The notes beneath the pieces are model-generated. The model was not told the DNA's origin. It saw only the letters and a list, made by a program, of their open reading frames with translations, and made no database searches. This document shows, piece by piece, positions 1 through 15,691 of a stretch of 15,691 bases of DNA. Source of the DNA: a virus (Duplodnaviria > Heunggongvirae > Uroviricota > Caudoviricetes). Positions within the stretch are counted from its first letter, which is position 1. Each line of letters begins with the position of its first letter. The DNA lies in IMG/VR virus record IMGVR_UViG_2778261058_000019; one strand, 5' to 3'. The position numbers were made by a program, and so were the translations under genes.

Positions 1-114
1 TGGGTGGACTGGTATAACAATCGACGATTGCTGGAAAGGCTGGGCCATATTCCTCCGGCAGAAGCAGAAAAAGTTTATTATGCTTCCATCAGAAACGATG
101 ATCTGGCAGCCTGA
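1..114 (+). CDS. IS3-family transposase (OrfB/DDE type), C-terminal fragment; 5' end lies outside the window
   Basis: Frame 1 is open from base 1 to TGA at 112-114. Translation WVDWYNNRRLLERLGHIPPAEAEKVYYASIRNDDLAA looks like the C-terminal tail of IS3-family transposases; from memory closest to IS629/IS1203. Not verified by search. Confidence 0.6.
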   Translation, partial: WVDWYNNRRLLERLGHIPPAEAEKVYYASIRNDDLAA

Positions 115-156
115 GTTCACAGATAAAACACTCTCCAGGAAAACCGGGGCGGTTCA
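1..156 (+). mobile_element. Right end of an IS3-family insertion sequence (IS629/IS1203-like), with terminal inverted repeat ending ...GGGGCGGTTCA at 156
   Basis: After the transposase stop, bases 115-156 (GTTCACAGATAAAACACTCTCCAGGAAAACCGGGGCGGTTCA) end in CA as IS3-family termini do and match my recollection of the IS629 terminus. Homology to hokD begins immediately at 157. Confidence 0.5.
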
Positions 157-294
157 ATGTTAATCGCCCTGATCGTCATCTGTTTAACCGTCATAGTGAC
201 GGCACTGGTAACGAGGAAAGACCTCTGCGAGGTACGAATCCGAACCGGCCAGACGGAGGTCGCTGTCTTCACAGCTTACGAACCTGAGGAGTAA
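157..294 (+). CDS. hokD: Hok-family membrane toxin, N-terminally truncated (HokD/RelF residues 7-51)
   Basis: ATG 157 to TAA 292-294 encodes MLIALIVICLTVIVTALVTRKDLCEVRIRTGQTEVAVFTAYEPEE (45 aa), matching HokD as I recall it but without the first six residues MKQQKA. An in-frame stop at 124-126 lies inside the IS end, so no upstream start is available. Below the 60-aa cutoff of the ORF track. Confidence 0.7.
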   Translation: MLIALIVICLTVIVTALVTRKDLCEVRIRTGQTEVAVFTAYEPEE

Positions 295-362
295 GAGACC
301 CGGCGGGGGAGAAATCCCTCGCCACCTCTGATGTGGCAGGCATCCTCAACGCACCCGCACTT

Positions 363-389
363 AACCCGCTTCGGCGGGTTTTTGTTTTT
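363..389 (+). terminator. Rho-independent terminator downstream of hok
   Basis: Hairpin CCCGC-TTCG-GCGGG (365-378) followed by TTTTTGTTTTT. Confidence 0.65.
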
Positions 390-510
390 ATTTTCAACGC
401 GTTTGAAGTTCTGGACGGTGCCGGAATAGAATCAAAAATACTTAAGTAGCGCGCAGGGATAAGAGGGATGGTCCCTTAAAGGGGAGAGCTAATTATCCGG
501 AAGGATTCTG

Positions 511-762
511 ATGATGAACATCGAAGAACTGCGTAAAATTTTTTGTGAAGATGGCCTCTATGCTGTGTGCGTTGAAAATGGAAATCTTGTTAGTCATTAC
601 CGCATTATGTGTTTGCGAAAGAATGGGGCTGCGTTAATTAATTTTGTGGATGCTCGGGTCACGGACGGATTTATCTTGCGCGAAGGTGAGTTTGTCACTT
701 CATTACAGGCATTGAAAGAGATCGGAATAAAAGCTGGCTTTTCTGCTTTTTCAGGAGAATAA
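511..762 (+). CDS. rem: Rem, small prophage protein of unknown function (83 aa)
   Basis: ORF 511..762 with SD GGAAGGA at 499-505 five nt before the ATG. Length 83 aa and position between hokD and ydfU match the K-12 Qin layout from memory. Confidence 0.65.
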   Translation: MMNIEELRKIFCEDGLYAVCVENGNLVSHYRIMCLRKNGAALINFVDARVTDGFILREGEFVTSLQALKEIGIKAGFSAFSGE

Positions 763-828
763 ACTCATCTACAATCTTGCGCGGGGCTGAACTCCCGCTG
801 AGTAACACCGTGCCACCGGAGAAAACCG

Positions 829-1107
829 ATGGCACGCAACGCAAAATATTACAATTCTGATAATTCGCCCGTTCTTGCCTGCACGCACGGGCGGTATTCT
901 CACGCATTCAAGTCTGAATGGTTCCAGCACCCTCCATGCACTGCAGAACAGGCCGAATGGCTGATTCATTCTTACCGCAGGCGCGGGTTCGAGGTTAAGA
1001 AAGCTCTCAGTCTCGACTATCGGCACTGGATAATCTCTGTCAGGCTGCCTTATTCCGAACGCCCACCACGTGCGTCCCGCACTTTCCAGCAACGGATCTG
1101 GAGGTAA
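829..1107 (+). CDS. Hypothetical prophage protein (92 aa), translationally coupled to ydfU
   Basis: ATG 829 is preceded by GGAG at 818-821 (7-nt spacer). Stop TAA 1105-1107 overlaps the SD of the next gene, whose GTG is at 1109. No family recognised from the sequence. Confidence 0.45.
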   Translation: MARNAKYYNSDNSPVLACTHGRYSHAFKSEWFQHPPCTAEQAEWLIHSYRRRGFEVKKALSLDYRHWIISVRLPYSERPPRASRTFQQRIWR

Positions 1108-1108
1108 C

Positions 1109-2158
1109 GTGCGGGTATTACTTAGACCTGTTCTGGTGCCTGAGCTTGGGCTGGTGGTCCTTAAGCCGGGCCGTGAATCCATACAGATATTTCATAATCC
1201 TCGAGTGCTGGTGGAACCGGAACCAAAAAGCATGCGTAATCTGCCATCCGGAGTCGTTCCTGCCGTTCGCCAGCCGCTGGCGGAAGACAAAACATTGCTG
1301 CCGTTTTTTAGTAACGAACGGGTGATTCGTGCTGCTGGCGGCGTTGGCGCATTGTCCGACTGGCTATTACGTCATGTTACATCCTGCCAGTGGCCTAATG
1401 GCGATTACCATCACACTGAAACAGTCATTCACCGTTATGGTACCGGCGCAATGGTGTTGTGCTGGCACTGCGACAACCAACTGCGTGACCAGACATCGGA
1501 ATCACTGGAGCTGCTTGCTCAACAAAATCTGACAGCATGGGTGATTGACGTCATCCGTCACGCAATAAGCGGTACGCAGGAGCGGGAATTATCTTTGGCT
1601 GAATTATCCTGGTGGGCGGTCTGCAATCAGGTGGTGGATGCACTACCTGAGGCTGTATCGCGTCGTTCGCTGGGATTACCAGCGGAAAAAATCTGCTCGG
1701 TGTACCGCGAAAGCGACATCGTACCGGGAGAGCAGACCGCCACCAGCATATTGAAACAACGCACAAAAAATCTTGCACCGTTGCCTTACGCCCACCAGCA
1801 ACAAAAATCACCACAGGAAAAGACGGTGGTAAGCATCACCGTTGATCCAGAGTCTCCGGAATCTTTCATGAAGCTGCCTAAACGTCGCCGCTGGGTTAAG
1901 GAGAAATACACACGTTGGGTTAAGACACAGCCGTGTGCTTGCTGCGGTATGCCAGCCGACGATCCGCATCATCTGATTGGTCACGGGCAGGGCGGAATGG
2001 GAACAAAAGCACATGATCTCTTTGTGTTGCCTTTGTGCAGAAAGCATCACAACGAGCTGCATACGGATACAGTGGCATTTGAAGATAAGTATGGCTCCCA
2101 ACTGGAGCTGATATTTCGTTTTATCGATCGCGCGCTGGCAATTGGCGTACTGGCGTAA
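1109..2158 (+). CDS. ydfU: YdfU-like prophage protein (349 aa) with HNH-like Cys/His motif at the C-terminus
   Basis: Long ORF ending TAA 2156-2158. GTG 1109 follows GGAGG (1100-1104) and gives 349 aa, the length I recall for YdfU; the ORF track begins at an upstream ATG (1070, 362 aa). C-terminus reads CACCGMPADDPHHLIGH...CRKHHNELH. Confidence 0.65.
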   Translation: MRVLLRPVLVPELGLVVLKPGRESIQIFHNPRVLVEPEPKSMRNLPSGVVPAVRQPLAEDKTLLPFFSNERVIRAAGGVGALSDWLLRHVTSCQWPNGDYHHTETVIHRYGTGAMVLCWHCDNQLRDQTSESLELLAQQNLTAWVIDVIRHAISGTQERELSLAELSWWAVCNQVVDALPEAVSRRSLGLPAEKICSVYRESDIVPGEQTATSILKQRTKNLAPLPYAHQQQKSPQEKTVVSITVDPESPESFMKLPKRRRWVKEKYTRWVKTQPCACCGMPADDPHHLIGHGQGGMGTKAHDLFVLPLCRKHHNELHTDTVAFEDKYGSQLELIFRFIDRALAIGVLA

Positions 2159-2171
2159 GTGGAGAACGAGC

Positions 2172-2924
2172 ATGAACCTTGAAGCCTTACCAAAATATTA
2201 CTCCCCAAAATCTCCAAAATTGAGCGATGACGCTCCAGCGACAGGCACCGGTTGTTTAACAATTACGGATGTAATGGCAGCGCAGGGGATGGTGCAGTCG
2301 AAAGCACCACTTGGGTTGGCCTTATTTCTGGCAAAAGTTGGTGTTCAGGACCCTCAGTTTGCGATTGAAGGCCTGCTAAATTACGCGATGGCACTGGATA
2401 ACCCGACATTGAACAAATTGAGTGAAGAAATCCGGTTACAGATTATTCCTTACCTCGTGAGTTTTGCCTTTGCTGATTACTCCAGGTCTGCGGCAAGTAA
2501 GGCTCGCTGTGAGCATTGTTCAGGTACGGGATTTTATAATGTATTGCGCGAAGTGGTGAAACACTACAGACGCGGGGAATCTGTAATCAAGGAAGAATGG
2601 GTGAAGGAACTATGTCAGCATTGCCATGGTAAGGGCGAAGCCAGCACAGCGTGCAGAGGGTGTAAGGGTAAAGGGATTGTTCTGGATGAAAAAAGAACCC
2701 GGTTTCATGGCGTACCGGTATATAAGATTTGTGGGCGTTGTAATGGAAACCGGTTTAGTCGTTTACCGACCACGCTGGCACGACGTCATGTCCAGAAGCT
2801 GGTACCAGACCTGACCGATTATCAGTGGTATAAGGGGTATGCGGACGTCATTGGTAAACTGGTAACAAAGTGCTGGCAGGAAGAAGCATACGCGGAAGCG
2901 CAATTGAGGAAGGTGACGAGATAA
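2172..2924 (+). CDS. quuQ: Late-gene antiterminator Q homolog (250 aa) with four DnaJ-type CxxCxGxG repeats
   Basis: ATG 2172 follows GGAG (2161-2164) and gives 250 aa; the ORF track starts at an in-frame TTG at 2142. It sits just upstream of a promoter-plus-terminator module and the lysis genes, as Q does in lambdoid phages. Cys repeats are CEHCSGTG, CQHCHGKG, CRGCKGKG and CGRCNGN. Confidence 0.7.
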   Translation: MNLEALPKYYSPKSPKLSDDAPATGTGCLTITDVMAAQGMVQSKAPLGLALFLAKVGVQDPQFAIEGLLNYAMALDNPTLNKLSEEIRLQIIPYLVSFAFADYSRSAASKARCEHCSGTGFYNVLREVVKHYRRGESVIKEEWVKELCQHCHGKGEASTACRGCKGKGIVLDEKRTRFHGVPVYKICGRCNGNRFSRLPTTLARRHVQKLVPDLTDYQWYKGYADVIGKLVTKCWQEEAYAEAQLRKVTR

Positions 2925-2955
2925 ATGATTTTTGCTGAAGATGGCGACATGATGT

Positions 2956-2984
2956 TTGCATTTTTCAAAAAATATGGATAAAAT
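2956..2984 (+). promoter_or_regulatory. Candidate Q-dependent late promoter (PR'-like)
   Basis: TTGCAT (2956-2961), 17-bp spacer, TAAAAT (2979-2984), immediately after the Q homolog and about 45 nt before a strong terminator. This is the typical PR'-qut-tR' arrangement; called by eye only. Confidence 0.35.
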
Positions 2985-3030
2985 TTTTTCAACGATGGGC
3001 TTTGTATACCCGACGTTAAGAAAAAGTAGA

Positions 3031-3057
3031 AAACCCGCTGATGAGCGGGTTTTGTGC
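3031..3057 (+). terminator. Rho-independent terminator (tR'-like) after the candidate late promoter
   Basis: Hairpin AACCCGCT-GATG-AGCGGGTT followed by TTTGTGCTTT. Confidence 0.65.
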
Positions 3058-3345
3058 TTTAAATGGGGCAATGGTAATGTTGAATCTCATCCCGGGACTC
3101 ATGTCTGTTAACTTATTATTTAGCTGGTGACTTGGTTATTTGCCTGATGTTTAAAATGTTTTCTTCCAGTACAATGTCCCTAAACACAATGAGTCTGCTT
3201 ATTATATTATTAGCAGAGCTATTACGGCCAAAGTACAGCATAAGCTTTTAAAGCCAATCAACCAGTCATCAAGACAGACGGGGTTATTCATAAAAACTCT
3301 CCATGTGTGATCCGATGGGGCCTGAAATTAAAGCTTTAATATAGC

Positions 3346-3558
3346 TCATGAAAGGTAAACATTGGCAGCTGAAGGGCCACGCAGACCATTTATCCGGCAA
3401 AATTCCACGCGTAATCCGGTGGTAATTTCTTCTGCATCGCGGAGATTGAGCGCTGAAACATGAAGCTGGACATCGATACGACCATCGGATGGGGTGATAA
3501 GACCCTTGCCGCTTTTGCCGTCAAAGGTTTTGACAATTCCTGTCATTTTACGGGACAA
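3346..3558 (-). CDS. cspF: Cold-shock protein CspF (CspA family, 70 aa)
   Basis: Translation [26 protein letters not shown]...[16 protein letters not shown] is a cold-shock domain protein. The first codon is TTG at 3558-3556 with SD AAGGA six nt upstream; the first in-frame ATG (3546) would have an 18-nt spacing. Confidence 0.8.
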
Positions 3559-3858
3559 AAAAATTCCTTAATACTGATAACTTGGCGCACTATACACACG
3601 TTCCTGAAGAAAGCTATAGTTTTTTGATGGGGTTGAAGATGGCTGGATGTCTAAAATAAACATTGCTTCATATGTTCAACTATGCGTTAATGATTGCGTC
3701 GGTTTGAAGAACAGACGATATACGAAGTAGTTTACTAAAGCAGTTCTCATTTCAGGTGTTATTCACTTATTCCTTCTTTGAGTCTCTCCAATTAAGTACG
3801 AAGTCGTTTCTGTTATGCAAACCATTTATGCCGAAAGGCTCAAGTTAAGGAATGTAGA

Positions 3859-4074
3859 ATGTCAAATAAAATGACTGGTTTAGTAAAATGGTTTAACGCT
3901 GATAAAGGTTTCGGCTTTATTTCTCCTGTTGATGGTAGTAAAGATGTGTTTGTGCATTTTTCTGCGATTCAGAATGATAATTATCGAACCTTATTTGAAG
4001 GTCAAAAGGTTACCTTCTCTATAGAGAGTGGTGCTAAAGGTCCTGCAGCAGCAAATGTCATCATTACTGATTAA
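3859..4074 (+). CDS. cspB: Cold-shock protein CspB (CspA family, 71 aa)
   Basis: [38 protein letters not shown]... carries the cold-shock domain RNP motifs KGFGFI and VFVHF. SD AAGGA at 3847-3851, ATG at 3859. Confidence 0.9.
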
Positions 4075-4356
4075 AATTCATCGCTCGTCTGTATACGATA
4101 ACGAAGAAGGCTGATGCCTGAGTAGAGATACGGACAGAGTAGTGAATATTGGATCTCTTTAATAAAAAGTAAGGAGGTCCAATACATGAAACAATGGCTA
4201 GCATATTTGGCAAAATCTTAATCAGGAAAAGTATGCTAACCATTGTGGTGAAGTGCAGGTTTGCTGCATGAATAGTTTTACAGCAGAAGCTAACTGCTGG
4301 CATGGCAAAACAAAGTGCGTAAGTGGATGACTCCCACAAAAAGCACCACAATCTCA

Positions 4357-4378
4357 AACCCGCTCAGGCGGGTTTTTT
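4357..4378. terminator. Rho-independent terminator, probably bidirectional (cspB transcript and the convergent zinc-ribbon gene)
   Basis: Hairpin AACCCGC-TCAG-GCGGGTT followed by TTTTTT on the + strand, with an A-run upstream that gives a U-run on the - strand. Confidence 0.65.
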
Positions 4379-4437
4379 ATTATCTGCTTTAAATATATTA
4401 TTAAAATATAAAAAATACTTGTTACTAATAAAATCAA

Positions 4438-4608
4438 TCAGGCTACAGCTTTAAGATTTGTCTGGAATACTTTGTTGCAATGAGGGCAGATCAAAAGGGC
4501 ACCTTTTTGTACTCTTGAAAAACTGTGTTCTGACTCTTGGGTGCAGTTTGGGCAGGAACATTTAACGAGATAATTACGGCGTGATTTTGAGTTTTTACGT
4601 TCTGACAT
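4438..4608 (-). CDS. ynfU: Small zinc-ribbon protein (56 aa; CxCxxC...CxxC)
   Basis: ATG at 4608-4606 is preceded by AGGA about 8 nt upstream. Product MSERKNSKSRRNYLVKCSCPNCTQESEHSFSRVQKGALLICPHCNKVFQTNLKAVA. The track's 73-aa version starts at an upstream ATG with no SD. The symbol ynfU (56-aa zinc-binding protein in Qin) is from memory and is uncertain. Confidence 0.5.
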   Translation of the reverse strand: MSERKNSKSRRNYLVKCSCPNCTQESEHSFSRVQKGALLICPHCNKVFQTNLKAVA

Positions 4609-4827
4609 AGGCTTTTCCTGTATAAATGGCCGTATACAGTACACTAAATATGAAAACATTTCTCGTATTATTATTTTATATATGACTTTCTTTCAAAATA
4701 ATTACCCACATTTTTAATGTGTATGTTTTTTTAGCGCCGTTGAGAACAACGTGTGCTGTCAAAACTACCCCGTAGACTCCGATCTTTTCAAACATATTGC
4801 ACCATCCGTGTACATCGGGGTGAGGAT

Positions 4828-5043
4828 ATGAAATCAATGGATAAGTTAACAACAGGTGTTGCCTATGGCACATCGGCGGGTAATGCTGGTTTCTGGGCAT
4901 TGCAGTTACTCGATAAAGTAACTCCGTCACAGTGGGCTGCAATCGGTGTGCTGGGTAGCCTGGTTTTTGGCCTGCTGACGTATCTGACAAATCTTTATTT
5001 CAAGATTAAAGAAGACAGGCGTAAGGCTGCGAGAGGAGAGTAA
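4828..5043 (+). CDS. essQ: Class II pinholin, S21-like (71 aa), with dual-start motif MKSM
   Basis: [71 protein letters not shown] closely resembles the phage 21 pinholin as I recall it. Met1 and Met4 give the holin/antiholin dual start. A GGGGTGAGGA SD precedes; the ORF track starts 25 codons upstream at an ATG with no SD. Confidence 0.85.
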
Positions 5044-5047
5044 TCCA

Positions 5048-5355
5048 ATGACTCAAGACTATGAACTGGTTGTGAAAGGAGTCCGTAATTTTGAGAATAA
5101 AGTTACGGTAACTGTAGCCTTACAGGACAAAGAACGCTTTGACGGTGAAATTTTTGACCTGGATGTCGCCATGGACCGTGTTGAAGGAGCTGCGCTGGAG
5201 TTTTATGAGGCAGCAGCCAGAAGGAGCGTCCGGCAAGTCTTCCTGGAAGTAGCAGAAAAATTGTCAGAAAAAGTTGAGTCTTATCTGCAGCATCAGTACT
5301 CCTTTAAGATTGAAAATCCTGCCAATAAGCACGAGCGTCCTCATCATAAATATCT

Positions 5356-5359
<4 letters not shown>
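5048..5359 (+). CDS. ydfR: YdfR-like protein (103 aa) inserted between holin and endolysin
   Basis: ORF with strong SD GAGAGGAGAG (5031-5040); stop TGA 5357-5359 overlaps the endolysin ATG (ATGA). Function unknown. Confidence 0.7.
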
Positions 5360-6383
<1,024 letters not shown>

Positions 6384-6609
6384 GGTAATATTAAATCGGA
6401 ACATTTACATCGCGGAATGTAAAATTTAAATAAAAAGGACTCTTCCATGAGCCAAAATTCCTGAAATCTTAAGGGTAAGATAAAAGGTCTTAATCAGAAT
6501 GACACGTTTTATTAATAAATAAAGCTATTCTTTCATTGCTGTGTTTTTCTTTACAAAAGTAATCCTTGCTATGGGTGGTTAATCATGCGTTAATGGTGTT
6601 CTGGTTTGT

Positions 6610-6642
6610 TACAAATTTATCTGAAGCAGTCATTGTTATAAT
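6610..6642 (+). promoter_or_regulatory. Candidate cspI promoter (perfect -10 TATAAT at 6637-6642, weak -35, AT-rich upstream)
   Basis: TATAAT lies about 100 nt upstream of the cspI ATG, consistent with the long 5' UTRs of cspA-family genes. Called by eye; low confidence. Confidence 0.3.
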
Positions 6643-6745
6643 TTTATTATTTGTACCTCTTGAGATTTCCTTGTTGGTTTTTCTCTCTGATATTTTTTTT
6701 CGGACCATTCTGCCCAAGGGCTAATTTCTTCAAAAGGTAATAATT

Positions 6746-6958
6746 ATGTCTAACAAAATGACTGGTTTAGTGAAATGGTTTAACCCTGAAAAAGGTTTTG
6801 GTTTCATCACGCCGAAAGATGGCAGCAAAGATGTGTTTGTCCATTTCTCAGCAATTCAGAGCAACGATTTCAAAACATTAACTGAGAATCAGGAAGTTGA
6901 ATTTGGTATTGAGAACGGACCTAAAGGTCCTGCCGCTGTTCATGTAGTGGCGCTTTGA
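6746..6958 (+). CDS. cspI: Cold-shock protein CspI (CspA family, 70 aa)
   Basis: [38 protein letters not shown]... is a cold-shock domain protein and a close paralog of the cspB copy at 3859. Confidence 0.9.
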
Positions 6959-7163
6959 GGTAGACAATATTACAAACCATATTCACTTTAGATGCCCGTG
7001 TTGTCATGGTTCCCAGTATAGAACATCATCTTTTGATGTTTCTGACATGAATCCTTTCGGGGCAAAATGTATCTTTTGTAAATCAATGATGATTACATTT
7101 GATAATATTTCACAATACTTAAATGCCAGCCGTCTGTCGTTGGATTTAAAAAAGTGAAAATGA

Positions 7164-7186
7164 AGGCTCCTTCGGGAGCTTTTTTG
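7164..7186 (+). terminator. Rho-independent terminator ending the cspI transcript
   Basis: Hairpin GCTCC-TTCG-GGAGC followed by TTTTTT, about 200 nt after the cspI stop and right after the stop of a small Cys-rich reading frame. Confidence 0.65.
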
Positions 7187-7304
7187 CTTGGTGTCTATTC
7201 GATGGATACTCACATACTACGGTAACATCATGAAAAAAATCATAGTTTTTTTTAACTCTGAACCAGCAGTGGTAGTGCCAGCGATGACTGGAGTTAACAC
7301 CATC

Positions 7305-7460
7305 ATGCGTGAATATCCAAATGGCGAAAAAACACACCTTACTGTAATGGCCGCAGGGTTTCCATCTCTGACCGGAGATCATAAAGTCATTTATGTAGCC
7401 GCGGATCGACATGTTACTTCAGAAGAAATTCTGGAAGCAGCAATAAGGCTCTTGAGTTGA
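7305..7460 (+). CDS. ynfN: YnfN-like small protein (51 aa from ATG 7305; a 76-aa form from ATG 7230 is possible)
   Basis: ORF ending TGA 7458-7460. GGAG at 7290-7293 precedes ATG 7305, giving the 51 aa I recall for YnfN. In-frame upstream ATGs at 7284 and 7230 cannot be excluded. Confidence 0.45.
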   Translation: MREYPNGEKTHLTVMAAGFPSLTGDHKVIYVAADRHVTSEEILEAAIRLLS

Positions 7461-7554
7461 TTTGATGCTATTGCATTGATAATTCAGGAAAATTCTCTTT
7501 GTCTGTTTGTGTAAAATTTAGACTATCGTATGTTGATTATTGCGATGTTTCATC

Positions 7555-7583
7555 TTATCTTTTACACGTTTGCACCATATAAT
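7555..7583 (+). promoter_or_regulatory. Candidate sigma-70 promoter for gnsB
   Basis: TTATCT (7555-7560), 17-bp spacer, perfect TATAAT (7578-7583), about 50 nt upstream of the gnsB ATG. Confidence 0.4.
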
Positions 7584-7631
7584 CGACTTACTGTGTAACT
7601 GGAAAGTCATAACAGACTAAAAGAGGAAATG

Positions 7632-7804
7632 ATGAATATTGAAAACTTAAAAACAAAAGCAGAAGCAGATATTTCTGAATATATAACAAAAAAATTATTG
7701 AACTTAAGAAAAAGACCGGGAAAGAAGTTACCAGTATTCAGTTTACCGCACGGGAAAAAATGACGGGTCTTGAAAGCTATGATGTCAAGATTAATTTAAT
7801 CTGA
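7632..7804 (+). pseudogene. gnsB: gnsB (GnsA/GnsB family), disrupted by a -1 frameshift in an A7 tract
   Basis: From ATG 7632 the frame reads MNIENLKTKAEADISEYITKK, then runs through the A-run at 7688-7694 to a stop at 7761-7763 (43 aa). The next frame continues IIELKKKTGKEVTSIQFTAREKMTGLESYDVKINLI to TGA 7802-7804. Joined, the two parts align without gaps to the 57-aa GnsA/GnsB pattern as I recall it, which needs A8 rather than A7. Confidence 0.6.
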
Positions 7805-7833
7805 TGTATTCAATAATAAAATTTATCCATAAA

Positions 7834-7856
7834 CCTCGTTTTTACGGGGTTTTGTT
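7834..7856 (+). terminator. Weak rho-independent terminator after gnsB
   Basis: Hairpin CCTCG-TTTTTA-CGGGG (one G-U pair) followed by TTTTGTT. Confidence 0.4.
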
Positions 7857-7955
7857 ATATTTGAATGGTTCCGAATATCTAAATCACAATTGTTGATGGT
7901 TTTTATTAAACCAATGCAGTCCGGCTCAGGAGTGAGAGAAGCCGGACGTTATGGT

Positions 7956-8366
7956 TTAGCGTGGTAAGATCTGTGTAGTTTTCTGGATGCTTTCAGTAAA
8001 TAGTAATGAATTATCAAAGGTATAGTAATATCTTTTTTGTTCGTGGATATTTGTAACCCACCGAAAAACTCCTGCTTTAGCAAGGTTTCTTCTGTATTCC
8101 TGAAATGTGATCTCTCTGGATTTCAGCTTATTAGAGGTCGTTTCTATAAGATGCCTATCCTTTGAAAATTTGACAGACACAATGTTTTTTAGGCCCTTTA
8201 ATAACACTGTATTATCATTTTTTAATACAATATGAACATTCTCTGTGGCTAAATAGTAAATGTAATGTGAGACATTGTGACGTTTTAGCTCAGAATAAAA
8301 CCATTGATAGTTTAAATCGTTTCGAACTTTATCAAATATTTGTTTAAAAATGACTACCTGATCCAT
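7956..8366 (-). CDS. ydfO: YdfO-like protein (DUF1398-type, 136 aa)
   Basis: Minus-strand ORF. ATG at 8366-8364 is preceded by GGAAGG about 7 nt upstream and gives 136 aa (MDQVVIFKQ...); the track's 141-aa start at 8381 has no SD. A stem-loop at 7919-7947 lies just past the stop. Confidence 0.65.
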
Positions 8367-8423
8367 AGATAAACCTTCCATGTGATATGAGGGGGCGTAG
8401 TCTGCACGATTATCTAAATTGCT

Positions 8424-8657
8424 TCAATCTGGTCTGACCTGTTTTCTGAGCAATTCAGTAATGTCACTCTTTTCTTTGTTTGCTTCAGAAGAAACTCTTT
8501 TTTCTGAGCACAGTCTCCGGCGGCAGGCTTCAATGACCCAGGCTGAGAAATTCCCGGACCCTTTTTGCTCAAGAGCGATGTTAATTTGTTCAATCATTTG
8601 GTTAGGAAAGCGGATGTTGCGGGTTGTTGTTCTGCGGGTTCTGTTCTTCGTTGACAT
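8424..8657 (-). CDS. ynfO: YnfO-like small protein (77 aa), predicted ribbon-helix-helix DNA-binding fold
   Basis: Minus-strand ORF 57 nt upstream of ydfO on the same strand. Arg-rich N-terminus, then NIRFPNQMIEQINIALEQKG...NFSAWVIEACRRRL, which looks like a strand-helix-helix (Arc/CopG-like) pattern. Fold assignment is inference. Confidence 0.6.
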   Translation of the reverse strand: MSTKNRTRRTTTRNIRFPNQMIEQINIALEQKGSGNFSAWVIEACRRRLCSEKRVSSEANKEKSDITELLRKQVRPD

Positions 8658-8829
8658 GAGGTTGCCCCGTATTCAGTGTCGCTGATTTGTATTGTCTGAA
8701 GTTGTTTTTACGTTAAGTTGATGCAGATCAATTAATACGATACCTGCGTCATAATTGATTATTTGACGTGGTTTGATGGCCTCCACGCACGTTGTGATAT
8801 GTAGATGATAATCATTATCACTTTACGGG

Positions 8830-9040
8830 TCCTTTCCGGTGATCCGACAGGTTACGGGGCGGCGACCTCGCGGGTTTTCGCTATTTATGAAAATTTTCCG
8901 GTTTAAGGCATTTCCGTTCTTCTTCGTCGTAACTTAATGTTTTTATTTAAAATACCCCCTGAAAAGAAAGGAAACGACAGGTGCTGAAAACGAGCTTTTG
9001 GGCCTCTGTCGTTTCCTTTCTCTGTTTTTGGCCGTGGAAT
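8830..9040 (+). other. Lambda-type cos site (cosQ-cosN-cosB); 12-nt cohesive end GGGCGGCGACCT at 8857-8868
   Basis: Bases 8841-8880 read GATCCGACAGGTTACG|GGGCGGCGACCTCGCGGGTTTTCG, the fused right and left ends of phage lambda as I recall them. The roughly 170 bp upstream also resemble the lambda right end, and the downstream region leads into Nu1. Confidence 0.85.
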
Positions 9041-9045
9041 GAACA

Positions 9046-9591
9046 ATGGAAGTCAACAAAAAGCAGCTGGCTGACATTTTCGGTGCGAGTATCCGTACCA
9101 TTCAGAACTGGCAGGAACAGGGAATGCCCGTTCTGCGAGGCGGTGGCAAGGGTAATGAGGTGCTTTATGACTCTGCCGCCGTTATAAGATGGTATGCCGA
9201 AAGGGATGCTGAAATTGAGAACGAAAAGCTGCGCCGGGAAGTTGAAGAACTGCGGCAGGCCAGCGAGACAGATCTCCAGCCAGGGACTATTGAGTACGAA
9301 CGCCATCGACTTACGCGTGCGCAGGCCGACGCACAGGAGCTGAAAAATGCCAGAGACTCCGCTGAAGTGGTGGAAACCGCATTCTGTACTTTCGTGCTGT
9401 CGCGGATCGCAGGTGAAATTGCCAGTATTCTCGACGGGATCCCCCTGTCGGTGCAGCGGCGTTTTCCGGAACTGGAAAACCGACATGTTGATTTCCTGAA
9501 ACGGGATATCATCAAAGCCATGAACAAAGCAGCCGCGCTGGATGAACTGATACCGGGGTTGCTGAGTGAATATATCGAACAGTCAGGTTAA
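9046..9591 (+). CDS. nohQ: Terminase small subunit Nu1 homolog (181 aa), apparently full length
   Basis: MEVNKKQLADIFGASIRTIQNWQEQGMPVLRGGGKGNEVLYDSAAVIRWYAERDAEIEN... is essentially lambda gpNu1 with its N-terminal helix-turn-helix. The 3' end overlaps the start of the terminase A reading frame as in lambda. Symbol by analogy with Qin (nohA/nohQ). Confidence 0.85.
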   Translation: MEVNKKQLADIFGASIRTIQNWQEQGMPVLRGGGKGNEVLYDSAAVIRWYAERDAEIENEKLRREVEELRQASETDLQPGTIEYERHRLTRAQADAQELKNARDSAEVVETAFCTFVLSRIAGEIASILDGIPLSVQRRFPELENRHVDFLKRDIIKAMNKAAALDELIPGLLSEYIEQSG

Positions 9592-11242
9592 CAGGCTGCG
9601 GCATTTTGTCCGCGCCGGGCTTCGCTCACTGTTCAGGCCGGAGCCACAGACCGCCGTTGAATGGGCGGATGCTAATTACTATCTCCCGAAAGAATCCGCA
9701 TACCAGGAAGGGCGCTGGGAAACACTGCCCTTTCAGCGGGCCATCATGAATGCGATGGGCAGCGACTACATCCGTGAGGTGAATGTGGTGAAGTCTGCCC
9801 GTGTCGGTTATTCCAAAATGCTGCTGGGTGTTTATGCCTACTTTATAGAGCATAAGCAGCGCAACACCCTTATCTGGTTGCCGACGGATGGTGATGCCGA
9901 GAACTTTATGAAAACCCACGTTGAGCCGACCATCCGCGATATTCCGTCGCTGCTGGCGCTGGCTCCGTGGTATGGCAAAAAGCACCGGGATAACACGCTC
10001 ACTATGAAGCGTTTTTCCAATGGTCGTGGCTTCTGGTGCCTGGGCGGTAAAGCGGCAAAAAACTACCGTGAAAAGTCGGTGGATGTGGCGGGTTATGATG
10101 AACTTGCTGCCTTTGATGAGGATATTGAACAGGAAGGCTCTCCGACGTTCCTTGGCGACAAACGTATTGAAGGCTCGGTCTGGCCAAAGTCCATCCGTGG
10201 CTCCACGCCCAAAGTGAGAGGCACCTGCCAGATTGAGCGTGCAGCCAGTGAATCCCTGCATTTTATGCGTTTTCATGTTGCCTGCCCGCACTGCGGGGAG
10301 GAGCAGTATCTTAAATTTGGCGACAAAGAGACGCCGTTTGGCCTCAAATGGACGCCGGATGACCCCTCTAGCGTGTTTTATCTCTGCGAGCATAATGCCT
10401 GCGTCATCCGCCAGCAGGAGCTGGACTTTACTGATGCCCGTTATATCTGCGAAAAGACCGGGATCTGGACCCGTGATGGCATTCTCTGGTTTTCGTCATC
10501 CGGTGAAGAGATTGAGCCGCCGGACAGTGTGACCTTTCACATCTGGACGGCGTACAGCCCGTTCACCACCTGGGTGCAGATTGTCAAAGACTGGATGAAG
10601 ACGAAAGGGGATACGGGAAAACGTAAAACCTTCGTGAACACCACGCTCGGTGAGACATGGGAAGCGAAAATCGGCGAACGTCCGGATGCTGAGGTGATGG
10701 CGGAGCGGAAAGAGCATTATTCAGCGCCCGTTCCTGACCGTGTGGCTTACCTGACCGCCGGTATCGACTCCCAGCTGGACCGCTACGAAATGCGCGTATG
10801 GGGATGGGGGCCGGGTGAGGAAAGCTGGCTGATTGACCGGCAGATTATTATGGGTCGCCACGACGATGAACAGACGCTGCTGCGTGTGGATGAGGCCATC
10901 AATAAAACCTATACCCGCCGGAATGGTGCAGAAATGTCGGTATCCCGTATCTGCTGGGATACTGGCGGGATTGACCCGACCATTGTGTATGAACGCTCGA
11001 AAAAACATGGGCTGTTCCGGGTGATCCCCATTAAAGGGGCATCCGTCTACGGAAAGCCGGTGGCCAGCATGCCACGTAAGCGAAACAAAAACGGGGTTTA
11101 CCTTACCGAAATCGGTACGGATACCGCGAAAGAGCAGATTTATAACCGCTTCACACTGACGCCGGAAGGGGATGAACCGCTTCCCGGTGCCGTTCACTTC
11201 CCGAATACCCGAAACTTGCAGTTGCTTATCCGTCAGGCGTGA
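9566..11242 (+). pseudogene. Terminase large subunit (gpA-like), 3'-truncated by a deletion; 558 codons with a short out-of-frame tail
   Basis: GTG 9566 starts MNISNSQVNRLRHFVRAGLRSLFRPEPQTAVEWADANYYLPKES..., which follows lambda gpA (641 aa) as I recall it up to ...LPGAVHFPN near 11207. The frame then reads [11 protein letters not shown] and stops at 11240-11242, so the C-terminal ~90 residues of gpA are missing. Confidence 0.85.
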
Positions 11243-11808
11243 TCCCTGATATGCGTGGCTGGACGATTAAGGGCAAGCCCGCCAGTGGTCGGGCCGTATT
11301 ATCTCAGGAACAGGACGGCATTAAATCGCACACCCACAGCGCCAGCGCATCCAGTACGGATTTGGGGACGAAAACCACATCGTCGTTTGATTACGGAACC
11401 AAATCCACGAATAACACCGGGGCGCATACCCATAGTATTAGCGGGACCGCAAATAGTGCCGGTGCGCACCAACACAAGAGTTCCGGTGCATTTGGTGGCA
11501 CGAACACGAGCATTTTCCCTAATGGTTATACCGCGATTTCAAATCTAAGCGCGGGGATTATGAGCACAACAAGCGGTAGTGGCCAGATTCGTAATGCAGG
11601 GAAGACATCATCAGATGGTGCTCATACCCACTCGCTGTCCGGCACTGCTGCAAGCGCAGGCGCACATGCACATACTGTCGGTATTGGTGCTCATACGCAC
11701 TCCGTTGCGATTGGTTCACATGGACACACCATCACCGTTAACGCTGCTGGTAACGCGGAAAACACCGTCAAAAACATCGCATTTAACTATATTGTGAGGC
11801 TTGCATAA
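11239..11808 (+). CDS. stfQ: Side tail fiber protein (Stf-like), C-terminal fragment (up to 189 aa) with GAHTHS-type repeats
   Basis: This frame is open from 11176 and already reads [28 protein letters not shown]... across the junction. The first possible starts are GTG 11239 and ATG 11251, with no clear SD. His/Gly/Ala-rich repeats (GAHTHS, GAHQH, GAHAH) are typical of lambda-type side tail fiber C-termini. May be an unexpressed remnant. Confidence 0.6.
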
Positions 11809-12383
11809 TGGCATTCAGAATGAGTGAACAACCACGGACCATAAAAATTTATAATCTGCTGGCCGGAACTAATGAATTTATTGGTGAAGGTGATGCATAT
11901 ATTCCGCCTCATACAGGTCTGCCAGCAAACAGTACCGATATTGCACCGCCAGATATTCCGGCTGGCTTCGTGGCTGTTTTCAACAGTGATGAGTCATCGT
12001 GGCATCTCGTTGAAGATCATCGGGGTAAAACGGTTTATGACGTGGCTTCCGGCGACGCGTTATTTATTTCTGAACTCGGTCCGTTACCGGAAAATGTTAC
12101 CTGGTTATCGCCGGAAGGGGAGTTTCAGAAGTGGAACGGCACAGTCTGGGTGAAGGATACGGAAGCAGAAAAACTGTTCCGGATCCGGGAGGCGGAAGAA
12201 ACAAAAAACAACCTGATGCAGGTAGCCAGTGAGCATATTGCGCCGCTTCAGGATGTTGCAGATCTGGAAATTGCAACGGAGGAAGAAATCTCGTTGCTGG
12301 AAGCATGGAAAAAGTATCGGGTATTGCTGAACCGTGTTGATACGTCAACTGCACAGGATATTGAATGGCCAGCACTGCCGTAG
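11808..12383 (+). CDS. tfaQ: Tail fiber assembly protein (lambda Tfa-like, 191 aa)
   Basis: ATG overlaps the stf stop (TAATG). [54 protein letters not shown]... matches lambda Tfa as I recall it. Confidence 0.85.
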
Positions 12384-12480
12384 GGTAAAACATATAAATT
12401 CTATAATTAGATGTATCTTTCCATTTACGGCAAGGAAGGGGGCTTGGAAGACGTAAAGCATCTCACACCGAGATTATTTT

Positions 12481-13071
12481 TTATATGTCAGGTGTCTGAA
12501 GTTTTGCTTTGGCTCTTAAAATGGTTTGCCGCGAGGTTTTGAATTCCCGGGCAATGGCACTTATACTTACACCTGACTTAATTCGTTCGAATACCGCCTG
12601 TTTCTGTTCTTCATTTAACACAGGTGGTCGACCAAAACGTTTCCCTGCGCCGCGGGCTCTTACTATCCCGGAATGAGTGCGTTCAAGTAAAAGGTCTCGT
12701 TCAAATTCAGCGACTGCTGAAATTACTTGCATCATCATTTTTCCTGTTGGACTGGTCAGGTCAATGCCCCCCAATGCTAAGCAATGCACTCTGATACCTG
12801 TTTCGGTCAGTTGTTCCACTGTTTTCCTGATATCCATTGCATTACAACCAAGGCGATCCAGTTTTGTCACAATCAATTGATCACCACATTTCAGGCGAGC
12901 AAGCAACCGGTTAAAACCAGGACGCTCACTGGTTGCTGCTGAGCCGCTAATGTGTTCTTCGATTATTTGCTGAGGTTTGATTTTAAAACCTGCACTTTCG
13001 ATTTCCCGGCGTTGATTTTCGGTGGTCTGATCCAGCGTTGATATCCGACAGTAAGCAAAAATTTGAGACAT
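12481..13071 (-). CDS. pinQ: Serine recombinase (resolvase/invertase family, 196 aa)
   Basis: Minus-strand [23 protein letters not shown]... has the N-terminal catalytic serine motif (YCRISTLDQ), [14 protein letters not shown] and a C-terminal HTH. Position beside stf/tfa is that of Pin-type invertases. Confidence 0.8.
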
Positions 13072-13387
13072 AGTGAGACTCTATACGAAATTGGTGTTCA
13101 TATCATAATGCATCTCAGAAAATAATTATGATTATTTTTGTGCATATTTGTATGTACACGTTCGAAAATAAACGAATGCGTATGCAACCCCGTAATTTTG
13201 GTGAGACCCAAAATCGATTTTGTGAAAAATGGCTTTAACTCGGTTTGTTTTTCGAGTTCCGGGCGGACTCAAGGAAGAAGAATAGTGTTGCGTGTTATTT
13301 TAACCAGATTTCAAGTTGTTTGGTCGTGGAAAAGTGGAGCAAAATGTTGTTAAAGTGGAAAAATGATAAAAAAGTAAGTTTATTATA

Positions 13388-13621
13388 TTACATTTTACCA
13401 TTTAAATTTTGGTTGTCTTTAAGAACTGATATCGCTGTTTGTAATAATTCTTTGTTATCCAGCCATGATTTTTTCTTTATGTTTCCTTCAATGTAATCAA
13501 GCAATGTTCTGGTATTGATAGGTCTTCCCTGTTTTGCTACTTCCACTACAGCATCCCCTAGGATAATTCTTACTTCAGGAAGCTGCGCAGGGAACCACTT
13601 TAGGGTGTCTTTTGATTTCAT
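13388..13621 (-). CDS. ydfK: YdfK-like small protein (77 aa)
   Basis: Minus-strand ORF; the 77-aa form starts MKSKDTLKWFPAQLPEV... at ATG 13621-13619, and the track's 88-aa form starts 11 codons upstream. Lies between pinQ and the prophage/host boundary as in Qin and Rac (ynaE paralog). Confidence 0.65.
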   Translation of the reverse strand: MKSKDTLKWFPAQLPEVRIILGDAVVEVAKQGRPINTRTLLDYIEGNIKKKSWLDNKELLQTAISVLKDNQNLNGKM

Positions 13622-14407
13622 GAAGATATTCCTTAAAATATTATTGATTTTCATTGCGATATTGTATGTCTGATTCAGGATATGTTGACTTATACATCGG
13701 TTTTGTCTGGGTTATTGGATATGCCAATCCCTAATTTTATTAGGGCATGACTAAAAATGCTGAATATGATAAGGAGAGATGTGATTATCAGTATGCTGTT
13801 CATATAGCCTCGAATTAGTAATGTGTTATATATGATATAGTTGACAATTTTTATCTTGGGTGTTCTTAAAGTTCGTAGATAAACATTGTCGTTTCAGGTA
13901 TACAGGAATGCTAACAGGTGGCAGCAAAAATCAGGCGGTTTATGGCGCAAGCTGAAGCGGCAACTGCAAACTATCTTATGTAGAGACTCTACACGGATTG
14001 GGTTTAAAAGTATACATAGATAACAGTTTTTATCTGAAAAAGAAAAATATCAAGGTGATATAGCCTATATGCCTTTGATGCGGAGGAATGAATGTGATGG
14101 GAGTGATGTATCTGAATAGTTGAAAAACCGCAGACACGCCTTATGCAAGAACGTGCTGCGATTGGCTGGTAAATTTTTCGATAGTGTGAGTATTGAATGA
14201 TTTCCAGCCGTTCTTGATTTTACGCATAAATCCATGAAAAAACTACTTATCTGTTGGGGAGTTTTTTTGGGGCATATATGGGACAGAAATAGGCCCCAGA
14301 TAGACACTGAGATCGAACTTAGGATGCTTTTTAAAAAAATGCAACTATCTGAAAAAACCTAGAAAACGCCAAGGAAACCACAGGATGGGAAAAAACACCT
14401 GTGAATT

Positions 14408-15691
14408 ATGGATTTCCAGTTATATTCGCTCGGCGCAGCGTTAGTGTTTCATGAAATATTTTTTCCTGAATCATCAACGGCAATGGCGTTAATTCTGGCA
14501 ATGGGAACCTACGGTGCAGGTTATGTGGCGCGTATTGTCGGAGCATTTATTTTCGGCAAAATGGGCGACAGAATAGGGCGTAAAAAAGTGCTCTTTATTA
14601 CCATCACCATGATGGGGATCTGTACCACCTTAATTGGTGTGTTACCGACCTATGCACAGATTGGTGTTTTTGCACCCATCTTGCTGGTGACGTTGCGTAT
14701 TATTCAGGGGTTGGGTGCAGGTGCGGAAATTTCCGGTGCCGGTACGATGCTGGCGGAATATGCGCCAAAAGGTAAGCGCGGAATTATCTCCTCATTTGTG
14801 GCTATGGGAACTAACTGCGGAACCTTGAGCGCAACGGCAATCTGGGCCTTTATGTTCTTCATTCTCAGTAAAGAGGAACTGCTGGCGTGGGGATGGCGTA
14901 TACCGTTCCTGGCGAGCGTTGTCGTGATGGTCTTTGCTATCTGGTTGCGTATGAATCTGAAAGAAAGCCCGGTCTTTGAGAAGGTTAACGACAGTAACCA
15001 ACCGACAGCAAAACCTGCACCTGCTGGTAGCATGTTCCAGAGCAAATCCTTCTGGCTGGCAACAGGGCTGCGTTTTGGTCAGGCGGGTAACTCCGGGTTA
15101 ATTCAGACTTTCCTTGCAGGCTATTTAGTGCAGACGTTATTGTTTAACAAAGCAATTCCAACAGATGCATTGATGATCAGTTCGATTCTCGGCTTTATGA
15201 CCATTCCGTTCCTTGGTTGGTTATCCGATAAAATTGGTCGCCGGATCCCGTATATTATTATGAATACCTCCGCGATTGTGCTGGCATGGCCAATGCTTTC
15301 TATCATTGTAGATAAAAGCTATGCCCCGAGCACCATTATGGTTGCACTGATTGTGATTCATAACTGTGCGGTGCTGGGATTATTTGCTCTGGAAAACATT
15401 ACCATGGCAGAAATGTTCGGCTGTAAAAACCGCTTTACCCGGATGGCTATTTCTAAAGAAATTGGTGGTCTTATCGCTTCCGGTTTTGGTCCTATCCTGG
15501 CGGGTATTTTCTGCACCATGACGGAATCCTGGTATCCGATCGCCATTATGATCATGGCATATTCAGTAATTGGTTTAATCTCTGCGCTGAAAATGCCAGA
15601 GGTGAAAGACCGTGATTTAAGTGCGCTGGAAGACGCTGCGGAAGATCAACCGCGTGTTGTAAGAGCTGCGCAACCTTCCAGAAGTCTGTAA
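14408..15691 (+). CDS. ydfJ: MFS transporter (metabolite:H+ symporter type), N-terminally truncated at the prophage/host junction (427 codons)
   Basis: ORF starts MDFQLYSLGAALVFHEIFFPESS... and carries the MFS signature GKMGDRIGRKKVLF. It begins at the conserved DFxLYG motif, which in full-length homologs follows the first transmembrane helix, so about 25-30 N-terminal residues are missing. An in-frame stop sits two codons upstream of the ATG. Confidence 0.75.
   Translation: MDFQLYSLGAALVFHEIFFPESSTAMALILAMGTYGAGYVARIVGAFIFGKMGDRIGRKKVLFITITMMGICTTLIGVLPTYAQIGVFAPILLVTLRIIQGLGAGAEISGAGTMLAEYAPKGKRGIISSFVAMGTNCGTLSATAIWAFMFFILSKEELLAWGWRIPFLASVVVMVFAIWLRMNLKESPVFEKVNDSNQPTAKPAPAGSMFQSKSFWLATGLRFGQAGNSGLIQTFLAGYLVQTLLFNKAIPTDALMISSILGFMTIPFLGWLSDKIGRRIPYIIMNTSAIVLAWPMLSIIVDKSYAPSTIMVALIVIHNCAVLGLFALENITMAEMFGCKNRFTRMAISKEIGGLIASGFGPILAGIFCTMTESWYPIAIMIMAYSVIGLISALKMPEVKDRDLSALEDAAEDQPRVVRAAQPSRSL

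Follow-up and report, generated by a model that had tools for sequence, protein, structure and literature searches.

An IS629/IS1203-type insertion sequence end at codon 7 of hokD in a Qin-type cryptic prophage leaves a probably silent 45-codon remnant

Insertion sequences and the decay of chromosomal hok genes

Canonical hok genes are controlled through a mok leader, the antisense RNA Sok and a 5'-3' fold-back, and the toxins that they encode act at very low doses. Where chromosomal members of the family in K-12 have been struck by mobile elements, these are reportedly IS150 and IS186, lying close to but outside the toxin ORF. The genes concerned, hokA, hokC and hokE, are inactivated by insertion sequences (Pedersen & Gerdes 1999, summarised in PMC2654758, PMC8309996), and chromosomal hok loci at large decay by IS insertion, point mutation or rearrangement (PMC2654758, PMC8309996). 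A different element, IS629—"also known as IS1203v, IS3 family" (review, PMC9330008)—is at issue in the locus described here. IS3-family elements begin with TG and finish with CA, have imperfect terminal inverted repeats of about 25 bp, and encode a DDE (rve) transposase in two overlapping ORFs joined by a -1 programmed frameshift. Full IS629/IS1203 copies are 1310 bp long, are annotated with a programmed frameshift and are flanked by 3-bp target repeats, whereas the DNA analysed here holds the last 156 bp only.

That DNA, hereafter the window, is a stretch of 15,691 nucleotides that lies at the very start of draft contig NLNZ01000029.1 (GCA_002229985.1); the contig begins inside the IS, and the left IS end and the DNA beyond it lie on another contig. 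As in K-12 hokA, hokC and hokE, a chromosomal Hok-family toxin gene is disabled by an IS. In contrast to those loci, the element is of the IS629 type and sits inside the ORF, at codon 6/7, of a relBE-linked hokD whose Sok/mok leader seems already to have been lost. The allele is new, and the kind of event, an IS-inactivated chromosomal hok gene, is already known. The reading that we favor, and regard as very likely, is that a recent insertion of an IS629/IS1203-type element inactivates hokD and leaves a silent remnant of 45 codons.

The IS end and the truncated gene

The identity of the element, its boundary and the exact break point in hokD are matters of direct observation. Positions 1-156 (+ strand) are, by nucleotide identity, the right-hand 156 bp of a 1310-bp IS629/IS1203-type element of the IS3 family, the rest of which lies off the contig. 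This stretch matches the ends of IS3-family transposases at ~24,900 places, distributed over 4,111 of the 5,426 complete genomes of E. coli, at 99.4% in the best case, and many Escherichia and Shigella plasmids carry matches as well. Under the ISfinder isoform rule, roughly 95% identity denotes the same IS; the element annotated as IS629 on pO157 Sakai lies above that mark, sharing 152 of 156 bases (97.4%) with the window over the 12% of the element that can be compared. Taken across the IS629/IS1203 elements of pO157 Sakai, STEC and Shigella, the likeness comprises 97–99% identity over the terminal 156 bp, the terminus ...GGTTCA and a transposase stop 42 nt from the end.

Six full IS629-type copies of 1309-1310 bp were cut from other genomes for comparison. 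Their first bases are TGAACCGCCCC and their last are GGGGCGGTTCA, the equivalent of window 146-156; in every copy the last A is followed by unrelated DNA. In the annotated copies the transposase CDS stops 42 nt short of the IS end, equivalent to window 114; by these annotated CDS ends, 1-114 (+) hold the last 37 codons of the transposase, from its OrfB part, together with the TGA stop at 112-114. Against profile models, the 37 codons match the C-terminal end of transpos_IS3, rve_2 and rve_3 below threshold, the NCBIfam transpos_IS3 match being weak and covering profile positions 347-369 of 369. The right terminal inverted repeat (IRR) occupies 132-156 (+), with its CA at 155-156, and was delimited by comparison with left ends: the reverse complement of 132-156, TGAACCGCCCCGGTTTTCCTGGAGA, agrees with the left end of the full copies at 22 of 25 positions, and the IS-end 13-mer is present without mismatch at 144-156. 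Both the terminal CA and the imperfect inverted repeat of the IS3 family are therefore seen at the right end, the only end available. An earlier note on this DNA had placed an IS3-family CA terminus at 156 behind a transposase stop at 112-114, and these comparisons bear it out: the six full copies end at the same base, and the search of 1-156 against known elements returns the IS629/IS1203 type with its boundary at 156.

The transposase end shares the reading frame of the hok remnant, with two stops, TGA at 112-114 and TAA at 124-126, standing between them. At position 74 the window copy has a private T where the compared IS629/IS1203 copies (6/6) have C, and just downstream of T74 a TATTAT hexamer at 76-81 resembles a -10 element; no matching -35 was found.

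From position 157 onward the sequence is that of hokD. Codons 7-51 and the TAA stop lie at 157-294 (+), identified by identity to HokD, as an ORF of 45 codons that opens at the native internal Met7. Where K-12 reads ATG AAG CAG CAA AAG GCG ATG TTA, the window reads ...GGTTCA ATG TTA, 157 being the A of codon 7, and the DNA of 157-800 is 100% identical to the hokD-rem segment of K-12 MG1655. The 45-aa product (MLIALIV...EPEE) equals residues 7-51 of the 51-aa HokD (HOKD_ECOLI). It scores 82.2 bits with Pfam HOK_GEF (PF01848), against a cut-off of 22, over profile positions 2-42 of 42, and stays below the cut-offs of the NCBIfam Hok models (45.2 vs 73; 36.1 vs 89). The alignment to K-12 and the protein identity thus confirm to the base what had been proposed from the letters alone, namely an ORF equivalent to HokD 7-51 that meets the IS end exactly at codon 7; the Pfam match likewise upholds the proposal that this ORF, from a native internal Met, keeps essentially the whole conserved Hok/Gef domain.

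What the remnant lacks is the basic N-terminus, MKQQKA; the ORF opens directly with the hydrophobic helix and is in that sense an incomplete Hok ORF. Cys30, the Tyr47 codon (TACG, 277-280), which is editable, and the native 3' untranslated region are all retained. The latter, at 295-390 (+), contains an intrinsic terminator (stem 363-380, then a T-run) and is identical in K-12 and in GCA_054857115.1. Within it, 303-384 (+) give a sub-threshold match to Rfam isrK, at 25 bits where the gathering score is 50 (E ~0.004-0.016), and this match to an Hfq-binding prophage sRNA of Salmonella recurs in three hokD loci of different classes (also L032 2948-3029 and L036 847-928).

Uninterrupted loci illustrate what stood upstream. 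In K-12 MG1655 and in GCA_054857115.1 (locus L032), relB-relE-hokD (relBEF, Qin) is intact, and both share with the window the sequence from 157 and the order hokD-rem-ydfU-ydfT. Ahead of codon 7, by contrast, these loci have 18 extra coding bases (MKQQKA), an AGGAG Shine-Dalgarno (SD) and relE 71 nt upstream, where the window has the IS end instead. GCA_054857115.1 matches the window from Met7 to 7694 with 0 mismatches, and a private SNP at 5732 in the lysozyme gene rrrQ (RrrQ) is a rare allele common to the two. This assembly represents a near-isogenic "before" state, and the insertion is therefore recent.

The window from 157 is a Qin-type cryptic prophage, running from hokD, rem, ydfU and ydfT onward to ydfJ, with 99.94% identity to K-12 over 157-9574. 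Elsewhere within it, gnsB (7679-7804) appears frameshifted: one base is missing at ~7687 relative to K-12 and strain MLI105, giving 41 aa versus 57 aa. Compared with MLI105, the window also lacks ~3 kb between the terminase large subunit and tail-fibre genes, the joint lying at ~11205-11211 (region 11184-11211); the deletion in K-12 is a different one. At a distance of 9-20 bp from the joint is a 13-mer, TGAACGGCACCGG, that resembles the IS629 end with 2 mismatches, possibly by coincidence.

Origin of the junction

How did the element arrive at codon 7? In the mechanism that we propose, an IS629/IS1203-type element transposed recently between codons 6 and 7 of hokD in a Qin-type cryptic prophage, in the orientation of hokD, most likely by copy-out/paste-in insertion with duplication of the codon 7 ATG. 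Four of the six other IS629-type copies are flanked by 3-bp direct repeats (AAG, CCT, GAC and CAC), and two have no duplication. Because such repeats occur at 4/6 of these copies, a simple insertion would be expected to have duplicated ATG at 157-159 (+), which would then serve at once as Met7 and as the 3-bp target-site duplication. The upstream fragment would read ATG AAG CAG CAA AAG GCG ATG, followed by the TGA with which the IS starts, and would encode the seven residues MKQQKAM; the left junction would read ...AAAGGCGATG directly followed by TGAACCGCCCC, putting AGCAAAAGGCGATG before TGAACCGCCCCGG. The gene would thereby be split into a 7-codon head, still with relBE ~1.3 kb upstream, and a 45-codon tail. 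On this geometry, codons 1-6 and relBE have most likely been displaced by 1.3 kb, not deleted.

Comparison with the other copies makes simple insertion, as opposed to deletion or rearrangement, a fairly probable reading. Its principal competitor, which we consider rather unlikely, is an IS-adjacent deletion or rearrangement: IS629 would have inserted first further upstream, in relE or before relB, and the DNA up to codon 7 would then have been lost, or, in a variant, recombination between two IS copies would have brought an unrelated IS end to hokD. The head of hokD, and perhaps relBE, would then be truly gone, as the earlier note had taken them to be. IS629 together with the IS-excision enhancer can indeed produce large adjacent deletions with the IS left intact (PMC9330008), and co-oriented IS629-type copies do occur elsewhere in relE (F41, K99S, EC24.26) and upstream of relB (05_3471). 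Yet in these upstream-inserted copies 4-6 of the final 156 bases are different, and neither the F41-type relE insertion nor the pre-relB insertion of 05_3471 is a likely direct precursor that deletion could have converted into the window junction, given an IS that differs at 4-6/156 or in length. The absence of target duplications from two of the six examined copies suggests that rearranged copies are common, but the remaining four are simple insertions with 3-bp repeats, and the window itself bears no sign of deletion. A further point for rearrangement is that insertion beside an IR-like sequence resembles IR-targeted events, for which the standard duplication is not required (PMC9333248).

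That assembly produced the junction as an artefact—by forming a chimeric contig end in a repeat, with hokD intact in the real genome—has a probability close to nil. The window does open with the first base of a draft contig, and this base falls within a multi-copy repeat, but a second contig, NLOO01000088.1 (GCA_002229605.1), begins at window 59 and has the same junction, with 0 mismatches over 11.3 kb. The break, moreover, falls exactly at the IS terminus, as it would in a true insertion. Since the same junction is present in a second assembly with a different contig start, it is real and not a one-off chimera. An exact-junction scan of the 5,426 complete E. coli genomes did not find the IS-hokD junction, nor was the exact junction found in GTDB representative genomes or JGI metagenomes; a 20-mer junction match in a Desulfopila contig was discarded as chance.

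The element lies beside a sequence that resembles its own end. Exactly 3 bp past the IS end, the target TTAATCGCCCTG at 160-171 (+) shares 9 of 12 positions with the IS terminal 12 bp, TGAACCGCCCCG, a likeness reached by only 0.27% of random window sites when calculated post hoc for this single event. At the six other IS629-type insertion sites there is no likeness to the IS terminal repeat. We know of no demonstration of IR-targeting for IS629. The arrangement of IRR, 3-bp spacer and IR-like sequence, as in a circle junction, recalls IR-targeted insertion by IS911 and IS30 (PMC9333248), whereas the match here is 9/12 only and concerns one event found post hoc.

In other E. coli, IS629/IS1203-type elements oriented as hokD have inserted independently at no fewer than four other positions in the relB-hokD-rem interval, among them sites inside relE, before relB, 3 bp past the hokD stop and ~360 bp ahead of hokD. 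This short interval is perhaps a local IS629/IS1203 hotspot.

Expression and effect of the remnant

An understanding of what the remnant could do begins with the control that its gene formerly had. In leader-bearing loci that served as positive controls (an O157 chromosome prophage and a plasmid), the Rfam sok model RF01794 scores 104-115 bits just upstream of hokD (L036 536-685; L037 514-688). Neither the window nor the uninterrupted relBE-linked relative (GCA_054857115.1, L032 2100-3300) gave a hit with the same model, and neither thus shows the sok component of a mok/Sok leader. Leader-bearing and relBE-linked hokD can be aligned only from ~15 nt before ATG1. Judged by these alignments and model searches, genes annotated "hokD" appear to comprise two classes, with and without a Sok/mok leader, and the relBE-linked hokD appears to have lost its leader before the IS inserted. 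What the IS took away is the AGGAG SD, codons 1-6 (Met1 to Ala6) and the direct linkage to the relBE promoter. The earlier note had described the remnant as devoid of its native 5' control region; this is correct for the SD, for Met1-Ala6 and for the relBE-promoter linkage, but the Sok/mok leader was no loss to the IS, being already absent, by the null result with the sok model, from the uninterrupted relative.

Transcription of the tail would have to begin within or upstream of the IS. A crude consensus scan found no sigma-70-like promoter in 1-156 or in a full-length IS copy. A hybrid promoter, with a -35 in the IRR and a -10 in the flank, was considered and rejected for the remnant ORF: the ATG abuts the IS, and the start would fall downstream of the ATG. 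For that reason a transcript must either start inside the IS or run through it. Outward promoters are possible in IS3-family elements, for instance P3R of IS3 (PMC8860574). Because scanning revealed no terminator-like site between the transposase gene and the ATG, nor in about 500 bp at the right end of the IS, read-through RNA is plausible, if weak.

In any such RNA, the start codon would sit in the loop of a stable hairpin. RNA folding predicts, at 145-171 (+), a 10-bp stem (145-154/162-171) closing a 7-nt loop (155-161) that holds the AUG at 157-159. Whatever the context folded, both the MFE and the centroid structure include the hairpin, which has -13.7 kcal/mol when taken alone and a pairing probability of ~1.0, and which exists because hokD 160-171 resembles the IS terminal repeat. 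At 146-152, 4-10 nt before the ATG, GGGGCGG forms a G-rich SD-like tract; the predicted energy of its duplex with the anti-SD is -7.2 kcal/mol for the tract alone versus -7.4 for the native Met1 site, but the tract is predicted to be fully base-paired in the stem. Since the stem buries the only SD-like tract and leaves the AUG in a hairpin loop, translation should be very poor, and these predictions make expression of the stub unlikely. The claim that the ORF has no SD in front of it therefore needs rewording: an SD-like tract is present at 146-152, but no usable site is, if the tract is buried in the -13.7 kcal/mol stem as predicted. In its wider sense, that no usable ribosome-binding site or promoter is evident before the stub, the claim accords with the null promoter scan and the sequestered tract.

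Were the peptide made, its shortened N-terminus might matter. The truncation removes both N-terminal lysines, K2 and K5, and with them all positive charge ahead of the helix, while TRKD follows the helix; by the positive-inside rule, correct membrane insertion is therefore doubtful. In Hok of R1, the K2E substitution causes loss of function, with no detectable protein (PMC9841398). The type I toxins ZorO and IbsC can do without N-terminal residues (PMC8309996). A list of homologs that are toxic when over-expressed includes full-length HokD, and TadA editing of hokC/D/E has been reported (bioRxiv 10.1101/2025.08.07.668861); the TadA-editable codon kept in the stub is that of Tyr47. Abundant HokD variants (on up to 999 or more contigs, and one of them plasmid-borne) have Ile, not Met, at position 7, and because Met7 is not conserved, Met1 is taken as the genuine start. 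Considered together, the evidence on the effect of the stub leans against toxicity, and we infer that the stub is probably both silent and harmless.

The same stub arises elsewhere by point lesions. An identical 45-aa product was seen on 624 contigs, the sources of which call it "Hok family toxin", and each of the ten loci inspected (L004-L013) carries a lesion within hokD codons 1-6 (about 4980-5003); these loci were gathered by searching for that exact product, an ascertainment bias under which no enrichment is claimed. Four types of lesion occur: ATG to ACG, in three inspected loci of which one is relBE-linked; CAG to TAG at codon 3 (Q3); CAA to TAA at codon 4 (Q4); and loss of one base from the CAAAAG run. 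The notion that gene callers merely prefer Met7 at intact loci is wrong, given a codon 1-6 lesion in 10/10 loci. These point-mutation remnants have the same residual Met7 ORF and keep their native upstream DNA, whereas here the IS replaces it. The IS629 allele arrives at the same remnant by a fifth route, and the stub appears, from the sequences of these loci, to be common and tolerated even behind native promoters.

Two readings would give the short form a function. The more direct one, in line with the earlier note's suggestion that the product could still be toxic, is very unlikely: here the stub would be expressed as a Hok toxin that is shortened at its N-terminus but still active. It supposes that transcription arrives by IS read-through or from an internal outward promoter, that initiation occurs at the loop AUG at 157, and that the 45-aa peptide inserts in the inner membrane and depolarises it. 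The IS and the stub are co-oriented, and the final ~500 bp of the IS have no terminator-like site, but no promoter-like site was found in 1-156 or in the full copy; the AUG is predicted to be unpaired in its loop, but the SD-like tract would be fully sequestered in the stem. Similarly, an active toxin could be built on the 41 of 42 Pfam Hok/Gef positions, Cys30 and the Tyr47 codon (both toxicity-linked) and the native 3' UTR that are retained, and full-length HokD is listed as toxic on over-expression (bioRxiv 10.1101/2025.08.07.668861). Set against this are the loss of both N-terminal lysines, with the precedent of Hok R1 K2E and its lack of detectable protein (PMC9841398), and the natural HokD variants with Ile at position 7, in which Met7 is no conserved start. 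Many strains also keep the stub downstream of native promoters and leaders that are intact, and, because the relBE-linked class is without the Sok antitoxin, a stub that was both readily made and toxic would be hard to tolerate. The second reading, that the Met7 form is a recurrently selected, attenuated short isoform and not debris, draws on the at least five independent routes that destroy Met1 while sparing the Met7 ORF, the Tyr47 codon and the 3' UTR; we consider it highly improbable. If it were true, a short toxin would be wired to IS629 read-through, and toxin dose would be linked to transposase expression.

Inactivation of hokD by the IS629/IS1203-type insertion, by comparison, would yield a loss-of-function allele whose tail is a pseudogene remnant and no working toxin gene. 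Were the stub nonetheless expressed from the IS, it would offer a natural experiment on the need for the basic N-terminus of Hok in membrane insertion and killing. For annotation, a caution follows: the 45-aa product that databases name "Hok family toxin" is the tail of a broken gene in every locus examined. For the family, the locus would add one more prophage-borne hok gene disabled by a mobile element, which fits the decay of loci that are no longer needed.

Follow-up and report, generated by a model that had tools for sequence, protein, structure and literature searches.

QuuQ, the antitermination protein of the Qin prophage, is best read as a late-gene antiterminator of the Q-lambda family in which four cysteine motifs (here called knuckles) make up an arm of two zinc ribbons, with knuckles 1 and 2 forming an upstream ribbon A and knuckles 3 and 4 a downstream ribbon B. 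We put the probability of this reading at roughly three in four. The gene was analysed within a stretch of 15,691 nucleotides from a virus of the Caudoviricetes (IMG/VR record IMGVR_UViG_2778261058_000019; hereafter the window), for which a preliminary description had reported DnaJ-type repeats in a Q homolog.

Identity of quuQ and its relation to Q-lambda

Over positions 1500–4500 the window matches the Qin prophage of E. coli K-12-type strains (e.g., C600 and J53) with 100% identity, and in these strains the annotated gene order is ydfU (DUF968), ydfT (antitermination protein Q, that is, quuQ), cspF and cspB. The quuQ coding sequence occupies 2172–2924 on the plus strand (250 amino acids and a stop codon). 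Its ATG at 2172, before which stands GGAG, is the RefSeq start of ydfT in E. coli C600, where the DNA is 100% identical, and the TTG at 2142 from which the mechanically called open reading frame begins is not the annotated start. Qin is a defective prophage, and a literature search on QuuQ/ydfT found no paper showing any activity of the protein. The gene, its Q family and its DnaJ-motif annotation are already public, so that the discovery value is small.

Profile and structure searches agree with the earlier identification of the protein as a Q antiterminator. A Pfam search assigns QuuQ to PF03589 (Antitermination protein Q, Q-lambda family) at E = 3.6e-54 (181.3 bits; cut-off 26.7), and a phmmer search of PDB sequences returned Q-lambda as the sole confident match (7ubm_Q at E = 4.6e-36, plus 4mo1 and 7ubj). 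The alignment pairs QuuQ residues 1–120 with Q-lambda 1–125 and QuuQ 160–250 with Q-lambda 117–207, the latter segment being gapless. Modelled at full length with AF2 from a 27-sequence alignment (pLDDT 75), QuuQ likewise matched only chains of Q-lambda among PDB structures (7ubn_Q, E = 7.6e-13, TMt 0.66); no other structure reached an E value under 2. We used the Q-lambda structures PDB 4MO1 and 7UBJ–7UBN for comparison; in the crystal structures the zinc is bound by C118, C121, C144 and C147.

In Q-lambda, a four-helix body that includes an HTH bears a zinc ribbon, the "arm" (residues 114–152), which touches the distal bases of the Q-binding element (QBE; positions 11–13) and the beta' zinc-binding domain (ZBD) of RNA polymerase (RNAP). 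Residues 110–112, 117 and 122–126 make the contact with the beta' ZBD, and residues 1–44, together with NusA, refold to form a torus by which the RNA-exit channel is lengthened (PMC9388147). According to the phmmer alignment, the N-terminal ~44 residues of QuuQ (2172–2303, plus strand) are homologous to this torus or nozzle segment, whose role is taken from the same study (PMC9388147). Residues 1–29 of the QuuQ model have pLDDT values below 50, which is consistent with disorder of the N terminus off RNAP.

Four cysteine motifs and their distribution

Translation bears out the four CxxCxGxG-type repeats of the preliminary description, all encoded on the plus strand. Knuckle 1 (C113EHCSGTG, 2508–2531) and knuckle 2 (C148QHCHGKG, 2613–2636) are those that we assign to the extra ribbon A, and knuckle 3 (C161RGCKGKG, 2652–2675) and knuckle 4 (C187GRCNGNR, 2730–2753) are those of ribbon B, the counterparts of C118/C121 and C144/C147 of Q-lambda, respectively. 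Three of the four match CxxCxGxG perfectly, and the fourth is CxxCxGxR, without the terminal glycine. [quoted passage not shown] The quoted end overshoots the final codon by a single base; the motifs lie mid-protein, spanning residues 113–194 of 250, and successive motifs are separated by 27, 5 and 18 residues, which corresponds to spacings of 35, 13 and 26 from first cysteine to first cysteine.

Could the motifs have arisen by chance or from composition, or might the open reading frame be no real gene? The one point in favor is the defective state of the Qin prophage, and the probability is close to nil. Four or more CxxCxG motifs occurred in none of 200,000 shuffles of the QuuQ protein, the gene is annotated in RefSeq, a word-indexed search found 357 homologs at E ≤ 1e-5, and intact phages encode proteins 93–100% identical to QuuQ (tblastn, phage genomes). 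Together these observations refute the artefact reading. A search of the other reading frames of the window found no CxxCxGxG.

All eight cysteines and the motif glycines are invariant across 24 arm sequences with identities down to 27%, and the same is true of 27 full-length homologs bar a single deletion variant, P0013, a natural variant that has lost part of the region between knuckles 1 and 2. We infer zinc occupancy, and since the eight cysteines are invariant we consider two zinc sites in the arm very likely. It is far less probable that zinc sits in the ribbon of knuckles 3 and 4 only and that knuckles 1 and 2 persist as a non-metal structural relic or as a redox-sensitive disulfide pair, although a single ribbon suffices for Q-lambda function (PMC9388147), P0013 occurs naturally and the length of finger A, the stretch that links knuckles 1 and 2, is hypervariable. 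Against such a one-zinc arm, C113, C116, C148 and C151 with their glycines are among the residues invariant in the 24 sequences, four knuckles are retained in 28 distinct 50%-identity clusters, and conserved CxxCxGxG pairs that bound a hairpin are a hallmark of metal sites.

The four-knuckle arm is standard in QuuQ's branch of the Q-lambda family. An exhaustive search of 50%-identity representatives recovered 209 relatives; four knuckles were counted in 28 of the 53 near-full-length cluster representatives and two in about 10. Knuckle 3 reads CxC instead of CxxC in 21 of the 28 four-knuckle forms, and a plain count of CxxC in those forms therefore reveals just three motifs. By tblastn, long-form Qs are encoded by PhiR42_1 (100%), mEp460 and Stx2c-converting phages (94%) and Salmonella phage 118970_sal3 (93%), and at 36–42% by phi80, HK225, SF6 and Klebsiella and Erwinia phages; lambda, P22, HK97 and their relatives have a 207-amino-acid short-form Q. 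For phi80 Q and SF6 Q, direct alignment showed all four knuckles.

Public collections already attach the DnaJ motif model to QuuQ and to more than a hundred homologs. Among the best 120 of the 357 homologs, nearly all bear precomputed matches to Pfam PF00684 (DnaJ_CXXCXGXG) together with PF03589, and one paper remarks in passing that InterPro labels two CXXCXGXG motifs of a Q-like phage protein an incomplete DnaJ CR domain (PMC5313236). The repeats had been presented as unusual for a Q; they are instead a regular, publicly annotated feature of the branch, a finding that the preliminary description had itself named as telling against its proposal. A literature search, to which older papers on lambda and phi80 Q were out of reach, found no paper describing a doubled zinc ribbon in Q.

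Probable pairing of the knuckles

Sequence alignment and structural models identify knuckles 3 and 4 (C161, C164, C187 and C190) as the homolog of the Q-lambda zinc ribbon. This assignment is based on the gapless alignment, the equal spacing, the shared CR(D)C signature and the columns aligned by Foldseek. The spacing from knuckle 3 to knuckle 4 is 25 or 26 in 26/28 long forms, and the two knuckles of short forms are likewise 25 or 26 apart in 6/7 cases. An arginine follows the first cysteine in 19/28 knuckles 3 and in 5/7 first knuckles of short forms, compared with at most one knuckle 1, and the CxC variant, present in 21/28 knuckles 3, recurs in 3/7 short-form first knuckles. By homology, C161, C164, C187 and C190 should bind zinc as C118, C121, C144 and C147 of Q-lambda do.

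Structure prediction points to the same correspondence. In both of two independent AF2 runs, the segment between knuckles 3 and 4 (2676–2729, plus strand) is predicted to form a strand, a helix and a strand (E169–171, H173–179, E184–186), an arrangement resembling the Q-lambda arm, to which Foldseek also matched it. The best PDB matches of an arm-only AF2 model (pLDDT 81.3) are to Q-lambda, with 45–48 Foldseek columns, 40–42% identity and rmsd values of 2.7–5.8 Å (2.7–3.2 Å against the Q-lambda complex structures). The length and identity of this match fit QuuQ residues ~158–205, with both knuckles included. The PF00684 profile places the two knuckles of Q-lambda, and equally knuckles 3 and 4 of QuuQ, on DnaJ motifs 2 and 3, which in DnaJ jointly bind one zinc.

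Knuckles 1 and 2 (C113, C116, C148 and C151) would then form a second, upstream ribbon, a pairing that we derive from predicted secondary structure and by elimination. Both AF2 runs predict finger A (2532–2612, plus strand) as a long beta-hairpin (E121–131/E137–147) directly bounded by knuckles 1 and 2, and knuckles that bound a hairpin in the model suggest zinc-ribbon geometry. The predicted secondary structure as a whole appears to fit two ribbon units, of which unit B superposes on the Q-lambda ribbon. Spacing in the family is compatible with this arrangement: knuckles 1 and 2 lie anywhere between 14 and 63 residues apart in the 28 four-knuckle representatives, whereas knuckles 2 and 3 are 13 apart in all 28 and the spacing of knuckles 3 and 4 is also nearly fixed (above), a pattern that would suit a loop with pinned ends. 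The pairing is thus probably sequential, 1+2 and 3+4, rather than nested as in DnaJ.

Three observations run counter to sequential pairing. Knuckles 2 and 3 are 13 residues apart, near the spacing of the knuckle pair that holds the single zinc of anti-TRAP, and a site formed by 2+3, with nested 1+4/2+3 ligation, is therefore sterically conceivable. Knuckle 1 (RCEHCSGTG), moreover, is about as similar to RCRDCHGTG of Q-lambda as knuckle 3 is, so that the first Q-lambda knuckle (C118RDCHGTG) can be aligned with either of the two. Nor is there significant sign of an internal duplication: when the 1-to-2 and 3-to-4 segments were compared by BLASTP, they matched over no more than 10 residues (E = 0.058), which leaves a recent tandem duplication without support.

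The cysteine-rich (CR) domain of DnaJ pairs its four motifs in a nested manner (1+4 and 2+3) and folds as a V-shaped extended hairpin. The DnaJ-like type of the QuuQ motifs, as first described, holds at the level of the profile: PF00684 matches QuuQ at 35.4 bits, slightly more than its gathering score (32.7), and the alignment extends over residues 148–193 and profile positions 1–50 of 65, covering knuckles 2–4 only. Q-lambda (23.1 bits), phi80 Q (24.0), SF6 Q (22.0) and other relatives (20–30 bits) also match the same profile, below threshold. Because single-ribbon Q-lambda and its relatives give such matches too, the CxxCxGxG knuckle is a family-wide building block of Q-lambda-type arms and no special acquisition of QuuQ. 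The contrast drawn in the preliminary description with a "single zinc finger" was accordingly overstated, since the single ribbon of Q-lambda itself consists of two such knuckles.

Similarity to DnaJ does not extend to the domain. NCBIfam models of full-length DnaJ score QuuQ at 8–23 bits, with cut-offs of 338–585, and DnaJ models align in different registers (for example, 144–193 to 142–195 versus 109–175 to 140–211); these shifts imply similarity of motifs, not of domains. Foldseek aligned the arm model with DnaJA2 (7zhs) over 90 columns at a probability of 0.93, ranked below Q-lambda, with an rmsd of 8.8 Å, a TM score of 0.34 and E = 0.14, and the TM score against BSD2 was 0.17. Foldseek found no global DnaJ CR fold (V-shaped extended hairpin) in the arm model, and a Pfam search found neither a J domain nor a DnaJ C-terminal domain in QuuQ. 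We reject the idea that the arm was derived from DnaJ, given the inconsistent registers, the scores far below thresholds and the equal motif similarity of single-ribbon Qs.

A genuine DnaJ-type module could nevertheless be built by nesting, with knuckles 1+4 as a basal zinc centre equivalent to that of Q-lambda and knuckles 2+3 as a distal centre inserted in the arm. We regard this arrangement as unlikely. The PF00684 score above the gathering threshold, the long and high-probability DnaJA2 alignment and the anti-TRAP-like spacing of knuckles 2 and 3 are in its favor, as is the position of knuckle 1, which follows the body helix exactly as the first knuckle of Q-lambda does and shares R-C..C.GTG with it. 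Yet the DnaJA2 comparison is no match at the level of fold, the PF00684 alignment leaves out knuckle 1 and registers differ among DnaJ models. The first knuckle of short forms has the signature of knuckle 3 (CRC/CRDC), consistent with the gapless alignment of QuuQ 160–250 with Q-lambda 117–207, and the 1-to-2 segment is itself predicted as a hairpin, not as a single strand that pairs with the 3-to-4 segment; the missing J and C-terminal domains likewise argue against a DnaJ module. Of the double zinc-centre module of DnaJ type put forward in the preliminary description, the two zinc sites are thus very likely to stand and the DnaJ topology is probably wrong. In the structural comparison that it had suggested, the modelled arm resembles Q-lambda best.

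Probable second ribbon, its possible role and comparison with known systems

Downstream of quuQ lies an intact, lambda-like cassette of promoter, pause element and terminator, all on the plus strand. A promoter scan and alignment with lambda and phi80 pR' place a pR'-like late promoter at 2956–2984 (−35 TTGCAT at 2956–2961, −10 TAAAAT at 2979–2984), and its 17-bp spacer (2962–2978) presumably contains the QBE, as the Q site of phi80 is annotated in the equivalent spacer. Six bases past the −10 begins AACGAT (2991–2996), a −10-like sigma-dependent pause element. By alignment it lies inside a block, TCAACGATGGG, that lambda has in identical form, and in lambda its part in sigma-dependent pausing is established (PMC9388147). 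A terminator scan found a strong intrinsic, tR'-like terminator at 3030–3061, with a 10-bp GC-rich stem, a GAUG loop and a U-rich tail (RNA fold −23.9 kcal/mol, z = −9.1). A promoter and terminator had been reported at 2956–3057, correctly so.

By homology with Q-lambda, the four-helix HTH body of QuuQ would bind the QBE between the −35 and −10 of the 2956–2984 promoter, with help from ribbon B. RNAP would halt at the AACGAT element, where QuuQ would engage the paused enzyme; the N-terminal ~44 residues would refold as a nozzle within the channel by which RNA leaves, and polymerase so fitted would read through the terminator at 3030–3061. In the arm, knuckles 1 and 2 would clamp the long beta-hairpin, and ribbon A would be joined to ribbon B by a fixed 5-residue linker. 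The preliminary description had suggested that the motifs serve to engage DNA or RNAP, which agrees with the contacts that the corresponding Q-lambda arm makes with QBE DNA and the beta' ZBD (PMC9388147).

Positions equivalent to Q-lambda 110–117 are held in QuuQ by knuckle 2 and the linker between knuckles 2 and 3, and ribbon A would thus adjoin the surface that contacts the beta' ZBD. Ribbon A, we infer, is most likely a lineage-variable accessory finger that would enlarge or retune the contact with RNAP or DNA. A stronger version, in which ribbon A is a functionally distinct second contact module that makes a further contact, either with DNA or with RNAP (at the beta' ZBD, the flap or sigma R4), and so sets the specificity or efficiency of loading, is possible but less likely than not, and nested DnaJ-like ligation of the four knuckles is a less likely variant that ranks below it. 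If ribbon A does form such a module, the single-ribbon structures of Q-lambda would be an incomplete model for most of the family. Structural work on this Q family has all been done on the single-ribbon lambda protein, whereas most of the relatives recovered here carry a second ribbon; phi80 Q and Qs that switch on the late genes of Shiga-toxin phages are among them. A role for ribbon A would refine the model of Q loading, not overturn it.

Among known systems, the DnaJ CR domain (PF00684, IPR001305) resembles QuuQ in its four repeats of CxxCxGxG type, and both probably contain two zinc sites of the tetrahedral Cys4 kind. They differ in pairing (nested in DnaJ, probably sequential in QuuQ) and in first-cysteine spacings (roughly 17, 22 and 14 in E. 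coli DnaJ as against 35, 13 and 26), and the J and client-binding domains of DnaJ are absent from QuuQ. Anti-TRAP (RtpA; PF15777; PDB 2BX9 and 3LCZ) resembles QuuQ in having two adjacent DnaJ-like knuckles about 13–14 residues apart, and anti-TRAP models and structures weakly match QuuQ residues 146–173 (3lcz, E = 0.11; NF058604, E = 1.8e-4), all below curated cut-offs. In contrast to QuuQ, anti-TRAP forms oligomers, has only 53 residues and one zinc, and is unrelated to Q function.

The closest parallels are found among the Qs themselves. Q-lambda and QuuQ have in common an N-terminal nozzle segment, a helical HTH body and a zinc-ribbon arm of CxxCxGxG knuckles, as well as the layout of promoter, QBE, sigma-dependent pause and terminator with its identical TCAACGATGGG block. 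Overall identity between the two proteins is about 33% (tblastn) or 41% (MAFFT alignment), and QuuQ differs in carrying about 43 extra residues (113–159), with two more knuckles and the long beta-hairpin, N-terminal to the Q-lambda-type ribbon. The phi80 pR' promoter (TTGCAT-17-TAGATT) is laid out like that of Qin and its spacer contains the annotated Q site, and phi80 Q (gp17) has four knuckles (CDCCDGGG, CKPCNGKG, CR-CHGKG and CDRCGGRG), as does the Q of Salmonella phage SF6. Both have CxC in place of the CxxC of QuuQ at knuckle 3, and phi80 Q has a longer finger A and a total length of 269 amino acids. The Qs of mEp460 and Stx2c phages, 94% identical to QuuQ as noted above, share the same four-knuckle arm. 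These Qs belong to intact phages, whereas QuuQ resides in a defective prophage.

Natural variants and annotation of the Q arm

Two homologs of QuuQ, the Q-lambda-family antiterminator, carry altered versions of its arm, the segment with four CxxCxGxG-type knuckles. In P0013 (Salmonella, 221 aa), a clean deletion starts just past knuckle 1 and ends inside knuckle 2. P0224 keeps knuckle 4 and a knuckle-2-like motif and has knuckle 3 decayed to ILAAGAG. Such variants suggest that recombination or decay has taken place between the knuckle-coding repeats, and that the choice of pairing partners among the knuckles is somewhat plastic. Among the matches listed, a newer Pfam family, PF27659, is assigned to the N-terminal part of QuuQ homologs and presumably represents the Q N-terminal and body region. 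IS elements (IS600/IS100, IS1A and IS3) split the ydfU-quuQ-csp region itself in several genomes of E. coli (CE10, EC06 and P377).

Neighboring proteins and the terminase region

Directly upstream of Q lies the gene for the DUF968 protein, ydfU (1070-2158; annotated start ~1110), whose product contains Cys/His clusters (CACCG...HH...CRKHHNELH) and, in its C-terminal part, weak HNH-nuclease-like matches (HNHc_6, 6.8e-06; RecA_dep_nuc, 0.004). The small protein YnfU (PF23499; 4438-4608, minus strand) shows a match of zinc-ribbon type (Zn_Ribbon_YjdM, E = 2e-4), as well as a faint match to a portion of the ATPase domain of the gpA terminase (E = 1e-3). The terminase region (9046-11808) runs from an intact Nu1-like small terminase (9046-9591) through a 558-aa gpA large-terminase ORF with ATPase and nuclease domains (9566-11242) to an adjoining tail-fiber-repeat ORF (11239-11808). 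The boundary between the last two looks like a deletion junction of the defective prophage. In comparison, the Qin copy in the K-12-type strain C600 has ~1.3 kb less terminase sequence than the window.

The late region and its regulatory cassette

Three cold-shock-protein paralogs, cspF (3346-3558, minus strand), cspB (3859-4074, plus strand) and cspI (6746-6958, plus strand), occupy the part of the prophage late region between its Q-dependent terminator and the lysis genes essD, ydfR, rrrQ and rzpQ (~4828-6383). Downstream of quuQ, positions 2940-3070 hold a full lambda-like late regulatory cassette, including a −35 element (TTGCAT), a −10 element (TAAAAT) and a block, TCAACGATGGG, that is the same as the sigma-dependent pause element of lambda. 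A strong terminator (dG −23.9 kcal/mol) follows ~40 nt beyond this block. The predicted leader transcript would be ~65-70 nt in length, whereas the leader of lambda itself is far longer.

What the first reader, a model, noticed from the sequence alone, without database searches (positions are those of the whole stretch)
2925..3345. Compact late promoter plus terminator downstream of Q, with cspF antisense to the late transcript
A sigma-70-like promoter (-10 TAAAAT at 2979-2984) is followed about 45-65 nt later by a strong terminator (3031-3057), which would yield a short RNA unless Q modifies RNA polymerase. Antiterminated transcripts would then run antisense through cspF (minus strand) and sense through cspB before reaching the lysis genes. 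That makes cold-shock gene expression potentially dependent on the prophage late switch.
Basis: inference. Interest (0 to 1): 0.35.

Follow-up and report, generated by a model that had tools for sequence, protein, structure and literature searches.

The report
Qin prophage late promoter and terminator
Just downstream of the Q antiterminator gene of this Qin-type E. coli prophage lies a textbook lambda-style late-gene switch (promoter, built-in pause signal, terminator), so the finding is real but ordinary; only its suggested control of the neighbouring cold-shock genes is untested.

Summary
The window is a Qin-type lambdoid prophage of E. coli. Its Q gene (2172-2924) belongs to the Q-lambda family.

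Downstream of Q lie:
- a -35 element TTGCAT (2956-2961), a 17-bp spacer and a -10 element TAAAAT (2979-2984);
- AACGATGGG (2991-2999), identical to the sigma70-dependent pause element of lambda PR' at +1 to +9;
- an intrinsic terminator (hairpin 3030-3053).

Published Term-seq of E. coli K-12 places an RNA 3' end at window 3057, so the predicted RNA is 67 nt. The same layout follows Q-lambda-family genes in dozens of Enterobacterales species. A terminator about 50-70 nt downstream is the usual arrangement.

Homology to relatives ends at the terminator. The csp genes are therefore cargo in the variable slot between tR' and the lysis genes. Q dependence was not tested, and cspB has its own cold-shock leader.

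Verdict: a new member of a known kind, of low interest.

One side lead: the pause element co-varies with a downstream segment, which implies a conserved hairpin at the 5' end of the transcript.

The parts
2172..2924 (+). Q antiterminator gene (quuQ/ydfT), 250 aa, Q-lambda family
   Evidence: Pfam PF03589 E=3.6e-54. Matches the lambda Q structure 7ubm at E=4.6e-36. RefSeq annotates it as ydfT antitermination protein. PF03589 is the Q-lambda family according to PMC9388147.
2956..2961 (+). -35 element TTGCAT of the late promoter (PR'-like)
   Evidence: Conserved as (C/T)TTGCAT in all Qin-type relatives. It is the same hexamer that the phi80 record annotates as the pR' -35.
2962..2978 (+). 17-bp spacer TTTTCAAAAAATATGGA; putative Q-binding element
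   Evidence: Nearly invariant among phages whose Q is 94-100% identical, and recognisably conserved at 63-72% identity. It differs in the other Q clades. In lambda and phi80 the Q site lies between -35 and -10. Binding was not tested.
2979..2984 (+). -10 element TAAAAT
   Evidence: The aligned T-A...T columns are invariant across 9 Q-lambda-family phages.
2991..2999 (+). Predicted +1 (A2991) and sigma70-dependent pause element AACGAT plus GGG
   Evidence: Identical to lambda PR' +1 to +9 (PMC4005639). Single occurrence in the window. The exact motif lies within 200 nt after the Q stop codon in 35 of 79 diverse genomic loci, and related -10-like variants occur in most of the others. The start site itself is inferred.
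2991..3017 (+). Predicted hairpin at the 5' end of the transcript: AACG.UGGG / CCCG.CGUU
   Evidence: Present in the MFE structure. RNAalifold keeps all 8 pairs in 19-20 of 20 Qin-like sequences. It co-varies with the pause element across the family.
3030..3060 (+). tR'-like intrinsic terminator: hairpin 3030-3053 plus tail; in vivo 3' end at C3057
   Evidence: Fold of 2991-3064 gives -30.4 kcal/mol, z=-6.7. The K-12 Term-seq 3' end at 1642356(-) maps to window 3057. Relatives have a hairpin of different sequence at the same place.
2991..3057 (+). Predicted 67-nt short late-leader RNA, the analogue of lambda 6S RNA
   Evidence: The 5' end is inferred from the lambda homology and the 3' end is measured. 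The concept is from PMC7547250.
3030..3053 (-). The same hairpin read on the minus strand; possible terminator for cspF-ynfS
   Evidence: The scan calls it on the minus strand, with tail CTACTTTTTC. Fold z=-4.8. No minus-strand 3' end was listed here in K-12 Term-seq.
3202..3291 (-). ynfS, a 29-aa small protein that would be antisense to a read-through late transcript
   Evidence: The translation matches the published YnfS exactly. Annotated in RefSeq.
3346..3558 (-). cspF
   Evidence: Pfam CSD E=5.6e-22; RefSeq annotation.
3698..4074 (+). cspB with its cspA-type thermoregulatory 5' UTR (CDS 3859-4074)
   Evidence: Rfam RF01766, 158.8 bits, over 3698-4090. Pfam CSD.
4356..4375 (+). Second intrinsic terminator that a late transcript must read through
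   Evidence: Scan. In K-12 it is used on the minus strand: a 3' end at window 4353, downstream of ynfU.
4438..4608 (-). ynfU, which would be antisense to the late transcript
   Evidence: Pfam YnfU E=6.4e-31; RefSeq coordinates.
4828..6383 (+). Lysis cassette: holin essD/essQ 4828-5043, ydfR, lysozyme rrrQ, rzpQ. These are the first late genes.
   Evidence: Pfam Phage_holin_2_1, DUF1327 and Phage_lysozyme; RefSeq annotation.

Best explanation
This is the Q-dependent late-gene regulatory cassette (PR' with its Q-binding site, a sigma70-dependent pause element, and tR') of a Qin-type lambdoid prophage.

Proposed mechanism:
1. Sigma70 RNA polymerase initiates constitutively at about A2991 from TTGCAT-17 bp-TAAAAT.
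2. Sigma region 2 re-binds the -10-like AACGAT/GGG in the non-template strand at +1 to +9, and the polymerase pauses in the promoter-proximal region.
3. Without Q it resumes and terminates at the hairpin 3030-3053, releasing a 67-nt RNA that ends at C3057.
4. When QuuQ is made, it binds the conserved spacer between -35 and -10, loads onto the paused polymerase and makes it terminator-resistant.
5. Transcription then reads through tR', across the inserted csp cargo and a second terminator at 4356-4375, into the holin, lysozyme, Rz, terminase and the rest of the late genes. Across the cargo it is antisense to ynfS, cspF and ynfU and sense through cspB.

Shown here: the family of Q, the sequence elements and their conservation, the terminator structure, and the in vivo 3' end in K-12.

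Inferred here: the exact start site, the pause, Q binding, Q-dependent read-through, and any effect on csp gene expression.
For: Identity of the locus and of Q:
- The region is 99-100% identical to Qin in over a thousand E. coli genomes. RefSeq annotates ydfT (Q), cspF, cspB, ynfU, essD, rrrQ and rzpQ.
- Q hits Pfam PF03589 at 3.6e-54 and the lambda Q structures 7ubm and 4mo1. PF03589 is the Q-lambda family, and the cassette is defined as Q gene, PR', pause element, terminator and late genes (PMC9388147).

The pause element:
- AACGATGGG at 2991-2999, 6 nt after the -10, equals lambda PR' +1 to +9. AACGAT is the -10-like element and GGG the discriminator-like element (PMC4005639).

Conservation:
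- The same order of elements follows Q in mEp460, Stx2c phages, a Salmonella phage, SF6, HK225, phi80 and the lambda-like HK630. The HK630 and phi80 records annotate these features as PR'/pR', the Q site and terminators.
- In 80 viral contigs with Q 94-100% identical, the promoter and pause element are almost invariant. The terminator stem differs between variants but still forms a hairpin, and the sequence diverges into several different contexts right after the T-run.
- In 79 loci from different Enterobacterales species, 43 have the motif in relaxed form. Of these, 42 have a hairpin plus T-run, and in 37 the stem ends 52-70 nt after the start of the pause element.

Experimental data:
- Term-seq in K-12 lists a 3' end at 1642356(-), which is window C3057. 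It is listed three times in a file with one tab per growth condition.
- The nearest upstream same-strand 3' end is at window 841, before ydfU. That fits a local promoter as the source of this RNA, although the evidence is circumstantial.

Structure:
- The 74-nt fold gives -30.4 kcal/mol, z=-6.7.
Against: - No transcription start site data could be retrieved, so initiation at about 2991 is inferred. The held Cappable-seq, SMRT-Cappable-seq and RNET-seq supplements have no entry near the predicted site, and the held text totals only a few hundred thousand characters per paper, so the tables may not be held in full.
- The promoter hexamers alone are not above chance.
- The plus-strand U-tract is short and interrupted (UUUUGUGCUUU), weaker than in relatives.
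- K-12 shows another plus-strand 3' end 168 nt further on, at 3225, in one condition. Termination may therefore be leaky without Q, or there is another promoter.
- No paper on QuuQ activity was found in the library.
- The region upstream of the pause element that sigma region 4 contacts in lambda (TTGACT) is TTTTTT here, which is a weaker match.
Confidence: 0.85

Rival explanations
1. The hairpin is simply the terminator that ends the early-right ydfU-quuQ transcript. The upstream promoter-like hexamers are inactive, so the 3' end at 3057 comes only from transcripts that start upstream of Q.
For: Term-seq gives only 3' ends, and no start site data were found. The hexamer match alone is at chance level. 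The terminator lies 106-133 nt after the Q stop codon and would stop such transcripts as well.
Against: This does not explain why -35, spacer, -10 and AACGATGGG are conserved in position and sequence after Q genes as little as 33% identical. In lambda and phi80 the same elements are the characterised late promoter. The nearest upstream same-strand 3' end in K-12 is at window 841, before ydfU. The two roles are also not mutually exclusive.
Confidence: 0.06
2. The hairpin is mainly the terminator of the convergent minus-strand cspF-ynfS unit. It came in with the csp cargo rather than belonging to the Q cassette.
For: The consensus scan calls it only on the minus strand, where the T-run is better: CTACTTTTTC. 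An A-tract precedes the stem, so the element is symmetric. No other minus-strand terminator-like site was found between ynfS and Q.
Against: Relatives with no csp cargo have a hairpin at the same distance from the pause element. Homology to those relatives runs through the stem to about 3053 (H9-H11). K-12 Term-seq lists the 3' end on the plus strand of the window and none on the minus strand here. It may well serve both directions.
Confidence: 0.05
3. Besides being a by-product of antitermination control, the 67-nt RNA is a trans-acting regulatory small RNA in the lysogen, like StxS of Shiga-toxin phages.
For: There is a precedent: the PR'-tR' RNA of Stx phages is an Hfq-dependent sRNA (PMC7547250). 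The 3' end is detected in uninduced K-12 with scores of the same order as neighbouring mRNA ends. An RNA named cspF.ydfT.IGR appears in Hfq RIL-seq chimeras.
Against: That RIL-seq entry has an sRNA score of 0.0024, against a candidate threshold of 0.1. It has only 2 interactions and a SIC score of -0.5, which is target-like behaviour, and its strand is not given. The U-tail is short (4 U). No Rfam family matches. The region between the two hairpins varies between close relatives.
Confidence: 0.08

Closest known systems
Phage lambda late cassette: Q, PR' with qut (Q-binding element plus pause element), tR', 6S RNA
   Same: The Q protein is of the same family (PF03589; 33% identity, E=4.6e-36 to 7ubm). 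The order is the same: Q gene, promoter, pause element, terminator, lysis genes. AACGATGGG is identical and starts 6 nt after the -10. The -10 is similar (TAAAAT against TAAATT).
   Different: The terminator stem ends 63 nt after the predicted start instead of about 190 nt, so the RNA is 67 nt rather than 194 nt. The spacer, the presumed Q site, is unrelated in sequence. The -35 is TTGCAT rather than TTGACT. The TTGACT that sigma region 4 uses next to the pause element in lambda is TTTTTT here. This Q carries an insertion of about 40 aa with extra CxxCxGxG motifs.
Phage phi80 pR' cassette (gp17 = Q), as annotated in JX871397
   Same: A long-form Q (36% identity). The -35 TTGCAT, the 17-bp spacer ending in ...CTGGA and a TA...T -10 are the same. 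A terminator is annotated about 50 nt after the -10, giving a similarly short leader RNA.
   Different: The pause element is AACGCT rather than AACGAT. The central part of the spacer differs (TCGCGGA is the annotated Q site). There is no cargo between the terminators and the holin.
Shiga-toxin phage PR'-tR' with StxS and stx cargo
   Same: A constitutive PR' terminated at tR' in the lysogen gives a short RNA. Accessory ('moron') genes sit between tR' and the lysis genes and are transcribed by Q-modified polymerase. Stx2c phages carry a Q 94% identical to this one with the same promoter.
   Different: The cargo here is csp genes, two small-protein genes and their own terminators. Half of it is in the antisense orientation. 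The short RNA shows no sign of sRNA behaviour in the one dataset available.
Antisense-oriented genes directly after tR' in other lambdoid phages (HK225_067, an SF6 hypothetical gene)
   Same: A minus-strand gene lies immediately downstream of the late terminator, so Q-modified transcription must run antisense through it.
   Different: The genes are different, and none of them has been studied for this effect.

Membership tests
Q-lambda-type late regulatory cassette (Q, PR'/Q-binding element, pause element, tR', late genes) | [quoted passage not shown] | tested here: met
   PF03589 E=3.6e-54. Lambda Q structure 7ubm E=4.6e-36, matching over both halves of the protein. The Q stop codon is 31 nt before the -35.
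Q-lambda-type late regulatory cassette (Q, PR'/Q-binding element, pause element, tR', late genes) | A sigma70 promoter shortly downstream of Q, on the same strand | tested here: inconclusive
   The sequence is present and conserved: TTGCAT-17-TAAAAT. No transcription start site data were obtained.
Q-lambda-type late regulatory cassette (Q, PR'/Q-binding element, pause element, tR', late genes) | A -10-like sigma-dependent pause element in the initial transcribed region, followed by a GGG discriminator-like sequence | tested here: met
   AACGATGGG at 2991-2999, identical to lambda +1 to +9. Met at the sequence level only; pausing itself was not measured.
Q-lambda-type late regulatory cassette (Q, PR'/Q-binding element, pause element, tR', late genes) | A Q-binding element between -35 and -10 that is bound by the cognate Q | not testable with these tools
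   The spacer is nearly invariant within the Qin-type Q clade and differs in other clades, which is consistent with a cognate site. Binding needs an experiment.
Q-lambda-type late regulatory cassette (Q, PR'/Q-binding element, pause element, tR', late genes) | An intrinsic terminator between the promoter and the late genes | tested here: met
   Hairpin at 3030-3053, fold z=-6.7. In vivo 3' end at 3057 in K-12. Positional conservation in relatives.
Q-lambda-type late regulatory cassette (Q, PR'/Q-binding element, pause element, tR', late genes) | Lysis and morphogenesis genes downstream on the same strand | tested here: met
   Holin, DUF1327 and lysozyme by Pfam. RefSeq annotates essD, ydfR, rrrQ and rzpQ on the plus strand.
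Q-lambda-type late regulatory cassette (Q, PR'/Q-binding element, pause element, tR', late genes) | Q-dependent read-through of the terminator | not testable with these tools
   No experiment on QuuQ was found in the library.
PR'-derived regulatory sRNA (StxS type) | Hfq-associated RNA that behaves as an sRNA: many targets, second position in chimeras | tested here: not met
   cspF.ydfT.IGR has an sRNA score of 0.0024, 2 interactions and a SIC score of -0.5. The strand of that RNA is not given, so the test is weak.
Bidirectional intrinsic terminator | A hairpin flanked by an A-tract and a U-tract, with 3' ends formed on both strands in vivo | tested here: inconclusive
   The sequence symmetry is present. 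Only the plus-strand 3' end is listed in K-12 Term-seq, and cspF may simply be too little expressed in those conditions.

The most novel reading that the evidence does not exclude
Across the Q-lambda family, the sigma70-dependent pause element at the start of the late transcript doubles as the 5' arm of a conserved hairpin that begins at nucleotide +1 or +2.

When the pause hexamer varies, a segment about 15-30 nt downstream changes to stay complementary:
- AACGA pairs with TCGTT
- AACAA with TTGTT
- AATGA with TCATT
- AATCA with TGATT
- TCGTG with CACGA
- GATTAT with ATAATT

In this window the pairs are 2991-2994 with 3014-3017 and 2996-2999 with 3009-3012.

The most likely role is a flush 5' stem-loop that protects the late mRNA and the short leader RNA from 5'-end-dependent decay. 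This is an inference from the known stabilising effect of 5'-terminal stem-loops in E. coli, recalled from my own knowledge. An alternative is a hairpin in the scrunched non-template DNA strand that helps sigma let go of the pause element.

I found no mention of such a hairpin in the papers I could read, but the older lambda literature is not in the library. I therefore cannot say that it is new.
Probability: 0.4. Interest if true: 0.5.

Novelty: new member of a known kind. Interest (0 to 1): 0.22.

Why it matters
The result gives a precise and testable annotation for a stretch of E. coli K-12 that current annotation leaves blank. An 'orphan' Term-seq 3' end at 1642356(-) becomes the end of a predicted 67-nt late-leader RNA of the Qin prophage. 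QuuQ gets a defined target site.

It also shows that the csp, ynfS and ynfU genes sit in the cargo slot behind tR'. That is the same slot that holds Shiga toxin genes in phages with a 94% identical Q. If this prophage, or a helper supplying a matching Q, is induced, these genes should therefore be hit by strong late transcription, sense for cspB and antisense for the others.

None of this changes how late-gene control is understood. It extends the lambda paradigm to one more, very widespread, prophage.

Tried and rejected
- **Start-site evidence.** I searched the held supplements of Cappable-seq (PMC4782308), SMRT-Cappable-seq (PMC6131387) and RNET-seq sigma-pausing (PMC7876045) for K-12 coordinates around 1642422 (and, in the Cappable-seq supplement, the older-coordinate equivalent 1640446) and found nothing. 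The held text may not include the full tables. Conway 2014 has no held supplements. Thomason 2015, Ju 2019 and Guo & Roberts 2004 are not held.
- **Literature on quuQ/ydfT.** No functional paper turned up.
- **Rfam.** No family matches the short RNA; the only hits are the cspA thermoregulators of cspB and cspI and a sub-threshold Trp-leader look-alike at the second terminator.
- **Promoter scan.** Taken alone it is not significant, so I did not use it as evidence.
- **A coding role for the ORF at 2956-3111.** One phage record annotates it as a CDS. I rejected this because it spans the conserved promoter, pause element and terminator.
- **MAFFT alignment of the first 36 transcribed bases.** It came back ungapped, so the partner columns were not in register and it could not be used for pair counting. 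I used a permutation test on anchored sequences instead.
- **RIL-seq 2016 supplements.** They are not held.
- **Plus-strand promoter between 3058 and 3200.** I looked by eye for one that could explain the 3225 3' end. The only candidate is weak (GTGACT, 19 bp, TAAAAT), so this was left open.
Full report
**What the window is.** The 2140-4500 stretch is 99-100% identical to the Qin prophage region of more than a thousand complete E. coli genomes. RefSeq annotates the genes in the order ydfU, ydfT (antitermination protein Q), a 29-aa gene, cspF, cspB, ynfU, essD, ydfR, rrrQ, rzpQ, cspI. The phage record PhiR42_1 has an identical Q and the same neighbours. The Q protein (2172-2924, 250 aa) matches Pfam PF03589 at 3.6e-54. 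It also matches the solved lambda Q structures at 4.6e-36. PF03589 is the Q-lambda family (PMC9388147). Compared with lambda Q, it has an insertion of about 40 residues with extra CxxCxGxG motifs. The phi80, HK225 and many other 'long' Q proteins share this insertion.

**Checking the observation.** TAAAAT is at 2979-2984, and a GC-rich hairpin AAAACCCGCT/GATG/AGCGGGTTTT is at 3030-3053. The hexamers alone mean little. The scan found 10 promoter-like sites in 3.5 kb against 7.2 +/- 2.7 in shuffles. It called the terminator only on the minus strand, because the plus-strand T-run is short. Six bases after the -10 comes AACGATGGG (2991-2999), which is letter for letter the start of the lambda PR' transcript. 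There, AACGAT at +1 to +6 is the -10-like element that sigma70 re-binds to cause the promoter-proximal pause, and GGG is the discriminator-like element that strengthens it (PMC4005639; sequence comparison). The motif occurs once in the window, against 0.14 expected. The better -35 is TTGCAT (2956-2961) with a 17-bp spacer. The phi80 record annotates the same hexamer and spacing as pR'.

**Comparative evidence.** The same order of elements follows the Q gene in every phage I examined:
- E. coli N54, mEp460, an Stx2c phage and Salmonella phage 118970_sal3 (Q 90-94% identical);
- SF6, HK225 and an Stx2a phage (38-42%);
- phi80 (36%) and the lambda-like HK630 (33%).

The order is -35, spacer, -10, 6-7 nt, then AACGATGGG (AACGCTGGG in phi80). 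The -10 T-A...T and AACG.TGGG columns are invariant in the alignment.

In 80 viral contigs whose Q is 94-100% identical, the promoter and pause element hardly vary. The terminator stem differs between variants (CCCGCT/AGCGGG, CCTCGC/GCGGGG, ACCGCC/AGCGGT and others) but still forms a hairpin. The sequence then splits into several unrelated contexts directly after the T-run. Megablast homology to csp-less relatives also ends at window 3053 (H9-H11). The Q-promoter-terminator unit is therefore one module, and what follows it is exchangeable cargo.

I also examined 79 loci from different Enterobacterales species. The exact motif lies within 200 nt of the Q stop codon in 35 of them, and a relaxed form in 43. 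Most of the rest show a visibly related promoter with another -10-like hexamer, such as AACAAT, AACACT, AATCGT or GATTAT. Of the 43, 42 have a hairpin plus T-run. In 37 of these the stem ends 52-70 nt after the start of the pause element. A short leader is therefore the rule in this family, and lambda's 194-nt 6S RNA is the outlier.

**Experimental evidence from the literature.** Term-seq of E. coli K-12 MG1655 (PMC7815308, supplementary file 1) lists an 'orphan' 3' end at 1642356 on the minus strand. Its flanking sequence is TACCCGACGTTAAGAAAAAGTAGAAAACCCGCTGATGAGCGGGTTTTGTGC|TTTAAATGGG. That 61-mer is window 3007-3067, so the 3' end is C3057. Six other Term-seq 61-mers from the neighbourhood also match the window exactly, and for those with a listed K-12 coordinate the conversion window = 1645413 - K-12 coordinate holds. 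The entry occurs three times in a file with one tab per growth condition, with scores of 103,591 and 55,368 in the two passages shown. An RNA ending at this terminator is therefore present in uninduced cells. With the start inferred from lambda (A2991), it would be 67 nt long. This fits the general picture that PR' is constitutive and is terminated at tR' in lysogens. That gives the 6S RNA of lambda, similar RNAs in phages 21, phi80, 82 and P22, and StxS in Stx phages (PMC7547250).

I could not find start-site data. The nearest same-strand 3' end upstream is at window 841, before ydfU. That makes a local promoter the more likely source, but it is not proof.

**Mechanism.** The sequence and conservation show the elements, and Term-seq shows the termination point. 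The following steps are inferred from the lambda family:
1. Initiation occurs at about 2991.
2. Sigma70 pauses the polymerase on AACGAT/GGG.
3. QuuQ binds the conserved spacer 2962-2978.
4. QuuQ loads onto the paused polymerase, with NusA.
5. The modified polymerase reads processively through 3057 and the second terminator at 4356-4375 into the holin (4828-5043), lysozyme, Rz and the structural genes.

Two details suggest that this copy may be less tight than its relatives. First, the U-tract is only UUUUGUGCUUU, while relatives have 5-7 U. Second, K-12 shows a further plus-strand 3' end at window 3225 in one condition, behind a small hairpin and antisense to ynfS. I cannot tell whether that comes from read-through or from an unmapped promoter.

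**The csp part of the interpretation.** Between tR' and the holin lie:
- ynfS (3202-3291, minus strand), a 29-aa protein verified by tagging (PMC6001520);
- cspF (3346-3558, minus strand);
- cspB (CDS 3859-4074, plus strand);
- a terminator at 4356-4375;
- ynfU (4438-4608, minus strand).

A Q-modified transcript would be antisense to three of these genes and sense for cspB. However, cspB carries a full cspA-type thermoregulatory 5' UTR (Rfam RF01766, 158.8 bits, 3698-4090), which implies its own promoter. RNA polymerase holoenzyme binding in the cspB/cspF spacer has been reported (PMC5493296). The cspF-cspB unit is about 77% identical to the chromosomal cspH-cspG pair. Its normal cold-shock control is therefore self-contained. 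Late transcription would be an extra input only during induction, as it is for other cargo genes in this slot, such as stx in the Stx2c phages that carry a 94% identical Q. Minus-strand genes directly behind tR' also occur in HK225 and SF6, so the antisense layout is not unusual. No data bear on whether it matters.

**Rival readings.**
- The hairpin only ends the quuQ transcript. This cannot explain the conservation of the promoter and pause element.
- The hairpin belongs to the cspF-ynfS unit. This is contradicted by its presence in csp-less relatives and by the strand of the mapped 3' end. The element is symmetric, however, and may work in both directions.
- The short RNA is a regulatory sRNA like StxS. 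This finds no support in the one dataset I could read. 'cspF.ydfT.IGR' has an sRNA score of 0.0024, two interactions and target-like behaviour, but its strand is not stated.

**Comparison with what is known.** This works like, and by every sequence-level criterion is a member of, the Q-lambda late cassette. Three things remain untested: the start site, Q binding and Q-dependent read-through. The closest described relative in layout is phi80 pR', which has the same -35 and spacer length, a long-form Q and a terminator about 50 nt after the -10. I found no paper that describes the Qin version. I therefore rate it a new member of a known kind, of low interest.

**Side lead.** The predicted RNA begins with a hairpin, AACG.UGGG / CCCG.CGUU (2991-3017). 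RNAalifold on 20 Qin-like sequences, aligned by sequence only, keeps all eight pairs in 19-20 of 20.

Across the wider family, the pause hexamer and a segment about 15-30 nt downstream change together: AACGA/TCGTT, AACAA/TTGTT, AACA/TGTT, AATGA/TCATT, AATCA/TGATT, TCGTG/CACGA, GATTAT/ATAATT. Two permutation tests support this:
- With one representative per 5-mer class, the summed Watson-Crick helix length is 63, against 49.0 +/- 3.6 when downstream segments are permuted. Only 5 of 20,000 permutations reach 63.
- With 35 representatives that are less than 70% identical over -45 to +30, the sum is 141 against 112.0 +/- 5.4, and 0 of 5,000 permutations reach it. Eight control arms placed from -30 to +14 give z-scores between -0.8 and 1.1.

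The pause element therefore appears to double as the 5' arm of a hairpin flush with the 5' end of the late transcript. A protective 5' stem-loop is the simplest reading. A non-template-strand DNA hairpin that helps release sigma is an alternative. That alternative is prompted by the report that Q-modified complexes stay anchored while scrunching to +24 to +28. Whether this is already described in the older lambda literature I could not check.

**Verdict.** The extension to csp regulation is plausible but untested. The feature is ordinary.

Noticed in passing
window 2991-3017; loci L002-L010 and L092-L171 downstream of Q: The sigma-dependent pause hexamer at the start of PR' transcripts co-varies with a segment about 15-30 nt downstream. 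This implies a conserved hairpin flush with the 5' end of the late transcript across the Q-lambda family (z=5.4 against permuted partners; control arms give no signal).
   Followed up: partly
window 3202-3291 (-): ynfS, a 29-aa experimentally detected small protein with a hydrophobic C-terminus, lies between tR' and cspF.
   Followed up: yes
window 3225 (+), K-12 1642188(-): K-12 Term-seq lists a plus-strand 3' end behind the small hairpin TCTGCT...AGCAGA, antisense to ynfS. It appears in one growth condition, with a score higher than that of tR' in the same sample. It could be Q-independent read-through of tR' or an unmapped promoter between 3058 and 3200.
   Followed up: partly
window 4343-4403; terminator 4356-4375: The strong terminator after cspB is used on the opposite strand in K-12: a 3' end at window 4353, downstream of ynfU. 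The csp cargo is thus bracketed by two symmetric terminators.
   Followed up: partly
window 2172-2924, about residues 121-160: This Q has an insertion of about 40 aa relative to lambda Q with additional CxxCxGxG motifs (Pfam DnaJ_CXXCXGXG, 1.3e-08). It probably forms a second zinc site. Phi80, HK225 and many other 'long' Q proteins share the insertion.
   Followed up: partly
window 3350-3973: The divergent cspF-cspB unit, including its intergenic region, is about 77% identical to the chromosomal cspH-cspG pair found in nearly all E. coli genomes. One is evidently a copy of the other.
   Followed up: no
window 2956-3111 (+); L011 4785-4940: A 51-codon TTG-start ORF is annotated as a hypothetical protein in phage PhiR42_1. 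It spans the conserved promoter, pause element and terminator, so the gene call is probably spurious.
   Followed up: partly
window 6600-6985 (+): cspI also carries a cspA-type thermoregulatory 5' UTR (Rfam RF01766, 112.8 bits). It sits inside the late operon between the lysis genes and the terminase genes, so it is a second csp cargo gene in the sense orientation.
   Followed up: no
L095 (Veillonella parvula MAG); L115 and L133 (Chryseobacterium sp. 18061 assembly): Contigs assigned to non-enterobacterial organisms carry enterobacterial Q cassettes; the Veillonella one is 99% identical to Qin. This is most likely contamination or misbinning in those assemblies.
   Followed up: no
window 841 (+), K-12 1644572(-): A Term-seq 3' end lies upstream of ydfU with no obvious canonical terminator. 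It suggests that most transcription coming from the hokD/rem side stops before ydfU-quuQ in uninduced K-12.
   Followed up: no

Follow-up and report, generated by a model that had tools for sequence, protein, structure and literature searches.

The cspB–ynfU interval of a Qin-type prophage

The DNA analyzed here is a stretch of 15,691 nucleotides (hereafter the window) from a Qin-type prophage of Escherichia coli, and within it positions 3700–4700 are identical to K-12 MG1655. Across this part of the prophage the gene order is Q (ydfT), cspF, cspB, the element that is our subject, ynfU, and the holin gene essQ. The element therefore occupies a position 3′ of a moron gene in the interval between Q and the lysis genes, which is also the location of the small RNA STnc100. 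The neighbor on its far side, ynfU, is found next to the element in some lineages only. In K-12, the element corresponds to NC_000913.3 1641035–1641338 on the minus strand, as positions 4075–4378 of the window are 100% identical to the K-12 Qin prophage.

No bacterial genome is more closely annotated than that of E. coli K-12. RefSeq contains no annotated feature in the K-12 gap between cspB and ynfU, and literature searches with the peptide discussed below, with the K-12 coordinates, and with cspB combined with ynfU, RIL-seq or UTR terms found no description of a cspB 3′-UTR. This is a stretch of ~300 nt in K-12 for which we found no RefSeq feature, Rfam family or mention in the literature. 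A sequence-only reading of the region had described a structured 3′ extension of the cspB transcript containing a very short open reading frame (ORF) behind a perfect Shine-Dalgarno (SD) sequence; read directly from the sequence, all of its coordinates are correct. The features are collected in Table 1.

Table 1. Features in and around the cspB 3′-UTR, numbered from the first nucleotide of the window
Feature	Position	Strand	Basis or detail
cspB CDS	3859..4074	+	ORF list; RefSeq annotation of the identical K-12 sequence; stop codon 4072–4074
Whole cspB 3′-UTR, probably a conserved structured non-coding RNA domain	4075..4378	+	Fold z −6.6; homologous UTRs in other lineages
M1 hairpin	4087..4135	+	Outer stem 4087–4094 with 4128–4135; reaches 4076–4146 in the MFE fold
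K-turn-like internal loop of M1	4099..4125	+	Sequence pattern C/GAA/GA...GA/G in alignment A5
M2 hairpin (Qin lineage only)	4147..4184	+	Arms 4147–4161 and 4170–4184, 15 bp; inverted repeat I6
SD-like sequence TAAGGAGGT	4170..4178	+	3′ arm of M2, fully base-paired
11-codon mini-ORF MKQWLAYLAKS	4186..4221	+	ATG at 4186, stop 4219–4221; 7-nt spacer after the SD
Conserved core (P0/P0-ext, P1–P4)	4189..4354	+	Covariance model R1: 144.8 bits, E 3.7e-34
P0-ext (state 2)	4191..4246	+	4191–4195 (ACAAU) with 4242–4246 (AUUGU); rivals the outer half of P1
P0 hairpin	4196..4241	+	4196–4208 with 4229–4241; 92% of cells paired, 3 pairs changed on both sides
P1, long-range helix closing the state-1 four-way junction	4242..4352	+	4242–4250 with 4344–4352; in the MFE fold
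P2 hairpin	4253..4269	+	4253–4258 with 4264–4269; state-2 extension 4247–4249 with 4275–4277
P3 hairpin CAGCAG-AAGCTAA-CTGCTG	4281..4299	+	Invariant 7-nt loop AAGCUAA, 4287–4293
Invariant junction AAAGUGCGUAAG and P4 hairpin	4312..4346	+	Junction 4312–4323; P4 4323–4327 with 4333–4337
cspB intrinsic terminator	4356..4378	+	Hairpin 4356–4375: 8-bp stem, loop UCAG; six U to 4378
ynfU, convergent zinc-ribbon small protein	4438..4608	−	RefSeq annotation; Pfam YnfU, E 3.5e-31

The cspB transcript ends in a long structured 3′-UTR

Four parts can be distinguished in the UTR: the M1 hairpin, the M2 hairpin that contains the SD sequence, a core of ~165 nt, and an intrinsic terminator. Folding of the UTR is well beyond chance. 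Specifically, the minimum free energy (MFE) of the 308-nt UTR is −105.2 kcal/mol compared with −72.0 ± 5.0 kcal/mol for shuffled sequences, and none of 100 shuffles equals it. The terminator, ~283 nt past the cspB stop codon and 60 nt from the stop codon of ynfU, is the sole strong terminator-like site on the + strand in a terminator scan, and a promoter scan of the + strand between 4075 and 4356 returned zero sigma-70-like sites. Because the UTR lies on the same strand as cspB, has no detected promoter of its own, and ends at the cspB terminator, we consider it the tail of the cspB transcript; this upholds the proposal of a long structured 3′ extension that reaches to the terminator. The same terminator had been thought to serve the convergent ynfU as well. 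That claim is only partly supported, since bidirectionality is unclear: read on the minus strand, the hairpin has just UUUGAGAUU after it, and no terminator was reported there by the scan. Counting against the 3′-UTR interpretation, Rho stops most cspB transcription within the 5′-UTR or ORF at 37 °C (PMC7815308), and the portion of the supplements of this Term-seq study that was available to us lists no 3′ end near the cspB terminator.

An alignment of homologues shows on which strand the structure is maintained. Pairing positions hold G•U in 76 cells and A•C in 14, and this excess indicates that the RNA belongs to the cspB strand. The counts bear on a different explanation for the conservation, namely that it is due to a 97-codon ORF on the minus strand (4067–4357, annotated as hypothetical in phage PhiR42_1), to an antisense or ynfU 3′-UTR RNA, or to a site recognized at the level of DNA. 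The minus-strand frame is long and open in several lineages, but it matches none of the PHROG families, is broken by 1- and 2-nt indels between close homologues, and is closed in lineages B, B′, L166 and L186; in addition, a pyrimidine-rich minus strand would be expected to give an open frame by composition alone. Since the compensatory changes and the G•U and A•C counts fit only an RNA from the cspB strand, a minus-strand or DNA-level origin of the conservation is hardly credible.

A perfect Shine-Dalgarno sequence forms one arm of a hairpin

Positions 4170–4221 contain a complete set of small-gene signals, with an SD, a start codon, an open frame and a stop codon, and from the strong SD on a tiny ORF the sequence-only reading had suggested a translated micro-peptide, a ribosome-loading element or a 3′-UTR-derived small RNA. 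If the mini-ORF were truly translated, it could yield a micro-peptide or serve as a ribosome-loading device. The 9-nt SD is perfect and followed by a 7-nt spacer and ATG, it provides the sole occurrence of AAGGAGG plus ATG in the window, and the SD and ATG are retained in most of the 87 Qin-type copies. The ORF also overlaps exactly the strands of the alternative pairing described below; in a variant of this idea, translation of 4186–4221 would open P0 and P0-ext and thereby push the core to its P1 four-way-junction state, acting as a translation-coupled switch.

Several observations argue against translation in either form. The SD is wholly paired within the 15-bp M2 hairpin (−18.4 kcal/mol, z = −5.6) and thus does not offer an accessible ribosome-binding site. 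The motif AAGGAGG-N4–9-ATG occurs once in the 15.7-kb window, where 0.26 are expected, and at least once in 45 of 200 shuffles; on the scale of the window, then, the SD and ATG alone are not beyond chance. Conservation of the SD and ORF in homologous regions, which had been named as a test of their function, is found only in the Qin lineage: the SD and start codon are absent from every other lineage of the element, in which the position of M2 is taken by unrelated hairpins or by no hairpin, and the close relatives L064 and L186 have lost the SD and ORF yet keep the core RNA. Within the Qin lineage, all six substitutions in the mini-ORF are non-synonymous or nonsense, so that they alter or truncate the peptide, and deletion variants also exist; this is not the pattern of purifying selection on a coding sequence. 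A G-to-A variant of the SD in the same lineage makes the hairpin stronger and the SD weaker. The peptide has no mention in the literature texts searched, and no match to it was found in the portion of the supplements of Stringer 2021 and PIRT-seq that was searched. What conservation the mini-ORF sequence does have can be attributed to codons 2–8 doubling as the 5′ strands of P0-ext and P0, two conserved helices. We conclude that the SD and mini-ORF are probably incidental, a by-product of a hairpin arm peculiar to the Qin lineage, and that translation of the ORF is very unlikely to be what the region is for. More generally, even an SD and ATG of ideal form may be nothing more than an arm of a structural hairpin.

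M2 shares with FourU (RF01795) a U-rich strand that pairs with AAGGAGG in a hairpin, and the FourU model gives a weak match at 4150–4181 (16.6 bits, E = 1, with a gathering score of 60). Unlike FourU, the M2 hairpin with its 15 bp is judged too stable to melt at physiological temperature; moreover, its place is within a 3′-UTR, the 11-codon ORF that follows it is not conserved, and it occurs in one lineage only. In its 5′ arm, UUGGAUCUCUUUA, M2 resembles the 3′ end of 16S rRNA, a likeness that was set aside because it follows from complementarity to the SD.

M1 is a conserved hairpin close to the cspB stop codon

M1 starts ~12 nt downstream of the cspB stop codon and is predicted independently in each lineage. 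In alignment A5 it is paired in 89.9% of cells, compared with 24–41% in slid controls, and 8 of its 16 pairs have changed on both sides. The presence of a conserved hairpin so near the stop codon suggests that the whole UTR is a unit rather than a separate gene. The internal loop of M1 follows a K-turn-like pattern, in which a C-stem (4099–4102 with 4122–4125) is followed by a GAA bulge (4103–4105), tandem G4106•A4121 and A4107•G4120 pairs, and a distal stem (4108–4111 with 4116–4119). Judged as a sequence pattern, it fits 10 of the 13 M1 hairpins in the alignment, with degenerate forms in L170, L190 and L192, and the flanking stems covary. By this pattern the loop is a candidate k-turn of the Kt-7 or box C/D type.

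The core can pair in two mutually exclusive ways

Examination of the core shows that its strands can be arranged in two states. In state 1, P1, a long-range helix, closes a four-way junction; in state 2, the strands form extended local hairpins with P0-ext, P2-ext and P4-ext, the last of which pairs GUGC (4315–4318) with GCAC (4343–4346). Because the two states use the same strands, they are mutually exclusive. Across the homologues, state 1 is paired in 95.5% of cells with 11 pairs changed on both sides, and state 2 in 96.7% with 10 such pairs, compared with 25–53% of cells in slid controls; the sequence diversity behind these figures is modest (few lineages, all Enterobacteriaceae, with a shuffle control that ignores relatedness), so that the covariation counts lean on few independent events. 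In P1, 94.7% of cells are paired and both partners have changed in 4 of 9 pairs; in P0-ext, the values are 94.3% (10–56% in slid controls) and 2 of 5. RNAalifold predicts state 2 unprompted, P0-ext included. In P2-ext and P4-ext, the other helices specific to state 2, the variation is confined to one side, and P2-ext in the window consists of three G•U pairs. The covariation analysis that the sequence-only reading had suggested thus finds helices that covary, and the alignment indicates that evolution has kept both mutually exclusive folds pairable.

The predicted occupancy of the two states is roughly half and half across homologues; for the RNA of the window, the calculation gives 0.73/0.27 at 10 °C, whereas at 37 °C the split is 0.60/0.37. 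With predicted occupancies that vary among homologues and a modest shift with temperature, uniform thermosensor behavior was not found in this set.

The CAGCAG/CTGCTG stem, noted earlier as one of several stem-forming repeats before the terminator, is a real conserved helix, P3. Its loop is invariant in 47 of 47 loci found by a pattern that uses P1 and P2 only, and it is the same in copies found by BLAST. Since these loci were recovered without requiring the motif, the invariance is not an artefact of ascertainment. A search of the window with the covariance model R1 found no second copy of the core, including near cspI. A tRNA-like element was considered and dropped, as ARAGORN found zero genes in 3900–4600.

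Outside riboswitches and attenuators, it is rare for two folds that exclude each other to be conserved to the same degree. The two folds, the multi-helix junction and its invariant nucleotides could belong to a riboswitch-like device that senses a ligand or protein and controls read-through of the terminator, either antisense into ynfU or dnaE or, in lineage C′, for expression of a downstream ORF. The C′ cassettes do carry a same-strand ORF of 75 aa (phrog_3425) downstream, with no strong terminator between. However, the terminator hairpin of the Qin and phage-plasmid types has no nucleotide in common with either fold, and hence neither state should alter termination; the sole sequence resembling a ribosome-binding site lies in the separate M2 hairpin. 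The element therefore has the conserved exclusive helices of a bistable RNA (P1 versus P0-ext, P2-ext and P4-ext), with its terminator and SD placed outside them rather than in an expression platform. In addition, the genes downstream vary by lineage (ynfU, dnaE, phrog_3425) whereas the csp gene upstream is constant, and there is no candidate ligand. We consider control of read-through by such a switch quite unlikely.

The element travels with csp genes on mobile DNA

A CspA-family ORF lies just upstream in 151 of 153 copies of the element. The related-locus search with CspB returned only 100%-identical Qin copies and so gives no unbiased sample of csp genes. The element is detached from a csp ORF only behind an IS insertion. 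Its carriers are prophages, phage-plasmids and plasmids from at least nine enterobacterial genera; the copies include those of the phage-plasmid Cyrano (82% identical), phage PHB10 (75% identical), ~110-kb plasmids of Klebsiella and E. coli, and K. aerogenes pC9_001. Lineages C and C′ have no canonical terminator or U-tail after P1, and C′ has its same-strand ORF downstream; the element is thus not always a terminal 3′-UTR. We favor, with a probability of roughly 0.6, the interpretation that the region is a conserved non-coding 3′ untranslated domain of the cspB-type cold-shock genes of mobile elements and not a small gene.

Comparison with known RNAs

When the window and nine homologous loci were searched against Rfam 15 at gathering and permissive thresholds, the element remained unmatched; the only matches were the cspA thermoregulator, IS009 and nearby copies of STnc100. 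The closest known RNAs are the small RNAs (sRNAs) of lambdoid prophages STnc100 (RF02076), EcOnc27 (sRNA103) and PasD. These and the element are structured RNAs of ~170–250 nt that directly follow a moron gene in the interval from the antiterminator Q to the holin or lysozyme genes, and each appears to be a multi-helix domain with a long-range closing helix (RUGRUGAA...GCAYCAY) followed by a terminator. For STnc100 specifically, the architecture looked for was a closing helix UGGUGAA...GCACCA, a multi-helix junction and a terminator, and the covariance models give mixed results on it, as set out below. At a distance of 75 nt downstream of stx2B is STnc100, which overlaps EcOnc27, an Hfq-bound RNA of about 235–247 nt (PMC12370729, PMC12711010, PMC4104026). 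Despite these similarities, the internal helices and invariant motifs of the element are different, it is strictly tied to csp, and it has both the extra M1 domain and the conserved alternative fold.

The resemblance raises the prospect that the element is a trans-acting, Hfq- or ProQ-dependent sRNA of the STnc100/EcOnc27/PasD type, cut from the cspB or late transcript upstream of P0. Its seed would be the invariant P3 loop or the A-rich junction, and its Hfq anchor the U-tail of the terminator. The prophage slot, 3′ of a moron gene and between Q and the holin gene, is common to EcOnc27/STnc100 and the Pas sRNAs; the invariant single-stranded motifs and the six U of the Qin-type terminator would fit such a function; and in three cassettes a copy of STnc100 is found 0.5–1.2 kb downstream of the csp element. 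One STnc100-like RNA, in locus L163, is matched both by R1 (32.9 bits) and by the Rfam STnc100 model (45.1 bits), although the L163 RNA may have a mosaic origin instead of representing an intermediate step in evolution. On the other side, R1 scores canonical STnc100 at only 3.9 bits, and the STnc100 model (gathering threshold 47 bits) finds no match at E up to 10 on 4075–4450, nor any at the position of the element in L003, L004, L117 and L192, loci in which true STnc100 copies lie elsewhere (47.6–52.7 bits). The association with a csp ORF, broken only behind the IS insertion, and the proximity of M1 to the stop codon both favor the whole UTR over a separate gene; no promoter belonging to the element was detected, lineages C and C′ have no canonical terminator with its U-tail, and sites in the window complementary to the invariant junction motif are not beyond chance. 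We therefore regard a dedicated trans-acting sRNA as possible but doubtful.

CpxQ, SroC and DapZ are 3′-UTR-derived sRNAs that share the terminator of their mRNA; they are short, simply folded and Hfq-dependent, with defined seeds. The cspB tail is likewise a conserved 3′-UTR that runs to the parental terminator, without a detected promoter of its own and with conservation that goes beyond the terminator hairpin, and a stable or 3′-UTR-derived RNA from it is a live possibility. Unlike those sRNAs, the element is ~300 nt long, its M1 hairpin is k-turn-like, and one of its two conserved folds is a four-way junction.

The cspA mRNA thermosensor (RF01766) folds differently at low and at high temperature, and its folds determine the translation and stability of the mRNA. 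It too is an RNA attached to a CspA-family gene, and a match to RF01766 is present on the same transcript as the element (3698–4090), ending 16 nt into the 3′-UTR. The thermosensor, however, comprises the 5′-UTR and coding region, whereas the element is 3′, has no similarity to it in sequence or structure, and has a weakly predicted dependence on temperature.

Possible roles of the element

If the region is a conserved 3′ untranslated domain, the following scheme can be proposed. The local helices of state 2 would form first during transcription, and temperature, an RNA chaperone (for example, the Csp protein itself) or some other factor could drive rearrangement to the P1 junction or the reverse. 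Whichever fold resulted would decide the fate of the transcript's 3′ end. The RNA would appear upon cold induction of cspB or when Q-antiterminated late transcription crosses the element. We also weighed a put-like antiterminator and rejected it by reasoning: in a lysogen, transcription that started at the cspB promoter and passed the cspB terminator would express the lysis genes.

The role to which we give most weight, at somewhat less than even odds, is cis-acting control of the stability or processing of csp mRNA, although cis and trans action look alike at the level of sequence. If so, the element would add a 3′-end layer to cold-shock regulation, which has hitherto been explained through the 5′-UTR. 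More tentatively, by analogy with the Hfq-bound EcOnc27/STnc100 RNA 3′ of stx2B, the tail may release a stable regulatory RNA of ~190 nt, which would be a cold- or lysis-induced addition to the prophage sRNAs encoded between Q and the lysis genes; some of these sRNAs modulate host and virulence genes. A rather speculative proposal is that the element represents a new class of bistable switch at the 3′ end of a message, in which a four-way-junction sensor would toggle with temperature, the Csp chaperone encoded just upstream or another factor, and would in this way link cold-shock or phage late transcription either to decay of the mRNA or to the freeing of a regulatory RNA. Such a switch would be a 3′-UTR counterpart of the cspA 5′-UTR thermosensor, present on phages and plasmids of the Enterobacteriaceae and in K-12. 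The two conserved folds provide a direct experimental handle through mutants locked in one state or the other.

A structured 3′ UTR behind mobile cspB-type genes

The 1-kb stretch around the cspB 3′ UTR (4075-4378, + strand; hereafter the element) has 100% identity to the genome of E. coli K-12 MG1655 and to roughly 1,500 further complete genomes of the species, and the prophage that carries it is identifiable by sequence as the cryptic prophage Qin. Window position p converts to NC_000913.3 (minus strand) as 1645413 - p. Gene order in Qin is Q (ydfT), ynfS and cspF (opposite strand), cspB, ynfU (opposite strand), the holin gene essQ, ydfR, the lysozyme gene rrrQ and rzpQ, with no RefSeq feature annotated between cspB and ynfU in K-12. 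This interval is an insertion target, holding IS1 or IS200C in some E. coli genomes. Elsewhere (9046-11242), the window has a nohA-like ORF (181 aa) and then a 558-aa ORF (9566-11242), unlike K-12 Qin, where nohA is followed by stfQ; because this downstream neighbour differs, the window seems to come from a strain whose Qin-type prophage differs from that of MG1655 and is perhaps more complete.

[quoted passage not shown] The structure itself was borne out: the 308-nt UTR has a minimum free energy (MFE) of -105.2 kcal/mol against -72.0 ± 5.0 for shuffles (z = -6.6), and its helices covary across homologues.

Features of the cspB 3′ UTR in window positions
Feature	Position	Strand	Basis or fold
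M1 hairpin	4087-4135; 4076-4146 in MFE fold	+	alignment and predicted fold
M2 hairpin, 15 bp, -18.4 kcal/mol	4147-4161 with 4170-4184	+	predicted fold
SD, TAAGGAGGT	4170-4178	+	direct reading
Mini-ORF MKQWLAYLAKS	ATG 4186 (7-nt spacer after SD), stop 4219-4221	+	direct reading
P0-ext	4191-4195 with 4242-4246	+	state 2
P0	4196-4208 with 4229-4241	+	states 1 and 2
P1, long-range closing helix	4242-4250 with 4344-4352	+	state 1
P2-ext	4247-4249 with 4275-4277	+	state 2
P2	4253-4258 with 4264-4269	+	states 1 and 2
P3, CAGCAG-AAGCTAA-CTGCTG, loop AAGCUAA	4281-4286 with 4294-4299 (stem-loop 4281-4299)	+	states 1 and 2; direct reading
P4-ext	GUGC 4315-4318 with GCAC 4343-4346	+	state 2
P4	4323-4327 with 4333-4337	+	states 1 and 2
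cspB terminator	4356-4378, ~283 nt past cspB stop codon	+	terminator scan

A BLAST search with the 363-nt intergenic stretch returned near-identical Qin-type copies, as expected, together with about 145 nt (4240-4382) 82% identical in the phage-plasmid Cyrano and related ~100-kb E. coli plasmids, and a further 75% match in phage PHB10. Alignment of the window, Cyrano and PHB10 reveals compensatory substitutions in four stems and several identical unpaired stretches. Pattern scans (IMG/VR; one genome per species) and BLAST against plasmids brought the copies to more than 150, in several sequence lineages: A (Qin type), A′ (loci L064 and L186), B and B′ (E. coli and Klebsiella phage-plasmids), C (PHB10-like phages) and C′ (Kosakonia, Enterobacter, Kluyvera, Phytobacter, Leclercia, Pseudescherichia, Atlantibacter and the K. 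aerogenes plasmid pC9_001). Upstream sequence is sufficient in 153 copies, and 151 of these are directly preceded by a same-strand CspA-family ORF; in Cyrano this ORF is merely unannotated. The exceptions are L101, in which an insertion sequence separates ORF from element, and L028. Because of this linkage, what is conserved is the 3′ UTR of one clade of cspB-type genes on mobile elements. The insertion sequence in L101 (about 2920-3010) stops directly before AACCAUUG, with M1, M2 and most of P0 lost and P1-P4 left.

The 8-bp outer stem of M1 is wholly unlike in sequence across lineages and always keeps its pairing (GUCUGUAU/AUACGGAC, UGGAUCUG/CAGAUCCA, CAGGCCUG/CAGGCCUG); 89.9% of M1 cells are paired, against 24-41% with slid (shifted) partners, and in 8 of 16 pairs both partners have changed. 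Its conserved internal loop, C-GAA-GA (4102-4107) opposite GA-G (4120-4122), has what we take to be a kink-turn pattern at the sequence level, as in Kt-7 or box C/D; three homologues deviate from it.

Two predicted folds of the core

A covariance model of the core (4189-4354; 21 diverse copies) finds a single copy in the window, at 144.8 bits, and no second one near cspI. A second cspA-thermoregulator match (6600-6985, + strand, 112.8 bits) lies over cspI; downstream of cspI come the small ORFs ynfQ and ynfR and, in contrast to cspB, no copy of the 3′ element.

The core helices can be drawn in two mutually exclusive ways. State 1 is a four-way junction closed by P1; state 2 keeps P0, P2, P3 and P4 and has three local extensions instead of P1. 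RNAalifold predicted state 2 unprompted, and MFE folding gives state 1 for the core alone as a single sequence and a mixture for the full UTR. On one alignment, 95.5% of cells are paired in state 1 (both-side changes in 11 pairs, four within P1) and 96.7% in state 2 (both-side changes in 10 pairs, two within P0-ext; in P2-ext and P4-ext variation is confined to one side), counts that draw on few independent substitutions because the lineages are few and all from Enterobacteriaceae. Slid controls, which unlike the shuffle control do not ignore relatedness, give 25-53%. Compared on a single alignment, the two states are about equally supported, and the covariation that the sequence-only reading had proposed to look for is present across lineages as compensatory pairs in M1 and the core helices. 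Where P1 changes from A-U to G-C, the state-2 partners can still pair via G.U or G-C, as expected if selection acts on both folds. Predicted occupancy splits the family roughly in half between the states; the window lies near balance with P0-ext favoured (0.60/0.37 at 37 °C, 0.73/0.27 at 10 °C).

The P3 loop and the junction AAAGUGCGUAAG are invariant; the stem picked out in the sequence-only reading is a conserved helix with an invariant loop. The initial pattern searches required these motifs, a possible bias in their invariance; a pattern built from P1 and P2 only retrieved 47 loci with both motifs in 47/47, and the BLAST-found Cyrano, PHB10 and pC9_001 copies also carry them. G.U cells outnumber A.C cells 76 to 14, and the RNA is therefore the cspB strand and not an antisense or ynfU transcript; the same count makes it unlikely that conservation reflects a protein encoded on the minus strand. 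That the element is a riboswitch-like controller of termination is also unlikely, since the terminator lies outside both folds and is independent of them. A tRNA-like element was ruled out.

The P0 loop (4214-4228, AAUCUUAAUCAGGAA) and the cspB stop-codon region (4064-4078, UUACUGAUUAAAAUU) are complementary at 13 of 15 positions and might make a long-range contact in Qin-type copies; in other lineages both regions differ in sequence. A 13-nt direct repeat with one mismatch joins the cspB 5′ UTR (3814-3826, UAUGCAAACCAUU) and the P0/P1 boundary (4232-4244, UAUGCUAACCAUU). The 5′ UTR copy pairs with the 5′-terminal GGUUUGAAGAACAGA (helix I2), and the repeat could be chance or 5′-3′ mimicry.

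The mini-ORF

It is the modeled folding of the UTR that is remarkable and not the SD and ATG alone, because AAGGAGG-N4-9-ATG, found once in the window against 0.26 expected, occurs at least once in 45 of 200 shuffles. The "perfect SD" is the 3′ arm of M2 and is buried there in the predicted fold; the ATG lies 2 nt past M2, codons 2-3 form the 5′ strand of P0-ext and codons 4-8 that of P0. At the M2 position, other lineages have an unrelated hairpin or none, and an SD-like sequence with a start codon is absent anywhere in their UTRs. Within A′, L064-type copies have M2, the ORF and P0 deleted and M1, P1-P4 and the terminator kept, and L186 has no ATG. The 87 Qin-type copies hold peptide variants L5P, A9V, K10I and S11T/P, a TGG to TGA change in one copy and no synonymous changes, and the commonest SD variant (AAGGAGAT) turns a U.G pair of M2 into U-A. 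The mini-ORF was not found in the paper texts or in the small-ORF supplements searched, whose coverage is incomplete. A functional mini-ORF is therefore very improbable and the ORF is most likely incidental: with its SD paired, its sequence unconserved and only non-synonymous or nonsense changes among the Qin-type copies, the proposed translation is not supported. What stands of the sequence-only reading is the long structured cspB tail; the object of interest is not the micro-ORF but the conserved RNA at the end of mobile cold-shock messages, which is uncatalogued, apparently bistable and also carried by E. coli K-12.

A weak Rfam FourU match on M2 (16.6 bits; gathering score 60) was rejected, as it merely reflects a U-rich strand paired with the SD. 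The 5′ arm of M2 (4147-4161, UAUUGGAUCUCUUUA) has what we regard as a resemblance to the 16S rRNA 3′ end (UUGGAUCACCUCCUUA), probably due just to SD complementarity.

Proposed role

Because the UTR contains no promoter-like site by scan and ends at the cspB terminator, the element is presumably transcribed together with cspB, and it is a conserved non-coding RNA of that strand in which two incompatible folds are kept. State 2 would form first during transcription, as its helices are all local; state 1 would have to await its 3′ strand, made ~100 nt later. A shift in the balance, brought about by temperature, by an RNA chaperone (CspB itself, for instance) or by something else, would alter what the 3′ end of the message exposes. 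We favour, at a probability of roughly 0.4, a cis role in stability or processing of the csp message, because the csp link holds in prophage, phage-plasmid and conjugative-plasmid contexts, M1 begins within ~12 nt of the stop codon, lineages C and C′ have no canonical terminator, and a same-strand ORF follows the element in C′. Release of a stable regulatory RNA from the transcript is a tentative alternative, somewhat less probable than the cis role. At 37 °C, Rho largely stops cspB transcription in the 5′ UTR or ORF (PMC7815308), and the UTR should therefore be seen chiefly when cells have been cold-shocked or while Q-antiterminated late transcription is under way.

Comparison with STnc100

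Searched at gathering and at permissive thresholds, Rfam 15 yields no family for the element; the known RNAs that come nearest to it are STnc100 (RF02076), EcOnc27 and PasD. In Stx2 phages, STnc100 is found 75 nt past stx2B and overlaps EcOnc27, which is bound by Hfq, measures about 235-247 nt and loses stability when Hfq is absent (PMC12370729, PMC12711010, PMC4104026). PasD is structurally related to STnc100, and Pas sRNAs adjoin Q and the holin/lysozyme operon (bioRxiv 10.64898/2026.05.13.724894); sRNA genes have also been placed at the moron site downstream of PR′ (Tree et al.). The element sits in this same prophage slot, and the signature of its closing helix is similar (UGGUGAA...GCACCA). 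However, the Rfam STnc100 model gives no hit on the element, and our covariance model fails on canonical STnc100 (3.9 bits); since neither detects the other's canonical RNA, the element does not appear to be a member of STnc100, and the relationship would be either distant or mosaic.

At three loci, bona fide STnc100 copies (47.6-52.7 bits; L004 3788-3989, +; L192 2120-2315, +; L117 1093-1286, -) follow the element at a distance of 0.5-1.2 kb and share its orientation, in the order csp, element, (ynfU), 75-aa ORF (phrog_3425), STnc100. An RNA upstream of a phrog_204 gene with no adjoining csp gene (L163 1376-1609, -) is matched by both models, ours at 32.9 bits over the flank, P0, P1 and P2 and Rfam STnc100 at 45.1 bits, just under its threshold of 47; it may be either an evolutionary intermediate or a mosaic. 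The window also contains, at 12151-12349 (+), a full-length match to Rfam IS009 (RF02111; 220 bits, gathering score 117), a prophage-associated RNA of unknown function. IS009 is listed as frequent near PasB in the Pas sRNA preprint (bioRxiv 10.64898/2026.05.13.724894).

Follow-up and report, generated by a model that had tools for sequence, protein, structure and literature searches.

The cysteine-rich reading frame behind cspI in the Qin prophage of Escherichia coli is the catalogued small gene ynfQ, with a likely AUU start codon

Does an open reading frame that seems to lack a start codon represent the remnant of a gene, a shorter gene than it appears, or an intact gene with an unusual start? 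The window analysed here, a 15,691-nt stretch of DNA, raises this question downstream of the cold-shock gene cspI. A sequence-only reading had noticed a Cys-rich frame between the cspI stop codon and its terminator, and had noted that the sole ATG, at 7047, lies past the first Cys cluster. Translation of positions 6945–7160 bears out this description: a TAG at 6945–6947 is followed by a frame that is open from 6948 to a TGA at 7155–7157, and its peptide matches the one first described exactly. The frame is bounded by the TGA of cspI (6956–6958) on one side and by a hairpin and U-run (~7162–7187) on the other, and the list of open reading frames likewise gives a 36-aa ORF that begins at ATG 7047. 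From 6948 up to the first Cys codon there is no canonical start (ATG, GTG or TTG). The length of the frame, 69 codons, is by itself unremarkable, as 69 stop-to-stop frames in the window are this long or longer, versus a mean of 34 in base shuffles; conservation, not length, marks the frame as real.

The window represents the Qin prophage region of E. coli K-12, and this context identifies the frame. Over positions 6700–7250, MG1655 and many other E. coli chromosomes match it with 100% identity. The RefSeq annotation of K-12 places here the gene ynfQ (‘cold-shock protein’, WP_071524604.1), whose 189-nt CDS corresponds to positions 6969–7157 of the window. The 62-residue product, MTNHIHFRCPCCHGSQYRTSSFDVSDMNPFGAKCIFCKSMMITFDNISQYLNASRLSLDLKK, is letter-for-letter the UniProt entry YNFQ_ECOLI, ‘Protein YnfQ’, and is encoded on at least 1000 contigs. 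It matches the Pfam family PF23641 (YmcF-like) from end to end, with residues 1–62 aligned to profile positions 1–62 of 62, a score of 111.8 bits (cut-off 27) and an E-value of 1.7e-32. The motifs of this family, CPxC...GSQYR.S.FD...NP.GA.CIFCK together with four Cys residues, are all present in the window protein, are invariant or nearly so in 41 aligned members, and are retained in divergent representatives of the family. We conclude, with a probability of roughly 0.93, that this Cys-rich frame is ynfQ, an intact and previously catalogued gene of the Qin prophage that encodes 62 residues (Table 1). The gene is known from RefSeq, UniProt and Pfam entries, and transcriptome papers cite its induction by cold shock. 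The name ynfQ is also in use for a different gene, a 37-aa protein encoded between ydfJ and ydfK (VanOrsdel et al. 2018; PMC6001520, Table 1), and literature searches by name mix that 37-aa protein with the 62-aa gene after cspI.

Table 1. Features of the cspI-ynfQ region and of a phage-borne relative; positions are those of the window except in the last row
Feature	Position	Strand	Basis
cspA-type thermoregulator match, spanning the cspI leader (long 5’ UTR) and CDS into the ynfQ start	6600–6985	+	Rfam RF01766, 112.8 bits (gathering 78), E 1.1e-28
cspI CDS, 70 aa, stop TGA 6956–6958	6746–6958	+	ORF list; RefSeq annotation of K-12 (region 100% identical)
ynfQ Shine-Dalgarno sequence GAGGT, overlapping the cspI stop, 7 nt before the start	6957–6961	+	Sequence; (A/G)AGG equally spaced in 78/78 related loci
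ynfQ start codon ATT (AUU)	6969–6971	+	First codon of RefSeq CDS WP_071524604.1; homologous codon in 78 loci
ynfQ CDS, 62 aa, YmcF-like small protein	6969–7157	+	PF23641 match; UniProt identity; dN/dS ~0.05
First Cys knuckle C9-P10-C11-C12; C9 and C12 putative metal ligands	6993–7004	+	C9 and C12 in all members, including divergent ones; C11 varies
Second Cys knuckle C34-I-F-C37	7068–7079	+	C37 invariant, C34 nearly invariant; CIFCK kept in divergent members
GC-rich hairpin followed by a U-run, directly 3’ of the ynfQ stop, terminator-like	7162–7187	+	Fold -14.9 kcal/mol, z -2.8
ynfR, 21-aa small protein gene overlapping the hairpin	7160–7225	+	RefSeq annotation; tagged protein detected, cold-induced (PMC6001520)
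ynfN, next in the module cspI-ynfQ-ynfR-ynfN-gnsB	7230–7460	+	Annotation; phrog_3425 1–76/76, E 7e-54; co-induction (PMC11228462)
Intact ynfQ homolog after a cspI-like gene	L082 2491–2761 (Escherichia phage PhiR42_1)		Also in PhiR63_1, 2H10 (two records) and mEp460

Comparisons among relatives provide evidence that this gene is maintained. A total of 132 homologs, mostly of 62 residues, are distributed across the Enterobacteriaceae, and residues 5–45 are nearly invariant in their alignment (IHFRCPCCHGSQYRTSxFDVSEKNPFGAKCIFCKSxMxTFDN), with the first Cys cluster inside the best conserved block. Over codons 2–45, synonymous sites are saturated between genera and dN ranges from 0.05 to 0.17, giving a dN/dS of ~0.05 (median 0.056 where computable); the two alternative frames of this DNA yield values of 2.5–3. 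The alignments show a gene that is conserved across Enterobacteriaceae and lambdoid phages and, as judged by these rates, is under strong purifying selection, which argues against decay.

If the gene is intact, translation should begin upstream of the first Cys cluster, and comparison of the start region identifies a likely site. Eighty of the 275 loci found with relatives were taken from one-genome-per-species collections, and the codon homologous to position 6969 could be located in 78 of them. This codon is ATT in 54 loci, ATG in 20 and ATC in 4, and an AAGG, GAGG or CAGGAG motif lies at a constant distance 5’ of it in all 78. The loci of Klebsiella, Raoultella, Enterobacter, Leclercia, Silvania and one Citrobacter have ATG at exactly this position, and because of this 6969 is strongly supported as the initiation site. 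ATT 6969 together with GAGGT places an AUU at a conserved coding start with a Shine-Dalgarno sequence in the range of 5–9 nt. A second in-frame ATT, at 6981, lies 19 nt from the Shine-Dalgarno sequence and codes for the nearly invariant Ile5. From the annotation, the geometry of the Shine-Dalgarno sequence and the comparative evidence, we infer that ynfQ is initiated at AUU 6969. A search of the literature for ribosome-profiling or N-terminomics records of ynfQ and ymcF returned none. The proposal of the sequence-only reading that the frame might be translated from a non-canonical start is supported on each of these grounds, and most relatives have an uninterrupted frame of 62 codons.

The alternative that the sole product is a 36-residue protein made from ATG 7047, with the upstream Cys cluster untranslated, has in its favor that the frame contains no other canonical start, but the comparative data make it extremely unlikely. 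The Met27 encoded there is peculiar to this E. coli copy, with Lys, Arg or Gln in homologs and K as the consensus residue. The most conserved block, IHFRCPCCHGSQYRTS, lies upstream of ATG 7047, where strong purifying selection is seen in the ynfQ frame only, and a 36-aa product would carry a single Cys knuckle, making a four-ligand site impossible.

The frame had also been likened to the 56-aa zinc-ribbon protein encoded elsewhere in the window and suggested to be its decayed paralog. That protein, MSERKNSKSRRNYLVKCSCPNCTQESEHSFSRVQKGALLICPHCNKVFQTNLKAVA, is annotated as ynfU (4438–4608, minus strand), and experimental detection of this small protein has been reported (bioRxiv 10.1101/511675). 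Like YnfQ, YnfU is a small Qin prophage protein with two Cys knuckles and is probably a zinc ribbon; both are short and combine a CxC-type first cluster with a CxxC second cluster. The shared layout holds only loosely, as the spacing is C9-P-C11-C12 ... C34-x-x-C37 in YnfQ versus C17-x-C19-x-x-C22 ... C41-x-x-C44 in YnfU. The proposed alignment of the two proteins gave no support for paralogy. BLASTP of YnfQ against YnfU returned no alignment even at E ≤ 100. YnfU belongs to PF23499 and NF038384, a different Pfam and a different NCBIfam family from the PF23641 of YnfQ, and YnfQ does not match either YnfU model. A YnfU family alignment was then built and compared with the YnfQ family profile by hhalign, which assigned a probability of 4.8% over 8 columns, equivalent to a single CPxC knuckle. 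YnfU differs further in its opposite strand, canonical ATG start, basic N-terminal tail and lack of any link to a csp stop codon. The layout is one common to any pair of small two-knuckle metal-binding proteins, and paralogy is not supported by the sequences compared. The idea that ynfQ is a pseudogene of YnfU whose start codon was lost also conflicts with an intact frame of 62 residues in most relatives, purifying selection and annotation as a gene, and its probability is practically negligible.

Taken as an intact 62-residue protein, YnfQ belongs to a family with two knuckles and four conserved Cys residues, the pattern expected of zinc ribbons. Because divergent members keep C9, C12, C34 and C37 and vary C11 and H13, a C4 site is indicated. 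An AlphaFold2 model (pLDDT 75) has two short strands around the knuckles, with residues 44–58 forming a C-terminal helix. The nearest structural neighbors found by Foldseek in PDB and BFVD are zinc ribbons, including the N-terminal domain of MqsA, TFIIE-alpha, eL43 and phage ‘zinc-ribbon’ proteins, all at E > 0.3, and no match to either collection was significant. We read YnfQ as a putative C4 zinc ribbon, with C9, C12, C34 and C37 as its predicted ligands, followed by a C-terminal helix. A review has modelled the protein with Fe2+ as rubredoxin-like (PMC13348028). Residues 5–18 (positions 6981–7022), IHFRCPCCHGSQYR, resemble box II of Rieske Fe-S proteins (CPCHGSxY), and PDB profile hits of this kind are weak (E 0.065–0.9). 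A Rieske [2Fe-2S] site was rejected on the grounds that H13 and C11 are replaced in divergent members and that there is no box I; the resemblance of CPCCHGSQY to box II is judged to reflect chance or a generic similarity among knuckles.

Searches for clues to function yielded a small and uniform family. An exhaustive HMM search of 1.84 billion representatives recovered only 42 clusters, all short, and none of these contains an informative domain fusion; two long hits were spurious multi-fragment matches. PHROGs contains no family for YnfQ. Our best guess, from the csp linkage and fold class only, is that YnfQ may bind RNA or a larger partner protein in cold adaptation.

The position of ynfQ immediately behind cspI raises a further alternative, in which ribosomes undergo +1 frameshifting on CUU UGA G (6953–6959) at the end of cspI to produce a ~136-aa CspI-YnfQ fusion and no separate protein. 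The ynfQ frame is indeed +1 relative to cspI, and the last cspI codon and stop read CTT TGA, such that after slippage from CUU to UUU the next codons read would be GAG GTA GAC and onward. The arrangement recalls the programmed +1 frameshift of prfB (CUU UGA C), in which CUU is followed by UGA and the downstream frame is likewise +1. However, the end of cspI lacks the stimulatory Shine-Dalgarno-like element that prfB has 3 nt upstream of the CUU, and no CspI-YnfQ fusion proteins are known. The site varies as well: among 46 scored loci with an adjacent csp, CTT TGA occurs in only 8, with CTC TAA, CGC TAA, GTA TAA and others in the remainder, and the distance from the csp stop to the start of the ynfQ homolog is 13 nt in 40 of these loci but 12 nt, which places the two genes in frame, in 6. 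A cold-shock domain is present in none of the 120 homologs listed, the representatives being all ~50–95 residues long, and the gene persists, with ATG in place of the 6969 codon, in lineages where no csp gene is detected. With site and frame relation unconserved and fusion-length homologs absent, a fusion was rejected as a conserved mechanism and is very unlikely to account for the E. coli locus. The CUU UGA G at the end of cspI is probably a coincidence; rare slippage in E. coli is still conceivable.

A separate YnfQ would be expressed in the setting of the cold-inducible cspI mRNA. No promoter better than chance was found between cspI and ynfQ, and the cspA-type thermoregulator match extends from the cspI leader into the ynfQ start (Table 1). 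Expression studies list ynfQ as ‘Qin prophage, cold shock induced’, with induction that parallels cspI and ynfN (PMC11228462), and report its co-regulation with cspG, cspH, cspI and ymcF (PMC11728337). A plausible sequence of events is that ynfQ is transcribed together with cspI in the cold and that ribosomes then initiate at its AUU. Downstream, ynfR begins 3 nt past the ynfQ stop. The first codons of this gene make up the terminator-like hairpin and U-run. Tagged YnfR rises strongly after cold shock (PMC6001520). As ynfR overlaps the hairpin and its product is cold-induced, we infer that some transcription reads through this hairpin, which would make it leaky in the cold. Further downstream, ynfN is flagged as ‘frameshifted’, a pseudogene, in the K-12 RefSeq record, yet the 76-aa ORF in the window spans phrog_3425 end to end; gnsB is annotated beyond it. 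Elsewhere in the window, a second cspA-type thermoregulator match is found at cspB (3698–4090, 158.8 bits), and positions 12151–12349 match Rfam IS009 (220 bits).

The choice of start codon appears to vary with the presence of a csp gene. Where an intact csp lies directly upstream (47 loci), the ynfQ homolog starts with ATT in 42, ATC in 4 and ATG in 1. Loci with no csp detected by tblastn within 60 nt upstream have ATG in 19 and ATT in 11, and account for 19 of the 20 ATG starts overall. Translated Klebsiella and Raoultella loci (L018 and L035) carry an ATG-initiated ymcF homolog and, ~100 nt upstream of it, a C-terminal csp remnant (...PAVVNVVAKRG*) with no intact csp ORF; the remnant was seen in these translated loci, the other csp-less loci having been scored by tblastn only. 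In Klebsiella and Raoultella, the ymcF-type small gene has outlived its csp partner. Against the pattern, ATT persists in Pseudescherichia and Atlantibacter, where no csp gene is present. The association, which involves only ~3–4 independent lineages, is suggestive of a weak AUU start being tolerated or selected where translation can couple to csp. No description of a correlation between start codon and csp adjacency was found in the literature searched.

The geometry of the junction offers a route for such coupling. Because the cspI stop lies inside the ynfQ Shine-Dalgarno sequence and the start follows 12–13 nt downstream, ribosomes terminating on csp are well placed to re-initiate. AUU initiation would then probably be helped by ribosomes that terminate on cspI 13 nt upstream, and the weakness of the AUU would hold YnfQ at a lower output than CspI. 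An AUU behind a normal Shine-Dalgarno sequence is also used by infC and pcnB of E. coli, where the weak start limits output, and the AUU of infC acts as an IF3-sensing autoregulatory device. In ynfQ, by contrast, the AUU sits 13 nt past the stop codon of a gene translated at very high levels, an arrangement that suggests coupling. A hairpin that sequesters the Shine-Dalgarno sequence and so enforces coupling was considered and rejected: a single-sequence fold pairs the ynfQ Shine-Dalgarno sequence with codons 7–9, but its z-score is only -1.75 and RNAalifold identified no conserved pair among 20 csp-adjacent loci. It is possible, though we regard the idea as tentative and somewhat doubtful, that the conserved AUU of ynfQ and ymcF serves as a regulatory device, acting through csp termination-reinitiation within 13 nt or through IF3-controlled start stringency.

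A close parallel to ynfQ is present in the E. coli chromosome downstream of cspG. This paralog, ymcF, encodes a 62-aa protein that is 65% identical to YnfQ and has the same four Cys residues. It is likewise annotated from an ATT 13 nt past the stop of its csp neighbor, the TAA of cspG, with the stop embedded in the Shine-Dalgarno sequence. The modules are alike in kind, cspG-ymcF-ymcE-gnsA compared with cspI-ynfQ-ynfR-ynfN-gnsB. The two genes differ in location, as ymcF belongs to the core chromosome (5417 of 5426 complete E. coli genomes), whereas the ynfQ locus is a prophage- or phage-borne copy found in 2145 of the 5426. At the cspG locus of E. coli, the ymcF and ymcE genes share 26 nt (L084, 765–790), and one database ‘protein’ of 95 residues (P0201) joins the C-terminus of YmcF to YmcE and is probably a frameshifted or miscalled ORF.

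The module of lysis cassette, cspI, ynfQ, ynfN and gnsB is also carried by the active lambdoid phages Tritos, PhiR42_1, PhiR63_1, 2H10, mEp460 and HannyBb. Of the seven Escherichia phage records, five show no annotated feature at the ynfQ homolog; it is labelled ‘cold-shock protein’ in Tritos and ‘hypothetical protein’ in HannyBb. The missing annotations are probably due to gene callers that ignore ATT as a start codon.

Small genes initiated at ATT appear start-less both to readers and to gene callers, as the frame behind cspI did here. The biology revealed at this locus is little new, the gene being already catalogued; its interest lies in the role of YmcF and YnfQ in cold adaptation and in the conservation of a weak AUU beside csp genes. 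Should the AUU prove to be regulatory, the amount of a zinc-ribbon protein would be tied to csp translation during cold shock.

What the first reader, a model, noticed from the sequence alone, without database searches (positions are those of the whole stretch)
7632..7804. gnsB homolog broken by a single-base deletion in a homopolymeric A tract
Reading from ATG 7632, the frame runs through an A7 run (7688-7694) and terminates early after 43 codons. One extra A would restore a 57-aa protein that aligns end to end with the GnsA/GnsB family. Such tracts are hotspots for replication or transcriptional slippage, so this could be a true inactivating mutation, a slippage-prone switch, or an assembly error.
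Basis: seen in the sequence. Interest (0 to 1): 0.45.

Follow-up and report, generated by a model that had tools for sequence, protein, structure and literature searches.

The report
gnsB broken by one-base deletion
A small prophage gene of E. coli (gnsB) has lost one A from a run of eight, which truncates the protein; the deletion is real and recurs in about 2-4% of strains, but it is an ordinary pseudogene that annotation pipelines already flag.

Summary
The run at 7688-7694 is A7, the frame from ATG 7632 stops after 43 codons, and one extra A restores a 57-aa protein identical to E. coli K-12 GnsB (Pfam PF08178, full length).

The deletion is real, not an assembly error. I traced the window to draft contig NLNZ01000029.1. 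A second deposited assembly and an independent Logan short-read assembly of the same lineage are 100% identical to it, A7 included. The nearest relative differs in 8,674 bp only by having A8.

Across public data A7 is a minority allele: 41 of about 1,576 complete genomes, 1 of 54 metagenome contigs, and about 3.7% of index blocks. It sits on at least five haplotype backgrounds, so it arose repeatedly. Within lineages it is stable: all 12 genomes of one clone carry it.

A control A8 run 1.7 kb away is contracted in only 0.4% of genomes.

I found no programmed-frameshift signal. There is no downstream structure, and the great majority of copies, every intact one I examined included, are a single A8 ORF.

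NCBI's pipeline already marks these copies 'frameshifted'.

Verdict: an ordinary, recurrent replication-slippage pseudogene in a decaying Qin-type prophage. Low-level rescue by slippage on A_AAA_AAA is possible but untested.

The parts
7622..7627 (+). Shine-Dalgarno-like AGAGGA in front of the gnsB start codon
   Evidence: Read directly from the sequence. It lies 4 nt upstream of ATG 7632, the start annotated in K-12.
7632..7763 (+). Truncated gnsB reading frame as encoded: 43 codons plus TGA. Residues 1-21 are native GnsB and residues 22-43 are out of frame.
   Evidence: Pfam PF08178 matches only profile positions 1-32 of 54. This exact 43-aa product is on at least 1,000 public contigs.
7688..7694 (+). 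A7 tract, the site of the one-base deletion (ancestral A8). In frame 0 it reads as the slippery heptamer A_AAA_AAA.
   Evidence: A8 is present in K-12 and about 1,530 complete genomes. The only indel between the window and its nearest relatives is here.
7679..7804 (+). Open -1 frame carrying the ancestral C-terminal part of GnsB (IIELKKKTGKEVTSIQFTAREKMTGLESYDVKINLI) up to the original stop TGA 7802-7804.
   Evidence: frame 2. Some RefSeq annotations call this stretch a 41-aa protein, WP_349812768.1, starting at ATA 7679.
7831..7862 (+). Intrinsic-terminator-like hairpin plus T-rich tail downstream of gnsB
   Evidence: 9-pair stem, 4-nt loop, followed by TGTTATATTT.

Best explanation
This is gnsB of a Qin-type cryptic lambdoid prophage of E. 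coli, inactivated by a genuine, recent one-base deletion (A8 to A7). The most likely cause is strand slippage during DNA replication on the homopolymer. The gene now encodes a 43-aa peptide that keeps only the first 21 native residues and lacks the conserved C-terminal core (FTAREKMTGLESYDVKI), so GnsB function is most likely lost. The same contraction has happened independently in several E. coli lineages and is then inherited stably. That is the expected behaviour of an 8-base run in a dispensable prophage gene under weak selection. Shown here: the deletion, its reality, its recurrence and its stability. Inferred: replication slippage as the cause, and loss of function.
For: Anatomy. Context: the window is a Qin-type prophage with the same gene order as K-12.

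Reality: the window is contig NLNZ01000029.1 of GCA_002229985.1. GCA_002229605.1 and the Logan assembly of run SRR3989737 are 100% identical over 11.3 kb and 8.0 kb, A7 included. GCA_054857115.1 differs in 8,674 bp only by A8. In 15.5 kb the window has no other homopolymer indel against close relatives.

Frequency: A7 in 41 complete genomes, A8 in about 1,530, A9 in 4-5. Index blocks are 2,217 for the truncated product against 58,140 for the intact one. Metagenome contigs are 1 A7 to 53 A8.

Recurrence: A7 occurs on at least five haplotype backgrounds. On the two backgrounds that also contain sampled A8 copies, the nearest A8 is 0-2 SNPs away.

Inheritance: 12 complete genomes of one IS3-marked clone all carry A7; four members fetched, three of them from China, Mali and Thailand, differ by one SNP in 16 kb.

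Control: the same-strand A8 run in rzpQ is contracted in only 6 of 1,503 genomes. That bounds the error rate. Fisher p = 2e-7, or 1e-4 after collapsing obvious clones.

Literature: A/T runs are prone to replication slippage (PMC1088944; PMC4066793). Overexpressed GnsA or GnsB raises unsaturated fatty acids; this is a dosage phenotype and no essential role is described.
Against: I could not inspect any reads, so agreement between assemblies is the only evidence for the base call. Some A7 calls elsewhere are clearly errors: L006, L008, L011 and probably ER1709 carry additional rare homopolymer contractions. Loss of function is inferred from loss of the conserved half, not measured. The 6.7-fold excess over the rzpQ control could mean selection for loss rather than neutrality.
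Confidence: 0.86

Rival explanations
1. Sequencing or assembly error: the true genome has A8, and the A7 is a homopolymer under-call.
For: Homopolymer under-calls do occur at this site in other assemblies. VE-V11-M and UTAK-1 carry both the gnsB and the rzpQ contraction. L011 has five homopolymer contractions in 3 kb. ER1709, a K-12 derivative, has A7 plus a second T-run contraction.
Against: Three separately produced assemblies of the window's lineage agree on A7 with 100% identical flanks. The window has no other homopolymer indel in 15.5 kb. The contig starts inside a multi-copy IS element, which is typical of short-read drafts, and those rarely miscall an 8-mer. The control A8 run bounds the error rate at about 0.4% against 2.6% observed.
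Confidence: 0.04
2. Phase-variable (contingency) switch: the A tract toggles gnsB on and off at high frequency, and selection uses this.
For: The same tract varies repeatedly and in both directions: A7 in 41 genomes, A9 in 4-5. A7 appears on several backgrounds. Contraction is 6.7 times more frequent than in a matched A8 run. The neighbouring gene ynfN is also frameshifted at an 8-base run in K-12.
Against: There is no heterogeneity within clones: 12 of 12 are A7 in the IS3-marked clone, and all three assemblies of the window's lineage are A7. About 96-98% of copies are A8. Eight bases is short for an A/T contingency tract. GnsB is a small cytoplasmic protein, not a surface or restriction function. 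The imbalance of 41 contractions to 5 expansions fits one-way decay better than toggling.
Confidence: 0.07
3. Recoding: the A7 allele is still expressed, because -1 ribosomal frameshifting on A_AAA_AAA, or insertion of an A by RNA polymerase, yields authentic 57-aa GnsB as a regulated second product.
For: In frame 0 the tract is a perfect X_XXY_YYZ heptamer. A -1 slip there, or one extra A in the mRNA, gives exactly the ancestral protein. A_AA.A_AA.A is listed among heptamers with more than 0.10% in vivo -1 frameshifting without stimulators, and it is common in IS elements (PMC4066793). Transcript slippage can rescue frameshifted genes at A/T runs (PMC1088944).
Against: There is no stimulator. 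The 71 nt downstream fold more weakly than shuffled sequence (z = +1.67), and there is no Shine-Dalgarno-like element upstream. The two-frame arrangement is not conserved: all intact copies examined, including the divergent allele, are single A8 ORFs. Efficient transcript slippage is reported mainly for runs of 9 or more. Any rescue would therefore be incidental, at roughly the per-cent level or below.
Confidence: 0.03

Closest known systems
gnsB (ydfY, b1550) of the E. coli K-12 Qin prophage; UniProt GNSB_ECOLI, RefSeq WP_001019606.1
   Same: Same locus and neighbours: cspI, ymcF, ynfR and ynfN upstream, ydfO downstream. The DNA is 99.7% identical over 301 bp, and the repaired protein is identical.
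   Different: K-12 has A8 and an intact 57-aa ORF. The window has A7 and a 43-aa truncated ORF.
RefSeq/PGAP 'GnsA/GnsB family addiction module toxin, frameshifted' pseudogenes (for example in ER1709, GZ04-0086, MLI108K2)
   Same: The same A7 allele, identical over the 76-bp and 301-bp queries, already flagged as a frameshifted pseudogene.
   Different: None at the gnsB site itself. The window's lineage has its own private markers: R126L in rrrQ, an IS3-family insertion in hokD, and a terminase/tail-fibre deletion junction.
GnsA (yccL), solved structures 4XO1 and 4XO2
   Same: The same Pfam family, PF08178. The repaired protein aligns over residues 1-56, with the C-terminal FTAREKMTGLESYDVKI identical.
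   Different: It is a paralogue at a different, non-prophage locus (cspG-ymcF-ymcE-gnsA). At the equivalent protein position it reads AQKIAE instead of TKKIIE.
Frameshift-restorable pseudogenes at A/T runs (Baranov et al. 2005, PMC1088944) and A_AAA_AAA/G frameshift sites of IS elements and dnaX (Sharma et al. 2014, PMC4066793)
   Same: A homopolymeric A run sits at the overlap of two frames, and one slip restores the full protein.
   Different: The run here is 7 bases, below the 9 at which slippage is usually efficient. It has no stimulatory structure, and the arrangement is not conserved among homologues.

Membership tests
GnsA/GnsB family (Pfam PF08178) | Full-length match to the 54-position family profile in a protein of about 57 aa | tested here: not met
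   As encoded, the 43-aa product matches profile positions 1-32 only (50.4 bits), and only residues 1-21 are native. The repaired 57-aa sequence matches 1-54 of 54, 120.3 bits, E = 3e-35. The gene is a member by descent, but its product is not a complete member.
GnsA/GnsB family (Pfam PF08178) | Conserved C-terminal core FTAREKMTGLESYDVKI | tested here: not met
   The core is present in the DNA, but only in the -1 frame (7679-7804). It is absent from the frame-0 product.
gnsB orthologue of the Qin-type prophage | Position between ynfN and ydfO, downstream of cspI, in a Qin-type prophage, with near-identical DNA | tested here: met
   Gene order and 99.7-100% DNA identity to annotated gnsB loci.
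Type II toxin-antitoxin 'addiction module toxin' (the name used in annotation) | Demonstrated toxicity, and a cognate antitoxin encoded next to it | not testable with these tools
   This is only a database name. K-12 has an intact gnsB beside a frameshifted ynfN, so ynfN is not an obligatory antitoxin. The papers I read describe lipid-composition phenotypes on overexpression.
Programmed -1 ribosomal frameshift site | Slippery heptamer X_XXY_YYZ in the zero frame at the overlap of the two frames | tested here: met
   A_AAA_AAA at 7688-7694. A -1 slip gives the exact ancestral protein.
Programmed -1 ribosomal frameshift site | A stimulatory element: a downstream hairpin or pseudoknot, or an upstream Shine-Dalgarno-like sequence | tested here: not met
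   Downstream 41 nt and 71 nt fold at -0.8 and -4.5 kcal/mol, weaker than shuffles (z = +1.29 and +1.67). The upstream 30 nt contain no GGAGG-like element.
Programmed -1 ribosomal frameshift site | The two-frame organisation is conserved among homologues | tested here: not met
   About 96-98% of copies are a single A8 ORF, including the 94.6%-identical allele and all three species-representative genomes.
Phase-variable contingency locus (homopolymer switch) | Tract length differs among members of one clone or culture | tested here: not met
   12 of 12 complete genomes of the IS3-marked clone carry A7, and all three assemblies of the window's lineage carry A7. Heterogeneity within a culture could not be tested without reads.
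Phase-variable contingency locus (homopolymer switch) | Recurrent, independent length changes at the same tract across lineages | tested here: met
   A7 on at least five haplotype backgrounds, and A9 in 4-5 genomes.
Assembly artefact | Not reproducible in independent assemblies, or accompanied by other homopolymer indels | tested here: not met
   Reproduced in L088 and L090. There is no other homopolymer indel in 15.5 kb.

The most novel reading that the evidence does not exclude
The A8 tract of gnsB is a selected mutational off-switch. On this reading, loss of GnsB, a cold-shock-cluster protein that shifts membrane lipids toward unsaturated fatty acids when overexpressed, is advantageous in some niches. 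That would explain why this run is contracted about 5-7 times more often than a matched A8 run nearby. A7 strains might also keep a trickle of full-length GnsB through -1 slippage on A_AAA_AAA.
Probability: 0.1. Interest if true: 0.3.

Novelty: already known. Interest (0 to 1): 0.1.

Why it matters
It matters little beyond bookkeeping. It shows that this gnsB copy should be annotated as a frameshifted pseudogene. It should not be annotated as a 43-aa 'GnsB' or as a 41-aa C-terminal 'toxin', and both of those labels exist in public databases. It is also a clean example of one 8-base run breaking independently in many E. coli lineages, which is useful as a caution against treating such indels as either phylogenetic markers or automatic sequencing errors. 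If the excess over the control run reflected selection, it would hint that GnsB is costly in some settings, but nothing here demonstrates that.

Tried and rejected
1. Looking for the window's source among complete E. coli genomes failed. The best hit was 99.8%, and none had both the private SNP at 5732 and A7. The apparent '100.0%' hits still carried one mismatch, as the bit scores showed. The source was found instead by an exact look-up of the R126L lysozyme variant.

2. The scan of species-representative genomes did not find the source. It returned only three A8 copies, one of them on a mis-binned 'Veillonella' scaffold.

3. A programmed-frameshift reading was considered and rejected, because there is no stimulator and the arrangement is not conserved.

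4. I considered ynfN as an antitoxin partner whose state might correlate with gnsB. K-12 has a broken ynfN with an intact gnsB, the window has the reverse, and the 25 loci show no consistent pairing, so I did not pursue it.

5. Rfam found no RNA family overlapping gnsB on either strand.

6. I did not run structure prediction or the large protein-homology searches. The family assignment was already unambiguous, and they would not have changed the verdict.

Full report
**1.

The window has exactly seven A's at 7688-7694, with C before and T after. From ATG 7632 the frame gives 21 native residues (MNIENLKTKAEADISEYITKK) and then 22 out-of-frame residues, and it stops at TGA 7761-7763, which is 43 codons. 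The -1 frame is open from 7679 to TGA 7802-7804 and carries the rest of the protein.

Inserting one A yields MNIENLKTKAEADISEYITKKIIELKKKTGKEVTSIQFTAREKMTGLESYDVKINLI. This matches Pfam PF08178 over its whole length, E = 3e-35, and aligns over residues 1-56 with the solved GnsA structures 4XO1 and 4XO2. It is identical to the protein that public sources name GnsB of E. coli.

ATG 7632 is the start annotated in K-12. An AGAGGA sits just upstream, and a terminator-like hairpin follows at 7831-7852.

**2. Context**

The window is a Qin-type cryptic lambdoid prophage. In order it carries rem, ydfU, ydfT, cspF, cspB, essD, ydfR, rrrQ, rzpQ, cspI, ymcF, ynfR, ynfN, gnsB, ydfO (minus strand), ynfO, nohA, a truncated terminase large subunit fused to a tail-fibre remnant, tfaQ, pinQ, ydfK and ydfJ. 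So this is gnsB itself, not just a homologue.

Over 9.4 kb the window differs from K-12 at four positions: two SNPs, the ynfN T-run, and the gnsB A-run.

**3. The A7 is real in this genome**

Against its closest complete-genome relatives (MLI105 and WP2-S18-ESBL-08, both 99.8%), the only indel within the aligned blocks, which together cover about 15.5 kb, is the gnsB run; one further gap sits at the edge of the terminase/tail-fibre deletion junction. All other differences are SNPs.

The window has a private non-synonymous SNP in the lysozyme gene, 5732 T, giving R126L. Looking up that exact protein across public assemblies found four places:

- **L087**, contig NLNZ01000029.1 of GCA_002229985.1, is 100% identical to window 1-11889 from contig position 1. 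This is the source.
- **L088**, from GCA_002229605.1, is 100% identical over 11,298 bp and has A7.
- **L090**, a Logan assembly of run SRR3989737, is 100% identical over 8,020 bp and has A7.
- **L089**, from GCA_054857115.1, differs from the window in 8,674 bp by a single thing: A8 instead of A7.

The contig begins inside a multi-copy IS3-family element, which is where short-read assemblies break. An assembly artefact is therefore very unlikely. The deletion is also very young, because its nearest A8 relative is otherwise identical.

**4. How common it is**

| Data set | A7 | A8 | A9 |
|---|---|---|---|
| 5,426 complete E. coli genomes (exact 76-bp match) | 41 | about 1,530 | 4-5 |
| Metagenome contigs | 1 | 53 | 0 |
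| Index blocks (43-aa against 57-aa product) | 2,217 | 58,140 | not counted |

The 43-aa product lies on at least 1,000 contigs from NCBI, ENA, JGI and Logan. The three species-representative genomes that contain the tract all have A8. So does a divergent intact allele that is 94.6% identical. I found no intact copy with A7 and a compensating change.

**5. Error, recurrence or inheritance**

Some A7 calls in other assemblies are probably errors.

- L011 has five homopolymer contractions in 3 kb.
- L006 and L008 also carry the rare rzpQ contraction.
- VE-V11-M and UTAK-1 appear in both the gnsB and the rzpQ contraction lists.
- ER1709, a K-12 derivative, has a second T-run contraction.

A matched control bounds the size of this effect. 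The A8 run in rzpQ lies on the same strand 1.7 kb away and is contracted in only 6 of 1,503 genomes, or 0.4%, against 2.6% at gnsB. The odds ratio is 6.7 with p = 2e-7, and p is still 1e-4 after collapsing obvious clones. Most A7 calls are therefore real.

A7 occurs on at least five haplotype backgrounds of the surrounding 3-kb core: K-12-like, a group about 83 SNPs away, L005, L006 and L051. CX12 looks like another. On the two backgrounds that also contain sampled A8 copies (K-12-like and the 83-SNP group), the nearest A8 copy is 0-2 SNPs away; for L005 and L006 the nearest sampled A8 copy is 26 and 42 SNPs away. So the contraction has arisen repeatedly.

Once present, it is inherited stably. 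Twelve complete genomes share an IS3 insertion in rrrQ, and all of them carry A7 while none carries A8. Four members of this clone that I fetched, three of them from China, Mali and Thailand, differ by one SNP in 16 kb.

**6. Mechanism**

The simplest account is replication slippage on an 8-base run, giving a frameshift that removes the conserved half of a 57-aa protein.

A/T runs of this length are described as hypermutable, and they are under-represented in E. coli genes for that reason (PMC4066793; PMC1088944).

What is reported for GnsB is a dosage phenotype. Overexpression raises unsaturated fatty acids and suppresses fabA6(Ts), secG-null and (p)ppGpp-deficient fadR growth defects. Loss of a prophage copy is therefore plausibly tolerated.

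Replication slippage as the cause and loss of function as the result are inferences. The deletion itself, its reality, its recurrence and its stability are shown.

**7. Could it still be expressed?**

In frame 0 the tract is A_AAA_AAA. A -1 ribosomal slip there, or one extra A added by RNA polymerase, would give exactly the ancestral protein. Sharma et al. list this heptamer among those with more than 0.10% frameshifting without stimulators. Baranov et al. find efficient transcript slippage mainly at 9 or more bases, and occasionally at 8.

There is no stimulator here. The downstream 41 nt and 71 nt fold more weakly than shuffled sequence (z = +1.29 and +1.67), and there is no upstream Shine-Dalgarno-like element. 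The two-frame arrangement is also the rare state, not the conserved one. Any rescue would be incidental and small.

**8. Comparison with what is known, and verdict**

NCBI's pipeline already labels these copies 'GnsA/GnsB family addiction module toxin, frameshifted'. In some newer records it instead calls a 41-aa C-terminal fragment starting at ATA 7679. UniProt and GenBank hold the 43-aa form under the name GnsB.

This is an already known, ordinary frameshift pseudogene in a decaying prophage. The only mildly notable point is that the same run has broken independently many times, and more often than a matched control run. That could reflect relaxed or positive selection for loss, but it is not evidence of a switch.

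Noticed in passing
window 1-156 (junction at 156/157): The window, and its source contig, begins inside the 3' end of a multi-copy IS3-family element (transposase C-terminus ...WVDWYNNRRLLERLGHIPPAEAEKVYYASIRNDDLAA*, then the element's end). The element is inserted in hokD, and the relB-relE-hokD start found in relatives is missing.
   Followed up: partly
window 7230-7460, T-run 7246-7253: ynfN is intact here (T8, 76 aa). K-12 has T7 there, and RefSeq flags its ynfN as 'frameshifted'. T7 is in 417 of 1,477 complete genomes, and the rows listed are K-12 laboratory derivatives. So two adjacent small genes each carry an 8-base run that is broken in some lineages.
   Followed up: partly
window 9566-11242 and about 11205-11250: The terminase large-subunit ORF is truncated to 558 aa and joined to a tail-fibre remnant by a deletion of about 3 kb relative to strain MLI105. 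This junction is shared only with the window's own lineage (L087, L088, L090) and differs from the deletions in K-12 and WP2-S18-ESBL-08.
   Followed up: partly
window 5732 (rrrQ codon 126): A private non-synonymous SNP, CGG to CTG (R126L), in the prophage lysozyme. It was found in only five contigs of the public collection, and it served as the lineage marker that identified the source.
   Followed up: yes
window 6600-6985; T-run 6693-6700: A full-length match to the Rfam cspA thermoregulator (RF01766, 112.8 bits) lies in front of and over cspI. The T8 run inside it is T7 in 127 of 2,101 complete genomes, including O157:H7 493/89 and ATCC 25922.
   Followed up: no
window 7679-7804, as annotated in L027 and L028: Public annotation of the A7 allele is inconsistent. 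It appears as a 'frameshifted' pseudogene, as a 43-aa or 44-aa 'GnsB', or as a 41-aa 'GnsA/GnsB family addiction module toxin' (WP_349812768.1) that starts at a non-canonical ATA codon.
   Followed up: partly
L031 (JAGZPX010000007.1): A scaffold of a metagenome-assembled genome labelled Veillonella parvula carries 4 kb of E. coli Qin-type prophage, 97.7% identical to the window and including an A8 gnsB. This is almost certainly a binning contaminant sitting in a species-representative genome.
   Followed up: no
L001 (ER1709, NZ_CP030240.1), equivalent to window 2984-2989 and 7688-7694: This K-12 laboratory derivative differs from other K-12 records in 16 kb by two homopolymer contractions, a T-run and the gnsB A-run. 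That pattern suggests consensus errors in the assembly, not real mutations.
   Followed up: no

Follow-up and report, generated by a model that had tools for sequence, protein, structure and literature searches.

The cos-proximal genes ydfO and ynfO of a Qin-type lambdoid prophage are adjacent but separable accessory modules

Introduction

The lambda morons bor and lom encode outer-membrane proteins with known phenotypes, and the right end of lambda is the first DNA to enter the cell. Two further protein families, DUF1398 (YdfO and YbcV) and YlcI/YnfO, are encoded by phage lambda itself and by most Escherichia coli genomes, yet both are without known function, and no assignment for DUF1398, YdfO, YbcV, YnfO, or YlcI was found in the literature that we searched. 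Levels of ydfO mRNA rose strongly upon ionic-liquid shock (PMC4077768) and changed upon DicC induction, and ybcV mRNA was elevated in a sabinene-adapted strain. We rejected the statement, repeated in PMC4077768, that YdfO overexpression protects against peroxide or oxidative stress, as the paper cited for it reports YfdO, YfdK, and YfdS of CPS-53 and the claim is a mix-up of gene names between YdfO and the YfdO of that prophage. A sequence-only reading of one such locus had described ynfO and ydfO as a two-gene module whose layout resembles regulator-effector or antitoxin-toxin pairs. Here we examine the identity, regulation, and co-occurrence of the two genes.

Results

Position of ydfO and ynfO in a Qin-type prophage

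The window, by which we mean the whole 15,691-nt stretch of DNA that was analysed, is a Qin-type defective lambdoid prophage of E. coli, and near-identical DNA matches it at 99.8% identity over 99% of its length. Its two genes of interest are already annotated, known Qin-prophage genes: RefSeq annotation of near-identical genomes gives the same two genes under the names ydfO and ynfO, and they are known but uncharacterised moron-type cargo. The locus is arranged as follows.

left end of the window: flanked by relBE and hokD, gene order taken from near-identical DNA
one strand, in order: rem, ydfU, ydfT (Q), cspF, cspB, essD, ydfR, rrrQ, rzpQ, cspI, ynfQ, ynfR, ynfN, gnsB
other strand, next: ydfO, ynfO
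after ynfO: cos, nohA (Nu1), terminase large-subunit gene, tail-fibre genes, pinQ, ydfK, ydfJ'
7956..8366, minus strand: ydfO, 136 aa from Met6; the open reading frame extends to an ATG at 8381 (141 aa)
8424-8657, minus strand: ynfO, 77 aa
8827-8833, plus strand: cosQ (GGGTCCT), position from the phage 434 annotation
8857-8868, plus strand: cosN cohesive-end sequence GGGCGGCGACCT, identical in sequence to the right and left ends of lambda
9046-9591: Nu1/nohA

To the left of the two genes lie the lysis genes and five plus-strand cargo genes (cspI, ynfQ, ynfR, ynfN, and gnsB). Both ydfO and ynfO occupy the minus strand, opposing late transcription, in the interval from the lysis/cold-shock cargo to cos, and the ynfO ATG lies 199 nt from the cos nick, reading inward. 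The orientation against the late operon and the moron position beside cos, both proposed earlier, were confirmed by the open reading frame coordinates and by the positions of cosN and Nu1/nohA. The reported gap of 57 nt between the genes holds for the RefSeq start at Met6 (ATG 8366) but shrinks to 42 nt with the 141-aa open reading frame. Met6 is the likelier ydfO start, because GGAAGG lies 7 nt upstream of it and a 1-nt indel in lambda puts the upstream ATG out of frame. An Rfam scan of positions 7400-9200 returned no RNA family, with sub-threshold miRNA noise at cosB only.

Both genes are real and under purifying selection

The ydfO open reading frame (7956-8381) matched Pfam DUF1398 (PF07166) at 1.7e-46 and 157.5 bits (cut-off 22), with YdfO residues 13-131 covering profile positions 1-119 of 119, and YdfO is identical at 140 of 141 residues to PDB 2HH8, the K-12 "hypothetical protein ydfO." YnfO matched Pfam DUF3950 (2.7e-21, 75.6 bits, cut-off 25) and NCBIfam YlcI_YnfO_N (NF041551; 3.3e-09, 36.6 bits, cut-off 30). 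These matches, together with the 2HH8 identity, confirmed that the genes encode YnfO and a DUF1398-type YdfO. Comparison of ydfO with lambda ybcV gave a dN/dS of 0.18, and comparison of the ynfO N-terminal domain with that of BP-4795 gave 0.09, both indicating purifying selection; alleles of the ynfO N-terminal domain differ almost entirely at third codon positions. Given the HMM scores, the third-position substitutions, and the low dN/dS values, both ydfO and ynfO are real genes, far beyond chance.

YdfO has the DUF1398 fold, a duplicated alpha2-beta3 arrangement termed "YdfO-like," and its model matched the fold of the solved member 2HH8, which was also the sole match in the structure search. 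No enzyme-like or toxin-like fold emerged from the structure comparison, and a Foldseek search of the YdfO model against viral predicted structures gave no match at E <=0.001. The protein is basic (net charge +9) and carries no membrane, hydrophobic, or signal-like segment. Few residues of DUF1398 are invariant or nearly so (L32, T46, G104, Y40, N48, A101, W108, R117, and Y119), with no classic catalytic nucleophile or acid/base residue among them. Most likely, YdfO is a soluble, non-enzymatic protein that would act by binding another macromolecule. The database labels "putative envelope protein" and "head protein" were set aside as unsupported, the protein having no membrane or signal-like segment and the gene being antisense to the late operon. 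DUF1398 is a small family, accounting for 205 of the 50%-identity clusters in a set of 1.84 billion representatives, many of these clusters being fragments, and all named-organism genomic matches were to Enterobacteriaceae.

YnfO consists of a conserved domain and a junction-dependent tail

Two parts of ynfO are readily distinguished.

8511..8657, minus strand: N-terminal domain (residues 1-49), DUF3950/YlcI_YnfO_N, a basic strand-helix-helix (RHH-like)
8424..8510, minus strand: C-terminal tail (residues 50-77), junction dependent and hypervariable between relatives, GC 36.8%

Residues 1-49 contain 10 K+R against 3 D+E. When relatives of YnfO were aligned, these residues were nearly invariant and the tails were unrelated in both sequence and length. 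Alignment with lambda located the boundary. Homology between lambda and Qin runs through ydfO/ybcV up to the motif AATCTGGTCTGACCT, after which lambda has about 590 bp that are absent from Qin and carry the plus-strand gene ybcW; homology resumes at about codon 48 of ynfO, and from there to cosN the DNA is 100% identical. Since homology resumes at that codon, the 64-aa "hypothetical protein" next to cos in lambda is the YnfO N-terminal domain with a different tail. In phage 434, bor comes after ylcI, and BP-4795 has a DUF3950 gene between Rz and an HNH-TerS-TerL packaging module but no DUF1398 gene. Beyond codon 49 the reading frame runs across the mosaic junction to whichever stop comes first, so that the odd, hypervariable tails of YnfO-family proteins are accounted for as by-products of these junctions. 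A tblastn match of YnfO in Pasteurella phage Pmp7 was discarded, as it lies on the strand opposite an annotated repressor gene.

Whether YnfO is a ribbon-helix-helix (RHH) protein was examined by several routes. The AF2 monomer model has an extended segment (residues 13-18) and two helices (19-32 and 34-58), although its mean pLDDT was only 67.7 and the strand has no partner. In PHROG, 11 of 12 YnfO family members gave sub-threshold matches to a HicB-like family (best E 0.006) and two gave sub-threshold matches to Arc-like repressor families (E 0.25-0.32). Among 12 YnfO relatives, Pfam returned no RHH family at E <=10; PDB sequence searches, with a single sequence or a profile, gave chance matches only; and Foldseek of the YnfO model against the PDB found nothing (best E 9.4). 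Alignment of the YnfO profile by hhalign with approximate RHH sequences gave E 0.03 for NikR-N and was otherwise uninformative. Thus, none of Pfam, PDB, Foldseek, and PHROG linked YnfO significantly to a recognised RHH family by sequence or by structure. In the HMM and structure predictions that had been suggested as a check, both family profiles scored above cut-off and YdfO has the 2HH8 fold; YnfO had no significant RHH match. Of the earlier description of YnfO as RHH-like, the extended-segment/two-helix model and the sub-threshold PHROG matches remain, whereas Pfam RHH, PDB sequence, and Foldseek matches are lacking. An RHH-like YnfO is a reasonable and plausible reading rather than demonstrated membership of the class.

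ydfO is an AT-rich, moron-type gene with a conserved promoter-like block

The following elements surround ydfO.

8399..8443, minus strand: promoter-like block of ydfO, with PdhR box, -35-like, and -10-like elements
8431-8439: PdhR box GGTCTGACC, within SELEX site 8427-8443
8427-8422, minus strand: -35-like TTGAAG of ydfO
8404-8399, minus strand: -10-like CAGACT of ydfO
7919..7947: GC-rich hairpin (GTCCGGC...GCCGGAC), just downstream of ydfO and of the convergent gnsB, read from the sequence

The pattern GACCAGATTGAAG-N17-CAnACT occurs at the same distance upstream of YdfO-type, YbcV-type, and most YcgX-type genes. The proteins themselves share only about 45% identity, yet the promoter-like block is conserved, and lambda-Qin homology ends exactly at its upstream edge. 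A PdhR SELEX site has been reported for both "ynfO>ydfO" and "ybcV<>ybcW," and ybcV mRNA was down 10-fold in a pdhR mutant (PMC7660256). The block overlaps the neighbouring gene: the ynfO stop codon (8426-8424) lies inside the -35-like hexamer, and the last six ynfO codons and the TGA stop are encoded by the PdhR box and this hexamer.

A consensus promoter scan of 7600-9100 returned zero sites. A terminator scan over the same interval flagged one minus-strand terminator-like site, which lies inside ydfO and is probably due to chance, and none between ynfO and ydfO. The hairpin at 7919-7947 escaped the scan because its loop exceeds 8 nt, and it may be a bidirectional terminator. The promoter-like block and this hairpin are a putative promoter and a putative terminator of ydfO.

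At 31.6%, the GC content of ydfO stands well apart from that of the ynfO N-terminal domain (49%), nohA (52.7%), and the window (44.9%). Presence and absence among related phages was likewise moron-like, as lambda and Qin have a ydfO-type gene and phage 434 and BP-4795 do not. The moron character attributed to this position was therefore borne out for ydfO by its deviant composition, its patchy presence, and its own conserved promoter-like block.

The ynfO-cos spacer carries FNR and Fur sites

Between ynfO and cos, three features stand out.

8718..8731: perfect FNR box TTGATGCAGATCAA, its centre 67.5 nt upstream of the ynfO ATG
8727-8739 and 8747-8759: 13-nt inverted repeat, its left arm overlapped by the FNR box
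8801..8819: Fur box agreeing with GATAATGATAATCATTATC at 16/19 positions, between cosQ and the FNR box

That Fur and FNR bind their sites here, and PdhR its site before ydfO, has been published. The Fur box, the only match of at least 16 in the window, is the gel-shift-confirmed 22.3-bit Fur site "nohA -233" (PMC2189734), and 49 of the 53 distinct upstream variants, which are closely related to each other, keep a 16/19 box. The FNR box is a target by ChIP-chip and EMSA under the names "nohA/ydfO" and "nohB" (PMC1802558), and an FNR ChIP-seq peak falls here; Myers et al. grouped the "nohA" region with feoABC and proposed that Fur masks FNR activation (PMC3688515). These sites, long listed under nohA or nohB, lie upstream of ynfO/ylcI, a target not considered in those studies. 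The sole reporter test of the FNR-site region was made in the nohA direction, and activity was low and FNR independent (PMC1802558).

Either direction of transcription can be fitted to the DNA. Leftward, a -10-like GACAAT (8696-8691) would give the FNR box the classic class II position of about -41.5, with the Fur box far upstream at about -127 from the predicted start, a poor position for repression. Rightward, CATAAT (8750-8755) is a possible -10 for the nohA direction and would place FNR at about -38 and the Fur box downstream of the start. The FNR and Fur sites may serve the leftward ynfO unit.

Adjacency is absent from diverged loci

Conservation of the pair next to cos had been proposed as a check, and it went against an obligate partnership. 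In sequenced phages, 153 records encode the YnfO N-terminal domain, compared with only 43 for a DUF1398 protein. Loci from IMG/VR and GTDB genomes were then re-analysed by DUF1398 subtype; for the DUF1398 contig profile search the narrower alignment was used, as broad alignments held no conserved stretch. An RHH-like gene was scored upstream as follows.

Qin-type (YdfO) loci: 69/70, less than 150 nt away on the same strand
lambda/DLP12-type (YbcV) loci: 61/65 within 1.5 kb, with opposite-strand ybcW between in 65/65
YcgX-type loci: 0/14
Kluyvera/Salmonella-type loci: 0/24

The cos-adjacent loci are close relatives whose shared layout is largely one inherited block rather than independent evidence. 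It is the diverged loci that are informative, and there the partnership vanishes in both directions, with a ynfO-type partner in 0 of 38 diverged DUF1398 loci. Across complete E. coli genomes, 8386 places with the cos-proximal ynfO block were counted against 3876 ydfO-like places, and the contiguous ynfO-ydfO pair occurred in 2675 of 5426 genomes, all counts including partial matches. Insertion sequences have struck each side separately: IS1 splits ydfO in some strains, and in some loci IS elements lie directly upstream of ynfO and replace its upstream region, with ydfO intact. The genes adjoin each other in Qin because no other cargo is inserted between them.

The likeness to a regulator-effector or antitoxin-toxin pair thus did not hold. 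Co-occurrence is not obligate in either direction, ybcW intervenes in lambda/DLP12-type loci, a PADLOC scan of YdfO, YnfO, YnfN, and GnsB for defence or toxin-antitoxin models gave no match, and both YdfO and YbcV have been overproduced alone. We conclude that ydfO and ynfO are two independent, separable accessory modules and not a toxin-antitoxin or obligate regulator-effector pair.

Discussion

On balance, we lean towards an account in which two real accessory genes stand side by side in the Qin-type arrangement while being separable in both evolution and regulation, ynfO belonging to a cos-proximal block, ydfO being an autonomous moron, and leftward expression from the prophage falling under host global regulators. 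It draws on the gene identities, purifying selection, separability, composition break, and regulatory-motif conservation observed here. The first 49 codons of ynfO would encode a small, basic, probably dimeric RHH-like DNA-binding domain, and whatever follows would be supplied by the local mosaic junction, so that here the tail runs into the ydfO promoter. For its part, ydfO would be an AT-rich, self-contained unit comprising a weak promoter with a PdhR site, the coding sequence, and the hairpin. Since both genes read leftward, antisense to late transcription, they would be expressed from the prophage and not in lytic growth, at levels probably set by host global regulators through the FNR and Fur sites of the ynfO-cos spacer and the PdhR site before ydfO. 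In the Qin arrangement, with its 57-nt gap and no terminator between the genes, ydfO probably also receives read-through from ynfO. YnfO may bind DNA and autoregulate, and YdfO may serve as a binding protein in lysogen physiology.

Several features of the Qin-type layout could also be read as a dedicated regulator-effector operon, with YnfO a specific repressor of ynfO-ydfO that controls YdfO dosage. The genes are co-oriented, close, and uninterrupted by a terminator; they adjoin each other in 69 of 70 Qin-type loci, and 2675 of 5426 E. coli genomes have them contiguously. YnfO combines a basic character with an RHH-like pattern, and a natural TGA-to-TGG variant (P0002) fuses both open reading frames in frame. 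We nevertheless consider this operon rather unlikely, as about 110 of the 153 phages retain the YnfO domain without any DUF1398 gene, an opposite-strand gene sits between the two in lambda/DLP12-type loci, and diverged DUF1398 genes keep the promoter block without a ynfO-type neighbour. The fusion variant is rare (6 contigs) and is in frame only with the upstream ATG, which is probably not the real start. Very little credence attaches to a type II toxin-antitoxin or abortive-infection pair, in which the tail of an RHH antitoxin YnfO would neutralise a YdfO toxin. A small upstream RHH-like gene before a larger downstream one does recall RHH-type antitoxin/toxin operons, as do the weak PHROG match to a HicB-like family and a variable tail reminiscent of the partner-binding tails of antitoxins, and ydfO has been called "essential only by TraDIS" (PMC5821084). 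That TraDIS list, however, is dominated by AT-rich horizontally acquired or prophage genes with low insertion density (PMC5821084). Moreover, neither YdfO nor YnfO had a PADLOC match, co-occurrence is not obligate in either direction, and the YdfO fold is unlike known toxins. YdfO was overproduced alone for its NMR structure (2HH8), and living cells carrying a ybcV (ASKA) overexpression clone were scored for glycogen in a screen (PMC2853380). The YnfO tail is encoded by promoter DNA of the neighbour and differs with each junction, and ydfO stays intact in loci where IS elements lie immediately upstream of ynfO.

The position of ynfO raises a further alternative, namely that YnfO is a packaging or cos-associated factor or a hitch-hiker with cos, conserved through cosQ/cosN linkage or a genome-end role, with ydfO irrelevant. 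In lambda-type phages 199 nt separate the start of the gene from the cos nick, in BP-4795 it adjoins a different packaging module (HNH-TerS-TerL), and Qin and lambda share 100% identical DNA from ynfO codon ~48 through to cosN, with flanking DNA that differs. However, the substitution pattern reflects selection on protein and not on DNA alone, and the gene runs against late transcription, the phase in which packaging proteins are produced; we know of no requirement for the ynfO/ylcI open reading frame in lambda packaging. This alternative therefore appears quite improbable. A bolder extension of the separable-modules account, to which we assign a similarly small probability, is that the last ~900 bp of a lambda-type genome form a host-signal-gated "first-in" unit. 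The start of ynfO is 199 nt from the right end, which enters the cell first, and the gene reads inward from behind the bound FNR and Fur sites. YnfO, as a minimal RHH-like regulator, and the DUF1398 protein, whose fold is family specific and limited to Enterobacteriaceae, would then be made in anaerobic, iron-poor, gut-like conditions, at once on infection or in the lysogen, and the DUF1398 protein would bind a host or competing-phage target and alter lysogen fitness or superinfection. If so, the published "nohA" entries of the FNR and Fur regulons would really describe control of the leftward unit.

Recognising ydfO and ynfO as separable removes the expectation of a toxin-antitoxin system and leaves ydfO as an autonomous cargo gene with its own conserved control region. 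Should the leftward unit be driven by the FNR and Fur sites, cargo induced by anaerobiosis and iron limitation would lie beside cos in lambda-type prophages, which would be relevant to the fitness of lysogens in the gut.

Relation to known systems can be drawn at several levels. As with the lambdoid morons bor and lom of lambda, ydfO lies in the right-end accessory region, with deviant base composition and presence or absence among relatives, and like bor it is transcribed leftward, against the late operon. Unlike the bor and lom products, YdfO is cytoplasmic and without known phenotype, and the promoter and terminator of its gene are putative. With the RHH repressors (P22 Arc and Mnt, CopG, and the HicB C-terminal domain), YnfO shares its size, basic N-terminal arm, and predicted extended segment with two helices, and its "F-P...G-x-x-S...E-A...L" pattern resembles the RHH_1 consensus by eye; unlike them, it has one extra residue in the inter-helix loop and no significant HMM or fold match. 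The spacer resembles FNR-activated, Fur-repressed promoters such as feoABC in pairing a perfect FNR box with a strong Fur box within a single intergenic region, each shown by experiment to be bound, but here the two boxes are about 85 bp apart and the sole reporter test, in the nohA direction, gave low, FNR-independent activity.

Closest of all are the members of the two families themselves. Within the YlcI/YnfO family (DUF3950, NF041551, and PHROG 949), the N-terminal 49 residues are nearly invariant, and the cos-proximal, inward-reading position of ynfO is the same in lambda, 434, and Stx phages. At residues 50-77, the Qin-type tail is unlike that of lambda/DLP12 because lambda carries the ybcW module at that junction. 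Among the DUF1398 proteins K-12 YdfO (2HH8), YbcV (DLP12), lambda p78, and YcgX, the gene described here is the same as that for K-12 YdfO, with nothing material that differs, and its position beside cos is the one seen in lambda and DLP12.

Regulatory sites between ynfO and cos

The spacer between ynfO, which encodes a DUF3950 protein, and cosQ contains two regulatory boxes:
8718-8731, perfect FNR box, between ynfO and cosQ
8801-8819, strong Fur box, between ynfO and cosQ

Sequence comparison showed that phage lambda carries the same FNR and Fur boxes, identical to those here. Both boxes by cos are experimentally bound sites, entered in the literature under the name nohA/nohB, and the only reporter test of this region was made in the rightward direction. 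Read leftward, the geometry places the FNR box at about -41.5; none of the cited binding studies considered ynfO or its lambda counterpart ylcI as a target of the FNR and Fur sites. Another Fur-box-like sequence (15/19, minus strand, 13118-13136) lies between pinQ and ydfK.

Overlap and disruption of ynfO and ydfO

The PdhR box and -35-like hexamer of the putative ydfO promoter block also encode the last six codons and TGA stop of ynfO (8424-8444), and the upstream ATG of the long ydfO open reading frame (8381) is in frame with ynfO. A natural TGA-to-TGG variant (protein hit P0002), found in six contigs, yields a DUF3950-DUF1398 fusion of 233 aa. In some strains ydfO is interrupted by IS1 (genome hits H152 and H153; E. 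coli B-1109 and 2023CK-01509), and in three fetched loci (L149, L049, and L015) the usual DNA in front of ynfO extends for only about 38 nt, and everything farther upstream is replaced by sequence unrelated to the cos spacer, possibly through insertion of a mobile element. Thus, both genes tolerate disruption or loss of their promoters.

gnsB (7629-7763) is frameshifted at about 7680-7690, where the window has A7 versus an A8 run in strain MLI105, giving a product of 44 aa versus the 57-aa GnsB; either homopolymer slippage or a sequencing error accounts for this. The terminase large-subunit open reading frame (9566-11242) is cut off after 558 aa, and its C-terminus (final 13 residues not shown) is not that of lambda; related strains carry about 3 kb extra at this site, comprising a full terminase open reading frame, a lom remnant, and a long tail-fiber gene, indicating a deletion junction inside gene A of the window.

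Probable database errors and a mis-citation

Many matches came from contigs of about 3.3-3.6 kb with error-ridden open reading frames (protein hits P0012-P0120 and P0134-P0240; phage records OR974317-OR974325), some attributed to organisms that include Staphylococcus aureus, a Bacillus sp., and a spider. We infer from their appearance that these are lambda right-end control DNA of nanopore sequencing; if so, they would account for DUF1398 having been reported from organisms with no relation to its usual hosts. Lambda genes are also present in "Campylobacter phage CJLB-4" (48,361 bp). DUF1398 is labeled "head protein" in PHROG 413 and RefSeq phage records and "putative envelope protein" in older lambda records (p78), labels that do not fit a soluble, basic product whose gene is antisense to the late operon. 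The statement that YdfO overexpression increases oxidative stress resistance (PMC4077768) is a mis-citation; the proteins in its source (PMC3105296) are YfdO, YfdK, and YfdS of prophage CPS-53.

Diverged DUF1398 genes

Diverged DUF1398 genes are solitary and preceded by long spacers (loci L229 [IMG/VR], 1535-3336, and L090, 6001-6939). One lies in a Salmonella-type prophage, beside a gene for a SopE-like effector, and another, in Kluyvera, adjoins a cold-shock-domain gene, similar to the cold-shock genes that surround ydfO in Qin.

Follow-up and report, generated by a model that had tools for sequence, protein, structure and literature searches.

The window, as the whole stretch of 15,691 nucleotides analysed here is called, carries an element that sequence comparison identifies as the cryptic prophage Qin of Escherichia coli, with a relic packaging module. 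Window 157-9574 is 99.96% identical to Qin of E. coli K-12 MG1655 (9.4 kb) and, on the other side of a deletion, window 11205-15691 is 99.8% identical to it. The gene order is hokD-rem-ydfU-ydfT-cspF-cspB-essQ-ydfR-rrrQ-rzpQ-cspI-gnsB-ydfO-ynfO-cos-nohA-stf'-tfaQ-pinQ-ydfK-ydfJ, the flanking genes being the same as in MG1655 Qin, and matching annotated genes in three E. coli genomes bear out the assignment to this prophage. A complete cos of lambda specificity spans window 8827-9022 and is followed by a full-length homologue of Nu1, a truncated large terminase gene, a side-tail-fibre remnant and tfaQ. The features discussed below are the following (coordinates, strand, description).

8738-8840, no strand: candidate lambda-type conversion tract of 103 bp, its right end 16 bp short of the cosN nick
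8827-8833, plus strand: cosQ, GGGTCCT, within the 60-bp stretch left of the nick that matches lambda exactly
8855-8870, plus strand: cosN, made up of the 12-nt cohesive-end sequence (8857-8868) and 2 bp to either side
8871-8905, plus strand: cosN-to-R3 spacer including the I2 segment, 100% identical to lambda
8906-8921, plus strand: cosB R3, lambda bp 50-65, with G54A at window 8910
8930-8942, minus strand: cosB I1, the IHF site, bp 74-86, identical to lambda and 434
8964-8979, minus strand: cosB R2, inverted relative to R3 and R1, identical to lambda
9007-9022, plus strand: cosB R1, identical to lambda
9046-9591, plus strand: nohA, small terminase Nu1 homologue, 181 aa, full length
9566-11242, plus strand: truncated large terminase A', gpA residues 1-547 of 641
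11205-11211, no strand: A'/stf' deletion junction, 7-bp microhomology
11239-12383, plus strand: side-tail-fibre C-terminus remnant (a 189-aa ORF out of frame with A') and intact tfaQ

The cos region was aligned to lambda (in its DE3 record), to phage 434, to two other phages and to several E. coli loci, lambda bp n corresponding to window position 8856+n. The DE3 record labels the same 12 bp as 'cos site', and the 434 record labels R3, I1, R2 and R1. Relative to lambda/DE3, the 60 bp left of the nick and bp 1-53 to its right are 100% identical, and the similarity to lambda amounts to 98.1% over 2,716 bp, which excludes a chance resemblance. The alignment therefore agrees with the initial annotation, which had read this region as the joined ends of a lambda-type genome with the 12-nt cohesive sequence and a downstream cosB. 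The cohesive-end sequence itself, GGGCGGCGACCT, is found at 8857-8868 as a single copy in the window, which places the nicks at 8856|8857 on the top strand and at 8868|8869 on the bottom strand, in agreement with the positions (8856/8868) that had been predicted. cosN is defined as 16 bp in the literature and is delimited accordingly here. Termination of packaging requires a further subsite, cosQ, which lies at 48473-48479 in lambda. Both the distance between cosN and cosB and the I2 segment have been reported as important, and since the spacer at 8871-8905 is 100% identical to that of lambda this critical spacing is kept. To the right of it, the cosB subsites R3-I1-R2-R1 follow one another in the order, orientation and spacing seen in lambda, with no indel relative to either lambda(DE3) or 434. 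Nu1 starts at bp 190 in the DE3, 434 and Qin sequences. The classical lambda reference places this start at bp 191 and has one G more between R2 and R1; this additional base, near lambda bp 138 (window about 8990-9000), is a known single-base discrepancy of the old reference, and it leaves the spacing comparison unaffected. A scan for promoters and terminators near cos returned nothing exceeding shuffle expectation.

The gene next to cos is named nohA in RefSeq at the corresponding K-12 Qin locus (b1548) and in near-identical loci. Its product matches the Pfam profile Phage_Nu1 (PF07471) with 336.7 bits over positions 1-164 of 164, and it has both the N-terminal winged-HTH domain and the C-terminal gpA-binding region of Nu1, so that the claim of a complete Nu1 gene stands. 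NohA differs from lambda Nu1 at three residues (K48R, A75T and L132I), none of which lies in the recognition helix (residues 17-24) or the wing (residues 31-39), leaving the DNA-binding domain unchanged. On the opposite strand, a 179-aa ORF (8947-9486, minus strand) lies antisense to nohA and probably just reflects the composition of the Nu1 coding strand.

A close relative of this module outside Qin is found in PhiR42_1 (PV340562.1), a deposited complete lambdoid phage whose cosB is identical to that of the window from bp 1 to the Nu1 start and whose Nu1 gene is 100% identical to nohA at the nucleotide level. Positions 1-5611 of PhiR42_1 are 99.7% identical to window 5601-11210 (rrrQ through A), its late region being of the Qin type (rrrQ, rzpQ, cspI, ynfN, gnsB, a ydfO-like gene, ynfO, cos, Nu1 and A), and the module is thus also present in a structurally complete deposited phage. 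Unlike the window, PhiR42_1 has a complete A, after which come W, B and other structural genes, and over the 100 bp to the left of cosN its haplotype is not that of lambda. The phage may be a living relative of the ancestor of Qin, or it may have acquired the module from a Qin prophage. A literature search found no paper describing the PhiR phages.

This relative bears directly on the question of whether the Qin cos is competent. Relative to lambda, cosB of the window has six differences (bp 54, 73, 102, 134, 144 and 175), of which only that at bp 54 (G to A, window 8910) falls within an R sequence. R3 comprises bp 50-65, TerS contacts the segment bp 55-63, and R3 mutations that affect packaging are known at bp 56, 58 and 59 (Murialdo and Feiss, PMC9026076). 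In the window, bp 55-65 of R3 match lambda, which leaves G54A as the sole change in R3; bp 56, 58 and 59 are unchanged, and bp 54, a conserved position across the three R sequences of lambda, lies just outside the contact segment. The base at bp 73, which adjoins I1, is G, as it is in 434, DLP12, PhiR34_1 and PhiR42_1. All six differences are present in PhiR42_1 and five of the six also in 434 and PhiR34_1, and since PhiR42_1 combines them with a nucleotide-identical Nu1 they provide no argument against function. A disabling effect of G54A on cos was considered and rejected, because the same base occurs in cosB of PhiR42_1 and bp 54 is outside the contact segment. We infer the neutrality of G54A from PhiR42_1, for whose viability the evidence is its GenBank record. 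The initial annotation had proposed that mutated R sites would count against its reading, and although G54A is formally such a mutation, the fact that it is shared with PhiR42_1 means that competence is not refuted. Indeed, with a cosB/Nu1 pair that is that of PhiR42_1, and with differences from lambda Nu1 that lie outside the recognition helix and the wing, the terminase of a helper of lambda specificity should recognise the Qin cos.

Downstream of nohA, 85% of the large terminase gene A survives, which had been overlooked in the initial annotation. A' follows gpA up to residue 547 (with four substitutions in this part), continues for 11 junction-derived residues and then reaches a stop. Its ATPase domain is complete, while GpA_nuclease is matched only as far as position 236 of its 294, and A' lacks gpA residues 548-641, including the C-terminal part that docks on the portal (C-terminal portal tethers of gpA have been described in the literature), so that A' is not a complete TerL. 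Genes from W to the N-terminus of lom are deleted from Qin, and a fragment of stf and tfaQ are the only virion-related genes remaining; pinQ has survived as well. The view that all virion structural genes have been lost therefore holds for W to J, which are absent, but not for the stf fragment and tfaQ, which remain together with A' and pinQ. That the element is unable to package itself is, on the other hand, borne out, because there are no head or tail genes and A' lacks its C-terminus. Within the 3' part of tfaQ there is a full-length match to the Rfam IS009 RNA (12151-12349, 220 bits).

Comparison with other Qin loci (deletion coordinates compared: window 11205-11211, locus L008 12558-15598 and locus L004 about 5840) indicates how this state was reached. 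The allele of strain MLI105 is less decayed, with nohA, a near-complete A fused to lom', a full stf and tfaQ, and relative to this type the window has a deletion of 3,041 bp. K-12 has a separate deletion of 4,327 bp, in which the last 5 codons of nohA are replaced and all of A is gone. Judging from these junctions, separate, nested deletions distinguish the Qin alleles, the ancestral order having been nohA, an A-lom' fusion, stf and tfaQ. The K-12-type junction was found in 371 complete E. coli genomes, whereas the exact A'/stf' junction of the window occurs in 0 of 5,426. At the left end, an IS3-family insertion sequence cuts hokD in the hok/sok-relBE region of Qin, and window 1-156 is its 3' end, with the C-terminus of the transposase and the terminal repeat; this 156/157 junction is likewise absent from complete E. 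coli genomes, although both of its parts occur there. The two unique junctions suggest that the window comes from a lineage, possibly an IS-rich one, outside the complete-genome set.

The novelty of the locus is limited. Qin of K-12 MG1655, with cos at about 1,636,556 and packaging directed toward lower coordinates, matches the window base for base in cos and is identical to it from 460 bp left of cosN to nohA codon 176; it differs from the window in having no A, where the window keeps nohA intact and gpA residues 1-547, and in lacking the IS3-family insertion in hokD. Since K-12 Qin carries an identical cos and an annotated nohA, the feature is already known, and nothing about it is categorically new: only this deletion allele is novel, and trivially so. 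What had been singled out as notable is thus real, but it is the long-annotated nohA/cos region of Qin. The cos region is matched in 4,634 of 5,426 complete E. coli genomes (about 85%), with a median of two places per genome, so that chromosomal cos sites of the lambda type are present in most E. coli genomes. The K-12-type allele accounts for about 738 records at at least 99% identity. The flanking genes ynfO and ydfO are common to active PhiR42_1-like prophages, and would confound counts of cos/nohA retention.

That NohA is full length with its gpA-binding C-terminus intact, and that A' retains the N-terminal and ATPase domains without the portal-docking end, raises the question of whether cos, NohA and A' might together act as an anti-phage decoy that titrates or poisons terminases of lambda specificity, e.g. 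through mixed NohA/gpA or Nu1/A' complexes incapable of portal docking. Persistence of cos and nohA in three independent deletion alleles would be in keeping with such a role. However, it seems difficult to reconcile with the good growth of lambda on K-12, where the same cos occurs together with an almost complete nohA, and with the finding that nu1 of DLP12 simply substitutes for lambda nu1, yielding viable phage (De Paepe et al.). Moreover, the absence of the A' allele from all 5,426 genomes indicates that it is not a selected, widespread form, and we consider a decoy function extremely improbable.

Among known systems, a close parallel within K-12 is the cos-nohD-aaaD' segment of DLP12 (cos near MG1655 position 580,645), another defective prophage with a cos of lambda specificity, a full Nu1 homologue and a truncated A. 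Its cos patch is 97.8% identical to the window over 1,379 bp, but it lies at another chromosomal site, has cosB variants at bp 53, 85 and 186-187 rather than at bp 54, and its A is truncated much earlier than A' of the window. Compared with lambda itself, cosQ, cosN, I2, I1, R2 and R1 are identical, and the order, orientation and spacing are the same, the differences being the six cosB substitutions, the 3 aa in Nu1, the A gene cut at 547 and the missing W-to-J genes. The cos-type PICIs (e.g. EcCICFT073) resemble Qin in having no virion genes of their own, a lambda-like cosQ/cosN and a need for helper terminase. Unlike Qin, however, they excise and replicate, are sized for packaging and hijack the lambda or phi80 terminase without cosB R sequences, Rpp taking the place of TerS and redirecting the helper TerS. 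Membership of this class was considered and rejected, as the gene beside cos is Nu1 and not rpp, R sequences are present, and there is no int/rep in the window.

A possible trace of past exchange with phages at the Qin cos lies in the sequence immediately to its left. A table of variable sites across 8397-9606, comparing the window and K-12 with MLI105, WP2-S18 and PhiR42_1, revealed that all 11 differences from other Qin alleles fall in 8738-8840, and that the window (like K-12) has the lambda base at 11/11 of these sites. On both flanks the window follows the Qin/PhiR42_1 haplotype wherever lambda differs. The 8738-8840 segment thus has the appearance of gene conversion with a lambda-like phage, with cos as the anchor. 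Such a tract could have been left when terminase cut the cos in the chromosome and the break was repaired from a lambda-like phage, although it could alternatively have arisen by ordinary homologous recombination without a cut at cos, and the transfer could have been from lambda to Qin or the reverse. Its position suggests that the Qin cos has served as a point of recombination with lambda-like phages.

The anatomy of the site is complete and agrees with that of lambda and PhiR42_1. Taken together with the tract, this makes it probable that the Qin cos can be nicked by a lambda-type helper, with recombination as the main outcome and defective transduction as a rare one. During growth of a phage with a lambda-type terminase, the Nu1 of that phage would assemble with IHF on the Qin cosB, and gpA would nick cosN within the chromosome, causing a double-strand break. 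The break would stimulate homologous exchange of Qin with the phage, the products being hybrid phages with late, lysis, cos and Nu1 segments of Qin, or gene conversion of Qin. Rightward translocation from the cut (through nohA, A', tfaQ, pinQ, ydfJ and onward) may also begin, but with no downstream cos packaging would not be properly ended, and transducing particles would be rare, defective and docL-like. In the case of lambda qin111, Espion and colleagues are said to have found in 1983 that the Q-S-R region of Qin had been rescued into lambda. The DLP12 equivalent provides a documented example of exchange at such a site, since lambda-DLP12 recombinants are about 100-fold commoner than recombinants at the tail-fibre homologies of Rac or Qin, and 10 of 19 lambda-DLP12 junctions adjoin cos (De Paepe et al.). 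Breaks at cos were found to stimulate recombination to the left of cos, this side being the recombinogenic one because terminase protects the right side (De Paepe et al.); the 8738-8840 tract lies on this left side. The late region of PhiR42_1, 99.7% identical to that of Qin, likewise speaks for exchange of the module with a structurally complete phage.

An opposing view would be that the site is an inert fossil, in which cos has been kept merely by recent decay and the chance position of deletion ends, is hardly ever cut, and has a neighbouring tract that stems from ordinary recombination and is unrelated to it. Independent nested deletions with microhomology junctions are indeed typical of neutral decay, K-12 is already without the nohA C-terminus and the entire A, and at least one genome matches only to about 8744, suggesting that there are alleles without cos. 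Against this, every cos subsite is intact, the cosB/Nu1 pair is that of PhiR42_1, and there is no known means by which terminase could tell the Qin cos from a phage cos; the DLP12 equivalent is a recombination hot spot, and 11/11 allele differences cluster directly beside cosN. An inert site therefore appears unlikely. If the Qin cos is instead a site of cutting and recombination, as favoured here, any terminase of lambda specificity should cut chromosomal cos sites of this kind, to judge from their sequence. Such sites would then be built-in recombination hot spots, through which the late modules of cryptic prophages circulate among live phages. The importance of the present locus as a discovery is nonetheless small, exchange with lambda having already been demonstrated for the DLP12 equivalent.

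A more ambitious proposal is that the lone Qin cos is a helper-dependent origin of packaging, from which a superinfecting or induced lambdoid phage would start at 8857 and take about 48 kb of prophage and host DNA to the right into infectious particles, at a frequency relevant to gene transfer. It draws on the intact cos and cosB, whose specificity fits lambda-type terminases, and on the literature, according to which initiation of packaging requires only cosN and cosB. As a precedent, there are the docL particles of lambda, for which packaging sets out from a cos in the chromosome and continues to the right into host DNA although no terminal cos is present; packaging in situ from the cos of an unexcised prophage is said to have been described by Sternberg and Weisberg in 1975 and by Sternberg in 1986. 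The docL case would differ from Qin in that a complete lambda prophage provided its own proteins, where Qin would depend on a separate helper. The difficulty lies in the terminal cut, which requires a downstream cosQ/cosN: for a cos-type terminase, DNA left uncut and protruding from the head blocks tail attachment. There is only one cosN in the window, a second cos having been sought, without success, over the 6.8 kb downstream; in K-12, where cos is identical, no cosQ-cosN-like site was found 11-61 kb downstream in the direction of packaging, where the bare 12-mer gave only four chance matches with 2 mismatches. A packageable cos-to-cos unit was thus found neither in the window nor in the K-12 downstream region. 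Nor is the element mobile, since excision of Qin is undetectable (intQ being inactive, and a pseudogene in K-12) and, so far as is known, it does not replicate.

The content of phage particles points in the same direction. Sequencing of virus-like particles from a lambda lysate of K-12 gave coverage almost solely of lambda plus or minus 25 kb, although the Qin locus was not singled out in these data and tailless particles may drop out in purification. These purified lambda particles came from a K-12 lysogen (reads in ENA PRJEB33536), and detection extended to about 10^-4 of phage coverage, flanking DNA being still visible at ~10,000-fold below the prophage region. The suggestion that flanking prophage and host DNA could be mobilised by a helper thus survives in part: the helper terminase should recognise the site, but there is no second cos, no excision and almost no outside DNA in lambda particles. 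Cutting is therefore plausible, productive export of flanking DNA is unlikely, and we regard a packaging origin that works at a relevant frequency as quite improbable.

Still more demanding would be an in situ origin comparable to lateral transduction, ecologically relevant and exporting up to about 50 kb, in which case the survival of cos and nohA in at least three independent deletion alleles would be a product of selection for this or some related role. The K-12 stretch rightward of nohA includes marRAB, the lsr operon and hipBA. If packaging in situ were efficient, transduction of the lateral type would be extended to cos phages, but the present evidence points in the opposite direction, and we hold this version to be very improbable. 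Elsewhere in the window, two matches to the Rfam cspA thermoregulator (3698-4090, 158.8 bits; 6600-6985, 112.8 bits) cover the cold-shock genes cspB and cspI of the prophage together with sequence upstream of them.

Follow-up and report, generated by a model that had tools for sequence, protein, structure and literature searches.

A deletion junction between a terminase gene and a tail-fibre gene in a Qin prophage of Escherichia coli

The stretch of DNA analysed here (the window, 15,691 nucleotides; IMG/VR record IMGVR_UViG_2778261058_000019) carries a gene for the large terminase subunit of a lambda-like phage that changes, within a few bases, into the 3' end of a side tail fibre gene. The locus raises the question of whether this junction is real, how it was formed, and whether the truncated genes on its two sides still serve any purpose.

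The locus and its junction

The window, which is the start of the draft contig NLNZ01000029.1 (GCA_002229985.1), is assigned to the late half of the cryptic prophage Qin of E. coli, inserted in ydfJ, because its insertion site and gene order agree with the annotated Qin of K-12 and other strains. Over 15.5 kb it was collinear with annotated Qin copies from many strains and from K-12 MG1655, at 99.3–99.8% identity. The gene order was hokD, rem, ydfU, ydfT (a Q-type antiterminator), cspF, cspB, essQ, ydfR, rrrQ, rzpQ, cspI, ynfN, gnsB, ydfO, ynfO and nohA, followed by the A-like ORF, a tail-fibre fragment, tfaQ, pinQ, ydfK, ynfT and a 5'-truncated ydfJ (14408–15691), which marks the insertion site of Qin. 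At the left end, bases 1–156 were the right end of an IS3-family element, with the 3' end of its transposase gene; the element abuts hokD after its sixth codon, so this toxin gene is interrupted (hokD from 157). The element is visible in part, since the window begins at the end of the draft contig, and IS3-family elements were found near hokD in other strains as well, at different spacings.

The packaging genes lie in the middle of the window. The cosN cohesive end GGGCGGCGACCT (8857–8868, plus strand), read directly, is intact and equals lambda nt 1–12, and the alignment with lambda begins at lambda nt 1. It is followed by nohA (9046–9591, plus strand), named as in syntenic strains, which encodes an intact Nu1-type small terminase subunit of 181 aa covering 164/164 positions of the Pfam Phage_Nu1 profile (E = 2e-101). 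A complete packaging recognition site, with intact cosN and full-length nohA, therefore adjoins a broken large subunit in this defective prophage. The truncated gene, A' (9566–11242, plus strand), has 558 codons, comprising 547 native residues and an 11-residue out-of-frame tail.

The junction was placed to the base by alignment. Window positions 8857–11210 were 98.0% identical to lambda 1–2355, and positions 7858–11211 were 99.6% identical to the phage PhiR42_1; A-type sequence extends to 11207, and all A-type matches in a search of a phage collection stopped at 11211. On the other side, stf-type sequence begins at 11205, with 11205–15691 being 99.87% identical to the Qin copy of strain MLI105, which has a full-length stf, and the stf part being 97.9% identical to the stf of PhiR42_1. 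Chance resemblance is excluded, because each arm matches its parent at 98–99.9% over kilobases and one gives way abruptly to the other; the A–stf deletion junction is real. Both arms run straight into parental sequence with no inserted bases, so that A nt 1642 is joined to stf nt 2472. When the junction letters were aligned three ways (A parent TTCCCGAATAACCCGGAT, stf parent TCTGCATACCCGAAACTTGC, window TTCCCGAATACCCGAAACTTGC), the crossover fell within an ATA common to both parents (11205–11207, plus strand). If one bulged A is allowed in the A parent, the parents share ATAACCCG/ATACCCG, i.e. ATA(A)CCCG, and the homology reaches 11211. The sequence-only reading had followed A to about 11207 and stf from there, had placed an out-of-frame joint at about codon 548, and had proposed microhomology with ATACCCG. 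All of its positions and sequences proved correct, and the alignments to lambda, PhiR42_1 and MLI105 agree with it and narrow its breakpoint to the three bases of ATA.

Codon 547 (AAT, Asn) is the final native codon of A, and codon 548 is ACC where the parent has AAC. Codons 548–558 encode the 11 foreign residues expected earlier, which are stf DNA read in the wrong frame and end in a TGA stop at 11240–11242 (tail and stop, 11207–11242, plus strand). The ORF is not a naturally shorter terminase; up to the break it is the full-length functional A save one synonymous change, and the Pfam match to its nuclease domain breaks off at profile position 236/294. Nor does the stf frame continue upstream, as it is shut by a stop at 11173–11175 and is open from 11176.

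Formation and extent of the deletion

Deletions at this place were found in other Qin copies. At least seven other junctions, that of K-12 included, were present in copies with nearly identical flanks (98–100%), which makes at least eight with that of the window, and seven strains (K-12, W5-6, WP2-S18, ETEC4070, MLI105, MB19 and JX21CE8) each carried a junction of their own. In K-12, A nt 9 is joined to stf nt 2120 with an overlap of 2 bp; this junction was counted in up to 372 complete genomes, where the count takes a junction probe covered over at least 80% and includes some matches in two pieces, which may represent other variants of the junction. The W5-6 junction (A nt 1050 to stf nt 2312, in frame, with the 8-bp overlap GGGATACG) was found in 48 complete genomes. 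In WP2-S18, A nt 1558 is joined to stf nt 2165 with an overlap of 2 bp, and in ETEC4070 about A nt 1482 is joined to about stf nt 1252. Furthermore, MLI105 has A nt 1909 joined with a 1-bp overlap to a lom remnant, which is followed by the full-length stf (1 complete genome); MB19 has an intact A and then a W fragment joined to stf fragments; and JX21CE8 has A, W and part of B joined to an integrase gene and IS903B, followed by an stf remnant. In the records compared, this allelic series of independent A/W/B-to-stf deletions, with microhomology of 1 to 8 bp, was located at 6423–6424 in L001, 5841–5848 in L002, 11519 in L003, about 4841 in L004 and about 10890 in L011, as well as in L009 and L012. 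The copies differ by few point changes and have at least eight junctions at one site, so the junction alleles could serve as lineage markers. A clustering of the stf-side breakpoints was considered when four junctions seemed to lie within 350 bp, and was abandoned once breakpoints further away had been placed in ETEC4070 (about nt 1252) and JX21CE8 (about nt 1858).

A short direct repeat was present at both parental breakpoints, and one copy was kept in the window. Exact microhomology of at least 3 bases occurred in 5.4% of random breakpoint pairs drawn from A and stf of PhiR42_1 (P = 0.054), so that the 3 exact bases exceed chance only marginally. The pattern of 3 + 4 bases across a one-base bulge occurred in 0.4% of random pairs (P = 0.004), by a measure picked after the data had been seen. 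Taken together, the five measured Qin junctions had 16 bases of microhomology (3, 2, 8, 2 and 1; P = 7.5e-5). Judged from their sequences, the Qin copies have undergone recurrent deletional decay at short homologies, and the microhomology at the present junction fits a RecA-independent short-homology deletion. No IS end was found at the junction, the sole IS sequence in the window being bases 1–156, and an IS-mediated deletion was rejected on this ground.

The feature is best explained as an inert scar of Qin prophage decay via illegitimate short-homology deletion, to which a probability of about 0.88 was given. By this mechanism, the ATA(A)CCCG of A probably mispaired by slippage with the ATACCCG of stf, and an illegitimate deletion would then have joined A nt 1642 to stf nt 2472 with the loss of all DNA between. 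The resulting prophage would be unable to make virions or to package DNA. It is left with cos, nohA, an A' with whole ATPase, cut nuclease and no C-terminal tail, a putatively promoterless stf tip lacking its start, and intact tfaQ and pinQ.

The extent of the loss was measured against intact phages. The missing stretch was 18,975 bp in lambda coordinates (2350 to 21325) and 19,858 bp in PhiR42_1, the closest intact relative, so the earlier estimate of about 17–18 kb was 1–2 kb short. The order of genes in PhiR42_1 is Nu1, A, W, B, C/Nu3, D, E, FI, FII, Z, U, V, G, T, H, M, L, K, I, J, lom, stf and tfa, and then a Pin-type recombinase on the opposite strand. The window has lost the 3' end of A together with W, B, C, Nu3, D, E, FI, FII, Z, U, V, G, T, H, M, L, K, I, J and lom, and stf codons 1–823 are lost too.

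The sequence-only reading had also held that a single deletion took the whole morphogenetic region. The region is indeed gone, and its removal fits both one step of about 19–20 kb and an MLI105-like history with a 3,048-bp second step. The loss may thus have occurred in one step of about 19–20 kb from an intact PhiR42_1-like prophage, or the present junction may be the last of several deletions, for example one of 3,048 bp from an MLI105-like copy. In the two-step version, which is possible and on balance rather unlikely, an older A–lom junction as in MLI105 would have been followed by a 3,048-bp deletion taking out A from codon 548 on, what was left of lom, and stf codons 1–823. It is a sub-case of the explanation preferred here and competes with the single deletion only. 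The structure of MLI105, with A (nt 1–1909), 'lom, full stf, tfaQ and pinQ, speaks for it, as its flanks are 99.8% identical to the window and the missing interval of the window falls wholly within it. However, the A–lom junction of MLI105 was present in 1/5,426 complete genomes, and the left arm of the window has 12 mismatches with MLI105, against 1 in 4,771 bases with K-12. Moreover, fragments of W or B survive in other Qin copies, so the A–lom junction is not ancestral to all of them. MLI105 was accordingly not established as a common ancestral intermediate, given a junction found in just one genome and flanks less close than those of K-12.

Remains of the terminase and tail-fibre genes

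The A' part of the window was 98% identical to lambda A. Over codons 1–547 a single synonymous change separates it from A of the intact phage PhiR42_1; this indicates that the deletion is young and the remnant still undamaged. The ATPase domain is complete (Pfam PF05876), with residues 47–285 matching profile positions 3–237/247 at E = 1.6e-50. The endonuclease domain is incomplete; its match to Pfam PF20454 stops at residue 548 and profile position 236/294, whereas the intact A reaches 286/294 of the same profile at residue 600. The last fifth of the nuclease domain is gone, and A residues 548–641 are replaced by the 11 foreign residues. The contact of gpA with the portal or prohead is located at the gpA C-terminus. 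It had been proposed from the sequence that the truncated gpA lacks this portal-contact segment; the absence of residues 548–641 bears this out, but the loss is larger, as part of the endonuclease domain has gone too. Binding of gpA to the connector has been documented (Yeo and Feiss 1995, as cited in PMC2366019). A sequence search of the PDB gave no solved gpA structure on which the lost residues could be mapped. The 558-codon ORF is best annotated as a terminase pseudogene.

On the other side of the junction, the stf remnant (11205–11808, plus strand) comprises the last 201/1,024 codons, which make up the receptor-binding tip. The N-terminal tail-attachment domain, the shaft and the native start codon are absent, and the DNA upstream is A sequence. 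A Phage_fiber repeat was found in the remnant (Pfam), and the stretch 11320–11740 is full of repeats of the G-A-H-T-H-S type (His-x-His). The tip of T4 gp37 (PDB 2XGF) is an iron-binding needle. Residues 10–210 of the frame 11176–11808 matched this structure at E = 4e-63. Possible restarts in the stf frame are a GTG at 11239, which overlaps the A' stop as GTGA, and an ATG at 11251, where gene callers begin the ORF of the fragment. The GTGA overlap of the A' stop with the stf-frame GTG could permit coupled re-initiation. A search for promoters or terminators that the junction might have created gave nothing above shuffled controls. The resulting ORF of 185–189 codons is best annotated as a tail-fibre fragment.

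The downstream genes tfaQ and pinQ are intact. The first (11808–12383, plus strand) encodes a tail fibre assembly protein, identified by Pfam Caudo_TAP (E = 4e-42) and by annotation in other strains. The second (12481–13071, minus strand) encodes a Pin/Gin-type serine recombinase with the Pfam Resolvase and HTH_7 domains, and is arranged in the same way in PhiR42_1, where the pin gene (24479–25069 of record L014) also lies tail to tail with tfa. Among the Qin copies examined, tfaQ was kept in 8/8 (divergent in MB19) and pinQ in 7/8 (absent from MB19); in MB19 the stf tip is left as short fragments only.

The intact parts allow the thought that a product has been domesticated, either A' in combination with NohA and cos or TfaQ together with the Stf tip, and kept for the benefit of the host. 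The host might gain, for example, interference with the packaging of superinfecting lambdoid phages, or a reservoir from which tail fibres could be exchanged. In favour of this, A' has an intact ATPase domain and N-terminus, nohA and cosN are intact too, tfaQ and pinQ are retained at the frequencies just given, and lambda recombines with the stf–tfa of Qin at about 2e-6 (PMC3945230). However, the allele is very rare (0/5,426 complete genomes), the junction position and reading frame vary by strain, as neutral decay predicts, and the near-identity to a live phage reflects youth and not constraint. Domestication was accordingly judged very unlikely.

A related thought, held to be slightly more improbable still, is that repeated independent A-to-stf deletions were selected because they disable packaging and morphogenesis while keeping cos–nohA–A' and Stf tip–tfaQ–pinQ. 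If this were true, A', with its intact ATPase and NohA-binding end and without the full nuclease or portal tail, could act as a poison on the terminase of lambda-like phages that superinfect the cell, and the Stf tip cassette could be a reservoir for recombination. Apart from any such selection, lambda has been shown to recombine with the stf–tfa region of Qin and with the cos–terminase region of DLP12 in K-12 (PMC3945230). On this basis, the arms retained in the window, 2.35 kb at 98% to the left end of lambda and 0.7 kb at 94% over the stf 3' end and tfaQ, are potential exchange substrates for infecting lambda-like phages.

Occurrence of the junction and comparison with known systems

The junction allele is real but rare and limited to a small group of isolates. 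A 136-base junction probe was covered in 0/5,426 complete E. coli genomes, and the exact junction 34-mer was absent from 185,579 species-representative genomes. The strain comparison gave the same junction in three draft or read assemblies (GCA_002229985.1, GCA_002229605.1 and SRR3989737): the exact 558-aa product was found on three contigs, two of them in NCBI drafts and the third in a Logan assembly made independently from SRR3989737, with flanks 100% identical to the window. That a draft assembly falsely joined two repeated prophage sequences is hardly credible: the window does start a draft contig (NLNZ01000029.1), and E. coli genomes carry several copies each of A and stf, but the identical junction recurs in the independent assembly, both flanks are fully syntenic with Qin, and the parents share just 3–7 bases, far under any assembler word size, so that a mis-join with at most 7 common bases is implausible.

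A site-specific exchange made by the Pin-type invertase PinQ, with a crossover site in stf (the ATACCCGAAAC region) and a pseudo-site in A as partners, is equally hard to credit. It is true that pinQ lies 670 bp downstream of the junction, that invertases of its family act within tail-fibre genes, and that invertase-driven exchange of stf genes has been noted (PMC3945230); however, the junctions of other strains sit elsewhere on both sides, the Hin/Gin/Pin crossover consensus had no match in the window at up to 3 mismatches, and the e14 pix core TTCTCCCAAACCAA(G/C)GTTT, taken from the K-12 sequence, had none in the window, the MLI105 Qin or PhiR42_1. Pin-mediated recombination is thus largely refuted by the lack of a pix-like site in these three. 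As to a target site for pinQ, e14-pix-like sites were absent from the window, the MLI105 Qin and positions 22500–48668 of the PhiR42_1 record.

The proposed inert scar of a short-homology deletion has several known counterparts, from an intact phage to other decayed prophages. A literature search on Qin, stfQ and nohA gave papers on other subjects only. The intact lambda-like phage PhiR42_1 (PV340562.1) has the same module order, Nu1–A...J–lom–stf–tfa–pin, and an stf/tfa/pin arm about 98% identical to the window. Unlike the window, it still has all 19,858 bp that separate the two breakpoints, and its A and Stf are 641 and 1,025 aa long.

The Qin of K-12 (nohA–stfQ–tfaQ–pinQ, b1548–b1545) shares with the window the truncated-ydfJ site, the gene order, the loss of the morphogenetic genes and the joining of the terminase region to the stf 3' end, but has 352 more stf bases and almost no A. 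Each allele thus retains DNA missing in the other, which indicates that the two deletions are independent and arose from a more complete ancestor. In addition, the K-12 deletion begins 9 nt into A, within the overlap of nohA and A (nohA at 4799–5368 of record L004), so that the K-12 NohA has 189 aa instead of 181 and an altered C-terminus. Judged by coordinates, the start of K-12 stfQ appears to be the start codon of A.

The W5-6 or E. coli C-type Qin also carries an A–stf deletion formed at a short homology at the same locus. In W5-6 (4799–6604 of record L002) and 47 other complete genomes, however, the result is an in-frame ORF of 601 aa, consisting of A residues 1–350 and the last 251 residues of Stf, which is annotated as a terminase large subunit family protein. 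Outside Qin, ymfN (oweE'/aaaE') in the e14 element of K-12 likewise arose by a deletion that attached part of a terminase large-subunit gene to a phage gene unrelated to it, and its annotation is that of a chimera or pseudogene; it differs in the prophage, the fusion partner and the breakpoints.

The locus illustrates the fast loss of structural genes from a defective prophage, and its relevance is mostly for annotation. Deletional decay of lambdoid prophages and chimeras of terminase remnants, such as stfQ and nohA in Qin and ymfN/aaaE in e14, are already familiar. Compared with these, the junction of the window is ordinary, being a new and rare allele of a well-known type of scar.

Follow-up and report, generated by a model that had tools for sequence, protein, structure and literature searches.

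The Din invertases (Gin, Cin, Pin and Hin) form a tight clade, the members of which are highly similar to one another. Their crossover sites are 26 bp long and comprise 12-bp half-sites around a 2-bp core (...AAACC NN GGTTT...). These systems also have a Fis-dependent recombinational enhancer, which usually lies within the 5' portion of the invertase gene; Fis sites are too degenerate to be recognised meaningfully from sequence. In the e14 prophage of Escherichia coli K-12, the two pix sites of the invertase PinE, TTCTCCCAAACC-AA-GGTTTTCGAGAG and TTCTCCCAAACC-AA-CGTTTATGAAAA, are found 1797 bp apart.

A second E. coli recombinase, PinQ, has been connected with the same sites. Its overproduction in K-12 was reported to invert the 1797-bp P segment of e14 at the pix repeats (Kirigo et al., NAR 2025, PMC12529663). 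The inversion results in a chimeric StfE2 protein and blocks adsorption of phage T2, and transcripts of pinQ and pinR are induced 14-fold by T2 (PMC12529663). According to the authors, the PinQ-dependent phenotypes require both pix-bearing genes (PMC12529663). Beyond these and other reports from the Wood laboratory, we found no paper on the biochemistry of PinR or PinQ.

The pinQ locus of prophage Qin

The window (the whole stretch of 15,691 nucleotides that was analysed) is the right-hand end of Qin, a cryptic lambdoid prophage of E. coli inserted in ydfJ, and the small serine recombinase gene at this end is pinQ, a known gene. It occupies positions 12481–13071 on the minus strand and encodes an intact protein of 196 aa with the Pfam domains Resolvase (2.5e-36) and HTH_7 (2e-11). 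The 3.4-kb stretch around pinQ is 99.9% identical to E. coli chromosomes annotated with a partial terminase, a phage tail protein, tfaQ, pinQ, ydfK, ynfT and an N-terminally truncated ydfJ. The protein itself is 100% identical to its counterpart at this locus in other E. coli, and phages PhiR34_1, Kati, 2H10, mEp460 and Tritos encode recombinases with 98–100% identity to it. A near-identical protein encoded in a tfa-pin-ydfK-ynfT module, at the end of a prophage inserted in ydfJ, assigns the gene to the PinQ/PinR group. A family-level name for PinQ was not found in NCBIfam, where all matches were far under their cut-offs. The gene is not a pseudogene, being intact in thousands of assemblies.

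The adjacent ydfK gene (13388–13654, minus strand; YnaE family by annotation, by the Pfam YnaE domain on neighbours and by PHROG 2718) is co-directional with pinQ and belongs to the conserved pin-ydfK-ynfT module at the prophage end. On the attR side, the host MFS transporter gene ydfJ' (14408–15691, plus strand; Pfam MFS_1) is truncated by the prophage insertion and is annotated as an incomplete ydfJ with a missing N-terminus. The remaining genes of the window are usual for Qin and include rem, ydfU, ydfT, cspF, cspB, lysis genes, cspI, gnsB, ydfO and ynfO.

The locus had been singled out in the initial annotation for a recombinase that lies beside tail-fibre genes with nothing to invert. This oddity is accounted for by a named gene with a published trans-acting role, and the finding itself is ordinary. 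On balance, we consider it probable that pinQ is not a remnant of a Gin/Cin/Pin-type tail-fibre switch, that it descends from a plasmid-borne resolvase-like family, and that its action, if any, is in trans. The plasmid-resolvase ancestry, the eroded upstream array and a cysteine at residue 76 deserve the attention of specialists, mainly for their bearing on the claimed mechanism of PinQ-mediated defence.

Plasmid relatives and the array upstream of pinQ

The initial annotation had viewed the locus against Gin/Cin/Pin-type systems, and sequence comparison did not place PinQ among their enzymes. It shares 38% identity with PinE, and its bit scores are 106 to Gin and 84 to the gamma-delta resolvase, as compared to 312 and 112, respectively, for PinE. 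By both identity and bit scores PinQ is placed outside the Din clade. It appears instead to belong to a plasmid family that is very common and is associated with a res-like site.

The closest relatives of PinQ, at 65–85% identity, are encoded on more than 1,600 plasmids (1,868 plasmid records by tblastn, mainly from Klebsiella, Escherichia and Enterobacter). Proteins that are 76–85% identical to PinQ are abundant and often plasmid-borne, and relatives occur in many species of Enterobacterales. In two examples, the plasmid genes are located near parM and the leading region. The homology between plasmid and phage copies extends through approximately 130 nt upstream of the start codon. Natural chimeras of the two types also exist, with a plasmid-type N-terminal part (Arg76) joined to a PinR-type C-terminal part; one of them resides in a lambdoid prophage at prfC.

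We surveyed the upstream regions of 79 loci from contigs representing one genome per species. The relatives with 65–80% identity have a positionally fixed upstream array of five or six TGT[A/C]CGAAA half-sites, with essentially one array per locus. In most family loci exact half-sites are found at positions -114(>), -98(<), -74(>), -52(<) and -21(<). The first part of the array is a 26-bp palindrome with 12-2-12 geometry, TGWCCGAAACCG-GT/AC-CGGTTTCGTACA, the family site A (TGACCGAAACCG-GT-CGGTTTCGTACA). It is followed by a 32-bp palindrome, TGTCCGAAAGT...TTTCGKACA, and then by a -10 element TATAAT and two further half-sites in direct repeat. The half-site of gamma-delta site I, TGTCCGATAATT in the 1GDT site, scores 9.8 bits with the family matrix, a value at the very top of the score distribution of 12-mers in the window. 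We infer that the plasmid family is a res/resolvase-type module, probably for the resolution of plasmid multimers or cointegrates.

The region upstream of pinQ (13082–13184, minus strand) can be aligned to this family array and contains the promoter of the gene. Its elements on the same strand are the proximal half-site H6 (13082–13090), H5 (13095–13103), a -10 element TATGAT (13102–13107), the equivalent of site B, corresponding to the 32-bp palindrome region of the family (13113–13144), and the equivalent of site A, corresponding to the 26-bp palindrome (13159–13184), which is the most degraded part. Conservation in the family reaches 90% or more at 55 alignment columns. Of these, 43 are retained in the window, and likewise 43 in 2H10 and 43 in Tritos, whereas the family minimum is 49, the median is 55 and plasmid pECOED has 53. 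No exact half-site was found in the upstream region of the PinQ lineage; H6 is the one half-site with a score within the family range, and the scores of H2 and H3 are partial. Judging from this alignment, the array in the PinQ/PinR/phage lineage is eroded, with most of the site lost.

Catalytic residues and possible action in trans

PinQ has the architecture of a resolvase, in which the catalytic domain is N-terminal and the HTH is C-terminal, and its alignment to the gamma-delta/Tn3 resolvase is nearly full length. The codon of the catalytic nucleophile Ser11, equivalent to S10 of the gamma-delta resolvase, is present at 13039–13041 (minus strand), according to the translation and the alignment to the gamma-delta resolvase and Gin. 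Along with S11, PinQ retains Y7, R9 and R73, which correspond to Tn3 Y6, R8, S10 and R68. The equivalent of D36 is Glu across the whole family. The TGT codon of Cys76 (12844–12846, minus strand) aligns to the position of the catalytic Arg71 of the Tn3/gamma-delta resolvase: in the HMMER alignment, KLDRLGC of PinQ is opposite KLDRLGR of Gin and gamma-delta, with Cys76 opposite R71. The full set of key catalytic residues of Tn3 (Y6, R8, S10, D36, R68 and R71) is hence incomplete in PinQ. Residue 76 is Cys in all 21 PinQ-lineage loci and Arg in all 65 other loci of the family.

In the Tn3 resolvase, R71 is one of six residues whose mutation costs about 1000-fold or more in cleavage and recombination; R71 mutants still bind site I and were described as "not inert" (PMC2794168). 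By analogy, Cys76 predicts poor catalysis by PinQ, which would be at best a weak catalyst. The replacement of the catalytic arginine by cysteine in a phage and prophage lineage, the erosion of the array and the affiliation with a plasmid family rather than with Gin-type invertases were not found in the PinQ literature searched.

The dN/dS ratio of pinQ is 0.14–0.16 against plasmid alleles; in comparison with a divergent Cys76 allele it is 0.37. These values suggest that the gene is under constraint that is relaxed yet real. Given these values of 0.14–0.37 and a gene intact in thousands of genomes, some function of PinQ seems to be selected, not necessarily recombination.

These observations could be combined in the following scenario. 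The ancestor would be a plasmid-borne resolvase-like gene with a res-like array of TGT[A/C]CGAAA half-sites ahead of it; in the lineage of PinQ, PinR and the phage recombinases, this array became eroded and a cysteine took the place of the catalytic arginine. Since no partner site was found in cis and the own site of PinQ is eroded, its recombination, if any, would be in trans. The putative target is the reported pix pair of the e14 P segment, whose inversion would create StfE2 and prevent adsorption of T2. None of the pix half-sites exceeds 3.9 bits with the half-site matrix of the family, as compared to 12–19 bits for family sites. The e14 element is not located within the 15.7-kb window, and PinQ would need an e14-like element elsewhere in the genome from which the window originates.

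The initial annotation had offered, as an alternative to decay, that the recombinase acts on sites elsewhere. This part agrees with the published genetics, in which overproduced PinQ brings the e14 P segment into the inverted state; direct catalysis by PinQ is one possible reading of this result, and we found in PMC12529663 neither an experiment with PinQ in a pinE-deleted host nor an in vitro PinQ assay. We lean, by a modest preference, towards PinQ being a true recombinase, albeit a weak one, that acts in trans on Din-type sites.

A second reading, which we regard as plausible but distinctly less likely, is that PinQ and PinR are catalytically crippled descendants of a resolvase kept as DNA-binding proteins, and that PinE performs the e14 inversion while PinQ only biases or enhances it. 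PinQ might do so through binding to pix or hybrid sites, through mixed complexes or through an effect on pinE expression, among other ways. Several observations fit this reading: Cys76 occupies the R71-equivalent position in every member of the lineage, and R71 mutants of Tn3 lose at least 1000-fold in cleavage and still bind site I (PMC2794168); the HTH is conserved in PinQ while its own sites are eroded; and dN/dS is higher within the Cys76 lineage (0.37 versus 0.14–0.22). The published inversion frequencies point in the same direction. The P segment is inverted in 30% of the wild type and in 22% of the pinQ deletion, so that loss of pinQ hardly matters, whereas deletion of pinE alone, with pinQ and pinR intact, locks the segment at 1.5% inverted (PMC12529663, supplement). 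Overproduction of PinQ in a pinE+ host gives 88% inversion, as compared to 49% with overproduced PinE, the latter being as expected of a simple invertase (PMC12529663, supplement). On the other hand, the R71 mutants are not inert, and poor catalysis could be offset by prolonged overproduction; the PinQ-dependent phenotypes require both pix-bearing genes, according to the authors; and a true recombinase that binds parental and recombinant sites with different affinities could also produce a bias at steady state. We treat as a tentative possibility that the PinQ/PinR lineage is a domesticated, catalytically impaired plasmid res/resolvase module that no longer recombines DNA. If so, PinE would be the catalyst behind the e14 inversion and the T2-defence phenotype described in the literature, and binding of PinQ would do no more than bias them. 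In combination with the pinE-deletion results from the literature, the ancestry, the eroded array and Cys76 make the direct-catalysis model of the "first recombinase-activated phage defence" testable, and this model possibly needs revision.

It is improbable that PinQ still acts as a cis resolvase through its degenerate array (13082–13184), be it to resolve dimers of a circularised or replicating phage genome or to recombine the copies in Qin and Rac. The array of the window is homologous to the res-like array of the plasmid relatives and has the same spacing, and H6, with a score in the family range, and the partial H2 and H3 would be compatible with such a role. However, erosion is strongest in the putative crossover site, the equivalent of site A: at H1, 3 of 9 positions agree with the consensus, as read from the alignment, and no 12-mer in the H1 register is among the best-scoring upstream half-sites. 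The lineage is devoid of exact half-sites and carries Cys76, and lambdoid phages are not known to need a system for dimer resolution.

Tail-fibre layout and crossover sites

Upstream of pinQ in the window, the plus-strand gene nohA (9046–9591; Pfam Phage_Nu1, 2.4e-101; annotated under this name in a near-identical genome) encodes the terminase small subunit of Qin, a Nu1 homologue. The terminase large subunit gene (9566–11211, with an ORF extending to 11242, plus strand; Pfam GpA_ATPase and GpA_nuclease) has lost its 3' end by a deletion. Its homology to phage 2H10 continues up to window position 11211, corresponding to 2H10 position 3101, which lies within the 2H10 gene 1455–3380. The two blastn pieces, 8495–11211 (2H10 384–3101) and 11205–11444 (2H10 23162–23401), overlap by 7 nt (ATACCCG) at the junction of the terminase gene and the stf 3' end (11205–11211). 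The decay in the window thus appears to consist only of a deletion of approximately 20 kb, relative to 2H10, that removed head and tail genes and fused the terminase gene to the 3' end of stf. Among 5,426 complete E. coli genomes, none has this terminase::stf junction in contiguous form; the junctions of other strains are different.

The stfQ remnant (11205–11808, ORF 11239–11808, plus strand; Pfam Phage_fiber repeat) covers no more of the side tail fibre than its C-terminal part and aligns collinearly with the 3' end of the full-length stf genes of 2H10 and of intact Qin-site prophages. It is followed by tfaQ (11808–12383, plus strand; Pfam Caudo_TAP, 4.4e-42; annotated tfaQ), the sole tail-fibre assembly gene. 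The ORFs and Pfam domains thereby bear out the initial description of a single stf 3' end and a single tfa before the recombinase, and no further copy of tfa or stf was found in inverse orientation. The spacer between the stop codons of tfaQ and pinQ (12384–12480) is conserved and has no crossover site. It differs by one or two substitutions across five loci, including phages with a different fibre cassette; its folding is not significant (z-scores of -0.10 and +0.41), and no terminator was called in it.

The same arrangement is observed in related phages and prophages. In 2H10 and Tritos the gene order is J-(lom)-stf-tfa (or an alternative fibre cassette)> <recombinase-ydfK-like...int. Ten E. 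coli contexts at the ydfJ site differ in decay and share the pin-proximal layout; some of them have intact J-lom-stf-tfa with Stf of 1024–1132 aa, and others have deletions or IS insertions. All 24 collected loci of the PinQ lineage are collinear with the window over stf3'-tfa-pin-ydfK-ynfT, and no inverted (minus-strand) piece was found. The native layout of this lambdoid lineage thus seems to be J-lom-stf-tfa> <pin-ydfK-ynfT-attR, with one set of fibre genes and pin convergent with tfa. An invertible segment with alternative fibre C-termini and an opposite second assembly gene, as in the Din systems, was not found, and orientation polymorphism was observed in 0 of 24 loci.

The initial annotation had also noted no convincing inverted pair of gix-like sites, and our searches confirmed this: no gix-, pix-, hix- or cix-like site above chance is present in the window. 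The core AAACCNNGGTTT with up to two mismatches has 12 matches in the whole window, with 10.2 expected, and none of them is within 11540–13690. As 26-mer queries we used the e14 pixL and pixR sites, read from the K-12 sequence, and 26-mers of the gix, hix and cix sites. The best matches of these queries in the window have 7–10 mismatches, and shuffled sequences reach 8; the lone match with 7 mismatches is inside ydfJ, at 15387. The partial match CGAGGTTTTG previously noticed inside the recombinase gene does exist, at 12532–12541 in the 3' end of pinQ. We rejected it as a crossover site: it is a part of the HTH-coding sequence and has no matching left half.

A generic inverted-repeat search over 9000–14400 yielded only short and imperfect pairs. 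The longest pair (9222–9246 and 12997–13021; 25 nt, 80%) was rejected as a crossover pair, both arms being coding and specifying similar EN..RRE peptides in nohA and pinQ; with an expectation of about 0.2 for such a pair, estimated by hand, it was judged to be roughly at the chance level. A lone palindrome between ydfK and pinQ, CCCAAAAT-CG-ATTTTGTG (13207–13224), has the geometry of a crossover site and was nonetheless rejected as a recombination pair: it has no partner, occurring once in the window and in one degenerate copy, at the chance level, in the whole genome of 2H10. Two inverted 26-bp sites flanking a segment, as in Din switches, were accordingly not found in the window. Nor were Din-type sites found in the related loci that were fetched, or within 8 mismatches in the whole 46-kb genome of 2H10 except for chance-level matches unrelated to the region. 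The swap of fibre cassettes (stf-tfa versus S74-type, in Tritos and one other locus) was also considered as a recombinase site; its break is inside the 3' end of tfa, near 12265, and is not site-like.

That the locus is a decayed Gin/Cin/Pin-type switch, which lost a segment with an alternative stf C-terminus, a second tfa and the sites and kept the invertase, as the initial annotation suggested, is very hard to maintain: a serine recombinase does adjoin stf and tfa in a prophage visibly decayed by the terminase::stf deletion, but the same single stf/tfa with a convergent recombinase is present in viable lambdoid phages and intact ydfJ-site prophages of the lineage, both a second tfa/stf remnant and a pix-like half-site are absent, PinQ is outside the Din clade, and the 3' end of pinQ, not the 5' end, faces the fibre genes, whereas in e14 the 5' end of pinE abuts the P segment.

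Comparison with known systems

The Gin, Cin and Hin systems (the G segment of Mu, the C segment of P1 and the H segment of Salmonella, respectively) resemble PinQ in the combination of Resolvase and HTH_7 domains, in the GRPP arm before the HTH and in the association with tail-fibre genes. Their ...AAACC-NN-GGTTT... crossover pair is absent from the window. PinE of e14 is likewise a small serine recombinase adjoining stf and tfa genes. In contrast to the window, e14 has stfP-tfaP> <tfaE-stfE between inverted 26-bp pix sites 1797 bp apart, with the 5' end of pinE abutting the segment; in the window there is a single set of fibre genes, crossover sites are absent and the recombinase gene is convergent. 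PinR of the Rac prophage in E. coli K-12 is approximately 99% identical to PinQ and shares with it the synteny tfa-pin-ydfK/ynaE-ynfT at the prophage end.

The res systems of Tn3 and gamma-delta resemble the relatives of PinQ in that the gene is preceded by one array. The six TGT[A/C]CGAAA half-sites of the relatives are similar to the gamma-delta half-site TGTCCGATA, and their 26-bp palindrome, 32-bp palindrome and third pair overlapping the promoter recall the organization of res. The family differs from Tn3/gamma-delta in that the protein similarity is only 84 bits and the half-sites of the third pair are directly repeated; the window differs further in that the array is eroded, the R71 equivalent is Cys and there is no adjacent transposase. 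The genes annotated as recombinase family protein or resolvase on IncF, IncI, IncK and Klebsiella plasmids share 65–85% identity and about 130 nt of upstream sequence with PinQ. Unlike PinQ, these plasmid alleles have Arg76 and intact half-sites, and they are located near partition and leading-region genes, not near tail-fibre genes.

Deletion junction in the stf region

The fused region at 9566-11808 of the window contains a deletion junction at 11205-11211, where a 7-nt overlap, ATACCCG, joins the gene of the terminase large subunit to the 3' end of stf. The deletion has removed head and tail genes over approximately 20 kb. A contiguous copy of the exact terminase::stf junction was found in none of the 5,426 complete E. 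coli genomes. The same prophage in other strains has different deletion junctions, which suggests that deletions at Qin have occurred repeatedly and independently.

Exchange of fibre cassettes at the tfa 3' end

Some prophages at the Qin site and phage Tritos carry an alternative fibre cassette, made up of a phage_tail_N fibre and an S74-type fibre, each followed by a small ORF (8819-12513 in prophage locus L009; 6819-10858 in the Tritos locus, L003). In loci of this type, about 110 nt from the very end of tfa, corresponding to window positions ~12265-12383, are retained as a remnant adjoining pin. The cassettes were therefore swapped by recombination within the 3' end of tfa rather than at a site of the recombinase.

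A full-length Rfam match to IS009 (RF02111; 12151-12349, plus strand) falls wholly within the 3' half of tfaQ, scoring 220 bits where the gathering cut-off is 117; it may represent an RNA or conserved tfa coding sequence. Elsewhere in the window, two cspA-type thermoregulator 5' leaders (RF01766) at 3698-4090 (159 bits) and 6600-6985 (113 bits), both on the plus strand, precede cspB and cspI, the cold-shock genes of the prophage.

Chimeric recombinases and the putative crossover site of the family

Several natural recombinases are chimeras of a plasmid-type N-terminal part with Arg76 and a PinR-type C-terminal part (proteins P0004-P0008; L097, 6001-6591). Their crossover points fall after about residue 76, 115 or 180, and one chimeric allele resides in a lambdoid prophage at prfC. 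The mosaic structure of these alleles indicates that plasmid and prophage copies have exchanged sequence by gene conversion. Three contigs (L018, L019 and L021) that share 99-100% identity with the pinQ region of E. coli are assigned to metagenome bins named Draconibacterium, Caldithrix and Alistipes; most likely they are E. coli contamination of these bins.

The 26-bp palindrome of the family array (loci L028-L086; -116 to -91 from the recombinase start codon) varies among loci between GT and AC as its central dinucleotide, regardless of the type of the left half-site (e.g., L031 versus L032, L058 and L076). L058 appears to combine the left half of one group with the right side of a different one, the join falling at the centre. 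Such a pattern would fit a role of the palindrome as the putative crossover site of the family.

Within the coding sequence of pinQ, at +263, is one strong family-type half-site, TGACCGAAACAG (12798-12809, minus strand; 12.9 bits), which all copies of the PinQ lineage retain. It could be a chance match or a candidate residual binding site. In plasmid alleles such a half-site is found at +47 instead.
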